NCBI RefSeq assembly: GCF_000315625.1
Contig: NW_005434663.1
Coordinates: 463,882 to 527,881, forward strand
From: Guillardia theta CCMP2712
Lineage: Eukaryota > Protista > Cryptophyta
Length of the DNA stretch: 64,000 bases
Direction: 5' to 3'
Shown here: piece by piece, positions 1 through 64,000 of the stretch
How positions within the stretch are numbered: the stretch's first letter is position 1
Layout of the letters: each line of letters begins with the position of its first letter
Position numbers and translations under genes: made by a program
Notes under the pieces: model-generated
Told to the model about the DNA's origin: nothing
Databases searched by the model: none
Seen by the model: the letters and a program-made list of their open reading frames with translations, nothing else

Positions 1-649
1 CCTACGACGAGACGTTTGAGGAGTTTTGGAAGCTCCTGGATGATGGCAGACAGGGATGGGTGGATTACGGCTTCATGCTGGAGTTCATGAAGGTGAGTTC
101 GGAAATTCTGACATGTCAACTCTCTTTCACTGAGAATCCTTTGCTTGCAGCTGGAGTCTTTCAGGAAGAGACGTGAAAACGTGAATTATCCGTTCGACGT
201 GAACGACAACACCAGCAGTTTCCGACAGATCCACTCTCCGCGATGGAGGAAGCGGCTGGAACGGTACAACAGGGACGAGCAGAGGATTCAGATCGAGGGG
301 AGGGCGCAAACAAACAGCGGGGAGAGCATCTGGCGGCTGCACCACTCTCGAGTTCAGAAGCAGGATGACGTCATCAACTCTCTCCCATCCTTTGACAATA
401 GGCAAGAATCTTCCGCTCCCTGCCGCGCTTCCAAACCTCTTCCCCTTCCTAGTTGCCTGCTTTTCCGTTCCTTTCTCCCCTGTTAACTTTGCGCAGGGTG
501 AGCATCCCGAGCGTGAAAGCGCGCTTCGAGTGGAGGATGTGAGTTGAGATTGTCAACTTGTTGTTCATGATGTTTTGCTCAGGAGAAACGATATGATGGT
601 GGAACGTGATGCGTTCTCGACAGCAAACCTCAAGTCAAGGAAACAGTGA
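1..649 (+). CDS. 3' part of a multi-exon hypothetical protein (first visible exon weakly EF-hand-like)
   Basis: Introns 94-150 (GT-AG), 402-496 (GC-AG, donor GCAAG) and 540-582 join one frame (…FEEFWKLLDDGRQGWVDYGFMLEF…MMVERDAFSTANLKSRKQ*). Gene starts before the window. Confidence 0.5.
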
Positions 650-1009
650 AAGCTGCCTTCGACTGTCTGCCTGTCGTCTCTGCGATTCCTATCTTTACAT
701 CTCTGTCTTTTTTTCTCGATCTCTCTGCCTGCTGCCTGTCTCCCCAACATCTGCCGTGTTTTCGTTATTTGATGATTGTTTTACGCTCACGTGCTTAGCT
801 GCATTTATCACGTCTTTACATTTATCACGTCTTCTGTCCGCTGGAGAATGTTGGCTGATCTTCAAATTTTGTTGTATATATGAATGTAATGTTTCTGATT
901 CTTAGATGTATTTTCCTTTTGAATTCTCAATGAAATAAATAACATTGCGAGACAACGGAGGCACAATGGTGCCGTGGAGAGATCCAAACAACGCCTATGT
1001 AGCATTACT

Positions 1010-1652
1010 TTACATTCTTCTCCTGCTCTCTGGACTATTATTCTGTGATTTTCTTTTTGCTGCTGAGGAGATGACGAAACCTGCAGGAATCTTCACACTT
1101 GTTCGCAACCATCCGCTTGTACCTCGCATAATCCCTCTTCATGTTGATGTACGCAGCAGAAGCTGCGGCTGCGCTCTGTCACAGTTCAGGCTATTAGATG
1201 ACAAATGAGTTTTCAGACTCAAGTCTTACCTCTACAGCTCTGACAAAACCTTTCTGTGATACTCTCAAGCTGCTTGGCACCAGGACCCCAAACCATTTGA
1301 TAGGATCCACAAAGACAGGGTCTTCGTCCTCCGTCTGCTCAGGAATGGATTCTATTGCCTCGACAAAGATTCTTTTCCCATCACAAAATTGATCATTATC
1401 ACTGTTTGCTAGTATGCCCTCTCCTTCATTCTCATCCTTGACGACGACTTTCCTAGAAGCTTTCATTCGGCTGGGGTACTGGAGTTGCGACACAGCACAT
1501 CCTTTGAACCCCATGCTCTTTCTCGCTCTTGCAAGTTCCAACATCCCAGCCTTACACGCAGCAACCACCTCTGCCATGCTCGTCTGATACTCATCCACAT
1601 CCTTGAGGTAAGCCATCAGCGCCTCGTCCACTGCTTCGCCAACCCCCGCCAT
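1010..1652 (-). CDS. CCDC115: V-ATPase assembly factor CCDC115/Vma22-like
   Basis: Motifs GMLELARARKSMG and DPIKWFGVLVPSSLRVSQKGF. Intron 1176-1229 (GTAAG…ACAG) leads to a terminal exon ending in TAA at 1010. Confidence 0.8.
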
Positions 1653-2146
1653 GGTGCGCTATCTATATTATATGGAGTCACCAGCTCGCTCCAGGATACA
1701 GATATCAAAATGAAGAAGGGCAGCAATAAATTGCTCCGGCCTTTTATGAGTCAAATATACAGTCGTACACTGCCAGGCTGATTGACTCACGCGGCCCGCC
1801 GGTCCGGTCGGCGGCGGCGCGGCCGGGCGCCACGCCACGCGCGGGCCGGCAGCCGGCAACCGTTGAGCTCAGGCTGAGCTGACCGGCGGTGACTCAAGTC
1901 TGCCGAACTTCGGACGGACGGTCGAGCCTCCTTGACTCTGTGACCGGTCGATCGATCGGGGTGACTCGCCTCTGATCCTGGCATGACGAACTCAGTGATG
2001 CGCCGCGGCGGCGGCCGGCGGGCTACCGCTCATGTGCAGCCACTCGTCCCACGTCCAACAACCCGGCTTCCTAACTCACGAGCCCATTCATCATGTCAGA
2101 ATGACTGCATCTTTACTCGCCTCGTTATCGCTGTGTTTGCTGCGAC

Positions 2147-2886
2147 CTAACATTTCGACTTTGATTTCTTTGCGATTTGCACTTTCATGGCCTCCCACTC
2201 TTCATCACTCAGAGGAGCTTCGCGGAGCTTCAGGGGCTCAGCCTGCAGCACACGAATGTTTCTTGGCCGACGGTCCATGAGCAAGAGCTTGCGAATAATT
2301 TTCGCCTGCGTAGGGTTGAGGTACCTTCGCTGCCTCAGCTTTGCTCTCTTTCTTGAGCTCATACTGTAGTTGAGATGTTGTTTGCCACTGGGCATGTAAC
2401 CAACTTTTCCCATCCTAGTGACAATGAATCTCTTCTTCGCTCCTTTGTGTGTCTTGAGCTTTTTGCCTCCTGGTTTGCCCAGACCAGGCTTGGTCTTCCA
2501 CCACTTGGGGTTTTTGGTAGCACGAGACCAACGAACTTGGAATCCGTTCTGGAGGAAAAAATGAACAAAGAAAGATGATAGAGAAGGCATGTAGCATTCA
2601 CCTGAAGATGAATTGAGATCGGTAGGAGCATTGAACGAGCAGTCATCCCCACAAGCGACATGCATAGATTTGAAGCTACAGACATCGCGTTCAGGCACTG
2701 CACATTGTTCAGTCTGATAGCAGGCAATGATGGGAAGGAGCCCAACAAAGGGCGTGACAACGATGGATCATTTGGTGCTCGCAATCCAAGGTTAGAAGGC
2801 GGGAGCAACGTTCTGGAAAGGACGGCGGGAAGTCTGCCAGCCGTCCAGTGCGATCTTGCCAGGGACCAAAAGCGAAAAGACCGCAT
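2147..2886 (-). CDS. MRPL35: Ribosomal protein bL35, probably mitochondrial
   Basis: bL35 signature KLKTHKGAKKRF…GKQHLN…RKRAKLR. 53-nt intron 2549-2601 joins an Arg/Ser/Leu-rich presequence exon in frame. Confidence 0.85.
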
Positions 2887-3469
2887 ACAATATTGAAAAG
2901 ATCAACCCCCTGATAAAAGCATGTCAGGACATTCGGAAGATGGAAGAATTTCACAAACTTCATCAATCAGCTCAATTCTTGAACAAGCACTGGATTTGAT
3001 TTACACTTTCTCAAGCACTATAGGATCAGAGGCTAATCCTGCCTGTGGACTTGGTCCAGTTTAACATGTTTCTAGTATCTGAGCACCTGACCTTACAGCA
3101 TCTTTGTCTTGCAATCTAATGTTTCTTTGCTCCCCCCACCCAGCATTCTTATGCGATCCTCTCACGCCTGCTGACTACCCCACCCCATATCAGAGCCAAA
3201 CTGGTGTTATAGTACCCTATTTTAGTCATTCAAACCATGTAAATGAACCCCTTCTTGAATCACCCTACCCTCACCCCCCCCCGTCGAGATTCAATTGCAA
3301 ATAGAGATAGCCCACTATCGCTGATGAAGAGTCTGTCAGACGAACTGTCGACATCGCGCAGCTGAAGTGAACAATGCGGGAGTCAGGGATGAACGAGTGA
3401 TAGAGGTGGCGTTTCTTCAGACGCACAGATATAAAGCTCTTACTGATTGGTCATGATTTTAACTAGCTT

Positions 3470-4842
3470 TCAATCTCTGTTGAATCCGCCACTCCTCACC
3501 CTCAGGCTCGATAAACTAGAAGCCCGTGAAGTCGATCGAGTTCGGTCTGTTCCGCCGTGACTGGCACTCTGCGCGGTCTGCGGTTTTGATTTCCTGCTAT
3601 CTAATGCAGACAAGTCGAGACGGCTTGGAATGGTTGAAGTTCTTTGATTGCCCGCGTTGGTCGATTCAACACTTTGGAAACTGTTATTCCAATGTGGCTC
3701 AGGCGTCCGTGCTGTTTCATTCCTTAGGGACTCGTGAAATTCCCATAGAGATTTTCTTGCTTTGGTTTGCGGAAACGGAGGATGCCCCACGGTGTCGTAA
3801 TCTGCAAGGTTGACTATATCATACCCCCTCGCCACTGTCTTGGCATATCTTTCATGTGCGATCCTTGCAAGCTTGCGGTCTAGAAACAATTGGTTTTTCT
3901 GAATCGATTTTTCCTGCAAGCACAAACTGATGTTAAAAAACAGGAACAAGACAGAGCATGACTCACCCTAAGAGACTTCTCTTTTTCTATCTTCCCTGCC
4001 CGAGCGTGGAGGATGGAATTGTCAGCATCAATTATCTGTTGGAGTCGCACAGGATCTCTTACAACACCAGTGCAGATGTCATACATCAAACTTTCACTTG
4101 CAGCCAGAGTAGGAGGGAGTTTGTTGATTGCACTCGATCCTTGATTCAAATGTTTATCCTTCATGTGCTCTTGGAAGGCAGCTTCTTTATCCTTGTCGTA
4201 AAATGAACACGTAACTGCATCGAAGTTTCTTGTTTCCCAATACTTCTGCACAATTTCTTCTCTATTACGGTCCATTTCCCACTTTGCTCTCTCTTCATGA
4301 TTTTTGGTGTATTGGTTTGTCAAAATATCGTATTCGCGCGGACGATTGAGCGCAGTTAAGAACTGCTGTTTCTTTTGCGGTGAAGCTGGTCTCGGAGGCC
4401 TCCTGTCAAGCGGTGCCCAGTGATGCTCATGAAATCCTTTGCCACTGATGATATTATAGTCCGTGTGTGTAGCAGTAACCAGTGATGGAGGTTTCAAGAT
4501 TTGCTTGTATACTTTTTCATGTATGTGACCACGTTTGGCTGCTTGCGTGACAATATCGAAATGTTGTTCACGAAAAAGTTGTGTGTCCCAAGCTCTGTTC
4601 AATGTCTTTGCAATGGAGGTCTCTTCCATTCGCTTGACAACTTGTTCGGTTTGATCGTCATTGAATTTCTGTGTGATTGGATTCACCATTGCTTCCTGCC
4701 TTGACATTAAAAACTTTGTGATATACTGCGGTTTGCGCGTCTCTCCTCCTGCTGGATGCTCTCGTTTCTGTTCTTGATACCTTCTGATGCCCTCTGACCA
4801 TGACGGGGCATTCTTTACAACGTCCAAATCAATGTTTCCCAT
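3470..4842 (-). CDS. Uncharacterised protein with repeated Y/F-D/N-I-x-T/S/N motifs (possible ciliary microtubule-associated protein)
   Basis: Two ORFs joined by a 53-nt intron (3914-3966). Motifs FDIVT, YNIIS, YDILTN, YDICT, YDIVN. Function is inference. Confidence 0.6.
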
Positions 4843-5336
4843 GCTGGCCTAGAAAATCAAGATATGAAGTTGTACGGGCAGGTTACTCAATCATTAAATT
4901 GAAGAAACGATTCTACTCTGCAACCATTTCAGAGCCAGGGTGTTGAATTGATCTCTGATTCTACCGTCGGTCAAATCTTTTCAGGCTCATGATGATAACC
5001 ATGATAATTGTCCGACTGACTTTCCTGCTGGTGTGATCAACTGTGAGCAGTGAGCCATACTGAGGCAACCAGGCGTGTGCATGCCAATATGATCTCACTC
5101 TTATTCCGCGTGCAGGCGGCAGGCGTCCCTCGCCGTTGCTACCGTACCCGTTGTGTGCTCCAACGGCAGCTGTGCAGTGCTTAGTGAGGTGCCTACTCCG
5201 AACGGTCCGACACTCAGTGGCCGCAGCAGTCGGTCCGGTCGGCCCGGCCCGCCGGGCGGCCCGGCCGGCGGCACACACGGTACCAGGCCGGGCCGGCGGC
5301 CGCTGTGCGACGGTCAAGCTGAGCCGCTCCTCTAGT

Positions 5337-5381
5337 CTCCTGATTGTCCTCTTACTGATTTTTAACTTAACTTTGAGTAAA
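5337..5381 (+). repeat. Dispersed intergenic motif copy (…AACTTAACTTTGAGTAAA family)
   Basis: CTCCTGATTGTCCTCTTACTGATTTTTAACTTAACTTTGAGTAAA, near-identical to copies at 21427, 39601, 51870 and 52691. Confidence 0.9.
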
Positions 5382-6616
5382 AAGAGTATACTTCGACTCA
5401 GAGGGTGCGTTTACGGCCGTAGCGACTCTCGAGTCTTGCAAACAGTCGAGTCAGCGACTGCTTCTAAACTTTTAGTTAAATTTTGACGAGAACATTCTAG
5501 ACGAAAGGTCATAGATGTGACCGGGTGGTAATCATTGTGCCTTTACAAACCAAAACAGGGCTCTTTCGCTCTAAGGGGTGGATAAAATAAAACGAAAACA
5601 ATTGTTTTCGAAGAAAATCGTTGGTGGAGAGATTTTTCGCTTTCGAATCGATGCAATCTTCGATCATATGAAGATCTCCCTAATATGTTATAAACTTTGT
5701 ATGGTGAGCCCCCAGAGGTTCTGTGACATTCAAATCTACCCCCTTGGGGTATCATGGGGTACTAAGAAGATGACAGTACCGGTCCACAATGTTTCATCCT
5801 CTTCGAGGATCTTCCTACTAGTTTCACGGGTCACTAGTGTTATAAAGCTTCAACCCCCCCTTTTTTGCGGACAGAGTTTTAAAAGAACGGGGGGTCCAGG
5901 GCGAAAAATCTAGGCAGGCACAATCCAGGTTGGCGGAATTTACATGTGAATTTTGTCAAATTGTCTCCTGATATATCGGAATTATGTACATAAGTTTGAT
6001 TCTGAATATGGCTTTCAGCTTTCATGCGTAGCCATTACAGGGTCGAAAACCATGCAGGTTCGGCAAGGGGTAGGGCGCTAATCAGTACCGAAAAGTTTTC
6101 TTTCGGTTGAATCACAAAACTCTTAAAACGATTTAGGAGTCACTGTGTCATCATTTTCGAAATATATCTTATTCGAAATGTACAGAAAGTGAAAGACTAT
6201 CTTTTCGGTATCTGCATAAATCTCCACCGACTCCCTCTTAAACCATCCCTTGCAATCCCCCCCTTCCTCTCAATATACAAGCCCTGTCCTCTCATACAAG
6301 CACTCCCTTCCCCGTACATCACTACAAGAACAGTAGCCTCTTCCTCCCTGCCCCTCAATCAAGCTTCCATACTCGCACTTTGATTACGAATCTGCTTCTC
6401 GGCTTGCGTGCGTAGACAATCTTCCAGACTGTTCCGAATCCTTTGCCAGATTCCGCCTGGTAATCGTTCCCATCCATTGAGCCCTTCGTGACAAGGAATA
6501 GGGCGATTCTATTCAGATACAAATAGCATCTTACGATAAAGCCTGAGGAACTCGGTGTTAATCCATAAAGAGATCCCAGGCCCTTCGAAACGATTTTCGC
6601 ACAAGACATTCAGGAT

Positions 6617-7093
6617 ATGAAAACTCAAATCAACTATGGATCCATGAAGTCAACCAAAGGATTGCATGAAGAGGGCCTGGAAAATGTGGAAGACCTCCTA
6701 AAGGATATTGCTTCTTTACAAGTTGATCACGAGTTCAGCTACTCAAGCTCCTCATCCTACTCAAGTTCAGATGATTCACAAGAATGCCCAAGTTTGCTTG
6801 AGAGGAGACCCAAGAACAGGCATGCAATGAGGACCAAACTGTATTCCTTTCACAACAAGTGGGAGCTCTTGAACAACACTGTAGGACTGAAGAAGAAGCT
6901 GAACAACATTTCATATGATCCTTTCAAGAGCGCATGTGGAAAAACAGCTCGATTCCTGTTGACCGAAAATGGCAGACGGCGAACTATCTTTACACAGAAG
7001 ACCCCGAAGGTTGAGTGCATTCCCATGACACCGGATGAAGGCTGCGATCTTGATTTCCTCGCTCTTCCCATCGAAATTCAGTGTCCATCATAG
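6617..7093 (+). CDS. Hypothetical single-exon protein (158 aa)
   Basis: Uninterrupted ORF with Ser-rich middle and basic C-terminal half, followed by a pyrimidine-rich 3' region. No family recognised. Confidence 0.55.
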   Translation: MKTQINYGSMKSTKGLHEEGLENVEDLLKDIASLQVDHEFSYSSSSSYSSSDDSQECPSLLERRPKNRHAMRTKLYSFHNKWELLNNTVGLKKKLNNISYDPFKSACGKTARFLLTENGRRRTIFTQKTPKVECIPMTPDEGCDLDFLALPIEIQCPS

Positions 7094-7321
7094 TTTGATG
7101 CCTTTAAAACCCTTTCCCTTTCACTCTTCCTTCATACCCTTCCCCTTCCCCTTCCCCTCCCCTTGCGTTCCTGTTCTACACAGATTATATCGATGAAAGA
7201 TGTCAATTTGAAAGGATGATTAACACACGTAATAAAGAATTCGATGAACCAGATGTGATTTGTTCCTCATGCGATTACACAGAGCTGGCTGCTCTTGTTC
7301 TGGATCTCCAGTGGCTTCTTC

Positions 7322-9325
7322 TCAATACTCCCTTTCTTGTTCATCCTTTGCTCCAAACGTAGGAGTTTGACCTGCTCAGCGTAAGTGCTCTGAACCTTGT
7401 CCAAGAGTTCATTGCCAACCATTCTCTTCTGACGGCTTTGTTGTTGTTTCAGTTGTTTGGCAACCTAAATAAAACTTCAATCGAGGTGCATGAGAATCAG
7501 TCATGACCTGATGCCCTAGCAACGTTCCTCGAAGTTCTGGTGGGATTTTGGCATTGATAGTCGTCGTCCCATCTTGCGTGATGCGAGAAACCATGTCCTT
7601 GAGAACTTGCTCTTGACGCTCTCGCTGTAAAATGCTAGCAATCCGACGGTATCTGAACATGATGTGAGTTCAAGAGAAGTTGCAGACCTTGCGTCACCCC
7701 CATTTGTGTGCTGTATCAATGGGAGTCAAGCCATCAACGCTCCTTGCGTCCAGCAAGCTTAACAATCTTCTCTCTATCTTTCCAGCCTCCAACAATCGCT
7801 CTACCTGCACCACGAGCAAATCAGTCTCCCGAGAATTTGCCTCTCCCACATACCAACACGATATGTCCGAAGGTAACAGAAACATGCAATGGAGTATCAT
7901 TCAGCCAGTCCCCACACCCCAGATCTGCTCCAGCTCTGTGCATCCTCATCGCCAGGTCAGCATTCCCTTCCTGTAATAGATCAATGGTATCTCATTCACC
8001 TACAACCTTTCATTCAGCAAATCTTCTGACCTGGCAGTATTGCAAAAGATTCTCGTTCAGAATCTTCTTCTTATGCTTCAAGATCGTCAATCTCATGTCA
8101 TTAAACTGTACAACAAAGTCAAATCGCGTATTGCATGCTCTGTCAGCATCTTACAACGGGGCAAGGTGAAAGCGTCAGTTCGATTGGAGTTTTGTCGCCG
8201 TTATCTGGAATCGTCACATCCGCCCCAGACTTGAGAAGCAGCTCAGCGGTTGACATATATTGCTTTTGTTTGCTCGCCGCCGTGTGACCATTGCAAGTCA
8301 CCCAATGGAGTGCAACGCACCCCATCATCTGTCACGACCATCGTCAGCAGCTGGAACGAACGTGCAGAGAGTTGCTTGCATCTTGCTGATTCACGTCGCA
8401 GTCATACTTCAAGATCTTTTCTACGAGATCATAGCTCCCGCCCCATGCCGCTGCATGTAACACAGGCAAACAAATATATCTGCCACCAAGTGTCATTTCA
8501 ATTACAACCAGGATGTTGTCCTCTGCCAAAGGAGTTTGCCTGGGAAATTTGCTCAAATCTTTCCGTGATTTGATCTGTACGGTGTTTGACAAATTTCAGA
8601 GATCATAGACAATATATCAGGCATCTCACAAAGTTCTTCATCGTCATCATCCATGGCTCACGACCGCAATGATAACATTTTTCATCTTGAGTGAGTTTCT
8701 CGCAGACTGCACACCCCGTGATCTGTTTCATGATTCCATGAGACACATCCCTTGCAGGAACAACTTTTTCACACCATGATCGGTCCCCCCTGATGTTCCA
8801 GTGCAGCAAACTCATACTTCTCTATCATGTCTACAACCGCATTCGAGTTGCCTTGGTACGCTCTCTTCACCATCTCATCCAACTCCTCCATCTGGCATGC
8901 AGGTCAGGGTCTGGATCTCAACATCGACAGGGGAGCCGTGGCTGCTCATCACCTGCTGCAGTTCAGCAGCAATCTTGTGGGCGCGCCTGACTGCGATCCA
9001 CAACCTCCGACGGCGACAACTGTCACAGTCACATACACCATCGATGAGCTGCCTCCTCATCAGCCTCATCCTTTCCGGAGAAGAATCCTCCTGATTGCAT
9101 CACAGATTAAGAAGAATGCTTCTGAGTGCATCGCAGATGAAGAAATTGGATCAAGGAAGAACAAAAGAGCGAGAAACGCGAGGAGATTCTGATCTGGAAA
9201 GGTATACAACAAAGATAACATACCAACTCGAGATCAGCTTGAATCCTGATGACCTCTGGATCATCGTTTGCATTATGTACATCAACAGTGTTTTTAGCGC
9301 GAGGATCGATGTTGGCCATTCTCAC
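7322..9325 (-). CDS. Ankyrin-repeat protein, multi-exon (start uncertain)
   Basis: Ankyrin-like segments LHAAAWGGSYDLVEKILKYDCDVNQQD, ALHWVTCNGH…AELLLKSGADVTIPDN, DARSVDGLTPIDTAHKWG. Confidence 0.7.
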
Positions 9326-9770
9326 ACTAAGAGATTGAACAAGTCACTCGATTTACGGCGAGTCACTGCAGTCAGGGGGAGAACTGCATCAGCTTTGTAG
9401 GTAAGGAAGCGGCTGCCCCGGGGATGATGAGCTTCATTCAGTTGAAACCCTCGGCGTTGAGCATGCGACTTGCAGGACTGACCGAGACTGCTGGCAGTGG
9501 AGAGACGAACGAGAATGAGGTGGTGGAAGTTGATCAGGGCGAAGGGGGCAGAAAGCAAGACCAGGACATGGCAGTCTGAGGCAACCGTTATGCTTCTACT
9601 CATCAAAAAAAGGCAGCAACTGAAGCATAATTACCGCGACTCTGCGTTTTTCTCTAGCTTCAGGATTTGAGTAAACTTTGTTTCAGTGGCTAAAATGCGC
9701 ACAAGGGCGTTGGCGATGGTTGCAGACTTGACGGGCCAGTGAGACTTGGCTCGTCATCACCAGCATCATC

Positions 9771-10496
9771 ATGCACATGACGATACGTCATGTCTGCTTG
9801 CTCGTCTTGAGCTTTTCTGCTCTTTTCTCCGAGGCAGCAACTGGTGGCTTGATTCGAGAACGATACAGAACAGATCGCAGTTGTAGCCTGTCGTCGTTCT
9901 CACAGGCAGATCTTCAGCCCTATGAAGCTTGCTCTGTGCTCCCCTTGAACGGAGAGAACAAGTTCGGTCGCATTTTGATCCAGTTTGGAGAGACTGATTG
10001 CCAGGTATCTTCTTTCTACCCAATAGGTCTGGTGGTAACACGCAAGTCATGCCTTCCAGTTTGAACTTCAGCAATGCCTTCCAAATGTATGCTATGTCTT
10101 GAGGGATTTTTCCGCTCTACTCCCTAAAGACCTGAACCTCACATCTTTGCAAACTCCATCGAACATTCCGGTGCTTTTGCTCTTCATTACGAGCCCTCCT
10201 GATTCCTTTGCAGATCAACACTGGAATCTTTCGAAACATCTCCGTCGAGGTAAAACAGAAATCCTGACAAGAAATTTCTCGCTCATAGCTTGCAGGGAGC
10301 CAACTTCATTCTGTCTGATGAGGGCATTTTCCTTTCCCCATCATCTGATAACATCATCATCCGCTATTCCACCAAGTCGTGTGCGGAATTTTACCAGCAC
10401 CATGGACGAGAATGGCCGCAGGTGAGACATTCTTAGCGAAGTCTAGCAGCTGACTGTCGCTGTATCAGATATGCAGTGAGCCCATGGGGCTGCTGA
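9771..10496 (+). CDS. Small secreted or ER-targeted Cys-containing hypothetical protein, multi-exon
   Basis: Signal peptide MTIRHVCLLVLSFSALFSEA; GT-AG introns; terminal exon …RYAVSPWGC*. Confidence 0.5.
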
Positions 10497-10609
10497 GCAA
10501 CGTCTATCCTTTATATCAAACGCTTGACAGCATAGGATGCCAGGCGAATCTTTAACTTCAGGTTTATTCTATCTACAGATCTTGTCCATGTATACATTTA
10601 AAGTGCTCA

Positions 10610-13600
10610 TCAATCTTCCGCCTCCAATGCATTCAGCGATGCAGAAGATTCTGCTTCCTTCGCTATGGCGTAGGTGGACGATGACTTGAGAATCCCTCTG
10701 CCTTTGCCGCTGCCCCCTGGTCCCTGCCATGGAGTTGTGCCTTCCAGCTCGTTCCCATATGTGCGGTCGGGCACAGGCTCTTGGTGGGTGGCGGCATCGG
10801 GATACAGCAAGAGGATCTTTGCCTGACGCTTCATGAGCTGCTCTGACTCATACTCGTTGCCAATGGCCGAGAGGACGCTAGCAAGTGTTGCCAGCGCATG
10901 GGCGTACTGCGGGTGGTTCCAGCCATAACAGATATGCCGGATCATCACTGTCCGCCGAGCCATCGCCTCAGCCTTGTCGTAGGTTCGTTTCTGAAAGTAG
11001 AGCTCAGCGAGGCCTTGAGTGATCATGGCGACCGACGGATGGTTCGAGTGGTTGAAGCTCTCGCAAGCTTTCAGCCCCTGGTAGAGATAGGACTCTGCAG
11101 ACTCGTAATCGCCTTGACTGACACAGACTTGGCCTATGATGCCGAGCACGTCCGTGAAACTGCAAGCAGAGTTAGGAAACAGAAAGCCCTGCTCATGATA
11201 TTCTCACTCGCTTCTCGTCTCCTGCAGGATACTCTCTGCAAGATCCTTCTCCGACTGAGGAAGGTCCTTCTGAGCCCTGACGTTCTCATACACGTCCTCC
11301 GCCGCGATGAGAAGGTCGGAGTAGCTCTTGAACGCGCGCTCTAGGTATGACCTCGCCGTGTTCATGAGAGCAAAGTCTCTCTCCCCGTTGTTCCACCTCG
11401 CCCGGTACAACTTGGCAAGAGACACTTGCAGGCCCGTGATTCGCATCCGCATCGCCAAGCTGGATTCAACCACGTCCTTGGGCTGATCCACCATCTTCTT
11501 GTAGATCTCTGACGCCTCCAAGGGTCTCCCAACGTTTGCAAAGAAGTCTGCGAGCCGCTGAGCAATCTCAAGAAATTCTGAGGGCTCAGGGTGGGTCTTC
11601 TCAAAGTTCTTGATCCCTTGGAGCAAGCCGTGTGCCGCATCCAGGTGCAGGTCGACGGATCTATAGAACCTCCGAAGGTCGAGAGAGTAGGGCGCGTTGT
11701 TCTCATCCGAGAGTTTGTGGAAGGCAGTGAAATTGTTGATGGTAGAGATTAGTTCGAGCCATGCTTCCCCATTCATCCATTGCCTGACAAAACAAGTTAG
11801 TGAATGAAGTTGAAATGAGGTGATGGAGACCAGGCTTCCTCCTCCAATCGTCTTCGTCCAAGCGTGAGAGTACGGAGATATCCTGCTATCTTTCTGTGCA
11901 TGTCACATTTCTCCACCTTTGATGGAAGATAACGGAATTCCACAGCACTCCGCAAGAGTTGGTGGGAGAAATTCACCATCCCATTGTGCCAAACCCAACA
12001 ACTTCGAGTTGTTGAGAAAAAGTGATTCAAACTTATCCTTGAAATGTCTTGGAAGATGATCAGAATCTCCTGTTCAGCAATACCCCAACGACTGGCCCAG
12101 ATGATGCATAGAACTCTTCTAAGAAAGTTTGAATGCAGCGCGTCAAAGTATTGCTCCCATCTCCACAATACGTAGTCAAAGAACGAAACCAGATCCTGTG
12201 CTTGTAGCAAAAGCATGTAATCTGCTGCTTCGCTTGATCTTCCAGCCTGGTCCAGGATGCACAGCTCGTCGGCAAGCTGAAGCAAGAAGAGAATGTTGCC
12301 AGACAAGTGATGCTCGAGCATGGAGTTCACAGTAACAGGGTCCATCGGTTTGTACTTTCTGTGGAGAACATATCTCTCCACAATCTCTGCTCTCGTCTCT
12401 AGATCCAACGATACCCAATCCCTTCCTTTGTCGAATAAGCCAAGCTCGTAATACGGCCAACCTCTAGATAGAAGAGAATCCAAAACAGCCCCCGGAGAGG
12501 AAGTAATGACTGTCCTCACTTCTGCTGGAAAGAATTTTGGCAACCACTGCAAGTCAAAAGCGTTTCCGAATTCATCATCCACCTGGTCTAGGCCGTCTAT
12601 GATCAGCACGACCCTTCCTTTGCTGGCTGCCATGTTGATCCAAACCGTCAGCTCCTTCTGCCACTCCTGGGGGGTCGTACACTTGGGGATCTTCTCCTCC
12701 AAATGGAATCTCTCCTGTATTGACTTCATGATGAAGTAGCAAATTCTCTGATAGTTTCTGCTCTCATTGTGACATCCCACGTGATATAAAATCCACAGAC
12801 CTTGAGGAAGGTACGAGCGGAATTCAGAGACGTAGTTTGAGACCAGGGAGGTTTTGCCGACACCAGGTGGAGCGACGAGGAGGAGGGGGTGAGTGAGATG
12901 CTTCCTCGTGTCTAGATGGCCGTGGATCTCGTCATACCAGTCGTTGACTGAGACATAGGATCGCCTCCGGGAAAGCGAATAAGCCGAATGAGCGTTGATG
13001 TCGCGGATGAAGTCAATCTTGATGTGATCGTTCACTTCTGGAATGTCCCGCACAATCGCATCCTTCAAGTCATCATGCGCCTGACGAACAGAGTTCATGG
13101 GGTCGAAGTAATCTTCGAGCACTTGCATATGTGTTTGCCTCATCCTCTCCCTCAACGCATCGAGTTTCTCGTCTTCATCTGAGTCCAGCGCAATGAAGTG
13201 AGGACGCAGCTTTTCGTCGACAGCATCGCCGTAGCTCTTGTCTCTGAAGTAAAAAAACACTCGACCCCCCGCTGCCTGCACATTAGACATGACGGCTCGC
13301 TCGAAAAGTATTTCAGCCATACTGAGCGCATGGAAGCTGGACAATCTCAGCTCGGAAAGCCACGATCTTTGCTTTTCCACTTCATGCAGACTCTCACTGG
13401 GCGGAACCCATCCATACTTGCCTCCGATCCAAAAGAGGAAATAGTTGCAGTCGTCTACTTCGTCCAACGCGTAGTGCAGTTGTTCGAACTCGCATGCTTC
13501 GTCTGAGTTGGCAGTCTGCCAAAACAAGTCCACCGGCGAAAACGCGACCCCTCGTTCGAAACATAGATGCATCAGAGATGGATAAACGTGCCGAGCAAGA

Positions 13601-15583
13601 TCTCTCCTCTCCTCGATGAAATCCCGAAAGCTGGTATGAATGAAAACCCTTGCATGTTTGTTGGGATGCTGAAACTCTCGTCCTGCAACTTCTAGCGAGT
13701 CATTCAGCTTGTGGTGTTGATGCGAAGTCCACCATGACAATGACACGCTCCTATCAATGGACCTGCTCTCGTCCAATGGATCCGTCATGATGCTTTCACT
13801 CTCGTCAAGCAGCTTCTCATCCTCCACGTCCAATATCTCCACTTGTCGTTTGTGTGCAACAGCCCCGGAGGCTTTCGATTCCTGTACAGGTGGCACACGA
13901 AGAAGCTCTTTCTCTGCAACTGCTCTCTCAACATCAGCCAACTCCGGAGAAAACAGCAACGCATCTTCTACTTCCTTAGAGTGCTGCTTCCTTCTTTGGT
14001 CCTGATTCCTTTGCTCCTTCCTGAGCTGCTCCCGCAACTTCCCTTTCTCGCTCATAGCTCCTCGTATTTTTCTTGGATCATACCTAGACCCTGTCTCCTC
14101 TAGCGGAGAATTGAACGAGGCAGCTGACGACGGGCGAGATCGAAGCTTGACGGCAGAGCAAGTGACAATACCCTGACGGAGAGGAGAGGACTGGTCTTCC
14201 ATCTGCTTTTCTAGCTCGTTGGCAAGATCCATTGGTGTCGCTCTGGAGGAGCAGGAAAGTCAGTGACTGGAGGATCGTACAAGACAAGGACCTTCGTTCC
14301 TCCCTAGGAGATTCTCTATCCGGAAGGATGACGAACTCAACGATGATACTTCCAGGCTTGATGCCCTTGATCTTGATCTGACTGACTGGTATCCCAAGTG
14401 CCTTTGCCGTGTCTTGAATGAACAGCTCTTCGAACTTCACCCTGTCCTTAGGGTTGGATATATCCCGAAAGTTCGCGTCCAGTTTCATTTCAATTTCTGC
14501 AGCATCTAATTCAAACACGGAATCGCTCAGGTGCGAGTTTTCATTGTAGCCCAGCGACAGGCTATGGACAGAAGTCTCTGTTTGTTGAAATGAAGCGAAT
14601 GTTTGATATTCCGAACTTTGAAGAGAATCAGAATTCACGTTCATGTGATGCTGCTGCACTTGGGAAGCAAATATTTCCAGTTGCGCGATGCGAACTTTCA
14701 AGTCATTGTTCTCTTTCTCTAGTTCTGACTTATCACCTTTGAGTTGTTCCACCTCTCTTTGTAATTTTGGAGCTAAATCAGCCAATTCGTATATCTTTAC
14801 GCGTTCAGATCTGTCTTTTTCAATCTTCTCATTTTCAATTCTCCGGCGTTCCTCGATCTCCTGCAGGTTGAGCGTTTCCTGCTTTGATTTCTTGCCATCT
14901 AGAAGATCCTTCAAGTTCGGATCAGTCATCATGAATGACTTAGCTTCCTTCACATAATCTGAAAATGGAACTCTATTGAATGCTTGCAAGTTCTCATTTC
15001 TCCTTTCGATATCAGCATTTGTGTCCAACTTGACTTGTTTGATTTTCAAGCCATCTGCCAGATCAGAAATATGCTGCAAGAAGTCAATGTTCTCTGACAT
15101 CATATCACGTTGTTTGTTGATCAAGTCTAAAATGACAAGCTCGTAATTTTCAATCAAAGTAGATGCTATCGCATTCCTTTCTTGTTCCAAGGTCTGAATA
15201 TCTTTTCGCAGTGATTTTTCTTGAGTACTGATCTCAAGTTTGGCAGAGTCAACCTCCAATTTGAGGAGATGATTGTTTGCTCTCAAGGACTTGACTTCCC
15301 GGACGAGCTCTTCTTCGTTTGCCTTGATTCTAGCATACTGCGCGTCTAGATAGGCTGTTTGTATGCTGCCTTCAGTTTCGACATCCACTGCACGCTTTTT
15401 GGCTGCTTTCGCAGAGTCACGGTTCTTGAGAGACTGTATCGCAACTTTTTCTCTCTCGGACTCTGTGATAGCGACGCGGCGAAGTGCTTCATCTCGTTGC
15501 GCTTTGAGATCTTGTACCTCTGACTCAAGCTCAGTGATGTATTCCAGCCTTTGTAAGACATTGGTGCTAGCACCACAGCCCAT
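10610..15583 (-). CDS. NPHP3/TEP1-like STAND NTPase: N-myristoylation motif, coiled coil, SEA-like module, DUF4062, NACHT-like P-loop, TPRs
   Basis: MGCGAS start; RVFIHTSFRDFIEERRDL (DUF4062); APPGVGKTS Walker A; VLIIDGLDQ Walker B; kinesin-light-chain-type TPRs (HPSVAMITQGLAELY, HPQYAHALATLASVL). Four long ORFs joined by three short introns. Confidence 0.8.
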
Positions 15584-16153
15584 GGAGTCTGTGCCCTGAA
15601 AAGAGAACCGCAGAAACTTCTTCTTCCTACTGGCTCGCCATGTCCGAACCTCCTTCTCTCATTCTTCCTCTCACCTGCCTCTCATTGCGCATCCCCTTGC
15701 TTGCTCAATCTCATGAACAACAAGCCAGCACCACCCCTTGGGGAGGAGCATACCCACCACCCCCATTTCTCTCTTGTTCATGCTAGTACCCCCTACTCCT
15801 CTCCAACGGTAATGGTGCATGAGGGAGATGATTTTGCCGGCCAGCCGCTCTTCTGAGGCGGGTCAACCGGGAACAGCCGGTTTCTGCCTGGCCCGTCACC
15901 GGCTTCAGTAACGCCGGGTTGAACCACTCGACATAATGCCGAGCGGCAACCCCGGAGCAGTGGGAGTCGCGGCGAGAGGCTGGGCGGATCTGTGGCCCTG
16001 AAGGCCGCGCTACTAAGCTAGACCGCGTACCACGGTATAACTTTCAGGCCCGAACTTGATTTCAGTGACTCAGTGACTCTGAACTGTATGACAGTGATCG
16101 CACCAACCGTAATATTTGTTGAACCTCTAGCAGCAGCCATGTGCAATAATCAT

Positions 16154-17578
16154 CTAAAGAAGTCCAGCAGCCTGAAGAGCCGCCTTAAGCTGTGGCTCAT
16201 TCTCAGCCTTCATAGGAGTCATGGGCAATCTGCATCAAGTAAGTTCTTCTACGACTATGATGAAACAGACCTGGTATTGTTCTTCCACTTGCCCATCATG
16301 GCTCCAGCAGCCTTGCAAGGGATAGGATTGGTCTCACAGAACATTGCCTTGCAAAGCTTGTAGAGCTCAGAGTGCAGCTGTTGGGCCTTCTTGAGATCTC
16401 CGTCCTTCATGGCCTTACAAAGATCAGCAACCTGTTTTTGAAATCAGAGAAACAGAAGGTAGCAGGTTGAACTACAAGACGAACAGACACCTTGCGGGGG
16501 GTAAGGTTTGCCGCTACAGAGACCACACCCTTGGCTCCGATGCTCATGAGGGGAACAGTGAGAGAGTCATCTCCTGAGAAGATCTACGAAAATTGTCAGC
16601 TGCCCTCCGACAAGGTCTACAGTCTGCGATTGATGACCTGGATGCCGCAGACAGAAGAGATCTCAGAGGAGAAATCCACGGAGCCCGTAGCCTATCGTAA
16701 TTCCACGATTAAGGACCACACACATTTGACATCTCTTTGACCTCCTTCACAGCACAGATGGTCGGACAGTCGTTGTACAACTTGGCAATGGTGGCAGAGG
16801 TGAGACCTCCACCTCCGCAACGTCCTTTGATCGCAATCAGTGTGTGCAAGCATCACATCGCACTTCGCTCACCCGGAATGTTGTACAGCATCACTGGGAT
16901 TCCAACATCAGCCACAGCCTTGAAGTGCCCGTAAAGGCCATCCTGTTGTCCAGTCATCCCAAGGAACTGAAACCAAGCATCATCTCAGACCTGGGTTGGC
17001 TTGTTGTAGTATGGGATGACGCTCAAGACGCAGTCAGCCCTGTTCCCATTGAAGTCAGAAACGTTTACTCACAAGGTAACTAGTACCCGATCTCCTTGCA
17101 CCACTTGGTGAACGCAACCACCTTCTTGGTGCAGTTTCCACCGGCTCCAGCGACCACCTGAGGCAATCATTAGAATCAAGCTAGAAGATATTTCCAGTAA
17201 TTTACATGGCATCGCTTGTTTGCCTTCTTGACAACAGTCTCGATGACCTGAGACAAAGTCACTCCCTTGGCTTTCAGATTGACGATTTACAGTACCTTCT
17301 TGTTCTCCTCCTCGGTCAAGGTAGGAGATTCTCCTGTCGTCCCACATGGCACAATGCCAGCAGTACTGCCTTTTGTTAGCAATGAGGAAAACATCAGCAT
17401 GTAAACATACCCCTCAGCAATGTGCCATTCCACGAGCTCCTCGATCTTGGCATAATCGACCTGAGCATATTTGAGTCAGATAAGCGATCCTTGTCGTTAA
17501 AAAAGGAGCTACCTCATCGTTGTCAGTGAAAGGAGTGATCAGAGCAACATAGGAGCCTGCAAGCTCGAACTTTGCCAT
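16154..17578 (-). CDS. dapA: 4-hydroxy-tetrahydrodipicolinate (dihydrodipicolinate) synthase
   Basis: Spliced translation gives [38 protein letters not shown] (Schiff-base Lys), SGDD, ETNPIP; about ten short introns. Confidence 0.92.
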
Positions 17579-18486
17579 CCTGGGTTTCTTATTCTCAATC
17601 TAAAACCGAAATTTGTTCACAATGAGATGAAAATCACATGTCATGCAGATTTTGGAACATCATCACATATATTGTTTAAACATGCATAGAGAGGTGAACA
17701 CGGATCATGGGATTGGAAAGGAGAAATTAACAAAACTAGCTAAACTGTGGATCCAGGAGTTGAACATTGCGAATACATGTAAGCTGGTCTCATATCCCGA
17801 TGAAACATCCTGGAGCATGCTTCTTATCTCCTTCTAGCATTTTCCCCTCATTCCCAGCGTCCCGTGCTGCCTCCTGCCCCCTTACTCTAATCGCATCTCG
17901 CTTTGTTTCGCCTCCTCTCCCTGCATCCTCGGAGACACGCGTCTGACTCCAGTCCTGCAAAAACAAAAAAAAGAAAGAAAAAGAATTGGATTGGATGAAA
18001 ACAAAGAAAAAAATCTACGAAATTATTGATTCCAATTTGAAGTTTTACGCCAAATAGATTTCAAATTGGACAGGGTGCTGTTTCACAGTTTCGAATCTGG
18101 ATTAACAAAAGATTGGTATGGGGTTGGTCAAATGTTACACAACGAATACAATAATGAGATAGATCGAACATCGAAACAAACATGGAGAGGACAAGACCCT
18201 TCGACAACCTCTCCGATGATCTCATCAAAACATCAGCTCGTCTTCACAAGTTTCCTTCATGTATCATTTCAAAAATCCAGACTCTTTTGAGAGAGTCTGA
18301 AGAAGTTCATGGGAGGAGTTACGAGGAGACTGGTTTGAGAGATATGCGATAAGGTTACGAGAGATTGAGGGCAGTTGGAAGGGTTTGAGCAGAACAGCAA
18401 AGAGGAAGCTAGCAAACAGTGTCAAATGTTCAGTGACATTATGTTTGTGTTTTCCAGAAGTTCTTTCCTTTCGAAACCTCACTCCA

Positions 18487-20993
18487 ATGAGTGATACAGC
18501 CGTCAATTATCATCTCATGGTATCCACATTTCAAATCTCGCTTCTCGCGTGCTCATTGGTATTCTCGAACAGGATGCTCCAGATGGGGCACTGCCATGCT
18601 CCCGCGTCAAGCTATCAATCGAGTGCAAGTAAGTTTGTTCGTTTTGACATCACCTCCTCAGTACTGCAGCTCTTCTCATTGACGCCTTGCCAGATCCTTG
18701 AGGAACATGGACACGTTTAGCAAATCTGACCCGTTCGTGGTGATTGAACTGAAGGACAAGCAGGGAAGGTGGGACCTTGTTGATTGGTTGTCTTGGAGAG
18801 CCGCTGACAGTTCGACAGGTGGAAGGAAATCGGACGAACTGAAACTATCTACAACAATCTTAACCCGAGGCATCTTAATGAAGCTTACGTGGGCACAATA
18901 GCTCTAATCATCTGATAGATTCGCTACCACCATCGAGATGGATTATTTTTTCGAAGAGATGCAGCATTTGAAGTGAGTAGCCTGGAGAAAGCTAGATGAC
19001 TCTGATTTTGAATGATAACAGGTTCAGTGTGTATGACGAAGACAACAAATCGAGGAAACTTTCGCAACAAGACTTCATCGGATCTTGCGAGGTGACATCT
19101 CTTTTCCATCGTTGTGGCAATGGTGGATCGAGATGTCTCCTTAACGATGATTTCAGTCAAGTCTGGGAAGTATCGTCGGGTCAAAGTCAAACAGTCTCTC
19201 TGCGCCGCTGAAAGGAGAGTCGGGTAAGAAACAAACCAGCAGGCAATGTGACTCATGTAATATCGCGTACCCAGGTGCAGATGAGAAGAAATACGGTGCG
19301 ATTCGCATTCTGGCGGAAGAAATCAAAGGCTTTGTAAGACTTTCAGAGTAGACAAATGTTTCTGGGCCCTGAGAGAACTTTCAGAACGACTGCATCCGTC
19401 TGCGCGTTGCAGCTTCAAAGGTGCAGACGAAAGATTGGTTCGGGAAGGTGAGGGTGTAGAGGAGAGCAACAGAGTTGAATAGGTGAATGTGAACAGGGGG
19501 ATCACTACCTAGTTTTCAAAAGGCGACGAGTGGACGGGGAGTATGAGATGGTGTGGAAGACTGAGGTAAGCATTAGGGTGGTACAGCTTCTAGTCTTGTT
19601 GTTGAACCTTTCTTTCAGGTCATCAAGAACTCTAAGGATCCTTCATGGCAGCCTATAGAGATTCCTTTGAAGGTAGATGAACTTCGATAGCCGATCCTTT
19701 GATTCTGATGGAATGATCCCATTTGAAGAATTTCAACTCGGGAGACAACAGTGCGAATATTGTGATTGAGTTGTGGGATTGGAATGCTGTCTCAAAGCAT
19801 GATTATCTTGGAAAGGTAGACTTCTCATTCGTGGCCTATTGCTTCCTGATGCTCCCTCTTTACATTTGTCTGCTTTCTTCATTTACACGGGAATGATATT
19901 TCCTATGCTCTCCAGGTCTCGACAAACACGATGGAACTTCTCAAAGCCCCAAAGAATTTCCCCTTCACAAAACCAGAGTCAAAGAATCCAAACAAGGACA
20001 GGGGGCAACTTGTGGTCAGCCTGGCTGAGATCTACCATCCCCCATCTTTCCTCGAGTACATAGCCGGAGGTTGCGAGATCAACGTGATGGTCGCCGTCGA
20101 CTTCACTGCAAGCAACGGCAACGTCAACCTCCCTAACTCCCTTCACTACATGAACCCAACAGGCTGGAATGACTACCAGAAGGCCATTGTTGCTGTTGGT
20201 GAGATCCTCGAGAAGTACGATGCAGACAAGCAGTTTGACGTGTTCGGCTTCGGCGCTCGCCTCCCCAATGGCTCCGTATCTCACTGCTTCTCCCTCAATG
20301 GCGATGCTTCCAACCCGAGCGTTTTGGGGGTGCAGGGCATTCTGGACGCATACGCTGCATCCCTGTCGAACGTAACGCTCTTCGGTCCCACCAACTTTGC
20401 TCAGGTCATTCGCAATGCAGACACCATCTCTCGTTCGTATCCTGTCGAGTCGCAGAAGTACACAGTCTTGCTCATCCTCACCGACGGGGAGATCACGGAC
20501 ATGGCGGAAACAACTGAGGCGATCATCGACGCCTCTAACTCTCCCCTCTCCATTGTCATCGTTGGCATTGGGCCCGCAAACTTCGACAAGATGAACACGT
20601 TGGACGGAGACGATGAGGTTCTTACCAGTGAGAGGACAGGGAAGAGAGTCTCGAGAGACATTGTGCAGGTCAGCTCCTTCCCACCTGGTCCCCACCACTC
20701 GTCGATCTTGTCTCTCGATGTCCATCATCTCCCTCCCTGGCTTGACAGTCAAATTTCCTGTCTGACTTTCGATACAGTTTGTGGCTTTCAGAGAGTTGGC
20801 AAGCAATGGTCCTCTGCTGGCCAAGGAAGTTCTCCATGAGATTCCGGATCAGCTGACATCCTACATGAAGTCAAAGAACCTCCGACCGAAGAAGAAGCCT
20901 GTTGTGGAGTCTGTCTGGACTGTGGACATGTCACGGCAGCAATCTTTTAGACCCAACGACAACATTCCCATGAGCAACGTGAAAACTCTCTAG
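18487..20993 (+). CDS. Copine (C2-C2-vWA Ca2+/phospholipid-binding protein)
   Basis: SRVKLSIECK…MDTFSKSDPF, IGRTETIYNNLNPRF, VAVDFTASNG, GPTNFAQVI, LLILTDGEITD, PLSIVIVGIG, RDIVQFV. Confidence 0.93.
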
Positions 20994-21426
20994 ACGTCCG
21001 GTGCTTCAGAGCTCGCTGACACTTCGCGCGCAGCGGGCTCCTCTGTCCACCATGCCTTCCATCGCTGAAGCTCTGCCTCCTCCCCCTCCTCCCCCGTTGA
21101 TCCCGTGCAAAGAAGCTGACTCGCAATGTGACAACTGACGCAGGTATGGAAGCTCCCTTCCACCTGGCTGGGAGGAGGCCATCGATCCAAGCTCTGGAAG
21201 GCCATACTATGTTAACCACATGGTAAGTCTCCGCCGGTCGAGGCTCTGGGGCAGTACTGGTGGCTGACAGTCCGTTGCACCGTCCAGACCAAGACAACTC
21301 AGTGGGACCGCCCGCACTGATCGACTCGCCATATTTACCGTAGTAACCCGGGGCCCGGGCTCGTAAAAACTTCAAAACTTGAAACTCTGGCATACCGGCG
21401 AACTTCGGAAGCAAACGGGAGTCAAG

Positions 21427-21471
21427 TCCTGATTGTCCTCGTAACTGATTTTCAACTTAACTTTGAGTAAA
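21427..21471 (+). repeat. Dispersed intergenic motif copy
   Basis: TCCTGATTGTCCTCGTAACTGATTTTCAACTTAACTTTGAGTAAA. Confidence 0.9.
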
Positions 21472-21735
21472 GAGAAACGAAGTAGGAGTGATCATCCAAG
21501 TGCCCGCCGCCGGGCCGATCGGCGGGGGCCCCGGCTGGAGTGGATCCGGGCTCCGGCAGCGGCCCGGGTGGGCCCGGCCGGTCGGGCCCCGGCGTTTCCG
21601 AGGCACGCGTCATCGGAAACACCGAGATGAGATTTTCTTTCTTTTAGTGAGACTCGTACTGATCTATTACTCATCACTCACCTACCCCACTTCCTGCAGA
21701 AGTGGATTGTTGAACGCTGAGGGACGTGATTTGCC

Positions 21736-22729
21736 ATGCCGCTGAAGCCAGCCGATCGATGCGGATGCAGGTGAGGGGAGTAGAAAGCGTGCGGGGAGAA
21801 GTGCAGGAAGGATCGCAGAGCTCTTGTGCGAAAGAGAGCGGTGTGAAGAGGGTGTTGATTGGGACACAGAGAGATGCGAGTTCAAATTGATTGCCTGTCT
21901 TCAAGAGTCTTCACTCTCCGTTCCCTGCTTGTGTCGATTCACCTTGAAGTACCTGCTTTTACCTCGCTTGATGAAAATGATCCACACCCACTGACTTGTC
22001 CTCTTCAGCCTCTGTGCAGGACCAGAGGGATGCTGTCAGATTTGCTGTGGTCCTCCAATCTCTTTCGCTGTTCGGGGAGTTTGCACCATCCTCTTGCTCG
22101 ACTATCTCATCGTTGCCATCGCCAGCGGCGTGCAGTTGAAGGCGAACGACTGCTGCAAGACCTCGGCAGACTCAGTGATAATCATCGGCATCATCTTGGG
22201 GATTGTGGGGTGCATGATATACCTATTCGGTCTCGTGAGACTTAACAGCGACACTACGTCGGCTTCGATCTTGTTCCACCTCCATATGGTATTCACAATC
22301 TTCTACGAACTTTTCGACATCTGTTACACACCAGGTTTGTCGAAGAGTAAGAGAGATAAGGATCCAACATTCGATCTCTACTGCAGCATGACTTGTGCGG
22401 CAAACAATACCAACGCATGCCGAGCTTTTCGAAATGAAACCTGCAATTACCGTTCCTCATCTCCTGCTGCAGTCATCGGTGTCATCATCCAACTCTTCAT
22501 CAAGCTCTACTGGGGTTACATCCTGTGGAGCTACTGGGTGAGGATGAAGACTGGAACACTCGATGGCGGCCTGGAAGGGAATGGGTATGGCATGCAAGCT
22601 GCCGCTGCTGTACCAGCCACGTCAGCCCCCATGGCGATCCCAGCGGATTCTATCCCCATGGCGATCCCTGTCGCACGTGCAGAAGCGACTCCGATCGCCC
22701 AGCCGGTTACACAAGATACAGAAAACTAA
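21736..22729 (+). CDS. Multi-pass membrane protein with Cys-rich N-terminus (LAPTM-like topology)
   Basis: Exon 21736-21770 plus intron 21771-22008 gives MPLKPADRCGCSLCAGPEGCCQICCG, about four hydrophobic helices and a Pro/Ala-rich tail with repeated PMAIP. Confidence 0.65.
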
Positions 22730-23162
22730 GCAATCCATGACGATACAGAAGAGAAAGGGAGGAACTGCAAGGTTTGCCACAAGGGAAAATGGCAGAGGGG
22801 ATCGCGAGCATGCTGAATCTATTTGTATGAAGTTGTTCCTAGAGGCTCCAAGAATATCAAGCTCCGTGTTCAGTGCTGACGATCCTGTACTGATCCTATT
22901 CTGCTTGGGCTATGCAACTTGCATTAACTTCGAATGGAATTTCGGATGAATGAAATTGATTCGGATGCAGCAGGTCTTGATACTGTGTTGCAACAATTTC
23001 GTCTCCGATTGAGATGCTGCAACTCAATCTACATCGATCTGGTCGCCTTCAAGGTCCAACCCAGCAAATGGATCGAAGGAGCCGGCAAAGAACGCAGCCA
23101 GCATATCATTCGGCTCACACCTGAAAAGAAAATCATGGCAAAACACTCCACACATCCTCCTC

Positions 23163-24817
23163 TTACTGAGCAGCTCCATTCTGCTCCATCAATGACTGCA
23201 AAGACTTTCGTCGAAAGACCATGACAGTGTCGAGGAAGAGAGGCCAGCAGGGCAGCCTAATCACCTCGACCTCCTCGAAGGAGGAAGTAACGGCCTCCTT
23301 GAAAGATGTGTGAGCAGACTCAGAGGTGCTCTCAATCACCTGGAACTCTTGCGAGAAGCTCTGGCCGTGATCGCCTAGCTCCGGGGTGTACCCGCCCCAA
23401 GTCCTTCCTTTCCATTCTCCCACAAGGATGAGAAACTCTCCTTCGTACTCGTCCAGAGACTTCAAACCGAACGATCCCTTCCCTGGTGGTAGACGTCAGG
23501 ACGAGACAGACGGAGAGGGAGGGGAGGTGGGGGGAGGGGATGGGCTGAGGAATGGGAACAAGAGGGCAACGACCAGAAGAGGAACAAGTGGAGGGCTCAC
23601 AGGGAGGAAGGTTGGGGAGGGGAAAGGAGGGAAGTTCAAGAGCGATTCCACCAACCGAGGAAGTCAGGCCACATGAGGAGGAGGGTCCTGTCTGGATGCT
23701 CTTTGACCTTCTCAGCACCACCCAGCAAGACCTGTAGAGTGAGTGACTGTCTGTCTCGACAGCTGCATCGATGTGGCCAGACCTCACCAAAACACTCGCT
23801 CGGATGCAAACCACATTGTCCCATATCACCTTCTTCTGAACTTAGCTCTTCCGACCTGACAAAAGTTTCATCGTAGCCAATTCTTGCGATGACCTCTTAC
23901 CACTCTTCGCTGTTGAACGCCAGGATGTCACAACCCCGTTTTGTCAAGATGTCTGCCCAATACCCCGTGCCACAGCCGATCTTAAAAGACTGAGATCAGA
24001 CCAAACGATTCACGTGTTTTGTTACCTCAATCAATGGAGAATATGAGGAGATTTTCTGCAGCGCAGCTTCACATGGGATACTCCATGCATAAACTCTTCG
24101 AAGGACAAGACTTTCCTAGCACAAGTCTCATCAGCAGCCTCGTCGCTTGACAGCTTTGCTGGAGACATTCATTCGCACCTTCGTGAACGCATTCAAAGTA
24201 TTGATGCTGAGGCATTCGCAGACTTCAATCTGAGCAAGCAGCTAACAACTCAAGTTTCAGCAACCTCTTTGAAACCCCTTAATGTATCAATCTTCCCACC
24301 TCAGCGCAGTATCGTTTTGCAAGCGTCATGTAGGACATTCGCAGTTTGTTCTCTGCTCCATCCGATCCAGCGACTGCATAACAAACAGCATCATCGCTCT
24401 CCCACAAGAAGGCAAAGACTACACCATCCGTGCTGAAGTCCAGAAGGGAGGGGTCGAGTTGTGGCAGGTAGGAACCATAGAGTACCCTGAGGGAAAATTG
24501 AGCTACTGCTGGCACCTCTGCCAGCTTTACCTCGATGCACCTTCAGGCAGCACAGAAACGTCAAAGGGCCACGCTGCTTCGCACCCCTTAAATGCCTGCG
24601 TGTCTCGCAAAGGATGATTCAGCACATCCGCCAGCCTTTCTCTCTGTCAGAGCATGCCGAAGAGCAGAGTAAGATCTCACCACATGAAGATGAAGCTGAG
24701 GGTCTGACAAGCGATCTCTCCTTGGGCCTCAAGCTTGTGGTCATACTTCACCTGTCATGGTGATGAGACAGCTCAATCCCCAGCTCAATTGCTGACCGTG
24801 GACTCGATAATCCCCAT
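23163..24817 (-). CDS. Class I SAM-dependent methyltransferase-like protein, multi-exon
   Basis: YAWSIPCEAAL…LIE|IGCGTGYWA (SAM motif I), TLLLMWPDF, LILVGEW, LPCWPLFLD. Confidence 0.7.
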
Positions 24818-24974
24818 CTTGTTTTGATCGATCTTAGGCTGAAGTTGCAGGAGCAGACCTGCAGGATTTTTCAGCGTTGCAAGCCCGAGGGGAGCGAAGC
24901 TGCTCACATCGCCAAGGTGAGAACCCCTTGCATTTTGAGCATTCACATCTCCCAAACCTTCCTAAAATTCGTGG

Positions 24975-25368
24975 TCAGTCCTCCTCGGAGTCGGAGGGGA
25001 GGCCGGCGGCCCTGCGCTGAGCCTTCTTCTTCTCGAGCTTCTTCTGATCGCGGGCAGACAGCTTCTTCTCCTTCTTGACCTTGATCACGTTGCCGAGCGA
25101 GTCCATCACCTCATCAGGAGCCTCGTTGGCGCTCGCGTCGATCTTCTCGTCCGCAGCGACCTCTCCCTCGCGCCGCAGCTCTCCGTTCTCAACCACCCAG
25201 CGCTCGGGGCAGAGAGCCTCGGTGAACTCGCGGTTGTGGGAGATGAGAACAACTCCTCCTCCGTACTTGCGGATGGCTCCAGCCAAGGCGCCGAGGGAGT
25301 CGCGGTCGAGGTAGTTGGTGGGCTCGTCCATGACCAGGATATGAGGATTGTTCCACATAGCACCAGCG
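24975..25368 (-). CDS. eEF3: C-terminal part of eukaryotic translation elongation factor 3 (ABC-F family), cut by an assembly gap
   Basis: PHILVMDEPTNYLDRDSLGALAGAIRKYGGGVVLISHN, DSLGN and a Lys-rich tail ending DSEED, matching the eEF3 ABC2/C-terminus. Confidence 0.85.
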
Positions 25369-25369
25369 A

Positions 25370-25469
25370 NNNNNNNNNNNNNNNNNNNNNNNNNNNNNNN
25401 NNNNNNNNNNNNNNNNNNNNNNNNNNNNNNNNNNNNNNNNNNNNNNNNNNNNNNNNNNNNNNNNNNNNN
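25370..25469. other. Assembly gap (run of N)
   Basis: 100 N; different genes lie on each side, so the real gap is probably much longer. Confidence 0.95.
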
Positions 25470-25494
25470 TGGGAGAGGAGGAAGGCAAGAACCG

Positions 25495-25620
25495 ACCACT
25501 ACAGCAGGAATGGAGGAGAGGCAGGCCGCAGACAGAACTGAGTCGACGACGAAGGAGGAGAAGGGAGGGTTCCCGAAGCTAGAGCAGACTATCACTTGGT
25601 CGAGATTAGAAGCAAGCAGC
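25495..25620 (-). CDS. Exon of an RsgA/YjeQ-like ribosome biogenesis GTPase (fragment)
   Basis: LLASNLDQVIVCSSFGNPPFSSFVVDSVLSAACLSSIPAVVV resembles the RsgA segment preceding NKxD; bounded by …TGCAG acceptor and GT donor. Confidence 0.45.
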
Positions 25621-25656
25621 TGCAGGAGAGGAAAACTTAGACATGAATCTGACTCT

Positions 25657-25948
<292 letters not shown>

Positions 25949-26388
25949 TGTGCTCTATCAACCCAGTCGCCCCCTTCTACATCACGCGATCAGCCTCCTC
26001 AAGTTTTACTTATATTTATAGCTAAAGCTGTTCGTACAATTGAAGCACCCCACCGTCTGAGCTCTAATTTTTGCATCTTTGATGGATAATACCAGGGTGG
26101 GGGTGGTGCCTATAGGGTAGGGTGTGCTTGCAGGGTATTGTTTCCCACTGGGGGTTAATGCATGGGGTTACATCGTAAAGAGGGGTACTATAATGGTCTA
26201 ATGAAAAGTACCCTACCATATTTATTAGGAATGTTTTGTAGATAAAATTACCCCTACATGACATGACCCCACCGTCATTCAAATCATGTTGAGTCATTGT
26301 ACCCTACCCACTCTAAACTTGCAAGCATACCCTACCCACATACCACCCCACAACCAAGTATCCCACTCCTATAAGTCAGCCGCCGCTA

Positions 26389-27965
26389 ATGCCGCGGGCC
26401 AGACGCAGCATGCAGGCGGTTTCAGGTGTTGGGAGGATCATACGGGGAGAAGCTCTAGCCCTTGTCCTCCTCTCATCTCTACTCCTCGCCCTCTCTTCAC
26501 ATTCCTCGTCCCCTCGTCTGTCTGTTCTTGGAGGTGCGGAGGAGTCCTTGAGCGGCCTCCAATCCCCCCACCTTGCGTTCTCCTCCCCTCCCCAGGGTCT
26601 CCATCATCACTTCTCGCATGCACGGGCATGCCGCCTCTCCCTAAGACCCGAATCTGTCCCTCTCCGCTCTCAAGCTACAACTCGAGGAGAAGGGGTTCTT
26701 GGGATGGTTGCTCAGATGAGAGGAAGAGGTAGAGGACGAGGCGGCGGCGGGCGTGGGCGTGGAGGGCGTGGAGGGCGTGGAGCACCGATAGTGACAAGAG
26801 CAGATGATGTGATCATGAACGACGACATTCCCTTCGATGAAATCAGGGTTGTGCTCTCAAATCCGGATGGCAGAGATGAGATGCTTGGCATTATGAGTAA
26901 GGATGAGGCCTTGGCCCAAGCAGAGGACAAGGTGCGTTCAGAAAGGAAAGAGGGATGTGTGTGATTGTGCGGAATGTCAATGATGGATTTCATTGCTTTT
27001 GTGACTTGCTCGTGTGTTGGATGGTGCTGTTTTTCAATGGACTCCATGATTGTTTCCTACCGATTGATGATATTTCTGAATCTTTCTGTTTTAGGGTCAA
27101 GATTTGGTTTTGATGAGTCCGGATGCCAAACCACCTGTCTGCAAGATCATCAATTATGATAAGCTGAGATACGAGAACGAGAAGAGAGAGAAGATGAAGA
27201 AGAAAAACTCTAAGAACGCAGAACTCAAGGAAGTGAAACTGTCATACAAGATTGATGTGCACGATTACGAAGTGCGAAAGAGGGCGACAATAAAATTCTT
27301 GACTAAGGGAGATAAGGTCAAGGCTTCAATCCGCTTCAAGGGCCGTGAGGTGGCCCATCAGCGTTTGGCCGAGTCGACCTTCGCCAGGCTCATGGAGGAC
27401 ACGAAAGAATTTTCTACCGTCGAGAAGAAGCCGATGATGGAAGGTCGACAGATGCAGATGATCCTCTGTCCTCTACCTGAGATTGCTCGTGCTGCTGAAA
27501 AGCTGAAGAAGGAGAAGAAGGCGAAGGGAAAAGCAAAGGGCAAGCTTGGAGAAGAAGAGGAAGACAGTGACGATGAAGATGAAGACGAGATCGCGGCTGG
27601 AATGGATATTTTGGACGACGAATCAGAAGAAGATTTTTCTATCGACTACGACATTGACTCCATTTCGCTGGTCTGAATGCTTTGCTCGGAAGTTTCCTGC
27701 TTGTGATCTTCATGGTGTACAGGACGAAGTCAACACTAAGATCAAAGAAGTAGGTGAACGAGTCCGGGAAATGAAATCGGAGGGAAAGGGCAAAGACCAA
27801 ATAGCTCCGCATGTAAGTTCTCTTGAATGCAACATGTCAATAGTGGGATCTTAGACCTCTTCTGATGTGTTTGCTCCCTCGCAGGTTGATGAACTACTGG
27901 CTCTCAAGGCAAGATTTCAGGAGATCACGGGCGAAACGTGGGTGGCCGAGACAGCCAATGCATGA
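26389..27965 (+). CDS. infC: Organellar (probably plastid) translation initiation factor IF-3 with RGG tract, acidic linker and C-terminal WHEP-like domain
   Basis: NDDIPFDEIRVV…LGIMSKDEAL, DLVLMSPDAKPPVCKIINYDKLRYE, KEVKL…DYEVR…GDKVKASIRFKGRE. Hydrophobic leader. Introns 26932-27094, 27671-27722 and 27813-27884. Confidence 0.88.
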
Positions 27966-28173
27966 TGTGTCGGAAATTTCAAACTGAATCAAATATCTTC
28001 GAGCTCTAAGGATCTCTGAATGTTTTCACTTCCAAGAACGGATTCAACCTAGCATTTCGTACTTTATGAAAGATTTTGAAATTGCAAGGTGACGCTGAAC
28101 TGTGATTTCTGGAATGACATAGCAAAACAATGTTGTGAATACAACTATTGTTTTTCTTTACTTGGCCCCCGAC

Positions 28174-29870
28174 TTAGTCCATTCCAGAAGAAACAAATTT
28201 TTCCAACATGAGCTTGACCTTGCTAAACTGTTTTTCAGTGAAGGGCTCCTCCATGGCAATCAAACCCCTTTCCTCGAGTCTATGACCTCCCTGCATGTTG
28301 TATGTAGTTAGAGAGAATAGTTTTCTGATGACACAGTACCTTGAGATCATAGCTCTTGGCATGTGCTAGCCCATTAGTTCCTCGTTTGCTTGGGTTGCTC
28401 CGCCCATTTTGCTGACGTTTGAATGTGTACAAAATCTTTCCAATCAATTGGTCTCTTTCAAGGAGAATTCTATAATTCAGCCTGGCTGCCGCCTGTAGAA
28501 GATATGACAAATGCACCCATGCACTGGAGCAAATTTCTCAAATACCAAAGCCTGGCTATGCAATTCCTTTCGCAACGTTTGAATCTCGGTTTGAAATTCA
28601 CCTTGGTCATCACGAAATCGCTCGTTTGCACTGCAGTCGTAAGATGAGCGAAATACAGCTTTAGCCTTTCTCACTGCTCACCTCCAGCCACCAGGTGTCG
28701 TGTCATTCGAATTCTTCATGACAAATGAACTCAACTCGGGCTGGCAGCCATGTAGCACAACAATCTTACCTTCTGACTATCCCTTTTTCTTCCATGTACC
28801 CCGTAGGTGCAGCCATCCATTTCAGTTAACTCCTAATGGCTTTCGATCAGATATGATTTGAAACATTCTGTTTCCACATTAGCAACTACCTGTTCCACTT
28901 CATCGCTGCTCAAATGGTCATGACATGATCGAGGTGGTTGCACAGTTTTGATCTGCAAAATCAGAAAGTCACAAGCATTTCAAAATGACGAAATCTCACC
29001 TCCATCAAAAATTCTTCTATGATCTTTCTTTCACGACATTCTTTCTCAAGTTTCTGAGTTGTATCCTTCCACATACCTCTCATTCTGTTCAATTCACTTC
29101 CAAGCAGCTGAGAACTTATCAATTGCGATGAAACGTAAACCTCAATCACCTGAATCTCATGCCTCAAACTGGATACCATCAGAGTTGAGTCTTCTTGCGT
29201 TATGTGCTTCTTTTTGCAGCATAAGCCCATAACATCACTTTCATGATTCTGTTAAAAAGCCACATACGAATAAGAGAACACCGAACAAACAAAATCCCTC
29301 ACATCACAGAGGCGATCCTTTGATGATGGTATGAAATCTGTTTGTGTTGATGAATCCATTGATGAAAATCGATTCCTACGCGCTTTCTGATCACGCATCA
29401 CTTTGTTCAAGCCATCACGAAGGTCCTCCAAAACTTCATCTCTTCGATGAAGTTCATCACGAAGACTATCAAATTCTGCACTTCGGCAGGCAAGTTCATT
29501 TTTCAATCTGACTATCTCATTGGAAGCCGTTGCAAGAAAAGATTCAATTTTTCGTTTTGTTGTCCTTTCATTTTCGAAACACTCGATCAGGAGTTGGATT
29601 GCAGACATGATTCTTGCTCTTGGAGCTTCTTTCTGCTGCATTATTGGTACCGTCAAATCGCAGCGAAGCATCAATGACAACAGCTCCTCTTCGAAACTTG
29701 GCAGAGAATTCTCATGAAGGCGTTGCTGCGAAGTTGCTTGTTGACAGGTAACATGTTTACTCTCCTTGTTGGCCTTGTCTGTTTTCATATTGTTGATGAT
29801 CATGTTCTCTTTGTTGTTCGGATCGACTTCACCTTGTTCAATCGCCCTGCTCTGTTGTACGACCATCATG
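28174..29870 (-). CDS. Coiled-coil hypothetical protein, multi-exon
   Basis: Series of minus-strand ORFs with heptad-rich E/K/R/L segments separated by short introns. Confidence 0.5.
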
Positions 29871-30198
29871 GCGCACTGGTGACCGCCACGGATTGTGCTG
29901 AACGGCACTGTAGGTCACGACAAGGGGTGGGTAGTACGGTGCCTGGCACAACCGTGATACCTACTTTGCCCAACTGGGGGCCTTGGAGTGGGTGGCCCTA
30001 GGTACGGTATTGTGATTTCAATCGAGAGCCACATATGAAAACAGAGATGTCCGGCTAGATACCGAAAGTGAAGGCGTGACAGCCGCCCGCAGGGCCGAGT
30101 CTTTTAACCGGCGGAAGCCTAGTACGGGCGCACTGGTCGACGGTCCGGGGGTGATTGCCGGACCCCTGGGTCATCCCCACAAAAAAAGTTCCGTTCAC

Positions 30199-32639
30199 GG
30201 GGTATTCGACAGAAACGCGTCCAAAATCATGGATATAGGACAATTGGATAAATAGTACAAATTGTTTCGATAGTAACGCTTCTTGGATTATTTTAAACAG
30301 TATGAAAATAGCAAACTCGGTACTAATTTAAGTTACATTTGCCCTTTACAAACAATTATTGCTAAGGTACCGTAGTACGACCCCGTACAAACTCTCCAAC
30401 TTGGTACTACTTTCCCGCCAACAAATCTGGCCATTCCAGCACGCCGCGGACGCCGCGCCATGGCAGCTCTGCATCCCACATCGTTCATGCACCATGTTGA
30501 AACCATACGTTCTCAGCTGGGGCTTTCCTCCAACCTTCGTATAGGTCAAGTTATCTCGAAGGGACATCAACTCGTGGGATGGAGGCTTGACGGGAACCTC
30601 GTGGAAGCGGCTAGTCGTCTTTATCATGAACTGGCAGACCAATCTATGCCTACTTCTCCCGCCACGGTCAATGTTAGTCACACAACAGTACTGGCAGGTC
30701 TTCAAGTAGGTGATGATGATACATCACAGCATATGCCTTTTGATAGTAAGGCTGGCCCACCTGATTGTAATGACATAGGCAGTTCTCTTGATACAGAGGA
30801 TATGTCAGACGATGATTTTCAGCAAGGCTCTCTTCGTCCTGTGCAGTCCGGGAACAAGTATGGTTCTTCTGCGATGCATTCCATATCACCAGCCCCTGCC
30901 CCGCCCCTTCAGTCCCCTGTCGACGCAATGCTATACGCAACTCCATCCGCCATTGTCCCCGCCGTATGTCATGCTTCCAAGCTTCAAGGCAAACATTTCC
31001 TCAAACGTAAACAGTGTACGTCTTATGTACAAGAAATCAACTTTCTTAATGGGAACAAGGGTGTTCGTGTTCAACGAGCTCCCTCAGGATTTAAATCATA
31101 TCTGATCCTGTGTACGTGTGAAGGATGCAGGTAACCTTTCGGTGAGAACACGTATCTCCTGTAAATGTGGGTGGACAGGTACCGGTTGGTAGCCAAAAAA
31201 TCTGTGAGCCTTGCTCAGAGATATAAGAGTTACTGGTATATAGATGTCGAGAATAGCATTACTCGACATTGCAAACCCATGTGTACTTCAGTGGGAACGG
31301 GTACTATACGATTCTTGGTGAACAACGAATACTTTCGTTCCTTGCTATCCACTTCGATTGGAGATGGCGGTGGTTTGCATCAAACCCGTATGACCGCTAA
31401 GGAGTTGCAAGTTGCGATCAAGTCTGAATTGGGTGTAGATGCTAGTCTTGCAACTATATTCAAAGCTCGATCACAGGTTGAAAGTGGATCTTGGGACGAA
31501 GATCGAGAATCCTATCTCCTTCTGGAGAACTGGATGGAGGAATATACCTCCGTGAACAAGGGAAGTCGCGGAGTTGTCATGTCACCCATGCCTTCCAGCA
31601 GGGGCAATTCGTTTCGTGGAGCATTCCTTGCGAATGGAACCATGATCCATTTGGTGAAGACTATTGGTCTGCGCTTTCTAGGACAGGACTTCTGTCACAT
31701 CACACACAGGTTCCCCCCTTCAATCTTCTTGTTTCCCGTGTATGTTGTGGTGTGATGATTCTACATAGGTGGTATTCTGGCAAAATCATGGTGATTGAAG
31801 CAAGGTTGGGAACTAATACCATCATCACTCTCGCAGTAGGTATCTTCTGATACTTCTTCCCATCTTGCCTTCCTTCACCAACACAGCTAACAGGTGTGTT
31901 TGCTTCGTGGAAAGAAGAAGGCTCCGTGGTTGGTGACGAGACAGAAGAAAATACTGCGTTCATGTGGGACCAGCTGAAGGCCACGGGATTGAACGAATGG
32001 TTGTCTCGCGACTCGGGGCCTTTGACTATTATCTCCGACCGGGGGAAGGCTATCCTGGCGGGAGTGCGACGTGCTATGCCTGAAGCCGATATTATCTTCT
32101 GTTGCTTCCACTTGCTCTGCAACATCAACCAACATTGCAAAGGTATCATCATCGTGATGGATTTCAATAGATATTGGTCACATATCTTCACAGAACACCG
32201 TGCTCCTTGCCTCACCACCAATGGGAAAGGCACTTGTCCTGCCACTCAACCATTCTTCTGGCAAGCACAGGTCATTTGACAAACCGATCACTTGTCCGAG
32301 TCGTTCACACGTCTTAGTCTGCAGTGACTTTGCGCCGATTCGAAGATGCTATGGCAAACCTGAAAGAGCACAACCCAGTGGCACATGATTACCTCAATGC
32401 TATAGACCATAAGTGTTGGGTAAGCACTAGGTTGTATGATTGTGCGACATTGACTTGGAGCAGGCAAGGTATGCGCAATGCAAAGAGCCAAAAGATGCTT
32501 CTGGCAACCGAGGATCTTACATCTGGACTTATGGAATACGATGCAACAACAATACTGAAAGTGAAAATGCAAGACTCCGTCATAATCTGTCCAGATCATC
32601 TGATCCATTGAGATTTTTCCAGATTCTGTCGAATACCCC
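30199..32639 (+). mobile_element. Mutator-like DNA transposon (MULE), 2441 bp, 16-bp TIRs, 10-bp TSD
   Basis: Left TIR GGGGTATTCGACAGAA (30199-30214), right TIR TTCTGTCGAATACCCC (32624-32639); TSD TTCCGTTCAC at 30189-30198 and 32640-32649; encloses a MULE transposase gene. Confidence 0.92.
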
Positions 32640-32670
32640 TTCCGTTCACTGCCAACTGATTTTCCTTTGA
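30460..32670 (+). CDS. MuDR/MULE transposase, seven exons, C-terminally truncated
   Basis: N-terminal C-x4-C…H-C zinc/DNA-binding region (LCTCEGCRYRL…RHCKPMC); catalytic D (LGQDFCH), D (TIISDRGKAI), CxxH (FCCFHL), E (YGIRCNNNTESENARL). No SWIM finger; the stop codon lies outside the right TIR. Confidence 0.85.
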
Positions 32671-33809
32671 GTAAAGATTTACCGGTAGGCCCACCGGCGG
32701 CGGGCCCTCCGAGTCGGCTCATCAGTGCAGTGCCGGGGCCGACCGTCCGCCGACCGACCGTCGGGCCCGGCTGAGTACGCCGGCCGGGCCGGGGGCCGCT
32801 CTGGCCGGGACCCGGTGGCGCTATCCGATGATCATAGTATGAAGCCGCTGAGCGGCGCAGACTCAGCGGCCCGGCCTAGCCTAGGCTGCCGCAGCGGCCC
32901 CGCCCAGACGGTGGCACGGTGGTAGCCATTCCATTGGGTTCTCGACTGGATTTGTTTGTACCAGGCTAGCCTGTTTGTACCGAGGTATAATTGAGTTTTA
33001 CCGGGTTCAAGGATTTTTGTATCAGGATCCCCTTTTCCCCTCCGTACTAAGTTTGTACTGTCAATGTCAGCATTTCCCGTGGGCCGGCAGAGCTCCCTCG
33101 ACTCAGCTCTACACCACCCGTATGTCTCAGAAGAGATGAAGTCAGGGTAGGTAGTCTGATTTCAGGAGTGGGCGAGAATCATAAAAGTCTTGGGCATTCT
33201 GGTAGTGGAATTGACGCTGAAAAGCAATCTCTTCGATTGCCGTTAGGATTCGAACGCGTGGTCAAACAGCACCCACCTGAGCTAGAGTCTTATACTCGAG
33301 GGGGGTGGCCGCGATGTGGGTTTGAATCGCCACGCCTTTGACCCCATTATTTCCACTCCAAACCTCCTTTTCGCGTAGGGTGGGTCACACTCTCGAGCGT
33401 TGCGAGTTTTACGGTTCGAATTTGACCAAGGTTCACCCTCTACCCCCCAGTCTCTGAATTTCAAATGGGAAAATGATGGGTAGGGGGTACGGTCCCCCCA
33501 TTTGTCTCCACTCCAGCCCCCCCCTCCCTCGGCGAACAAGAGATGGTGAGATTGTCCCATTGACGCGCGTAAGGACGATAATGAACAATGTGAGACTTCG
33601 AATCTAACCATGCATTGATATGCAGGAAACGAAGATACGGTTACTTGTCTATTTGTGATGACTTGGTCTCTTCTGTGAAATTCAAGAAGTAGCAAGAGAT
33701 TTGAACTCAACATCTCTTCCTCAACATAAAGCCAATGCAACATCTCTATCATTACCACGCTGCCTCAAATTGCACTAAGACCACTTAGATCACTTAGCTT
33801 AGGCCGAAG

Positions 33810-36104
33810 ATGATGTCAAAGCTGAGCAAAAAATTCAAATTCTTGCACAATGACGATTCATTCAAAATGTTCAAGTGTAATTTCAGAATGGACAGAAGAT
33901 GGCATAGCAACAGCCGATCTCAGCATGTATTTTGAAACTGTGATGGTAAGCAAAAACATCATACGAAACAGTGTCTACCTTGTGTTTCTCTCTGTCTCAT
34001 GGTCTACGGTATCCTTCGTGGCACAAACCTACATGGCCAGTGAGTTGCATCGGGAACACTGTAGATGTGCTGATTGGACAATGGCAGGTACATGATATGG
34101 TTGGCGATATTCAGAGTTTTAAGAAGATAATCGTTTGTATCAGATGCTTGCTTCAGACGTGTCGATATGAGATTCCTTTCTACGCTGATAATCACGGCAG
34201 TGAATCGTATCATCGTGTTACTGCGGCATTGCCGATGATGTTGATGAAGCATCTTTCATGACAACCCGTGCAAATGCTTATTCTCTCTGCAAATCCTTTC
34301 TCGCAATTGCTCCAACCATGCAATTTCAGGAAAGTGTCTTGCACACTCCGAGATAGTATTGCATGTTTGACATCTAGGCTGTGATACCAGGGATCAAGCG
34401 ATATATAGAGTAGGCAAAGGCTGTATCAGTCATGCAAACTTGAATCTGCGTAATAACAGTTTCTGAAGATTGTTTATTTGCCAACAAATAAAAGATGCTT
34501 CACCATGATGGTGATTACTGTGGTCCCTTGTATACAACAGCTCTGAAGCAGCACTGTCCTGGTAGTAGCGGCTCACAGAACACAAAGCACGCAATGGACA
34601 GGAGGAACTTCGGGAGGATGTCACAGTAGACCGTATAACACTCTGAGATACACTTTTCAAAAGAAGGAGATGCAAACAAATAGAATGATGTTGCATGCAA
34701 ATCGAAACAGAGGTGTCAGGATCCTAAATGAATCATGTTGGCAACAAGGTTTGAATTTTCACCAAAGACAATTGAAACTCTACTGATCACAATAGGGATG
34801 ACAATGAGGATGTGTAAACAATCACATCTGCTAAGCGTTGCTATTTGTTGCCAAGCGGAAACGCACCTGTGAACAACCTGGCATAGATCATCGTGATCTT
34901 CATGATAGCGGATTCAACAACCAGGAGTTAAAAGAACCCGTAAGCCCAGGGTGCTATTTGTCCATCGAACTTCAATCGAACTCTGAAGTTGAGATAGGAA
35001 GGAACTTTGAATCTTCAAGAACAGGGGTTTATGTAAACTGGAAGGTGGCACATCTTGAAAGTCAATGTTTTCATTGGAGGACATATTATCTCCATTTCTT
35101 CTAGTCTCGATGCCTCTCAACGCAGCTGATTGTGGGCTTATGCGTGTTGCAACCCCAGGAAACAATCATCGTTGGCGCGACATGCGTGCCCGACCCATTG
35201 CGTCTGATTATAACATGTAACCAATCTGATTTCACACATCCAAAAAATTTGCTAACACTTTGAAATTTGAAGGGAAGGTTTGTTTGTTTGTCCGTACTGT
35301 TCGTTTGTTTGTTTGTCCGTGCTGTTCGTTCGTTTGTTTGTCCGTACTGTTCGTTTGTTTGTTTGTCCGTGCTGTTCGTTTGTTTGTTTGTCCGTACTGT
35401 TCGTTTGTTTGTTTGTCCGTACTGTTCGTTTGTTTGTTTGTCCGTACTGTTCGTTTGTTTGTTTGTTTGTCCGTGCTGTTTGTTTGTTCGTTTGTCCGTA
35501 CTGTTGGTTTGTTTGTTTGTCTGTACATGACAACATGGCGGTCATGGAGATCTACTGGTACACTCATTGTGTAAGTAAGTGCGCTGGTCTGACTGTATGG
35601 TCTGAGCACTGCAGCTTGCGCATGCACATCAAGAGCATGGACGCTGAGTGGAAGCACAACTATGGGTAAACGGGTCAGTACAGAGATAAGATCAGAAATG
35701 TCATCGAAGAATGCAAGCTCGACGCTGAAGTAAAATTATTGTTGTTGGTATTGTTGTTGTTGGTATTGTTGTTGTTGTTGTATCATGAGGATGAGGATGA
35801 GGATGAGGATGAGGATGAGGATGAGGATGAGGATGAGGATGAGGATGAGGGTGAGGATGAGGATGAGGGTGATATGGTGGCGGGAAGCCTGGGGATGCTA
35901 CCATTCGAACGGCATCTCAGCTATGCCCTGACCTTATCAAGCTCCCTGAGAGCGAAAGCGGGAGGCAAGGGCTGGCTGGTGGTGGAGGAGAAACATGCGA
36001 TCTGGGACTTCCTCAACCGCTGCTGCCTCGATATCGATGCCCGCACGAGGATGACTGCACAGGAGGCTCTGAGGCATCCCTTCCTCGCTAGTGGTATCAA
36101 GTAA
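33810..36104 (+). CDS. Divergent protein kinase-like gene or pseudogene, multi-exon (5' end uncertain)
   Basis: GIDHRDLHDSG (~34880; HRD loop), ADCGLMR (~35125; DFG-like) and subdomain XI DFLNRCCLDIDARTRMTAQEALRHPFL (~36005-36090), in the correct order. Confidence 0.45.
35277..35522. repeat. 25-bp minisatellite GTTTGTTTGTTTGTCCGT(A/G)CTGTTC, about 10 copies
   Basis: TCCGT recurs at 35291, 35316, 35341, 35366 and onward (period 25); probably intronic. Confidence 0.95.
35738..35872. repeat. (TTG)n followed by (GATGAG)n microsatellites
   Basis: Direct inspection. Confidence 0.95.
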
Positions 36105-38144
36105 ACCGTCTCTACCCGAAGCTTTCTCCTTCCTCGCCTCTCCTCCAAGCCCTCCTCCCTTCCTCGCTAGTGGTCTTGAGTAAACCGTCTCTCCTCTGGC
36201 ATCTCCCAGTCTCTCGCGATCAGCATATCAATACTTCCCAGGCTTCGCTTTTCCTTCCAACCCCTCCTATCCCCTCTCCTTCCCCCCTCCCCTCTCCCCT
36301 CATCTCTCCTTCCCCAGCCTCTGAAACTCCAATGACATGTTACAATCGCCATGCCACTGGCTGTTGAGAGCATTTCACAAGACTCAAACTGTTGTGGAAT
36401 GCGTTGGGAGAAGCCTAAAAAAATGCAATCATGGCAAAGCACCAGCAAGTCTCTTGAAATATGTTTCATATACAACCGACGAAGCATTCTGGTACAGGAA
36501 GCTAGGCCGTCATCGCAATAAGGAGAATAGCATTTCCTTTATGTCTTCGAAGGTTGCCTCTCTGATCGATTCCTTTCATGTTTCCCTTCTGAAAGTGTGA
36601 AAACAGCTGATCAGGGCTTTGGCACATCAGAATTGAGGTGTTTCAGTGCAAGTATGACAAGGAAAGTCACACAATTATTGGATAGCGTGAGCATGCAAAT
36701 TTGAATGCATACCTTACACTATTACAAGTCAATGCACTGTTACAACTATGCTCACAATGCTTCAAAGCATATTTGCATTTACACGCAACTCAACGAACTG
36801 AGATTCAAATATTTCCTTTCCACAAAATTCTTATTGCAACATGATATGCATCCGATGATCATCCTCAAAACACTCTGCTTAAAGGAAATGCAGTCGTTTT
36901 CCCACATGATACATTCAAATCTGGTCAAATTTGGCATCAAAAGATGTTCTTGTCATCACATTGATGTATGCATCTCACAACATGGTGCCCACAGGGCGCG
37001 ATCTGCTTGAACGTGAGTCTCCCAAACTGACACCGTGTACAACATTGGTACATTCTGTACAACGTTTAAAAATTCCAGAAATGGCACGGTGCTGGCAGGA
37101 TCCCACAATTTGAAATGGCGTGGTTTGACAGAAGTAAAACATTTCAAGGAAAATTTTCGCTTTGAAATCCAAAACCTATTCATTCAGAAAAATCCAGGTA
37201 GAAAAAGACCCCGCCGAGACGGAATAAAATCCAGTGACGGCATGAATGCTCCGGCGCCGGGGTACTCAGTGACTAAGCGGCCTACTAGGGCTAGTAGAGC
37301 AGCGGCCGGCGGCCCGGCCGCTCACAGAGTCAGGCCCGTGACTCTACTGAGTGATCGGAGCAGTCACTGGGGCAGGGCCGCCCGTCCGGCGGGCACCGTG
37401 ACTCCGGGTCCGACCGTACGGTCACACGTGACGGGCCGGGCGCGGCTTGAAGTTAAGGCTAGCACATTCTTTCCGAAGGTCCGTGTACCGTAGCCTTTGA
37501 AGCCTGTGAGGCTGTCTGACGGTCGGACGCCAGTGCCCGGCCAGCCGAAGTTAACTTACTGAGTTGACTCTCAGTAGTCGGCGGTGTTCACGGGCCCGGG
37601 TTGAATTTGGTTGCCCGGCACTGCAGTGAGTGCCGGCTGTGACCGTACCGGTACAGGGCACTGGCATGTTCAACGGTTGGTTCCCGGAGTCCAGGCTCTC
37701 ATGCGGACTCTCACAGAGTCACGCTCAGCCGCCAACCCGGGTGACCAGCGTGACGGTCGGGAGTCCGAAGTCTTTGTCGAGGCCGCGCCAGGGCCTGGCC
37801 AGTGATCCGATACCACCACGCCTGGTCAGCCTGATGTTTCAAATTTTGGAGGCTGCTGGGAGCTGCACTGCGGCAGCCGCGATGATCCGGCCGGGCGGCT
37901 TCAAGCCAGCCTCAAGCAGTCATGGGCCGCCCTCCGAGTCAGGCGGGGCCTGCCGACCCGGTACACTGTGACATCCGCCGATACGCTAATCGGTGCCTCA
38001 AAGTGGAACTGCCACTTAAGGCTTTATTCAATTGACCAATACATGTACAACCATTGACTGGATGATGTCGATGACTTGATATGATCAACTTTCACACGGT
38101 CAATTAACACACAACACTTCCGGAAATGAGGTTGGGCCAACTAT

Positions 38145-38677
38145 TTACAGCTGTGACTCTGAAGGTTCGTCGTTTTTTCTAACATACCAATTAATCCAGT
38201 CGAGCTCTGCGCTGCTATTAGTACATATTCCATGGCATCGTGTATCTGGTTCGCCTTCGAAAATGTTGTCTTCCATCACAAAATCAACTCCCAACATCCC
38301 GAAGTCTGGCTGGTCCGCCATTAGATGAACAGAACTGTTGTCTGTGGAGGCATTGGATGAGTTACTGGCACCAAAACTCGTCGTGTCATCTCCACATTCA
38401 TCGGCGTCGTCTTCCTTTCTCGTTCTGGAATATGGCCATTTTGAAACACCCAATCTCCGGCAAAGATTTTTCATCGACGACAAAGAGATGCCCTGATTGG
38501 AGGTAGCGTCAGTTATTTGTGCTGGGAAATAAATAAATTTTCACTTACAAGTCGTTTCGCAGCGACGCTTTGCTTAAGATGGAAAAGCCTCATTATATCA
38601 TCTCTCGTGATGCTTGCTGTCTTGCTCACTCCGATACTTGTTGGAGAGCTGGGCTTCTCAGGTGGTGGCGATGGCAT
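38145..38677 (-). CDS. Small RWP-RK transcription factor
   Basis: Exons 38677-38549 and 38492-38145: ITRDDIMRLFHLKQSVAAKRL|GISLSSMKNLCRRLGVSKWPYSR. Confidence 0.88.
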
Positions 38678-39600
38678 TGAGAGAAGCTAATAAATTTGAA
38701 CTTTCAGCAGTGATGCAATGCCAAGCAGGATCTTTGGACAAGAAGCACTGAAGAGGAGCGCAGTATGCTATGTCGCACAGCTTGGCAGAATGAGCGAAGC
38801 GAAGTCCGATTAGGTTTTTATGGAGGGGTCGTGCGCCCGGGCTGCAGGGGGTCAAAAATGTCGGTAAGGGGTGGTTTGACTGGGAGGGGTGGTGAGTTGA
38901 GAGGTTGTGGATCGAGTGACTGACCCTAAAGTTTAGGAGGGTTTAGGGTTAGAGGGTGGAAGGCCTCGGAGGCACCGACCTCTTGGAATTGAGATGTGAA
39001 TCTAGGTGGGTGGGGTGGTAAGGGGACTAGCGTAACTGCGCTCAAAATGACGTATCGCGGGATTGAGTACGAAATTATCTCTTTTCGATTATGACTGAGG
39101 GTCGGAAACTGTTCCTATCTAAAATACATGTAGAGCACCCACAGATCAAGAATGAAAAATAGGGGTACATGGGTTTTTTAAAATTATTATTATCGAGTAA
39201 AAAAATAAAAAATTTTGGAACTGAAGCGTTTCGAATGATCCCTTCGACGGCCATTACCGGTACAAATGCATTGAACCAGAGGGGTGTCTCTCGGCTGGCC
39301 CCCGTGCCGATGCCACGTCTCATCGGATTACAGCGAAACGCTGCGATCCCCTCGCTTTGGTAAGACTAGTCGAATCGTATAAAACTAGAGTCTGTAGCAA
39401 CCAGCTCGTTACGACCCTACAATGGATATTGGGTACCACCTCTACTAACTTTTTAGTAAAGTTGCACCGTGGCGGCAGATACCATAAAAAAAACACCGCA
39501 TGGCAACGCCATGATCGCGCTGTGACTCCATCGGACTCTCGGATTGATTTTATAGTGATTTTATAGCAGTTATTAGGCTTTGCGGCCGGGAGCGGCATCT

Positions 39601-39639
39601 ATTGTCCTCGTACTGATTTTTAACTTAACTTTGAGTAAA
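39601..39639 (+). repeat. Dispersed intergenic motif copy
   Basis: ATTGTCCTCGTACTGATTTTTAACTTAACTTTGAGTAAA. Confidence 0.9.
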
Positions 39640-39883
39640 AGTTCTTCCGCACTGAGGAGCGTTTCACGCCAGGCCCAGAGGTCCAGATCCCCAGAACCTG
39701 TTTCAAATAAAAATATACATGTTTTTAAATATGAAATTATCACGATCCAGTCACGGTCGTTTCCCGCATCGTTTAGGTTGGGTGGTATAGGCAAGGTTAG
39801 CCACTCGTCTAAATACCAAGATATGTATTACGGCATAGTGCGGAGCTTGGGCTTATGCCATTGGTCCAGATGATTTCAAATTT

Positions 39884-40321
39884 AGGCCGGACGTTAGCGC
39901 AAGGGGTGCAGAATCAAATGTGCTTGAACGGTTTTCCCCCACAATTTCTCAAAAACAACTTGAATGAAGATGTTTTCCCGAGCCCACCCGGTGAGGCCGG
40001 ACGTTAGCGCAAGGGGTGCAGAATAAAATGTATTTGTTTTCCCTCACAATTTCTCAAAAACGTGGCATTAGCGGTTAGGAAAATTTGAATAATATTCCGT
40101 AACGGCTATTTCTGGGGGAAAACAATACCTTGTTTTCCCCCAGATGAAGATGTTTTCCCGAGCCCACCTCGCCGTTTCACCACATGTGATTGCGGCGGCA
40201 CTGTTGTGAGCGTTACCGCCTGTTCAAATTGGACTTGAATGGAGACCGTGTGATTGCGGCGGCACTGTTGTGAGCGTTACGGAGTACCGCCTGTTCAAAT
40301 TGGACTTGAACGGAGACCGTG
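39884..40321. repeat. Block of direct repeats (A-B-A'-hairpin-B'-C-C')
   Basis: A 39884-39956 and 39994-40061; B 39964-39988 and 40144-40168; C ~40185-40250 and 40249-40321; 15-bp perfect stem at 40111-40144. Confidence 0.9.
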
Positions 40322-42404
40322 AAAAAACTGAAAACTTGGGGCCCCTCTGGGGGCTCGGCCACAACGGTTGGTTTAACTAAACATAGGTTTAACTCGGAAG
40401 CAAGGAAGCTAAATGCACAGTGAGGGCCCGGCTCCAGTGCGCCCGGCGTGACTCCGAGGGCCTGTCCGGCGGCCCGGCCTGCACGGCCCGGTCGCCCGCG
40501 GCCGATCCCACTGATTCACTGGTCGTCGGTTTCAGTTGATATAACGGTCACGGGAAGAGACGCGATGCTCTTCGCACTGGTCCCGCTTGCTGGAGTTCGC
40601 GGTTGGTCGAGCGCGCCAGGTCAGCGAGTAATGCACTGAAAAATACCATCATTAGATTCATATGATTACCGTTGTGATCCAAACACACTTGTTGCCTGCT
40701 GTATAGACTTTTGTCCACTCAACGTGCCCTCGACTGTTCTTGATGAGATTTCTTAGGTTCAATTTTGACCTGGGGCGACGGAACGAATGAAATGGGAACA
40801 ATCCCGGGCATTCCTGGGTGTGAGCAAGGCCCTCCTTGCGATTGTGATTGCGATTCTATCTTCAATCAATTTGGAAACGAGCCAAAATGCTCAAAGTGTT
40901 GAGATATAAGTCGATGGATGAAAAATGCTGTTCAGACGTAGAAATTTTATTTTGAACACTTGTTTTTATCAACCTATATGGTGTTGAAATTCTTTTCATT
41001 CCATCTAGAATCAAAGCCATTTTGAGTTGCTCAAAGTTCTGGTGATTAGTACAGATGGTTGAAAATAATTCCATGGCGCACTTTGTGATGTGATATTGTG
41101 TTGAGCCAAAATGGTTGAGAATAGGACTCGGCATAAAATTGCATGCATGTCTGAATTCCACCAGGACATAAAGGGTCATGAAGGGTAGAAACTGCACTTG
41201 AGTTCACGAAGATTCAGACTTGGAAATTGTGTGGCATCCAACCGTTGAATGGCTCGTGAATCTAGTCGTTACACGCACAGCCTCTGAGCTGATTGACCCG
41301 CGATCGGAGTCCTCACTCTAGGAACCTCTGGGACTCCTATATCCAACGTACTGACGGCGCCTCACCAGGAGTCAAGTCTGCCACACTCACCGAGCCGGCT
41401 AATTTGGCTACCACTGAGTCCGGCGGAGTGACAAATCATAACTTTGAGTGAAGGACAAATCATACCATGCTAGCTGACTCTCAGTGATGAGAGTCAACTG
41501 GAGCCTGTCGCTTGTTAGCAGGAATCGCCGGCCCGACCCGCCGCTCACTACTACGGTACGGTAACTGAGTCAGGCCAGTGGACTCGAGACCCGCGCGGCG
41601 GCCGGGCACTGAGTGCTAGCCGCTCACCGATTCAGTGCCGCATCCGATCATCGGGACTCCGGAGTCCGGGAGCTTAACTTCGGAACCTATGCTACCGTAC
41701 CCGGAGTGAGGCTCACCGTGACCGCTGCCGCTGAGCCTGAGCCTGGGAGAGACTCCCGGCCGCCGCGTGAGCGGCGGACAGAATCATGAATCGCCGCGAC
41801 CGTGACTCAGTCCGACAGTCACAAGTTGGCACTGCCGGGCAGAAAACGCAACGAGTCCGCCGAACCTCCGAGATTCCGGCCCTGCTAGCGGCTCGCGACT
41901 CACGGTCGCGGCACTGCGCGGCAAAGGGGCCGCCGGGCCCGCGGCGGACGGCACAGCGGTCACCGTCAAGTTGGAGTCGAATCGAGGCCCGGTCACGTTT
42001 GGCGGCGCGGCCCCCCATCCGCGCATGACCCCACCTCCACTTCCCTTCGATTCCCATCATCCACCCCTCTTTTCAAAGTCAAGTACCCCTGGAACACACC
42101 CACCCTCCATTCCTGACCACAGAGCGTGATCGCTCCCCATTCTATGGCCAGTGCCCCTTCCACGCTCACTCTCTCCGCGCTTCGTGCTTCATCAGCACCT
42201 CTCTCCTCGGTTTGATCTGCTAGACCCATCGAATCATACTGTTTGGCGATATGAAGCACTACTCTACTTCATCCTCTCTCTCTTCTTGAGTTGTTTCTCA
42301 GTACGCGCTGCCTGTGCAGTGCCTTGAACAGGATCGATTTCCGGATACATCAAAGGTAGGCGGCAAGAAACAGAGTTGAAACCTGTGGGTATAAATCGAA
42401 TCAG

Positions 42405-43730
42405 ATGAAGTTTGGAGTTCCGATCTTGTCCTTCGCTTTCTTCTGCACACCTTTAGCTCTTTGCTGGCAACCTGCACCTCTTTGGTCATCAACGAATTCC
42501 AGACTCTTCACGTTCAAGAAATCAGTGCGAAGGGATGCATGTATCACATTCATTCGCTCTTCTTTGGAATCAAGCTCGGCATTAAAGCATATAGACCAGA
42601 TCGTCAAAGCTGTTCCGGTTCAACCGCGAGCAGTGTATTTCTACGATTTTCTTGAGGATGGCAGATCAAGTTTCTCAGAGAAGAACTGGATGATGGAGGT
42701 CGAGGACAAAGAATTTTCAAACGAGGAGGCAGGGAGATGGGAGTCGTTCTTCTTGAAGGACGTTGGTGTTGTCCGTACGCGCAAGTCGCATCCGGCGGAC
42801 GGCGGCCTCGGGCATGTTGTGTGGAACAGTGCTCGGGTATTATCTGCCCTTCTCTTGAACGAAGATTCAGACATGAAGACCAACTTCGATGGCAAGAGAG
42901 TCCTTGAGCTCGGAGCAGGCGCAGGGCTGATGGGCCTCTCCATCGCCAGGAAGCACCCTGAGGCTTCGGTGGACTTGACCGACTACCTGCCGTGCCTTGT
43001 TGATAACATCCGGGAGGTTTCCGAGAGGGAGAGCATGGAGAACATCGATGCCTGGGTCTTGGATTGGAAGAATGGGCTGATTCCCGGTGAGCGAAGTGTC
43101 ATAGAAAGTTGAGAGTTAGATCTGTGAAGGGATCGAGATGACAAGATCGACATCGACTGCGGTTGCTCTGACGATTGGTTTTGTGATGACCATCAGAATG
43201 GATTCCTCCGAGGACTTGTTATGACGTGATCATAGCGACTGATTGCATCTATCATCACATCCCCGCGGATTTCACAGCAAGTAAGCCAGCTGAAGCCTTC
43301 ATGATCCCCTCTCATACTTATCCAGCGGTCCTGAAATTCATCGAGCACAACCCCAATGGTACGTGTGGGCCAACTCCAATGCAGTGACGAGAGTGACGAT
43401 TGAACGTGAATGCGCTACAGCAAGGATCTTGATCTCATCTCCAAGCAACCGAAACGGAATTCCTCTCGTGGTTGATCGTCTTCAGATGATTGAGGACAGG
43501 TTGGTTGTGAGGGCGTGAGGGAGGTGGGAATTGGCTCATTTGAAGCTGTGCAGGCAAGTAGAAGTTCGTCAGCTGCAGATGATAGGCTATCAAGTCATCC
43601 CCGCTGTTAGCGAGGTGTGCAAACTCATCTTTGGCCCTCGGGTTTACCTCTTGACCAACAGGACGCCTCTGATATCCGATTCAAAAAGTTTGTTGATCAC
43701 TCAAATTTCACGCTCATAGACATCCAGTGA
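42405..43730 (+). CDS. METTL21/Methyltransf_16-family protein-lysine methyltransferase with N-terminal targeting leader
   Basis: GHVVWNSARVLS, GKRVLELGAGAGLMGL, LTDY, LDW, YDVIIATDCIY. Signal peptide followed by W and a Ser/Arg-rich stretch. Confidence 0.82.
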
Positions 43731-46700
43731 AAAGTCTTCACCCCTCTCCTCGTTTGGCTTACCCTGGCTTTCGCCACCAAATCCTTCTTGTGGAGAAGCT
43801 GGCTCATCAACTTGTTACCATCCTCAAGAGCATCAGGACAAAATTCGTACATGTGGTCAGCAGCCCCTTGCTGGCTGTCCTGCTGTGTCACCAAAGGAGA
43901 AAATCTGTACGAGACTCAATTTGAAGAATGACGAGATGAAACAAGAGAAATCGAACCGAATCTCTTTAGCTTGCAAGCAGAGCTCCTGTTCACCATGGTC
44001 AGAGATTCTATACGATAGGTTGTATCGTTACAACAAATAATCAGAAGCACGTCTTTGCCTCAGTCCTCCCTCCCCCTCCCGCACAATTCAACAGTCTTTG
44101 TCTCTTTGATGAGAAAAGAAAGCAAAATCGCAAAATTGCACAGAACAATTCATATCACCCTCTTACATACACTCTCAACTTTCCCTTCTCCTTTCAACAC
44201 ATCATCGTACCCCTTTCGCTTCCCAGTCATCCACAAGTTCCTTTGCTGCAAATGTCTTGTTGTCTCTGTACATTTCATCACCAATGACAGAACTCCCTTC
44301 ATAAGCCATCTGAGCTCGAATTTGATGAGTCCTGCCGGTAAGGAGTTGGATCTCAGCTTCATACACAAATTCTTCATCTGTGCAACAGTGAGAACAAATT
44401 GAGATCATTGAGATGTGAGCTATGACCATCTAAAATCTTTCGGACTGTCCGACAAAGGGAAGAAACAGGGATTCTTGTTGTTTGCGAGACGTTCAACTTA
44501 CACTGCAACCAAGAGCGGCAGACGGGAAATCTGCTCACAACCTTCGGGCTGAAAGTTGAAGGCTGACAACAGAGGTGAGCAAACTTACAAAAGCGCCAAG
44601 GCGTTGGTATACCTTCATGTAGTGAACGTACAACCCGATCTTCGGTCGCTCCCTTGTCAACATGAGATAGGTCTTCCTGATTTTCTTCTCCCTCATCTTC
44701 TTATAGAAGTGCGTCTTCGTTGGAAGGGAAATTCTAATCTCAATGCGCAGCAACAACACAAACTTTCAATGTCACCTTGAATTGATGTGTCCGAGCAAAC
44801 ACCATGATTCCATGAGTTGGCGTGTCAAGTCTGTGCAAGGTGTACACGCTGCCTTTGATTGTTCTCTGCAAGCAGGCAAAACAAGTCTCCCAGATATTGT
44901 CTGCTCGCGGGATGGACGGGACTCCCCCCGGTTTGTCCACAATACAGTAATGTTCTGTCTCAGATCAGGTCAGATAAAGGTTAAAAAGAGCCACCATGGC
45001 TACTTACCACAGACGTCAATCAGTCTATCAGTCCAATTTGTCTTGGATGCAGCAGAAAAACGCTTCGGGCTCGCGTAGACGCAAATCATTTCTCCTTGAT
45101 GCAACTTGCGATCTTATGACAAAAGATGTCACCGACATCTTCATCATCAGCACAACCATCAATCCATCATCCTATCAACACCAGCAACAACACCTCGGCA
45201 CAAACTTCAGTCGCACTAGTGACATGCACAATCATCCTTGAAATGTACACCTTTTGTAAGCCGATCTTTCTCATCCCAGACCGCCCCCAGTCTCATCAGG
45301 GTCCGAGCTTTTGCTGCCGTTACGGACAAACATTTCCGAACAAGTCGGCTTGCAAGGACAGCTTTCGTTTTGTAAGCTTGAAAGATTCTGACATCAGATT
45401 TCTCATCGAACGTAAAGGATGAATTCCTGCTGCAAAACAAATCAAAACATGTTTGAGGGGTTCTGCCACTATTTCACCTCCATGTCGGAAAATCTTTCAG
45501 AGCTTCAAGCACCGGTCGGTCGATGGTCTGCAAAGACGATAAGAACTCTTCCGTGCGTGTGGCATGTGGTTCATGAGAGCAGCAATAAGAGAATATCAAC
45601 TGCAACTGTACCTTTCCAAGCTCAAAGATCTTCGCCACTAATAGTGATCTAAAATGCGTTCTCTTCAGACTGAACGTGTAACCAAAATGGCATCACTACC
45701 TTCTCTTCCCGATATCAGCATCCTCCAATATTTGCAAGTTACACTGAGAGTGGTGTGAAGGAAAAGCACGCAATCGACATGAAGTAACTACCTTCCATTT
45801 GTCTCCCAAACGCATGAGTGCTTGACGCATGCGAAATTCAGCCGTACGACGTAGGAGGATTCCAAGTATATCATTCCATCTGCCCTCATTCACCAGCTCT
45901 GCATCCTCGTCCTTCCTGACCGTCGAGAGCTTGTGGAAGGCTGCGACACAGTGGACCAGGTTGTGAGCCGTTAGTCGAGAAGCCTTTGAACAGATAATGC
46001 GAGAGAGCTTCTCCAACACTGCATCATCCTCCACACCAAGAACTCCCATCGACCATAGCACAAACACCGCTCCTTGCAAATTCGCCATGTCGACATCCTG
46101 ACAAAACCTCTTGGCCAGCGCTTGAACGATCCAGCGCTCCTGACAACCAAGACTTGTTAAAGACCAGCAAATATGAGCGATTTCCCAGGGTTTGTATGCT
46201 TCCAAGAGTTGATCTTGATGACCGAAATGATCTATCAGAGACTGCAAGGTCGAGTCCTCCCCTCGAAATCTCAGCCTTCCCAGACCCATCAGCAATCTGA
46301 ACCAATCCTTGGCCGTCAGTAGCCCTTTCTTGGTGGAGTTGGAGTTGAGCGTCTTCAGAATCTTCTCAACCATGACGATCACAACCTTCTGGCATGACCT
46401 CCTCGTACTCAAGTATCCTGCTCCCTCTACCAGTTGCGACAGGCCCGCCACGTCCACCCTCCTGAAACTCTTCTCTCTCAGCACAAGGGACGCACAGACG
46501 TTGATTGAGATCTTATCCGGGACTCCCAGCTTTGCGATAGAATGGAAAGTCCTTGCCGCTCTCTTGGCTGTGAGCTCGTACAAGCTCTTGCTCAAGAGCC
46601 TCGTGATCTCCAATATGATTCGCATGTTGTCAAACCCGACCCGCGACAGACTCATCAGGCTATTCAACAATCGGGATAGCTGCTTGGTGTTCAAATCGTG

Positions 46701-47138
46701 TGCAATCGACCTGGCCCTTGACATGATCTTGCTCCGCAAATGCGAAAAAGGTTTGTGGTATATCATAATTGTTCTGTTCAACCCTTGTACCTCGCTGCCA
46801 TAGTCATCTACAAACATGAACTTCTTATTCTGAGAGGCCAACCTCGACAACAGGGAGAGAAACTCGCCCGTTCCGTTGCCAGAAGAGCTCGCAAGTTGGT
46901 GCATGATTCTCTCGGGGCATCGCTTGTAGTGTCGAGAAGACATTCTCCTACATGCCGCTGCCAGCGTTCCTGCACAGACCTCGGGATCCTGGACTCGGCG
47001 TTCTCCACCGCCTCTGAGAGCTGAGGCCCTCAACGATGCAGGCACGGAAGAGGACAGGAGCTTTGACTCGCCGCTAACATCTCGTCCTCCATCGAGCACA
47101 GGCAGTGTAATGATCGCCATTGCTATCAGCAGCCGCAT
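43697..47138 (-). CDS. Predicted fusion protein: signal peptide + LRGG leader, OPR-like helical repeats, S4-like segment, RluA-family pseudouridine synthase (3' end approximate)
   Basis: RluA motifs VDKPGGVPS, HRLD, LLTGRTHQIRAQ, VIGDEMY, LCLQAKEI. The repeat-containing ORF 45696-47138 joins in frame via introns 45649-45699, ~45427-45477 and one near 45115-45250. Confidence 0.78.
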
Positions 47139-47454
47139 CGCCCATCCTCCTGATACAATGTAGAACCGGCTGAGTTCAGTCCGATCACGCGGCGCCGGGC
47201 ACAACTTGCAAAGCTGAGCCCGGCCCGCCCGGCCGGGCCCACCCCGTGGCGCACACTAACATGCGGCCCGGCCCGGCCGCGTGTACCGGACCCGTCAGTG
47301 CACCCGGGCCGTCACTCCGACCGGCCTGAGTGCCGCTCAGTCACGCACACGCGGCACTCACTGAGCCGGGACTGCCGCTTTCACCCGCTCAGAGGTCCAC
47401 GCTGAGGATACCTCCTGAGGAGAACTCGGAAATGAGGAGGGTGTGTAGAGCAGC

Positions 47455-47484
47455 TTTACTCAAAGTTAAGTTAAAATCAGTACG
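47455..47484 (-). repeat. Dispersed intergenic motif copy (reverse)
   Basis: TTTACTCAAAGTTAAGTTAAAATCAGTACG. Confidence 0.85.
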
Positions 47485-47721
47485 GGAGCACCGTTCAACG
47501 GTTAGTTAGGTCTCCACGTTATGTCCCTCCAGGTCTCTCGGGACTCCATCGATGGAAGGCAGCAGTGTAAAGGGTGGGGTAGAAGAATTTCTTAGGAACA
47601 CCGGTTCTTTAGAGGTAAAAGAATGGGGACCGAGAGGGGGGGTGTAAACGAGTACAGGGTAGCCCCACCCTCTTTTTTCCACATATAAGACTTGGGAGAT
47701 CCACGCATAAACACGACGACC

Positions 47722-48617
47722 ATGCGCGCCATTCTTCTCATCGCAGCGGCCAGCAGCGCCTGCGCCTTCCTCCCTTCCGCCCCTCTGTCTCCTTCCCTTG
47801 GTCTCGCCAAAGCCGCTCATACAACCCTCCCCCTGAGATCTCCTGCACGCGCTCGCCATGCGGTTGGGCCCAAAATGCAAGTCCAAGAGATTGCTGACCA
47901 GGCCATGACCTTGGCGGCATATCCTCAAGGCCTCGTGGATGCTGTCACCGCGTACATGAACCTCTACGTTCCTTTGTTCAAGGTGAGCGGAGAGATGATC
48001 GCCTGCCTTCGGCTGATGAGCGATATGCAGGGTTTGAATCTTCCTCCTTTCATGCTCCACTGGTTTCACGCGGTGATAATCATCTGTAAGCTCAACTGCT
48101 AGTACTGACTTGAATTCTCGAAGCTCAACATGGGAGTTGTCCTTGCTAGCATGGGTACCTACGGAACCATCTTGGGCTGGCAAATTCGCCAGAATCCCAA
48201 GTCAGCTGGTGAGCTTGCTGTTGGTCCCAACCTCGGTAAGACCACTTCGGAGCTCCATTCGACTTTGATGGGAGCGATGGTACGAACGAGACTGTGCTAT
48301 GTGCTTTCACTAAGCATGCTTGACTCCAGGGTCTTATCTTCTTCCTTGGAGCAAACGGAGGACTCGTTCTCTCTCTCGTCCAGGACAAGCCGATCATGCA
48401 GTCTACCCACTTCACCTCCGCCATGGTCGGATTCGCGCTTCTTGCCGCTCAGGCTTCCCTTACTACCCTCTTCAAGGGCGGAAACGCCAAGACTGCAAGA
48501 ACGGCCCACGCCTTCTTGGGATCTGCGACCATGGGTGTCTTCCTCTTCCACGCTTACCAGGGCCTCCAGCTCGGCCTTGAGTACAGCGCGCCAGCAATTG
48601 TTGCTTCAGTGCAGTGA
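47722..48617 (+). CDS. Plastid-targeted DUF4079-family membrane protein
   Basis: Bipartite leader MRAILLIAAASSACA|FLPS; WFHA…LGWQIR, HSTLM, MQSTHF, RTAHAFLGS…HAYQGLQLGL; three short introns. Confidence 0.8.
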
Positions 48618-48700
48618 GTGAAATCTTTGGAATTTTATATACAAAGATTTGATGGGTCAGTATGTTTGCTATGCTGGAATCATACAAGGCTGAGCCTTTC

Positions 48701-51232
48701 TCACTCGAAGATTGTCCGAACGAAATCTTCGTAGAAGATGAAGCCGTTCTTCTGCTGATCCCACCTGCCCATGAGTGCGATTATCTCGTCTTCATCCAAC
48801 TCGAAGTTGAACTTGCGGATAACGTTCACCAAATCGTCGAGAGAGACAGCGCCGCTCTGCTCTTCGTCGATCAACCTGAAAACATTCATGATCTCCCTGG
48901 ACATGCCTTGGACTTTATTCCGCATCTTCTGGTGGATGAGATCGATACTGACAATGTTGTCCAGCTTGCCCTTGTGAATGTATCGCAGAGTGAACTTGTC
49001 TGTCTCCAGCAAGCTGAAGGGATAATTGTTGATCCAAACTGTTCCTGGCAGTTCGATCAAGAGATCTTGCTCTGTCATCCAGTCGCCAAACTTCGCTTTG
49101 TGGCGAATCACCCGCTGCCGTTCTAGAAACTTTCCTCCAACAAACCCAGAGTTCTGGATGGGAGGCTCGTAGATGGAGAGGGAGCCATCTCCCATGAAGT
49201 AGGAGATCACAAATCGACGCTTGTGATCGTCAGGGTTCACCATGCTCATTTTCTCTATGTCAAATTTGGCCTTCCACCTATCATAGAGCGTCAACTCAAT
49301 CACTCAGCACACTTGATCACCTGAAGATGATGGAGTCTAGCGCAGCTTGTTTGGTCCGATCATACTTCCTCGGTTTGGGTATCAGGTTGAAGTAGGATGC
49401 AAGGGAATCGTGCTCGCTGCCGAACCCGTTGTAGGGCGGGAGTGGCATGCTGGGGAACTCTACGTGAGTTTCCGGCTCCACCTGATTTGCTGGCTGCTCG
49501 ACTCCATACTGATGCAAATAGTATTCCCTCGTGAAGCTGTCACAGTCGTACAAGAACATGTCTCTCCCAAAGATCTCAATCGTGTTTCCTACGATGAGGT
49601 CTTTGTCGCTGATATACCTACAACCAAATTAACAGAAGCCAGCCGGTCAGGAGAGGCTTACTCATCTTCGAAATCTTCTTCTTTACTTCCCACTGAAGGG
49701 ACGCCTCGAAAAACACGCGGAACGCGCTGTTTCTTCACTAGTTTTGGGAAGCTGTGTATCACCCCATTGTTATCATCGGCAATAAACAATCTTAATCATC
49801 TCACGGATCTCTTCCGGAGTTTTGCTGCTTCACTTCCAAAACCTGATAAAACCTTTCAGAACAATAGGAATACCATGGTCCGACACCTCTATCTTGTCGT
49901 CCTGCAGAAAATAGTTGATGATATACTCTAACTTCTGTCCGAACATGCTGGATCTGTCATCCCATTGCGCATAGAATCGTAGAACCTTCGTTTGATCTAT
50001 CATTGCAATGACACTATCCTCACACCTGTACCTTGTTGGCATATTTCAAGAACTTCTCTCGCATATCTCTCTTCTGGGCTGTAGTCAAGGTTGCAATAGA
50101 GGATTCAACCCGATATCTGGGGAACAAAATATCAGAGGTTTTGCGGGTCATCTTCTGCAAGATCTGACGTGTCTTCTGATTTGTTGTCGAGTATTTCATT
50201 GTACGAGCTAGTTGTCATGGGGCTAGCTGCTCCTCGATTCATCTTGGATTCAGACAACGCCCGTTGCGACATGTATTTGTCTTCTGGAATGATAGACTCA
50301 AACTCCAAATTCAAACCATTTGCCTGCGAGGTCAAATAAGGGATTCAGCAAAAAAATCTTCTGCATCACCTCAAAAAAATTTTGAGTGAAGTGATTGCAG
50401 GAGGTCAGGTGAAACTCTCTGTTGTATATATTGATCACAGTCGTACTCGCAAAGTCGAAGAGCGTAACAAACTCCTACAACACGACAGGGAAGAGGATGT
50501 CAGCAGAGCCAGCAGAATGTTGGCAGAAACCTGGCTGCCCAACTCTTGCTTCGGGACTCTGTGTCGCTTCATGAACACTCCTTGAGCATACCCGCTGTTC
50601 TGCTGTCTATGTTCGTTGATCTGTTTGAACATTATTACGAAAACAGCAGGATGGAGGTTTGTCATTCCTGGATGGAGTCGTCCACAAGATGATACAAGAT
50701 CGTGAATTTCCTGACCCTTGAAGGCTCCGACAAGTTCTCTGGCACTTGTTCGGTGATGAACGCTTCGAACCTGAGACGCTCTCAATGCAATGACGCCAAT
50801 CTGTGCAGGCAGAATGCACCTCAAAACCTTCCCGTCAAGACCAGCGAATGCCGGAATGAACTCTGATGAGTTTTCAGCTGAGATCGACCGATAGTTCGAA
50901 ACTTGTGATGGAACCACGCTCTGATGATGTAGATGTCAGGAAACAAAGCAACTCGTACAACTCTCAGCAATCTGGCAACCGGAGGTCTGGACGGCGACGC
51001 TGGGGCTCCATCATCGCGGATAGGAACATCGTGCTGAATGGGCGTCCCACTGCGGTAATCGAAGATGTGTGACTTGCGAAAGTTTGTACGCTGCAGAAAG
51101 GATCATGATGGTGTTGAGTAGATGTGAAATAGACATCGTCATTACGTTGGGGTCGGAGAAGGAGTTGCCAGGAAGGAAAGGAATGCCTTGATCCGGAGGG
51201 AACAGAGAAAGAGAAGACGAAGGCCTAGACAT
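48701..51232 (-). CDS. EFHC1: EFHC1/EFHC2 (Rib72)-like ciliary protein: three DM10 domains plus EF-hands
   Basis: PFLPGNSF, DGKVLR, KVLRFYAQWDDRSSMFG…YFLQDDKIE, LPPYNGFGSEHDSL, RRFVISYFMGDGSLSIYEPPIQNSGFVGGKFLER, C-terminal EF-hand pair. Confidence 0.9.
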
Positions 51233-51444
51233 CAGTTTGAAGACCTGAGGTGGTGGAGTAAGAAGAGTGTCGATGATATTAGCAGAGATTGAGATGCAGC
51301 AGCTAATTGTGCTCCACTAGGGATTCAATCTACTTCGCAATCAAGGTCCGTTTGCTCAGGCTTCAGATGTTTGCTCAACCGTCTCCATATCACATCTGTC
51401 TCGTTCATGGGAGCTCTCGAGCAGACCTCCGAGAATCGTTCCAG

Positions 51445-51575
51445 TCTTCTTCTATCCTCCTGCTCCTCTACTATCCTCCTGCTCTTCTCCTATCCTCCTG
51501 CTCTTCTACTATCCTCCTGCTCTTCTCCTATATCCTCCTGCATCTCTACCACTTCCTGCTCTTCTCCTATCCTCC
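51445..51575. repeat. Degenerate ~19-bp tandem repeat (TCCTCCTGCTCTTCT(C/A)CTA)
   Basis: Direct inspection; about six units. Confidence 0.85.
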
Positions 51576-51865
51576 CGCTTTTCTGTCTCGGCCACGCCTC
51601 AGCATGGCTTTCACCAACCGATGCTGCCGTTGAAGCACCACCCCTCGAACGAACCCTCCACCTGGGCCCACCCACCCCTCTCGCTAAGAGCTTTCAAAAG
51701 GTAGCAAGTGGGGCTCATCAGTCAAAACTGACGGTACGGTACGGGCGTGGTCCTGTACCATGATTCTTTACTCAACAAGACACTGAGTTTTTTACGCCGG
51801 GTCCGACCCGGCAGGCCCCGGACCGTACCAGCGCTGACTCGCCAGACCGTTTGGCTGGTGATCGG

Positions 51866-52740
51866 ACTCTTTACTCAAAGTTAAGTTAAAAATCAGTAGT
51901 GAGGACAATCAGGAGAGTCGAGGAGGCTTGACCGTTTACTCAAAGTTAAGTGAAACGGAGTGACTGTCAGTGTCGCACAGGCCAAACGGACCGTGTCCGG
52001 TCGGACCGTCACCCCCCGCCCGGCGGGCCTGGCCGCGAGGCGAGTCGCGGCGACGGTCCCGAGTCCCGGCAGTAGGCCCTGGCTTCAGTGGGTTAGTCCG
52101 GGCCTTTCTTGCCGCGTCTCGAGTCGGGGCGGGCGCATTCGGCAGTACTCAGTAATCCTCAGGCCCGGGATCAGATGCCGCTGCCACGGTGCCCATGCAT
52201 CATGGCATCCGAGATAAGGGCCGCCCCTGAATCTTGCTCGGAACTAATTTGCTACAATGGGTTGAAACTTTTTTTTTGCCTGTTTATCAACGTGACAGGG
52301 AATTGGTTCAACTTGCCATACTTTTTTCAACGGGCTACTGATTGGAAAACTTGGTACTGATACTGAGGGCCGGGCTCCGCCGAGGCGGCGCGGCGGCTCA
52401 GCGGCTGCGCCCACTGGCTCGTACTGATTTTTGACTTAACTTTGTGAGTAAACTATGCCGCAGTTAACCCCTTCTCGCGCCGTGTCCTCCGAGGCTCCGG
52501 CGGCGATCGGATACTGGATTTTCACTTAACTTTGAGTAAAGACTCATCCGGGCGAGTCACTGAGTACTCTTCTCACCGTTTGGCCTGTCACGGTGCGACA
52601 GTGTCTGAGGGTCAAGCCTCCCCTCCTCTTCCGGGGAGTCCGTTCTCCTTGCGTTCTCTTCCGCTCTCCTTCTCTTCTTTTCCGAGTCGACTCTCCTGAT
52701 TGTCCTCGTACTGATTTTAACTTCACTTTGAGTAAAGAGT
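51866..52740. mobile_element. Foldback/MITE-like element bounded by ~55-bp inverted copies of the dispersed motif
   Basis: 51866-51921 is the near-perfect reverse complement of 52687-52740; inner inverted pair 51935-51955 and 52520-52540; extra copy at 52418-52452. No TSD seen. Confidence 0.6.
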
Positions 52741-53553
52741 TGAAGGGCTGGCCGCGGGCCGCCCAGTGACCGTAGTGCAGTGAAACTAAATAGCTCGGAG
52801 CCCGGAGTTATCCGATCGGATCCGACCGCGGCTGACCGGAGCCTCCCGGGCGCTCGTGACCAAAAGTAAGCTAATTGATTTTAAGGTGATTTAAATGGTC
52901 AAGCTAAATATCATATCCTGTGCTCCGTGTAGCGCCTACAAGGACAACCCCTACCCCCTAGGCTTCAGACCCACCCTCAAGAACATATTTGACCCCCACA
53001 AAAATAGTTTTAACTGACTCTGCGGAAATAAAAAGACTTGCGAGGAGGGGTGGCCTGACCCCTTGAAGGGAACTAAAATGAGGGGGTAGCATGTGTAGTT
53101 CGGTAACGTGACACAGTCAATACAAAAGATAGAGGTATTCAATGAAAATGAAAATGCAGGGGAGAAAGAGCAATCAGATGACAGGGAGGGAAGCGAAGGA
53201 TGGAAGAGAGGTAGGAAAAGATCGAGTTAAAGGGAGTGTAAGGTCAAATCTATCGAGTATACTGCTAAAAACAGGTTTCGTATCATGCGTGAGCTTAGGT
53301 CAGTAGTGCGAAGAGAAAGAGATCGTACACAAGGTTCAGGTGCTGGAGGTAAATACATCTAGCAGTGCGATGACGTTGGGTGGTGAACGGAATGAATGAA
53401 ATTGGAGCAATAATTGAAGTCTTTTCTTTGCAGGTTGAGGCTGAGTTGGCCATCAAACTTTGATGTGAAACTGGGGTCCTGCGGAATCCCTCAATATGTC
53501 TTACTGCGACAAAATAGTTCCATGGCATCCCGATCGCTCTTGAACTATCTTGG

Positions 53554-56500
53554 ATGGTTGCCGAAATTCTGCAGGCTCAAAGTATATTCATCGAGCCCGA
53601 TCTTAAGACGAAGGCCTCCATGATCGTCCCAAATGACATCGCGCTCTCAGTCTCTTCGTCTCCAGACTGTTTTGTCTCCCTTCATGATGTCTCTGTCGAT
53701 TGTGAAGTTCACAATGACCTTCGCACGAGAATCTGCACTGGTAACTCGAGCAATCAGGTCTTTATTCTTCAAAACATCAGCACAGTGTTTCAACCCGGCA
53801 GGCTCTGCCTTGTCTTGGGTCCCCCAAACTCGGGGAAAAGCACTTTGCTGAGGCTAGTTTCCAAGAGACTAGATGACAACCTTCGGACAACAGGGCAGGT
53901 CTTATACAATGGCAAGGAGCTTTCAGATGACTTTGCTAGGTCGATGATTGGTTATGTTCCTCAAGACGATATCCACTATCCTGTGCTGACCGTTGCTGAG
54001 ACTCTAAGGTTTGCAGCCAAGAGCATGTTGCACAACGAGAGCGAAGAGGAGGTGGAAGAAAGATTGAACAAGGTGTTGACCCTGTTTGATCTGGTGGGAT
54101 GCAAAGATACGCGAGTCGGGAATCATGAATCAAGAGGAATCTCCGGGGGAGAAAAGAAGCGCCTCACATGCGCGGAGCAAATGATTGTCGACCATCCCGT
54201 TGTTTGCATGGATGAGATCAGTACAGGGCTTGATTCGGCTGGTAAGTTTTTTAGAGCGGAATTTCTTTTCTAAGTCCTTTCCTTGTAGTCACGCAGAAGA
54301 TCATCAGCGGGCTGCGCGATCTCTGCTATGATAAGAGAATGACAGTGATCGTATCTCTGCTCCAGCCGAGCATCGAAATCTACAACATGTTTGACGACTT
54401 GTTGCTTCTGAGTGCCACAGGAAGGCTGTTATATCATGGTCCAACAAACCAGGCCGCATCATACTTCGATACCCAGGGATTTGCTTGTCCCGAATACTTC
54501 GAATTCTCCCATTTCCTCGTCTCGCTCTGCACGCTGGATGCGCGAGAGGTGCTGAAGAGGAACAGCATCTTTGAGGGGTTGACTTCCTGCGACGAGCTGA
54601 GCCAGGCGTGGAGCTCGTCCGAGTACATGTCCGAGGTCATCAACCCCTTGTTTGAGGTTGTTGAGGTCAGGAAAACTAGCGAGGAGCACGACCTGGAGCA
54701 CGAGAGAGGTAGTTACACTCGCCCCCTGGTGTCGCTGTGGAAGATGTTCTGGTTGAATCTTTACCGCCATAGAGATGTTCTCATCAGGGACCCTGTGTTC
54801 GTCAAGCAAAGATGCATACAGATGTCATTCCAGGGGATCATGTTAGGGACAATCTTCTGGAACGAGCAGCAGCACTACCTCAAGATCTCCGTCCTCTTCA
54901 TAGCGAGCACCATGGTGATGATGGGGAATCTGGCAATGGTGGAGATTGTTGCGGCGAAGAAGAGGATCTACTGCATTCACCGGAACTGCAACCTGTTCTT
55001 CACGTCAATCTACGGGGTTACCGAGGCTCTGACAGAGGTGCCGCTGCATGCGGTTGAGGCCATCGCCTTCTCCTTCACCTTCTACTTCTTCATAGGGTTC
55101 TACCCGCAGTCTTTCCCTGTCTTCCTCCTCTGCATCTTCGTCGCAATCGTCATGTACACGACAGCATGGAAGTGCGTTGCTGCCGCGTTCCGCAACAGGT
55201 CGATCGCCATGACCGTCGTCCTCTCTATCTGCACGCTGTCCTTCTGCTACTCTGGCTTCTTAATCACCAAGGACTCCTTCCCCTCCTTTCTCGGTTGGAT
55301 TTACTGGATCTTTCCCTTCCCTTTCGTTCTCCGCGCTCTGGCTATCAACGAGTTCTCCTCCTCGGGGAAGAGCGGGCAGTACGACATGATCATTAACGAC
55401 CACATACATCCAGCAGCAAGGTGGGGAGATATCTTTCTGATAGCGTCGGGCATCCCAGTCGACAAGATTTGGATAGGAGCGTGCTTCATCTACGTGGGGT
55501 CGCTCTTTGCTCTCTTCATCTTCCTCTACACAGTCAGCCTTGAGAGACAGAGGTTCAGCAGGCGGGCAGGAAGCTCGTTGCAGACACTTCTCTCCCGGGA
55601 GAAGGGCTGCATGCAGCTGGAAGCGCAGTTCTGCGAGGGGAACAGGAGCTTCGACAACGCGCTAAGTGTCCTGGGGCATCCCCAGCTCCAGACTATGGCA
55701 TGCTCTCTTGCTATCAAAAACCTCGGATTCACTCTACAGTCTCAACCCCCCCCATCCTCCTCCTCCTCCTCCTCCTCCTCCATGCTGCAAAGGTATCCGG
55801 TTCTCCTTCGGGACATCAATGCCATCTTTCGTCCTGGCACGGTGACGGCGCTGATGGGGAGCTCGGGAGCAGGGAAGACAACGTTGCTTGACGTGCTGGC
55901 GGGCAGGAAGACAACTGGGAAGACGAGCGGGGACATCCTTGTCAATGGGCATCCTCGCGAAATGGCATCCTTCTCCCGTCTGTGCGGGTACGTGGAGCAA
56001 GAGAACATGCAGTTCCCTTACGCCACCGTGAGAGAGTCCCTGCTGTTCTCGGCGAGCCTGCGGCTAGACTCCTCCGTGTCGGAGGAGGAGAGGGAGAGGA
56101 TGGTGGAGGCAGTGATCGACCTGATCGAGCTCCGCCCCATCCTCGATGAAGTCATCGACCTGGAGCAGACGTCTCTGACCAACGAGCAGAGGAAGCGACT
56201 CTCCATCGCCGTGGAGATGATCGCCAACCCCTCCATCCTCTTCCTCGACGAGCCCACGTCCGGGCTGGACTCCCGCTCTGTGAGGAGAGTGATGAATACC
56301 ATCAGGAGAATTGCATCCTGCGGCAAGACCGTCATCTGCACCATCCACCAGCCGTCCTCGGAGGTGTTCAGCATGTTTGACGAGCTCCTCCTCCTCAATC
56401 ACGGCGGCGTCGCTTTCTACGGGGACCTGGGCCCCACCAAGGAGAGCACAAGGACCAAGAGGACGTACAGGAGCGCGGGGAACGTTGTCAGCTTCTTCGA

Positions 56501-58372
56501 GCAGCTCTCGGAGCGAGTGCCGAAGTTGGAGGCAGGACAGAACCCCGCGGACTACATCCTGCAGGTGACCAGCTCGGGCTCGGAGACTGGGAGGTCGATC
56601 GACTTCGTGGAGGAGTACAACAGGTCGGCGCTGAAGCAGGAGAATCTCCGAAGGCTCGACGAGCTGCCACCCTCCGACAAGCTCGACCTCCAGCAGAGGA
56701 GTGCGAGCACTTTGCGGCAGCTGGCCGTGTGCTCGACGAGGTGGTTCAGGTACCACTGGAGGAACGTGACATACAACCGGACGAGGATCATCATCGCCAT
56801 CTTCGTCTCGCTGCTGTTCTCGCTCAACATCAAGCATCTCCTGCTCCCCAGGGTGGAGGACGAGGCTTCTCTTCAGACCTTCGAGGGCTGCCTCTTCGCC
56901 GGCTTCTTCTTCCTCTGTGCAGGACAGGTCATCCTCTCGATCGGGGTGTTCGGAGACACGATGATGGTCTTCTACAAGGAGCAGGTCGATTTGATTGTTC
57001 TCCTCCTCCTCCTACTCCTACTCCTACTCCTACTCCTACTCCTACTCCTACTCCTAACCTACTCCTACTCCTCCTGCTACTGCTACTGCTACTGCTACTG
57101 CTACTGCTACTGCTACTGCTACTACTCTTCCTTGTTCCCGCTCCGTCCCCTTCCTGCCTCCACTTCTCCCCCCCCTGCTCTCAGCTCCTTCCCGTCTCCT
57201 CCTCTTCTCCCTCATCGTCTGACATCATGGCAGTCGGTCTCGATGTATTCACCTGCTGTGCACCTGATCTCCGAGACGATCGCCGAGGTCCCATGGATCA
57301 TCGCCATCCTCATTATCCACATGATTGTCTTCTACCCTCTTGCCAACCTGTCGCCGCAGCCGCACGTGCTCGGCAACCACATCCTGGTCGCTCCCTTCTG
57401 AGCCCTCCCGCCTGTTCTCACTCCTCGCAGGCGATGTTTCTCTCCCTCCTCATGTTCACCAGCCTCGGGCAGATGATCTCCGTGCTGCTTCCCAGCACTA
57501 GGACTGCCTTCCTGGCCTCGGGCTTCTCCCTTGGTCTCCTCAACCTGTACTCCACCTTCTTTCTCCCGGTCTGCAGCTCCAACTCCATCTTCAAGTTTCA
57601 TCTGACTTGTTTCCTCCCTCCATCACTTTCTCTGCCTCCCTCTATCCTCTACGTCTTGTCTTCTCTCCCTCGCCTGTCTCCTTTCCATTCCCCTGCAATC
57701 TCCATCTCCTCACCCCCTCCTCTCTCGTCTCTCCTCTTTCTCTCCTCTCCTCTCCTCTCCTCTCTTCTCTTCTCTTCTCTTCTCTTCTCTTCTCTTCTCT
57801 TCTCTTCTCTCCTTGTACAGGTCTCGTTCTTCCCCTGGCCCTGGAGGATCTTTGCCTATATCATCCCTACTCAATTTTGTCTGCGCGCAACGATGCCGAA
57901 CCAGTTGTTCTGCTCTGTCTCCTGTATCCCCGACTTTGACCAGCCCAGCGTCTCCTGCCAGCACCACCAGGGCGAACCCTCTGCGGTCCACTCCTTGGAT
58001 GGTATGGGTGGTGAGGGGCCTGGATGTAGCATCATAGAAGACAGGTGATGACATGGGGAGAGAGGAGAGGATACGAAAATGAACAGCAGGATCGGAGAGG
58101 GGGGAAGGGAGGAGGCAGAGTGGAAGCAGAGGACGCGATGTTGAAGCTGTTACAGGCGAATGCTCATCTTCTCGAGGATGGGAGAGGAATGGACGATGAG
58201 CAGGTTGGGGACACGAACGCCGCGGGTGACGGTGTGGGACATGTTCAGCCTCAAGAACGAGTACCGAGACAGGCAGGAGGGGATTTTCCTCCTCCTTCTT
58301 GCCGCCTACTTTCTTTTCTTCCGTCTCGTCACCCTGTACGGGCTTGCACGGCTGCGCCATATTAGGAGATGA
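53554..58372 (+). CDS. Full-size ABCG/PDR-type ABC transporter
   Basis: NBD1 GPPNSGKST, GISGGEKKRLT, MDEISTGLDS; NBD2 GSSGAGKTTLLDVLAGRK, LFLDEPTSGLDS, CTIHQPS; NBD-TMD-NBD-TMD order. Confidence 0.93.
57001..57126. repeat. (CTCCTA)n and (CTGCTA)n microsatellites within an ABC transporter intron
   Basis: Follows a CAG|GT donor near 56985; these repeats produce the spurious poly-L and CY runs in the ORF track. Confidence 0.9.
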
Positions 58373-58522
58373 TCGGGAGAGGAGGAGGAGGAGGAGGAGG
58401 ACTGTAGATTCGTGGTTGTCTGCGTGTCATTCTTGTTCCCTTGCTACTTTACTCTATTCTTGCTTCACCTGGTTGTTTCACTTCTCCCCTTCTACACTTG
58501 TACTATTTGCTCCATCACGGCG

Positions 58523-60206
58523 TCATAAACAAGTGAAGCCTGTAACGCCTTTCAGCATCCTTTCACCCTGGCGCTCAATGCTCTTCCTGCCTTCTTCTCT
58601 CCCTCCCTCCCTCCTTTCCTCTCCTTCCTCCTCATCCCCATCTCTTGCCTTCCGTCCCCTCACCTTGTCTGTCACAGCGCTGCTGCTGTCGGAGGAAGAG
58701 GCAGATTCCGTCTCGATGAGACATTTGTCGGCATCAATGTGAACCTGGGAATCAAATATCAAAAACATCTCAATCATCTCATTCATCCTTTCATTCATGA
58801 TTGCATCTGTCATCTTGATCGCCAATTTCTCCATCATCGGTCTCTCACCTGTATTTGCAGACTTGCGATCTTGATCGTCAACCTCTCTTTCGACGACTTT
58901 CCGCTCGACACCATCTACATGAGCATCAGACGTGACCGATCCAACCCTTGAAATCATCATTTTCATGTCAAATGTCTCCCATGTTGTCACATTTTTCCCA
59001 TCTTGTCACGTCTTCTCTCACCTCACAGTCTTCGATCCCTCTTCTTTGCAACGACGACACCAGCGCCACAGGCCTGACGCTGCCATAGATGACGTTCTTC
59101 CACCAGCAGTCACTCTCCCCCCGGGTCAAGTCCATTCAATCTCGTCACCTCGAAGATGACGTCGCCGTCGGCTTTCACGCCGTTTTCAACCTTCATGTTG
59201 GACCGCAAAGTCTTGAGCGTCTTCACCCCATCTTGCTCTTGCAGGTTGCAGTTCACTCTAGCGACCAGCACGTCTCCGACACTCTTCACTTTCATCTGCC
59301 GTATGGATCATCTCTTGCAAACAAGACACGAAACTGATTGTTTGGCAACATCCATGTCTTCATACAGCTAGTGACACGTTCAGTAATGTCTTGCCTGCAT
59401 CGCGAGATCCACTTCCATCAGCATGGGGATGACAGATGAAGGAATCTGGACTGTGACAGTAGACCTGGGCGGAGTCAAGAAGGCCGGATCAGCGAGTTGC
59501 TTGCGCAAAGGAACAAGAGGGGAACGATATAGAAAGCCACCAATGAGAAGGATGCGAGAATAGCCAGCACAGGGTGGGTTTCAATTGAGCAACAAGGTGA
59601 CAGGACCACAAGGAAGAGTTGAGGAAGAAGAGGAGGGAGCAGGAGGAGGGGAGAGAAGGACGAGGAGAGGAGGGGAGGAGGGGAGGAGGATTCTTGTCCT
59701 ACAGGCAGCCCCAGTAGTTGCTGAAGGAATTCGAAGGGTCGGCAGGCATCCAGTAGCCAGGAGTGACGCTCGACTGAACGCTGTGATTGTGTTAGTGTGA
59801 ACGAAGAGCAGCGGCGAGGCGATGGGGGAAGGGGAGGAAAGACAGGGAAAGGTTCCAGGGGAGAGAGGAATCGAGGAGTGTGCTGGGAGTGTGCTGGGAG
59901 TGTGCTGGGAGTGGCTAACTTGAGGTGTTGGAGGACACTTTGCGCCTGTGGACAAGAGGGTCAGGCCTCCTACTCCTTCCCAGCTCCAGCATCGGCTCGC
60001 CTGAGCGGGAGTGAGACGGGAGTCGAGCGGGGCAAACATGATCTGCATATAGAGAGGGTGGTGAGGAGCGAGTAGACCCCTGGATGAGCGTCAGATAACA
60101 GACGAGGTCTCAAGGTTGACTGACCAGCCGTTGGCGTCGCTTCTCGTCTTATTCCAATGATTGTCCGTGAGAATCAGAGCGTTCTCGGCCTTCTGCCCCC
60201 ACCTGA

Positions 60207-60237
<31 letters not shown>

Positions 60238-62153
60238 AGATAAGTGGGAGTTGAGGAGGCAAGAAAAAGTAGGACGAATAGGAGGAAGAGCAGGAGAAGC
60301 AGGAGAATCAACGGCACAGCAACAAGATTGCTTGACCTCACCGCTTGAGGAAATGTAGGCATGGACCGAACCTTAGAGAAGGATGGCCTGCAAGGACCTG
60401 GAGGGTCGGGATAAGTGTGATGGGAGACCAGAGGGAAAGGAAGAAGACAACAGAACCAGGCAGGGCTCGCGATAAGTAGAAGTGGGGGGCTGGGTCGGCA
60501 TGTTGGTGGTTGTGGTGGAGCTGGAAGAGCTCCTGAGGTCATGAACGTCCGAGATGATGTGCAAGCGAGAGTTCTTGAAAAATGAAGTCACTGCAAGACG
60601 ACAAGAAGAGATGGGATGCGATGACTTGCAGCAGAGAGAGAGGAGGATCGAAGAAGGAGAAGGGAGGAAGGAGGGGGAAAGGAGGAGAAGATCGAAGAGA
60701 GGAGAGGAGAAAATGAGGAGAAGGGGAGCAGACGAGATCATCACCTGCAGCATCGACTGATGAACGAAGGGGCTGTCAATCCTCCCCTCCCTCTCCCTCC
60801 TCGTTGCGTCGAAGGTCTGGACCCATTCGGAGAGGATCTCAAGGTAGCCAATAAGGGAGTTTGCGGTGGGAGAGATGAGGTAGATCGGGGCGTTCTGGGA
60901 ACGTGGGTCAGAGCAGGGAGCAGGGAGCAGGCAGCCGGGAGAGGTAGCTCACCATGCCCGAGACTCCAAAGTCAGGGCACCACATTGACAGTGCTTCCAA
61001 CAGGTCGAGGGACGTTCCGCCTAGCGTGATCTGCCATCAGGTCAGGCTGGGCCCGGGGCCCTCCCGCCCTCCTCACCGGCATCAGCACGTTCCCGCCCTT
61101 CTGCAACGTGTTCTGGATCGCCTGCCCGATATCCCTGAAGGGCCACGCGGGAGGAGGAGGCTGGGTGACGCTCATGCCGGCCGGGGTGACCAGGCGATCG
61201 CTGGGGAGGAGGTCCCCGAAGATGGCGACGTTGACGTTCCTGCACACGAGTCAGCCCTGACGTTCTCGGGACATGTCGCTGCGTACCTCAAGCTATCAAA
61301 CCGAGGCGGAAGGGGAGTCCTAAGGGGAAAACCCATGGAGCATGCTCCGATCAAGGCAACCCTAGAAGCCGGTCAGTGTTGCCCTTCCCCCCCGCACATG
61401 CTCGTCACTTGCACTGTGGCTTCGAGAGCAACCAGAAGGAGGAGCCGAGGCAGTAGCCTGAGGGGTAGGGGGTGATCGCATATCCCTCCGACAGCGCCAG
61501 GGATTGTCCAAAATTCAAGCGCTTGACCCGGCTCATGCAGGACTCAACCTGCTGGGCAGTGTAGGGATCCCGTCCTGGCCCCATCTCAACAGATCCAGGC
61601 CCTTTGTACCATTCTCCTTCTCCTCCTTCAGACATCCCAGAGGAACCGAAGGAGCTCGTCGAGATGTACTGCGTCAGCTCCATCATCATCAGCTTTCCGA
61701 TCTCAGCAGTAGGCTCGGTGGCGATGACGGTCCCTTGGAACTTGGCTGATCCCTCGGTGAAGTAGGGCAGCCCGAGCATGTTGTGCGAGGTTGTGATGAC
61801 AACATAGTCGACTGTCGATGGATCCACTGCTCCGAGCTGAGACAAACAAGCGAACTGGTCACTCCTTCCCCCCCCCCTCCACAAGCCTTGCCTTACCTGA
61901 GCGGTGTGCAGCAGGCCTGAGGTAGAGGCTGCGCCGTTCACACGGACGTTGCCAGAACCATAAGCAACGGGAAAGAACTTGAGGCCCTGAGGCTCAAGAG
62001 GACAATCCAACAGGATGCGAGGCCCTTGAAGAGTGAAAGTCAAAGATGCGGGATGCAATGATTTCAGAGCAAGCTCATACCTGGTTGAACATCGATCAAG
62101 AGACAAGACGATGAGGGGCAGAGCCCGAGACATGTAACTTCCACGGTCGCCAT
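58523..62153 (-). CDS. INTS9: Integrator complex subunit 9-like (inactive MBL/beta-CASP fold), many exons; 3' end approximate
   Basis: ILLDCPL…FFP, VDYVVITTSHNMLGLPYFTE, ATEPTAEIGKLMMMEL, SGYCLGSSFW, TLQKGGNVLMP; lacks the HxHxDH motif. Confidence 0.82.
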
Positions 62154-62625
62154 TTCTCACTCCATGACCATAGGTGGCAAAATGAACGAGAGGCCGTATG
62201 TCGACTGTGAACCACGACAGAGGGAGGGCGAGGTAGGAGCTAGGCACACGTGAGGAATCCAAGGAGGAAGAGAGGAGGGAGGAGGGAGGAGGGAGGAGGA
62301 GTGACAAGGATCAGGGATCAGGGATCAGGGATCAGGAGGCAATGACTCGATGATTCAAGTCCGCACGCGACAACTCCGGCATGCCGGAAAGCGACGCCAT
62401 GGCAGAGAGGGAGTTGGTGAGTCCGCCTCAGACATCACCCTACCCTGTCGAACAAAAGGAGAACAGGGTGGTCTGTTTGTCGTACCTGGGTGGGTGGGGA
62501 CAGGTATAAACACTTATAGAGGGGTGGTATGGACTCAAAGGGGGGGTACATTCTCAGCTGAAATACAGGTTAGGGTACAGAAGAAGGGTAGGGTAGGGTG
62601 GTTGTTGACGGATCCCCCGATAGTC

Positions 62626-64000
62626 ATGGCTCGAGTGAAACCTGGCCCCTCCTCCTCCTCCTGCGTCGCCTTCCTAACCTCAATCTCGCCCTTATCTCCA
62701 TCCTCGCCTCCGTTGTCAGCTAGATCGTCCTCCTCGTCCTCATCACGCCTCTCCCCCTCTCCCTGTCCCTCTTCGGCTTCAGCCTTCCTGCCTTCGATTC
62801 CCAAGAAACCTTCAAATTCCGTTTGTTCATGTTATTTCGTTCAACCTCGGATCTTAGCACGATCCCCTTGTTACCGATCCTCTGTACTAGCTCATCACTT
62901 GTCTTCTTACTCTCTCATGCGAACTTCATCTGTGCCATTGTGGTTCAGGTGTGATTCTACACTCCCAAACATGGGCCCTCGATCAGCAAGTCCGTACGTT
63001 CCTTGCAGCCTTCCCCCCGAGGACCAACATCTCCCTGCACCTTCTTTGTTACCCGATTTCAAGCTGTCGCAAAGCACTCTGCAATCACTCGCACAGAGGC
63101 GTTTCACTTCCATGCCGCCAAGGCCAAGTGTGCGGCTTCGTCCGATGTTTCGCATTCCATGGGATGTTGATGTGCTGAGGAGAAGTCGAAGTGAAGCTTT
63201 CAGTGACTTCCATACCGAGATTTCTCATAGGGGACGAGAAGGACAAATGGAATGTCGTGTATGCTCCACTGCTTGTTTCGATGCTCCTCTTGTGAACAAT
63301 AAGAGCCAGGGGGAGGGTGAAAGGCAGAAGGATTCTTCTTTTGTTGGCCTCGTTTTCGGAGCCATCGTAATCGTCATGCTTGATGTAAGAAGAAGTTTAT
63401 GCGAAGAAGAGCAGAGTCCTCCGCAAGGACAGCTGATGAGCAAAGACAGCATCGAGAAGATTGCAACGCTGATCAATGCACTTGTTGACATGGACTACTT
63501 CACGGAAGAGGAGGAGCAGGAGATATTCGAGCATGCTGTCACGATGGTTCTGCAGGAAATAGAAAGAATTCTCCCACCTCCAGTGTTGCGATTGGTGATT
63601 CACTCAGATGATAAGGATGGGATTGATGAAGAGCATGCCGAGAGCATGAAGTGAGCATTCTATCTTGCTTCTCGTGATTGCTGTTAGGTGACTTGCTTGC
63701 TCTCAAGGTCGAGGCTGATTGAGTTTGTGAAGTGGAACATCAAAATTCCATACTTGGATGCGACTGACGAGGCCAGGGTTGTGACTGCTGTCTGCGCGGT
63801 AATCGTTGAGAGTCTGAAGAAAGGAAAGTCGTTCAAGAACGGTTTGCTTCCGAATACAAGAAAATATCTCCTTGATGGGATTTCTCTCAGTTGTTGAGCC
63901 CGTCAACAGCGGAGAGCTGATCATGGACGTCTTTGTGAAAGGAAGTGTTGGCCTCTTAGACAGGTTTGCTGACTCGTATACATCTGCTGCCTGACGATTT
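62626..64000 (+). CDS. Hypothetical protein, 5' part (continues beyond the window)
   Basis: Ser-rich N-terminus, then repeated helical units (LVDMDYFTEEEEQEIF; IKIPYLDATDEARVV) across short introns. Confidence 0.55.

Follow-up and report, generated by a model that had tools for sequence, protein, structure and literature searches.

Gene organization and transcript structure

The window analysed is a stretch of 64,000 nucleotides of Guillardia theta CCMP2712 DNA, and on its minus strand lies a nuclear gene of 13 exons and 12 GT..AG introns, reading from 47138 to 43697. Splicing was established from the transcriptome contigs of three runs (X1, X2, and X4), which originate from three studies. 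In the contigs of all three, the exon encoding a helical-repeat array is spliced together with those encoding a pseudouridine synthase, and the reading frame remains open throughout 822 codons and across all joints. The features are listed below in the direction of transcription.

Exon 1, 45792..47138, minus strand: encodes aa 1-449 with the leader, the conserved head, and the array of helical repeats (ORF; covered by X1, X2, and X4 contigs)
Leader, 46995..47138, minus strand: aa 1-48, a hydrophobic signal-like core (aa 3-15) followed by a Ser/Ala/Arg-rich stretch (hydropathy)
Conserved head, 46719..46841, minus strand: aa ~100-140, upstream of the repeats (alignment with environmental fragments)
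Repeat array, 45924..46694, minus strand: about seven helix-hairpin repeats (core spacing, unit profile, AF2, Foldseek, atlas)
Exon 2, 45700..45743, minus strand: linker (joints 45743/45792 and 45648/45700 in X1, X2, and X4)
Exon 3, 45612..45648, minus strand: linker (joints in X1, X2, and X4)
Exon 4, 45478..45527, minus strand: linker (joints in X1, X2, and X4)
Exon 5, 45251..45429, minus strand: start of S4-like segment at about aa 516, window 45362 (joints; sequence pattern)
Exon 6, 45008..45112, minus strand: last part of S4-like segment, to aa 565 (window 45075), followed by the linker that precedes the catalytic domain (joints)
Exon 7, 44776..44954, minus strand: synthase motifs I-II with HRLD (PF00849, TIGR00005, alignment to 2i82)
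Exon 8, 44613..44714, minus strand: synthase core, K.Y motif region (joints; weak TIGR01621 match)
Exon 9, 44427..44562, minus strand: synthase core, divergent (joints; in frame)
Exon 10, 44211..44377, minus strand: motif III, GRTHQIR and G.V.GD..Y (PF00849, TIGR00005, alignment to RluD)
Exon 11, 43957..43985, minus strand (joints, one with a cut +1)
Exon 12, 43851..43904, minus strand (joints)
Last intron, 43799..43850, minus strand: alternatively retained (skipped in X1 and X4; kept in X2 record 5)
Terminal exon, 43697..43798, minus strand: both stops (ORF 43697..43894)
Introns 1-4, minus strand: 45791-45744, 45699-45649, 45611-45528, 45477-45430 (contigs)
Introns 5-8, minus strand: 45250-45113, 45007-44955, 44775-44715, 44612-44563 (contigs)
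Introns 9-12, minus strand: 44426-44378, 44210-43986, 43956-43905, 43850-43799 (contigs)

Two isoforms are distinguished by the last intron. Where it is removed (X1 and X4), the product is 822 aa long and ends at the stop 43761-43759; where it is kept (X2), the product is 860 aa long and ends at 43699-43697, and to judge by its sequence, the C-terminal segment kept in this way looks like the usual end of an RluA enzyme. The 5' ends of the exon-1 contigs of the three runs fall at 47115-47143, with an alternative 5' end at 47100. The contigs do not prove the full length of every transcript; the raw RNA reads numbered eight (X17), too few to bear on the strand or level of expression. One contig continues into a convergent neighbour gene. 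No RNA families were found within the window by Rfam.

A preliminary description, made from the DNA sequence alone, had placed a fused frame at 43697-47138, linked through a 51-nt intron and two others. Its ends were confirmed by the ATG at 47138 and the stop of the retained-intron isoform, and the 51-nt intron (45699-45649) proved to be real, with the joint 45648/45700 and GT..AG borders on the minus strand in X1, X2, and X4; one spliced mRNA with a single open frame does link the two halves. The contigs show 12 introns, however, rather than three, and the first exon, which had been taken as intact, hides a 48-nt intron (45791-45744) that contains no in-frame stop.

That two adjacent genes lie here, with the fusion an artefact of assembly or read-through, is extremely improbable. 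The public annotation might be read in that way, given that it has only the 375-aa model GUITHDRAFT_102776, a fragment lacking the synthase domain, and makes no call on the catalytic exons; contigs may also merge neighbours, as one of them does with the convergent gene. However, the public model is itself faulty, beginning at Met139 and ending out of frame, and the structure presented here corrects it. The gaps between the repeat and synthase parts (48, 51, 84, 48, 138, and 53 nt) are all spliced GT..AG in three independent assemblies, and therefore there is no space for a terminator and a promoter; moreover, the frame is open at every joint, also in the relative described next.

Conservation in relatives

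This relative, L001, shares 93% DNA identity with the Guillardia locus, with 95.0% in exons, 95% in exon 1 taken by itself, and 87.9% in introns; all six covered introns keep GT..AG, and the frame is kept with no stops. Values of dN/dS between the two were 0.21 for the repeats (aa 101-449) and 0.19 for the part encoded downstream of exon 1, and both halves are thus under purifying selection. A metagenome scan with alignment A3 identified eight further loci (L005-L012), on the contigs of which neither tblastn nor a six-frame profile search found synthase exons, these contigs being too short to decide the matter. The longest of them, L007, runs into a microsatellite and then into AT-rich, foreign-looking DNA. 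The environmental fragments P0010, P0022, and P0083 sit on contigs of 1.3-1.8 kb and, aligned together with P0058 and P0090, reveal the invariants of the conserved head (D, G, GLN.T, H.PF, and R), a region for which AF2 confidence is low.

The helical-repeat half

Seven repeat cores occur at aa 149, 189, 228, 274, 315, 352, and 389, with a spacing of 37-46 aa. Two of the seven (aa 316-343 and 360-385) were recovered independently with a profile of the 37-aa unit that had been made from relatives (whole-protein E 2.6e-7), the remaining cores being degenerate. At E<=1e-3, the repeat half had 191 library matches, the best non-self one at 4e-20. FAST_1 was present in 17 of 18 scanned homologues, most of which also have DUF6832 or DUF1601, and four RAP; precomputed lists added RESC6 for homologues. 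The Pfam and NCBIfam scans of the Guillardia protein were run on exon pieces. FAST_1 of Pfam scored 12.7 bits on its repeats (E 0.12; cut-off 27.4), no exon piece matched RAP or FAST_2 (PF08373 or PF08368) at E<=1, and no PPR match was obtained in the Pfam scan of the pieces.

The fold predicted by AF2 from exon 1 is an all-helical solenoid with 19 helices in hairpins (pLDDT 78.8, pTM 0.77). Foldseek returned 8fni_6 (E 2.5e-6) and 8a22_Xd (TM 0.58), together with chains of 7pkt and 9i05; the best solved neighbours were trypanosome RESC chains (8fni/8fn4) and repeat proteins from the mitoribosomes of Polytomella, Chlamydomonas, and Toxoplasma. Atlas clusters annotated with RESC6, FAST_1, or RAP gave TM values of 0.56-0.67 by query among those rows, and FASTKD1 and FASTKD4 of vertebrates are also among the neighbours in the atlas. 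Sequence, predicted fold, and structural neighbours hence place the N-terminal half among the helical-repeat proteins of organelles, in the OPR/HPR/FAST/RESC6 class. The proposal of about seven degenerate repeats of OPR/FAST-RAP type in the preliminary description was borne out as to class by the 191 matches, the predicted solenoid, and its structural neighbours. To our knowledge, there is no recognition code for this class. In the Chlamydomonas mitoribosome, rRNA fragments are held by OPR proteins (PMC8660880).

The synthase half

The HRLD motif is found at aa 628-631 (window 44835-44824), with Asp631 encoded at 44826-44824, and GRTHQIR at aa 741-747. PF00849 matched exon 7 with 36.4 bits (cut-off 26.8) and exon 10 with 24.5 bits at the end of the profile (positions 127-151), and TIGR00005 matched the same two exons with E 2.4e-10 and 1.1e-8, respectively. 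Exon 8 has a weak TIGR01621 match, and exon 9 no profile match. At default stringency, a PDB sequence search with single exon pieces gave no matches; at E<=10, the HRLD of exon 7 aligned with that of Escherichia coli RluA (2i82) and the GRTHQIR of exon 10 with RluD (1prz, 1v9f), these alignments being weak but consistent. The earlier recognition of an RluA synthase with an intact HRLD is upheld by these profiles and alignments, which support the identification of the C-terminal half as an RluA-family pseudouridine synthase with intact catalytic motifs.

The S4-like segment that had been proposed to precede it stands as a pattern seen by eye and is confirmed by no profile: PF01479 did not match the exon 5/6 pieces at E<=1, nor did any NCBIfam profile, the segment being split by an intron so that the pieces are partial. 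An atlas feature search with the segment returned one S4 cluster (rank 3, score 0.84), a weak lead, and the TIGR00005 match begins at profile position 81 in exon 7, leaving about 80 positions for an S4-like part.

Some PUS-like proteins function without catalysis, and Raa2, which participates in psaA trans-splicing in Chlamydomonas, reportedly does not need it. With this protein and the PUS-like mitoribosome assembly factors as precedents, the fusion could be a ribosome-assembly or RNA-maturation factor that works chiefly by chaperoning or scaffolding RNA, with pseudouridine formation dispensable or absent. The proteins that the repeat half resembles in structure are stable constituents of ribosomes or RNPs, and exon pieces also align, weakly, to the trypanosomatid mitoribosome-bound synthase-like chains 7am2_BZ, 7aoi_XP, and 6yxx_EC (mt-LAF3). 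Nevertheless, such a role is considered unlikely, for the catalytic Asp, the HRLD Arg, the K.Y Tyr, and GRTHQIR are all retained, and selection on the synthase half is purifying (dN/dS 0.19), whereas the dinoflagellate protein P0163 has lost its motifs.

Similar fusions in dinoflagellates

The preliminary description implied that the architecture was unique. A search for repeat-synthase fusions found them to be frequent in dinoflagellate proteomes: 33 of the 120 best matches to a fusion profile combine a repeat family with PF00849. In uncharacterised entries from Polarella glacialis, Symbiodinium natans, Effrenium voratum, and Alexandrium monilatum, RESC6/FAST_1 repeats are followed by PF00849, the order seen in Guillardia, and some dinoflagellate fusions, such as P0163, are without catalytic motifs. 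A literature search found no paper describing a repeat-pseudouridine synthase architecture.

The two groups differ in several respects. The dinoflagellate fusions have crisp 37-aa units, whereas the Guillardia repeats are degenerate; they have no PF01479 match, and just a short linker leads to their synthase domain; and, unlike the Guillardia protein, they carry an insertion after the KP.GW motif. The synthase domain of Guillardia is 14.5-28% identical to those of the dinoflagellate fusions (alignment A1), which average 34% among themselves, and the latter rank 62nd or lower among the matches to the Guillardia repeats. Because of these differences in linker, S4 region, and insertion, the low synthase identity, and the low rank, common descent appears doubtful from the sequences, and the cryptophyte fusion probably arose separately from that of the dinoflagellates. 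Recurrence of the arrangement in dinoflagellates suggests a selective advantage.

These data also bear on the role of the repeats. Bacterial RluD manages with its S4 and catalytic domains, and by analogy with RluC/RluD, the site could be chosen entirely by the S4-like and catalytic parts of the Guillardia protein, with the repeat half serving to scaffold protein-protein contacts or to clamp RNA non-specifically. Degeneracy of the repeats would fit this, as would the description of FASTK N-terminal domains as HEAT-like scaffolds (PMC12687428). It is judged improbable, however, given that the nearest solved neighbours touch RNA in RNPs (Foldseek; PMC8660880) and that the fusion has many instances in dinoflagellates, alongside other proteins in which the same repeats are joined to RRM, HD, SAP, and methyltransferase domains, as would fit an RNA-targeting module.

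The leader and its possible destination

Hydropathy of the leader is 2.1-2.6 at aa 1-5 (Kyte-Doolittle, 11-residue means), and the first Phe of the protein is aa 92, with none in residues 1-91. The leader is conserved in P0001, with a two-codon insertion, and is presumably a targeting sequence. The neighbouring DUF4079 gene bears a contrasting ...ACA/F leader. As Gould et al. reportedly described in 2006, periplastid proteins of cryptophytes carry a signal peptide and a transit-like peptide without an aromatic residue at +1. The hydrophobic N-terminus and the missing early Phe make a periplastid or nucleomorph location, as suggested in the preliminary description, a possibility, although the alternative at 47100 leaves the 5' end uncertain.

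No H/ACA guide RNAs are known from the nucleomorphs of cryptophytes, where the status of pseudouridylation is an open question (PMC6461891). The protein might accordingly be imagined to enter the periplastid compartment or nucleomorph and act there as a repeat-guided, stand-alone synthase that modifies nucleomorph rRNA or snRNA in place of H/ACA guide RNAs. This extension is thought unlikely; if true, RNA-guided modification would have been exchanged for a protein-guided one in a reduced eukaryotic nucleus.

Proposed function and comparison with known systems

A single polypeptide probably selects an RNA as well as modifying it. The reading thought reasonably likely is that the repeat solenoid guides the tethered RluA-type synthase to uridines in RNA of an endosymbiont-derived compartment; RNA binding, specificity, catalysis, target, and compartment are all elements that we infer. 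The chain of 822 or 860 aa comprises the signal-like leader, about seven repeats, a short S4-looking linker, and the synthase with its catalytic Asp. Its solenoid would bind one or a few RNAs of the compartment, most probably rRNA or its precursor, and thereby position the synthase at defined uridines for conversion to pseudouridine. Taken as a whole, the interpretation first put forward is partly supported. The fusion is a candidate for the means by which endosymbiont compartments of cryptophytes pseudouridylate their RNAs, and a natural protein-only, programmable-looking enzyme of this kind would interest those who engineer targeted pseudouridylation.

By tethering helical-repeat arrays to RNA enzymes, organelles direct RNA chemistry to specific sites with no need of guide RNAs. 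The textbook case is provided by the PPR-DYW editing factors of plant organelles, in which a helical-repeat array with a known recognition code is tethered to an RNA base-modifying enzyme. The logic is common to the Guillardia fusion, whereas the repeat class, enzyme, and chemistry differ; with a pseudouridine synthase attached to such an array, the principle would be widened to pseudouridine. Chlamydomonas OPR, Arabidopsis RAP, apicomplexan HPR, and trypanosome RESC proteins share the repeat type and predicted fold, but they have either no enzyme domain or RAP, and none with a pseudouridine synthase was encountered in the literature search; the Guillardia synthase occupies the place of the RAP nuclease-like domain of other members of the class. 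With bacterial RluA, RluC, and RluD, the catalytic motifs align, TIGR00005 matches, and the layout is possibly that of S4 followed by the catalytic domain; the Guillardia protein differs from them in 490 additional N-terminal residues that include the repeats, a divergent exon 9, and an S4 part without profile support.

A parallel is offered by human mitochondria, where FASTKD2 works with RPUSD4 on 16S rRNA and has been proposed to supply binding specificity (PMC5737537, PMC12687428). There, too, a FAST-type repeat RNA binder and a synthase of the RluA family act together on the rRNA of an organelle, but as separate proteins, with FASTKD2 ending in FAST_2 and RAP; the Guillardia protein is one chain, lacks RAP and FAST_2, and has a sub-threshold FAST_1. 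This single chain would do the job of the human pair and, in the "Rosetta stone" sense, the fusion supports the proposal that FASTKD2 and RPUSD4 are functionally linked.

Structure, expression and conservation of the fusion gene

The gene joining a helical repeat array to an RluA-type pseudouridine synthase is real, expressed and conserved. Contigs of three transcriptome runs from three studies were placed on window 43000-47700, and their GT..AG joints indicate that they derive from RNA. An identical chain of minus-strand joints was found in all three assemblies, giving 13 exons, 12 introns of 48-225 nt and an open frame of 822 codons from the ATG at 47138. The preliminary description, made from the sequence alone, had proposed one spliced frame joining the two halves, as against two independent transcripts, and the contigs of all three studies bear this out; each assembly also carries the joint of the 51-nt intron that it had placed at 45699-45649. 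Its count of three introns was too low, a 48-nt intron (45791-45744) being among those overlooked; this intron is stop-free and in frame, and hence was read through in ORF lists. The stop that it had given (43699-43697) applies to an isoform of 860 aa in which the last intron (43850-43799) is retained, as observed in one run, but not to the spliced form of 822 aa. From the repeat exon to the synthase exons, the intervening gaps measure only 48-138 nt and every one is spliced out, leaving no room for a second promoter. The first five introns (window 45113-45791, minus strand) each have a length divisible by three (48, 51, 84, 48 and 138 nt), and the gene caller that predicted the protein of a close relative (P0001) reads, like ORF finders, through the first intron, which lacks an in-frame stop. 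The contigs are also compatible with extra shorter transcripts, and one fuses the gene with its convergent neighbour:

42405-43730, plus strand: Methyltransf_16 protein (335 aa), with introns at 43086-43195, 43281-43325 and 43497-43550

The 3' ends of these two genes overlap, and both transcripts occur in single contigs (record 6 of assembly X4).

The gene is mis-annotated in the reference. Exon 1, taken as a 502-aa ORF, is 100% identical to GUITHDRAFT_102776 of Guillardia theta CCMP2712, its second match being a protein from a metagenome contig (92% identical), and scaffold JH992975.1 is identical to the window across the 4.4 kb compared. The public model of 375 aa (window 46724-45028) begins only at Met139, leaves out a piece of the linker and finishes in the wrong frame, and the catalytic synthase exons are without any called gene.

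A close relative on the metagenome contig L001 is colinear with the window from 47156 to 44744 (93% identical), with exons 95.0% and introns 87.9% identical and GT..AG kept in all six introns covered. No stops were found in its frame. The repeat region gave a dN/dS of 0.21 and the sequence beyond exon 1 one of 0.19, against 0.39 in the leader; these low values and the absence of stops indicate purifying selection on both halves within one frame.

The N-terminal repeat half

With Pfam, the repeat half gave only a sub-threshold match to FAST_1 (E 0.12). When aa 100-449 were searched with HMMER against 1.84 billion representatives, 191 matches were returned at E<=1e-3 (best non-self 4e-20), most with several matched stretches, as in repeat proteins. 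The best of these bear FAST_1, DUF1601 and DUF6832, often with RAP; precomputed lists add RESC6, and a language-model search indicated the same families. Seven repeat cores were located (aa 149, 189, 228, 274, 315, 352 and 389), of which two were detected independently by a 37-aa unit profile from relatives. An AlphaFold2 model (61-row alignment; pLDDT 78.8, pTM 0.77) consists of helix hairpins only. Among solved structures, the model lies closest to RESC chains from the editing complex of trypanosomes and to lineage-specific repeat proteins found in the mitoribosomes of Polytomella, Chlamydomonas and Toxoplasma; in the Chlamydomonas mitoribosome, rRNA fragments are held by OPR proteins (PMC8660880). 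The OPR-like solenoid anticipated from the sequence is thus recovered in a broad sense. Neighbours in the atlas are RESC6/FAST_1/RAP clusters, vertebrate FASTKD1 and FASTKD4 among them. Neither FAST_2 nor RAP was matched when exon pieces were scanned with Pfam, so the protein does not belong to the FASTK family in the strict sense. Ahead of the repeats lies a further element:

46719-46841, minus strand: conserved head (aa ~100-140), motif D..G..V.GLN.T...YHKPF..R

This head, over which AlphaFold2 confidence is low, is common to marine and freshwater metagenome fragments at 21-28% identity and falls within no known family.

The C-terminal synthase half

When exon pieces were scanned, exon 7 matched PF00849 above the cut-off and exon 10 matched the end of the profile; TIGR00005 was matched by both. 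The catalytic HRLD, described earlier as intact, was located at aa 628-631 (Asp631 at window 44826-44824), aligned with that of E. coli RluA, and a GRTHQIR motif aligns with RluD. The stretch at about aa 516-565 resembles S4 by eye, at the place where TIGR00005 expects about 80 residues; domain profiles and the atlas feature search gave no confirming profile match. In addition, weak alignments link exon pieces to PUS-like factors of mitoribosome assembly in trypanosomes; on these rests the main rival explanation, in which the protein serves as a chaperone or assembly factor and catalysis plays no part. Against this, the retention of catalytic residues and the purifying selection would favour activity, short of proof.

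The leader and the cellular compartment

The protein begins with Met-Arg, a 13-residue hydrophobic core and a Ser/Ala/Arg-rich stretch, and the leader is kept in the relative. No Phe occurs before residue 92, in agreement with the signal-like, Phe-less leader already reported. It differs in this from that of the divergent neighbour:

47692-48102 and onward (from 47722), plus strand: DUF4079 gene, 248 aa in the public annotation

The DUF4079 leader, MRAILLIAAASSACA followed by FLPSAP, has the bipartite form classical for plastid proteins of cryptophytes: an Ala-x-Ala site, where cleavage of the signal peptide is predicted, is followed at once by Phe. By the published rule for cryptophyte leaders, the lack of this Phe in the fusion protein would point to the periplastid compartment. 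The members of the repeat class whose role is known all work in mitochondria or plastids, an argument against the periplastid reading. Cryptophyte nucleomorphs encode Cbf5 while H/ACA guides are not detectable and the status of pseudouridylation is open (PMC6461891), making a periplastid location attractive, if speculative. By rough estimate, the plastid stroma is by a small margin the tentative first choice, the periplastid/nucleomorph compartment a close but doubtful second, the mitochondrion a somewhat less likely third and any other compartment improbable.

At window 47100, another contig diverges in all three assemblies, running up to 255 nt that are absent from the window; no splice signals were found at this break, and the branch would replace the first 13 codons, and with them the hydrophobic core. 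Seven nt upstream of the start codon, an out-of-frame ATG (47143-47145), conserved in L001, opens an overlapping uORF of 23 codons, inside which one transcript contig begins (47143). An intergenic island of 31 nt (47454-47484) is matched by several contigs, whose summed depth is high (574 in X4) and whose flanking sequences are unrelated, a pattern resembling that of a short dispersed repeat.

Occurrence and origin of the architecture

PF00849 was also present in 8 of the best 150 matches of the repeat half. A profile built from these eight matched 613 proteins at E<=1e-10, and a repeat family and PF00849 occurred together in 33 of the best 120, the named carriers among which are all dinoflagellates (Alexandrium monilatum, Polarella glacialis, Symbiodinium natans and Effrenium voratum). 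Elsewhere among the best 120, RESC6/FAST_1 repeats are joined to RRM, HD/PDEase, SAP, FAD-monooxygenase and methyltransferase domains, and the array, judged from these domain combinations, acts as a portable module. Examples of such protist repeat-plus-effector proteins, a mostly uncharacterised family, are P0155, P0162, P0164, P0209 and P0251. At 5100-6925 of a metagenome locus encountered in the search for distant orthologues (L007), a GC-rich gene of eukaryotic appearance gives way to a CA/TA microsatellite and then to AT-rich DNA with unrelated ORFs; the contig is probably chimeric.

The Guillardia synthase domain is 14.5-28% identical to those of the dinoflagellate fusions, whereas the latter average 34% among themselves, and it lacks the insertion that they have after the KP.GW motif. 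The dinoflagellate fusions have no S4 match and only a short linker ahead of the synthase domain, and rank low among matches of the Guillardia repeats. Given these differences, the Guillardia fusion probably arose independently.

Proposed function and relation to known systems

The solenoid would bind a particular RNA of an organelle, probably an rRNA, and present uridines close by to the tethered synthase. No description of a fusion between a repeat array and a pseudouridine synthase was found in the literature searched; the Guillardia protein is a variant of the known class of repeat arrays with RNA enzymes, and its dinoflagellate counterparts are unrecognised. In humans, FASTKD2 and RPUSD4 form one module pseudouridylating mitochondrial 16S rRNA, for which reviewers have proposed that FASTKD2 supplies the binding specificity (PMC5737537, PMC12687428). 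By analogy, the fused protein most likely works in cis as this module does in trans; FASTKD2/RPUSD4 is the closest functional precedent, with the difference that the Guillardia protein holds both parts in a single chain.
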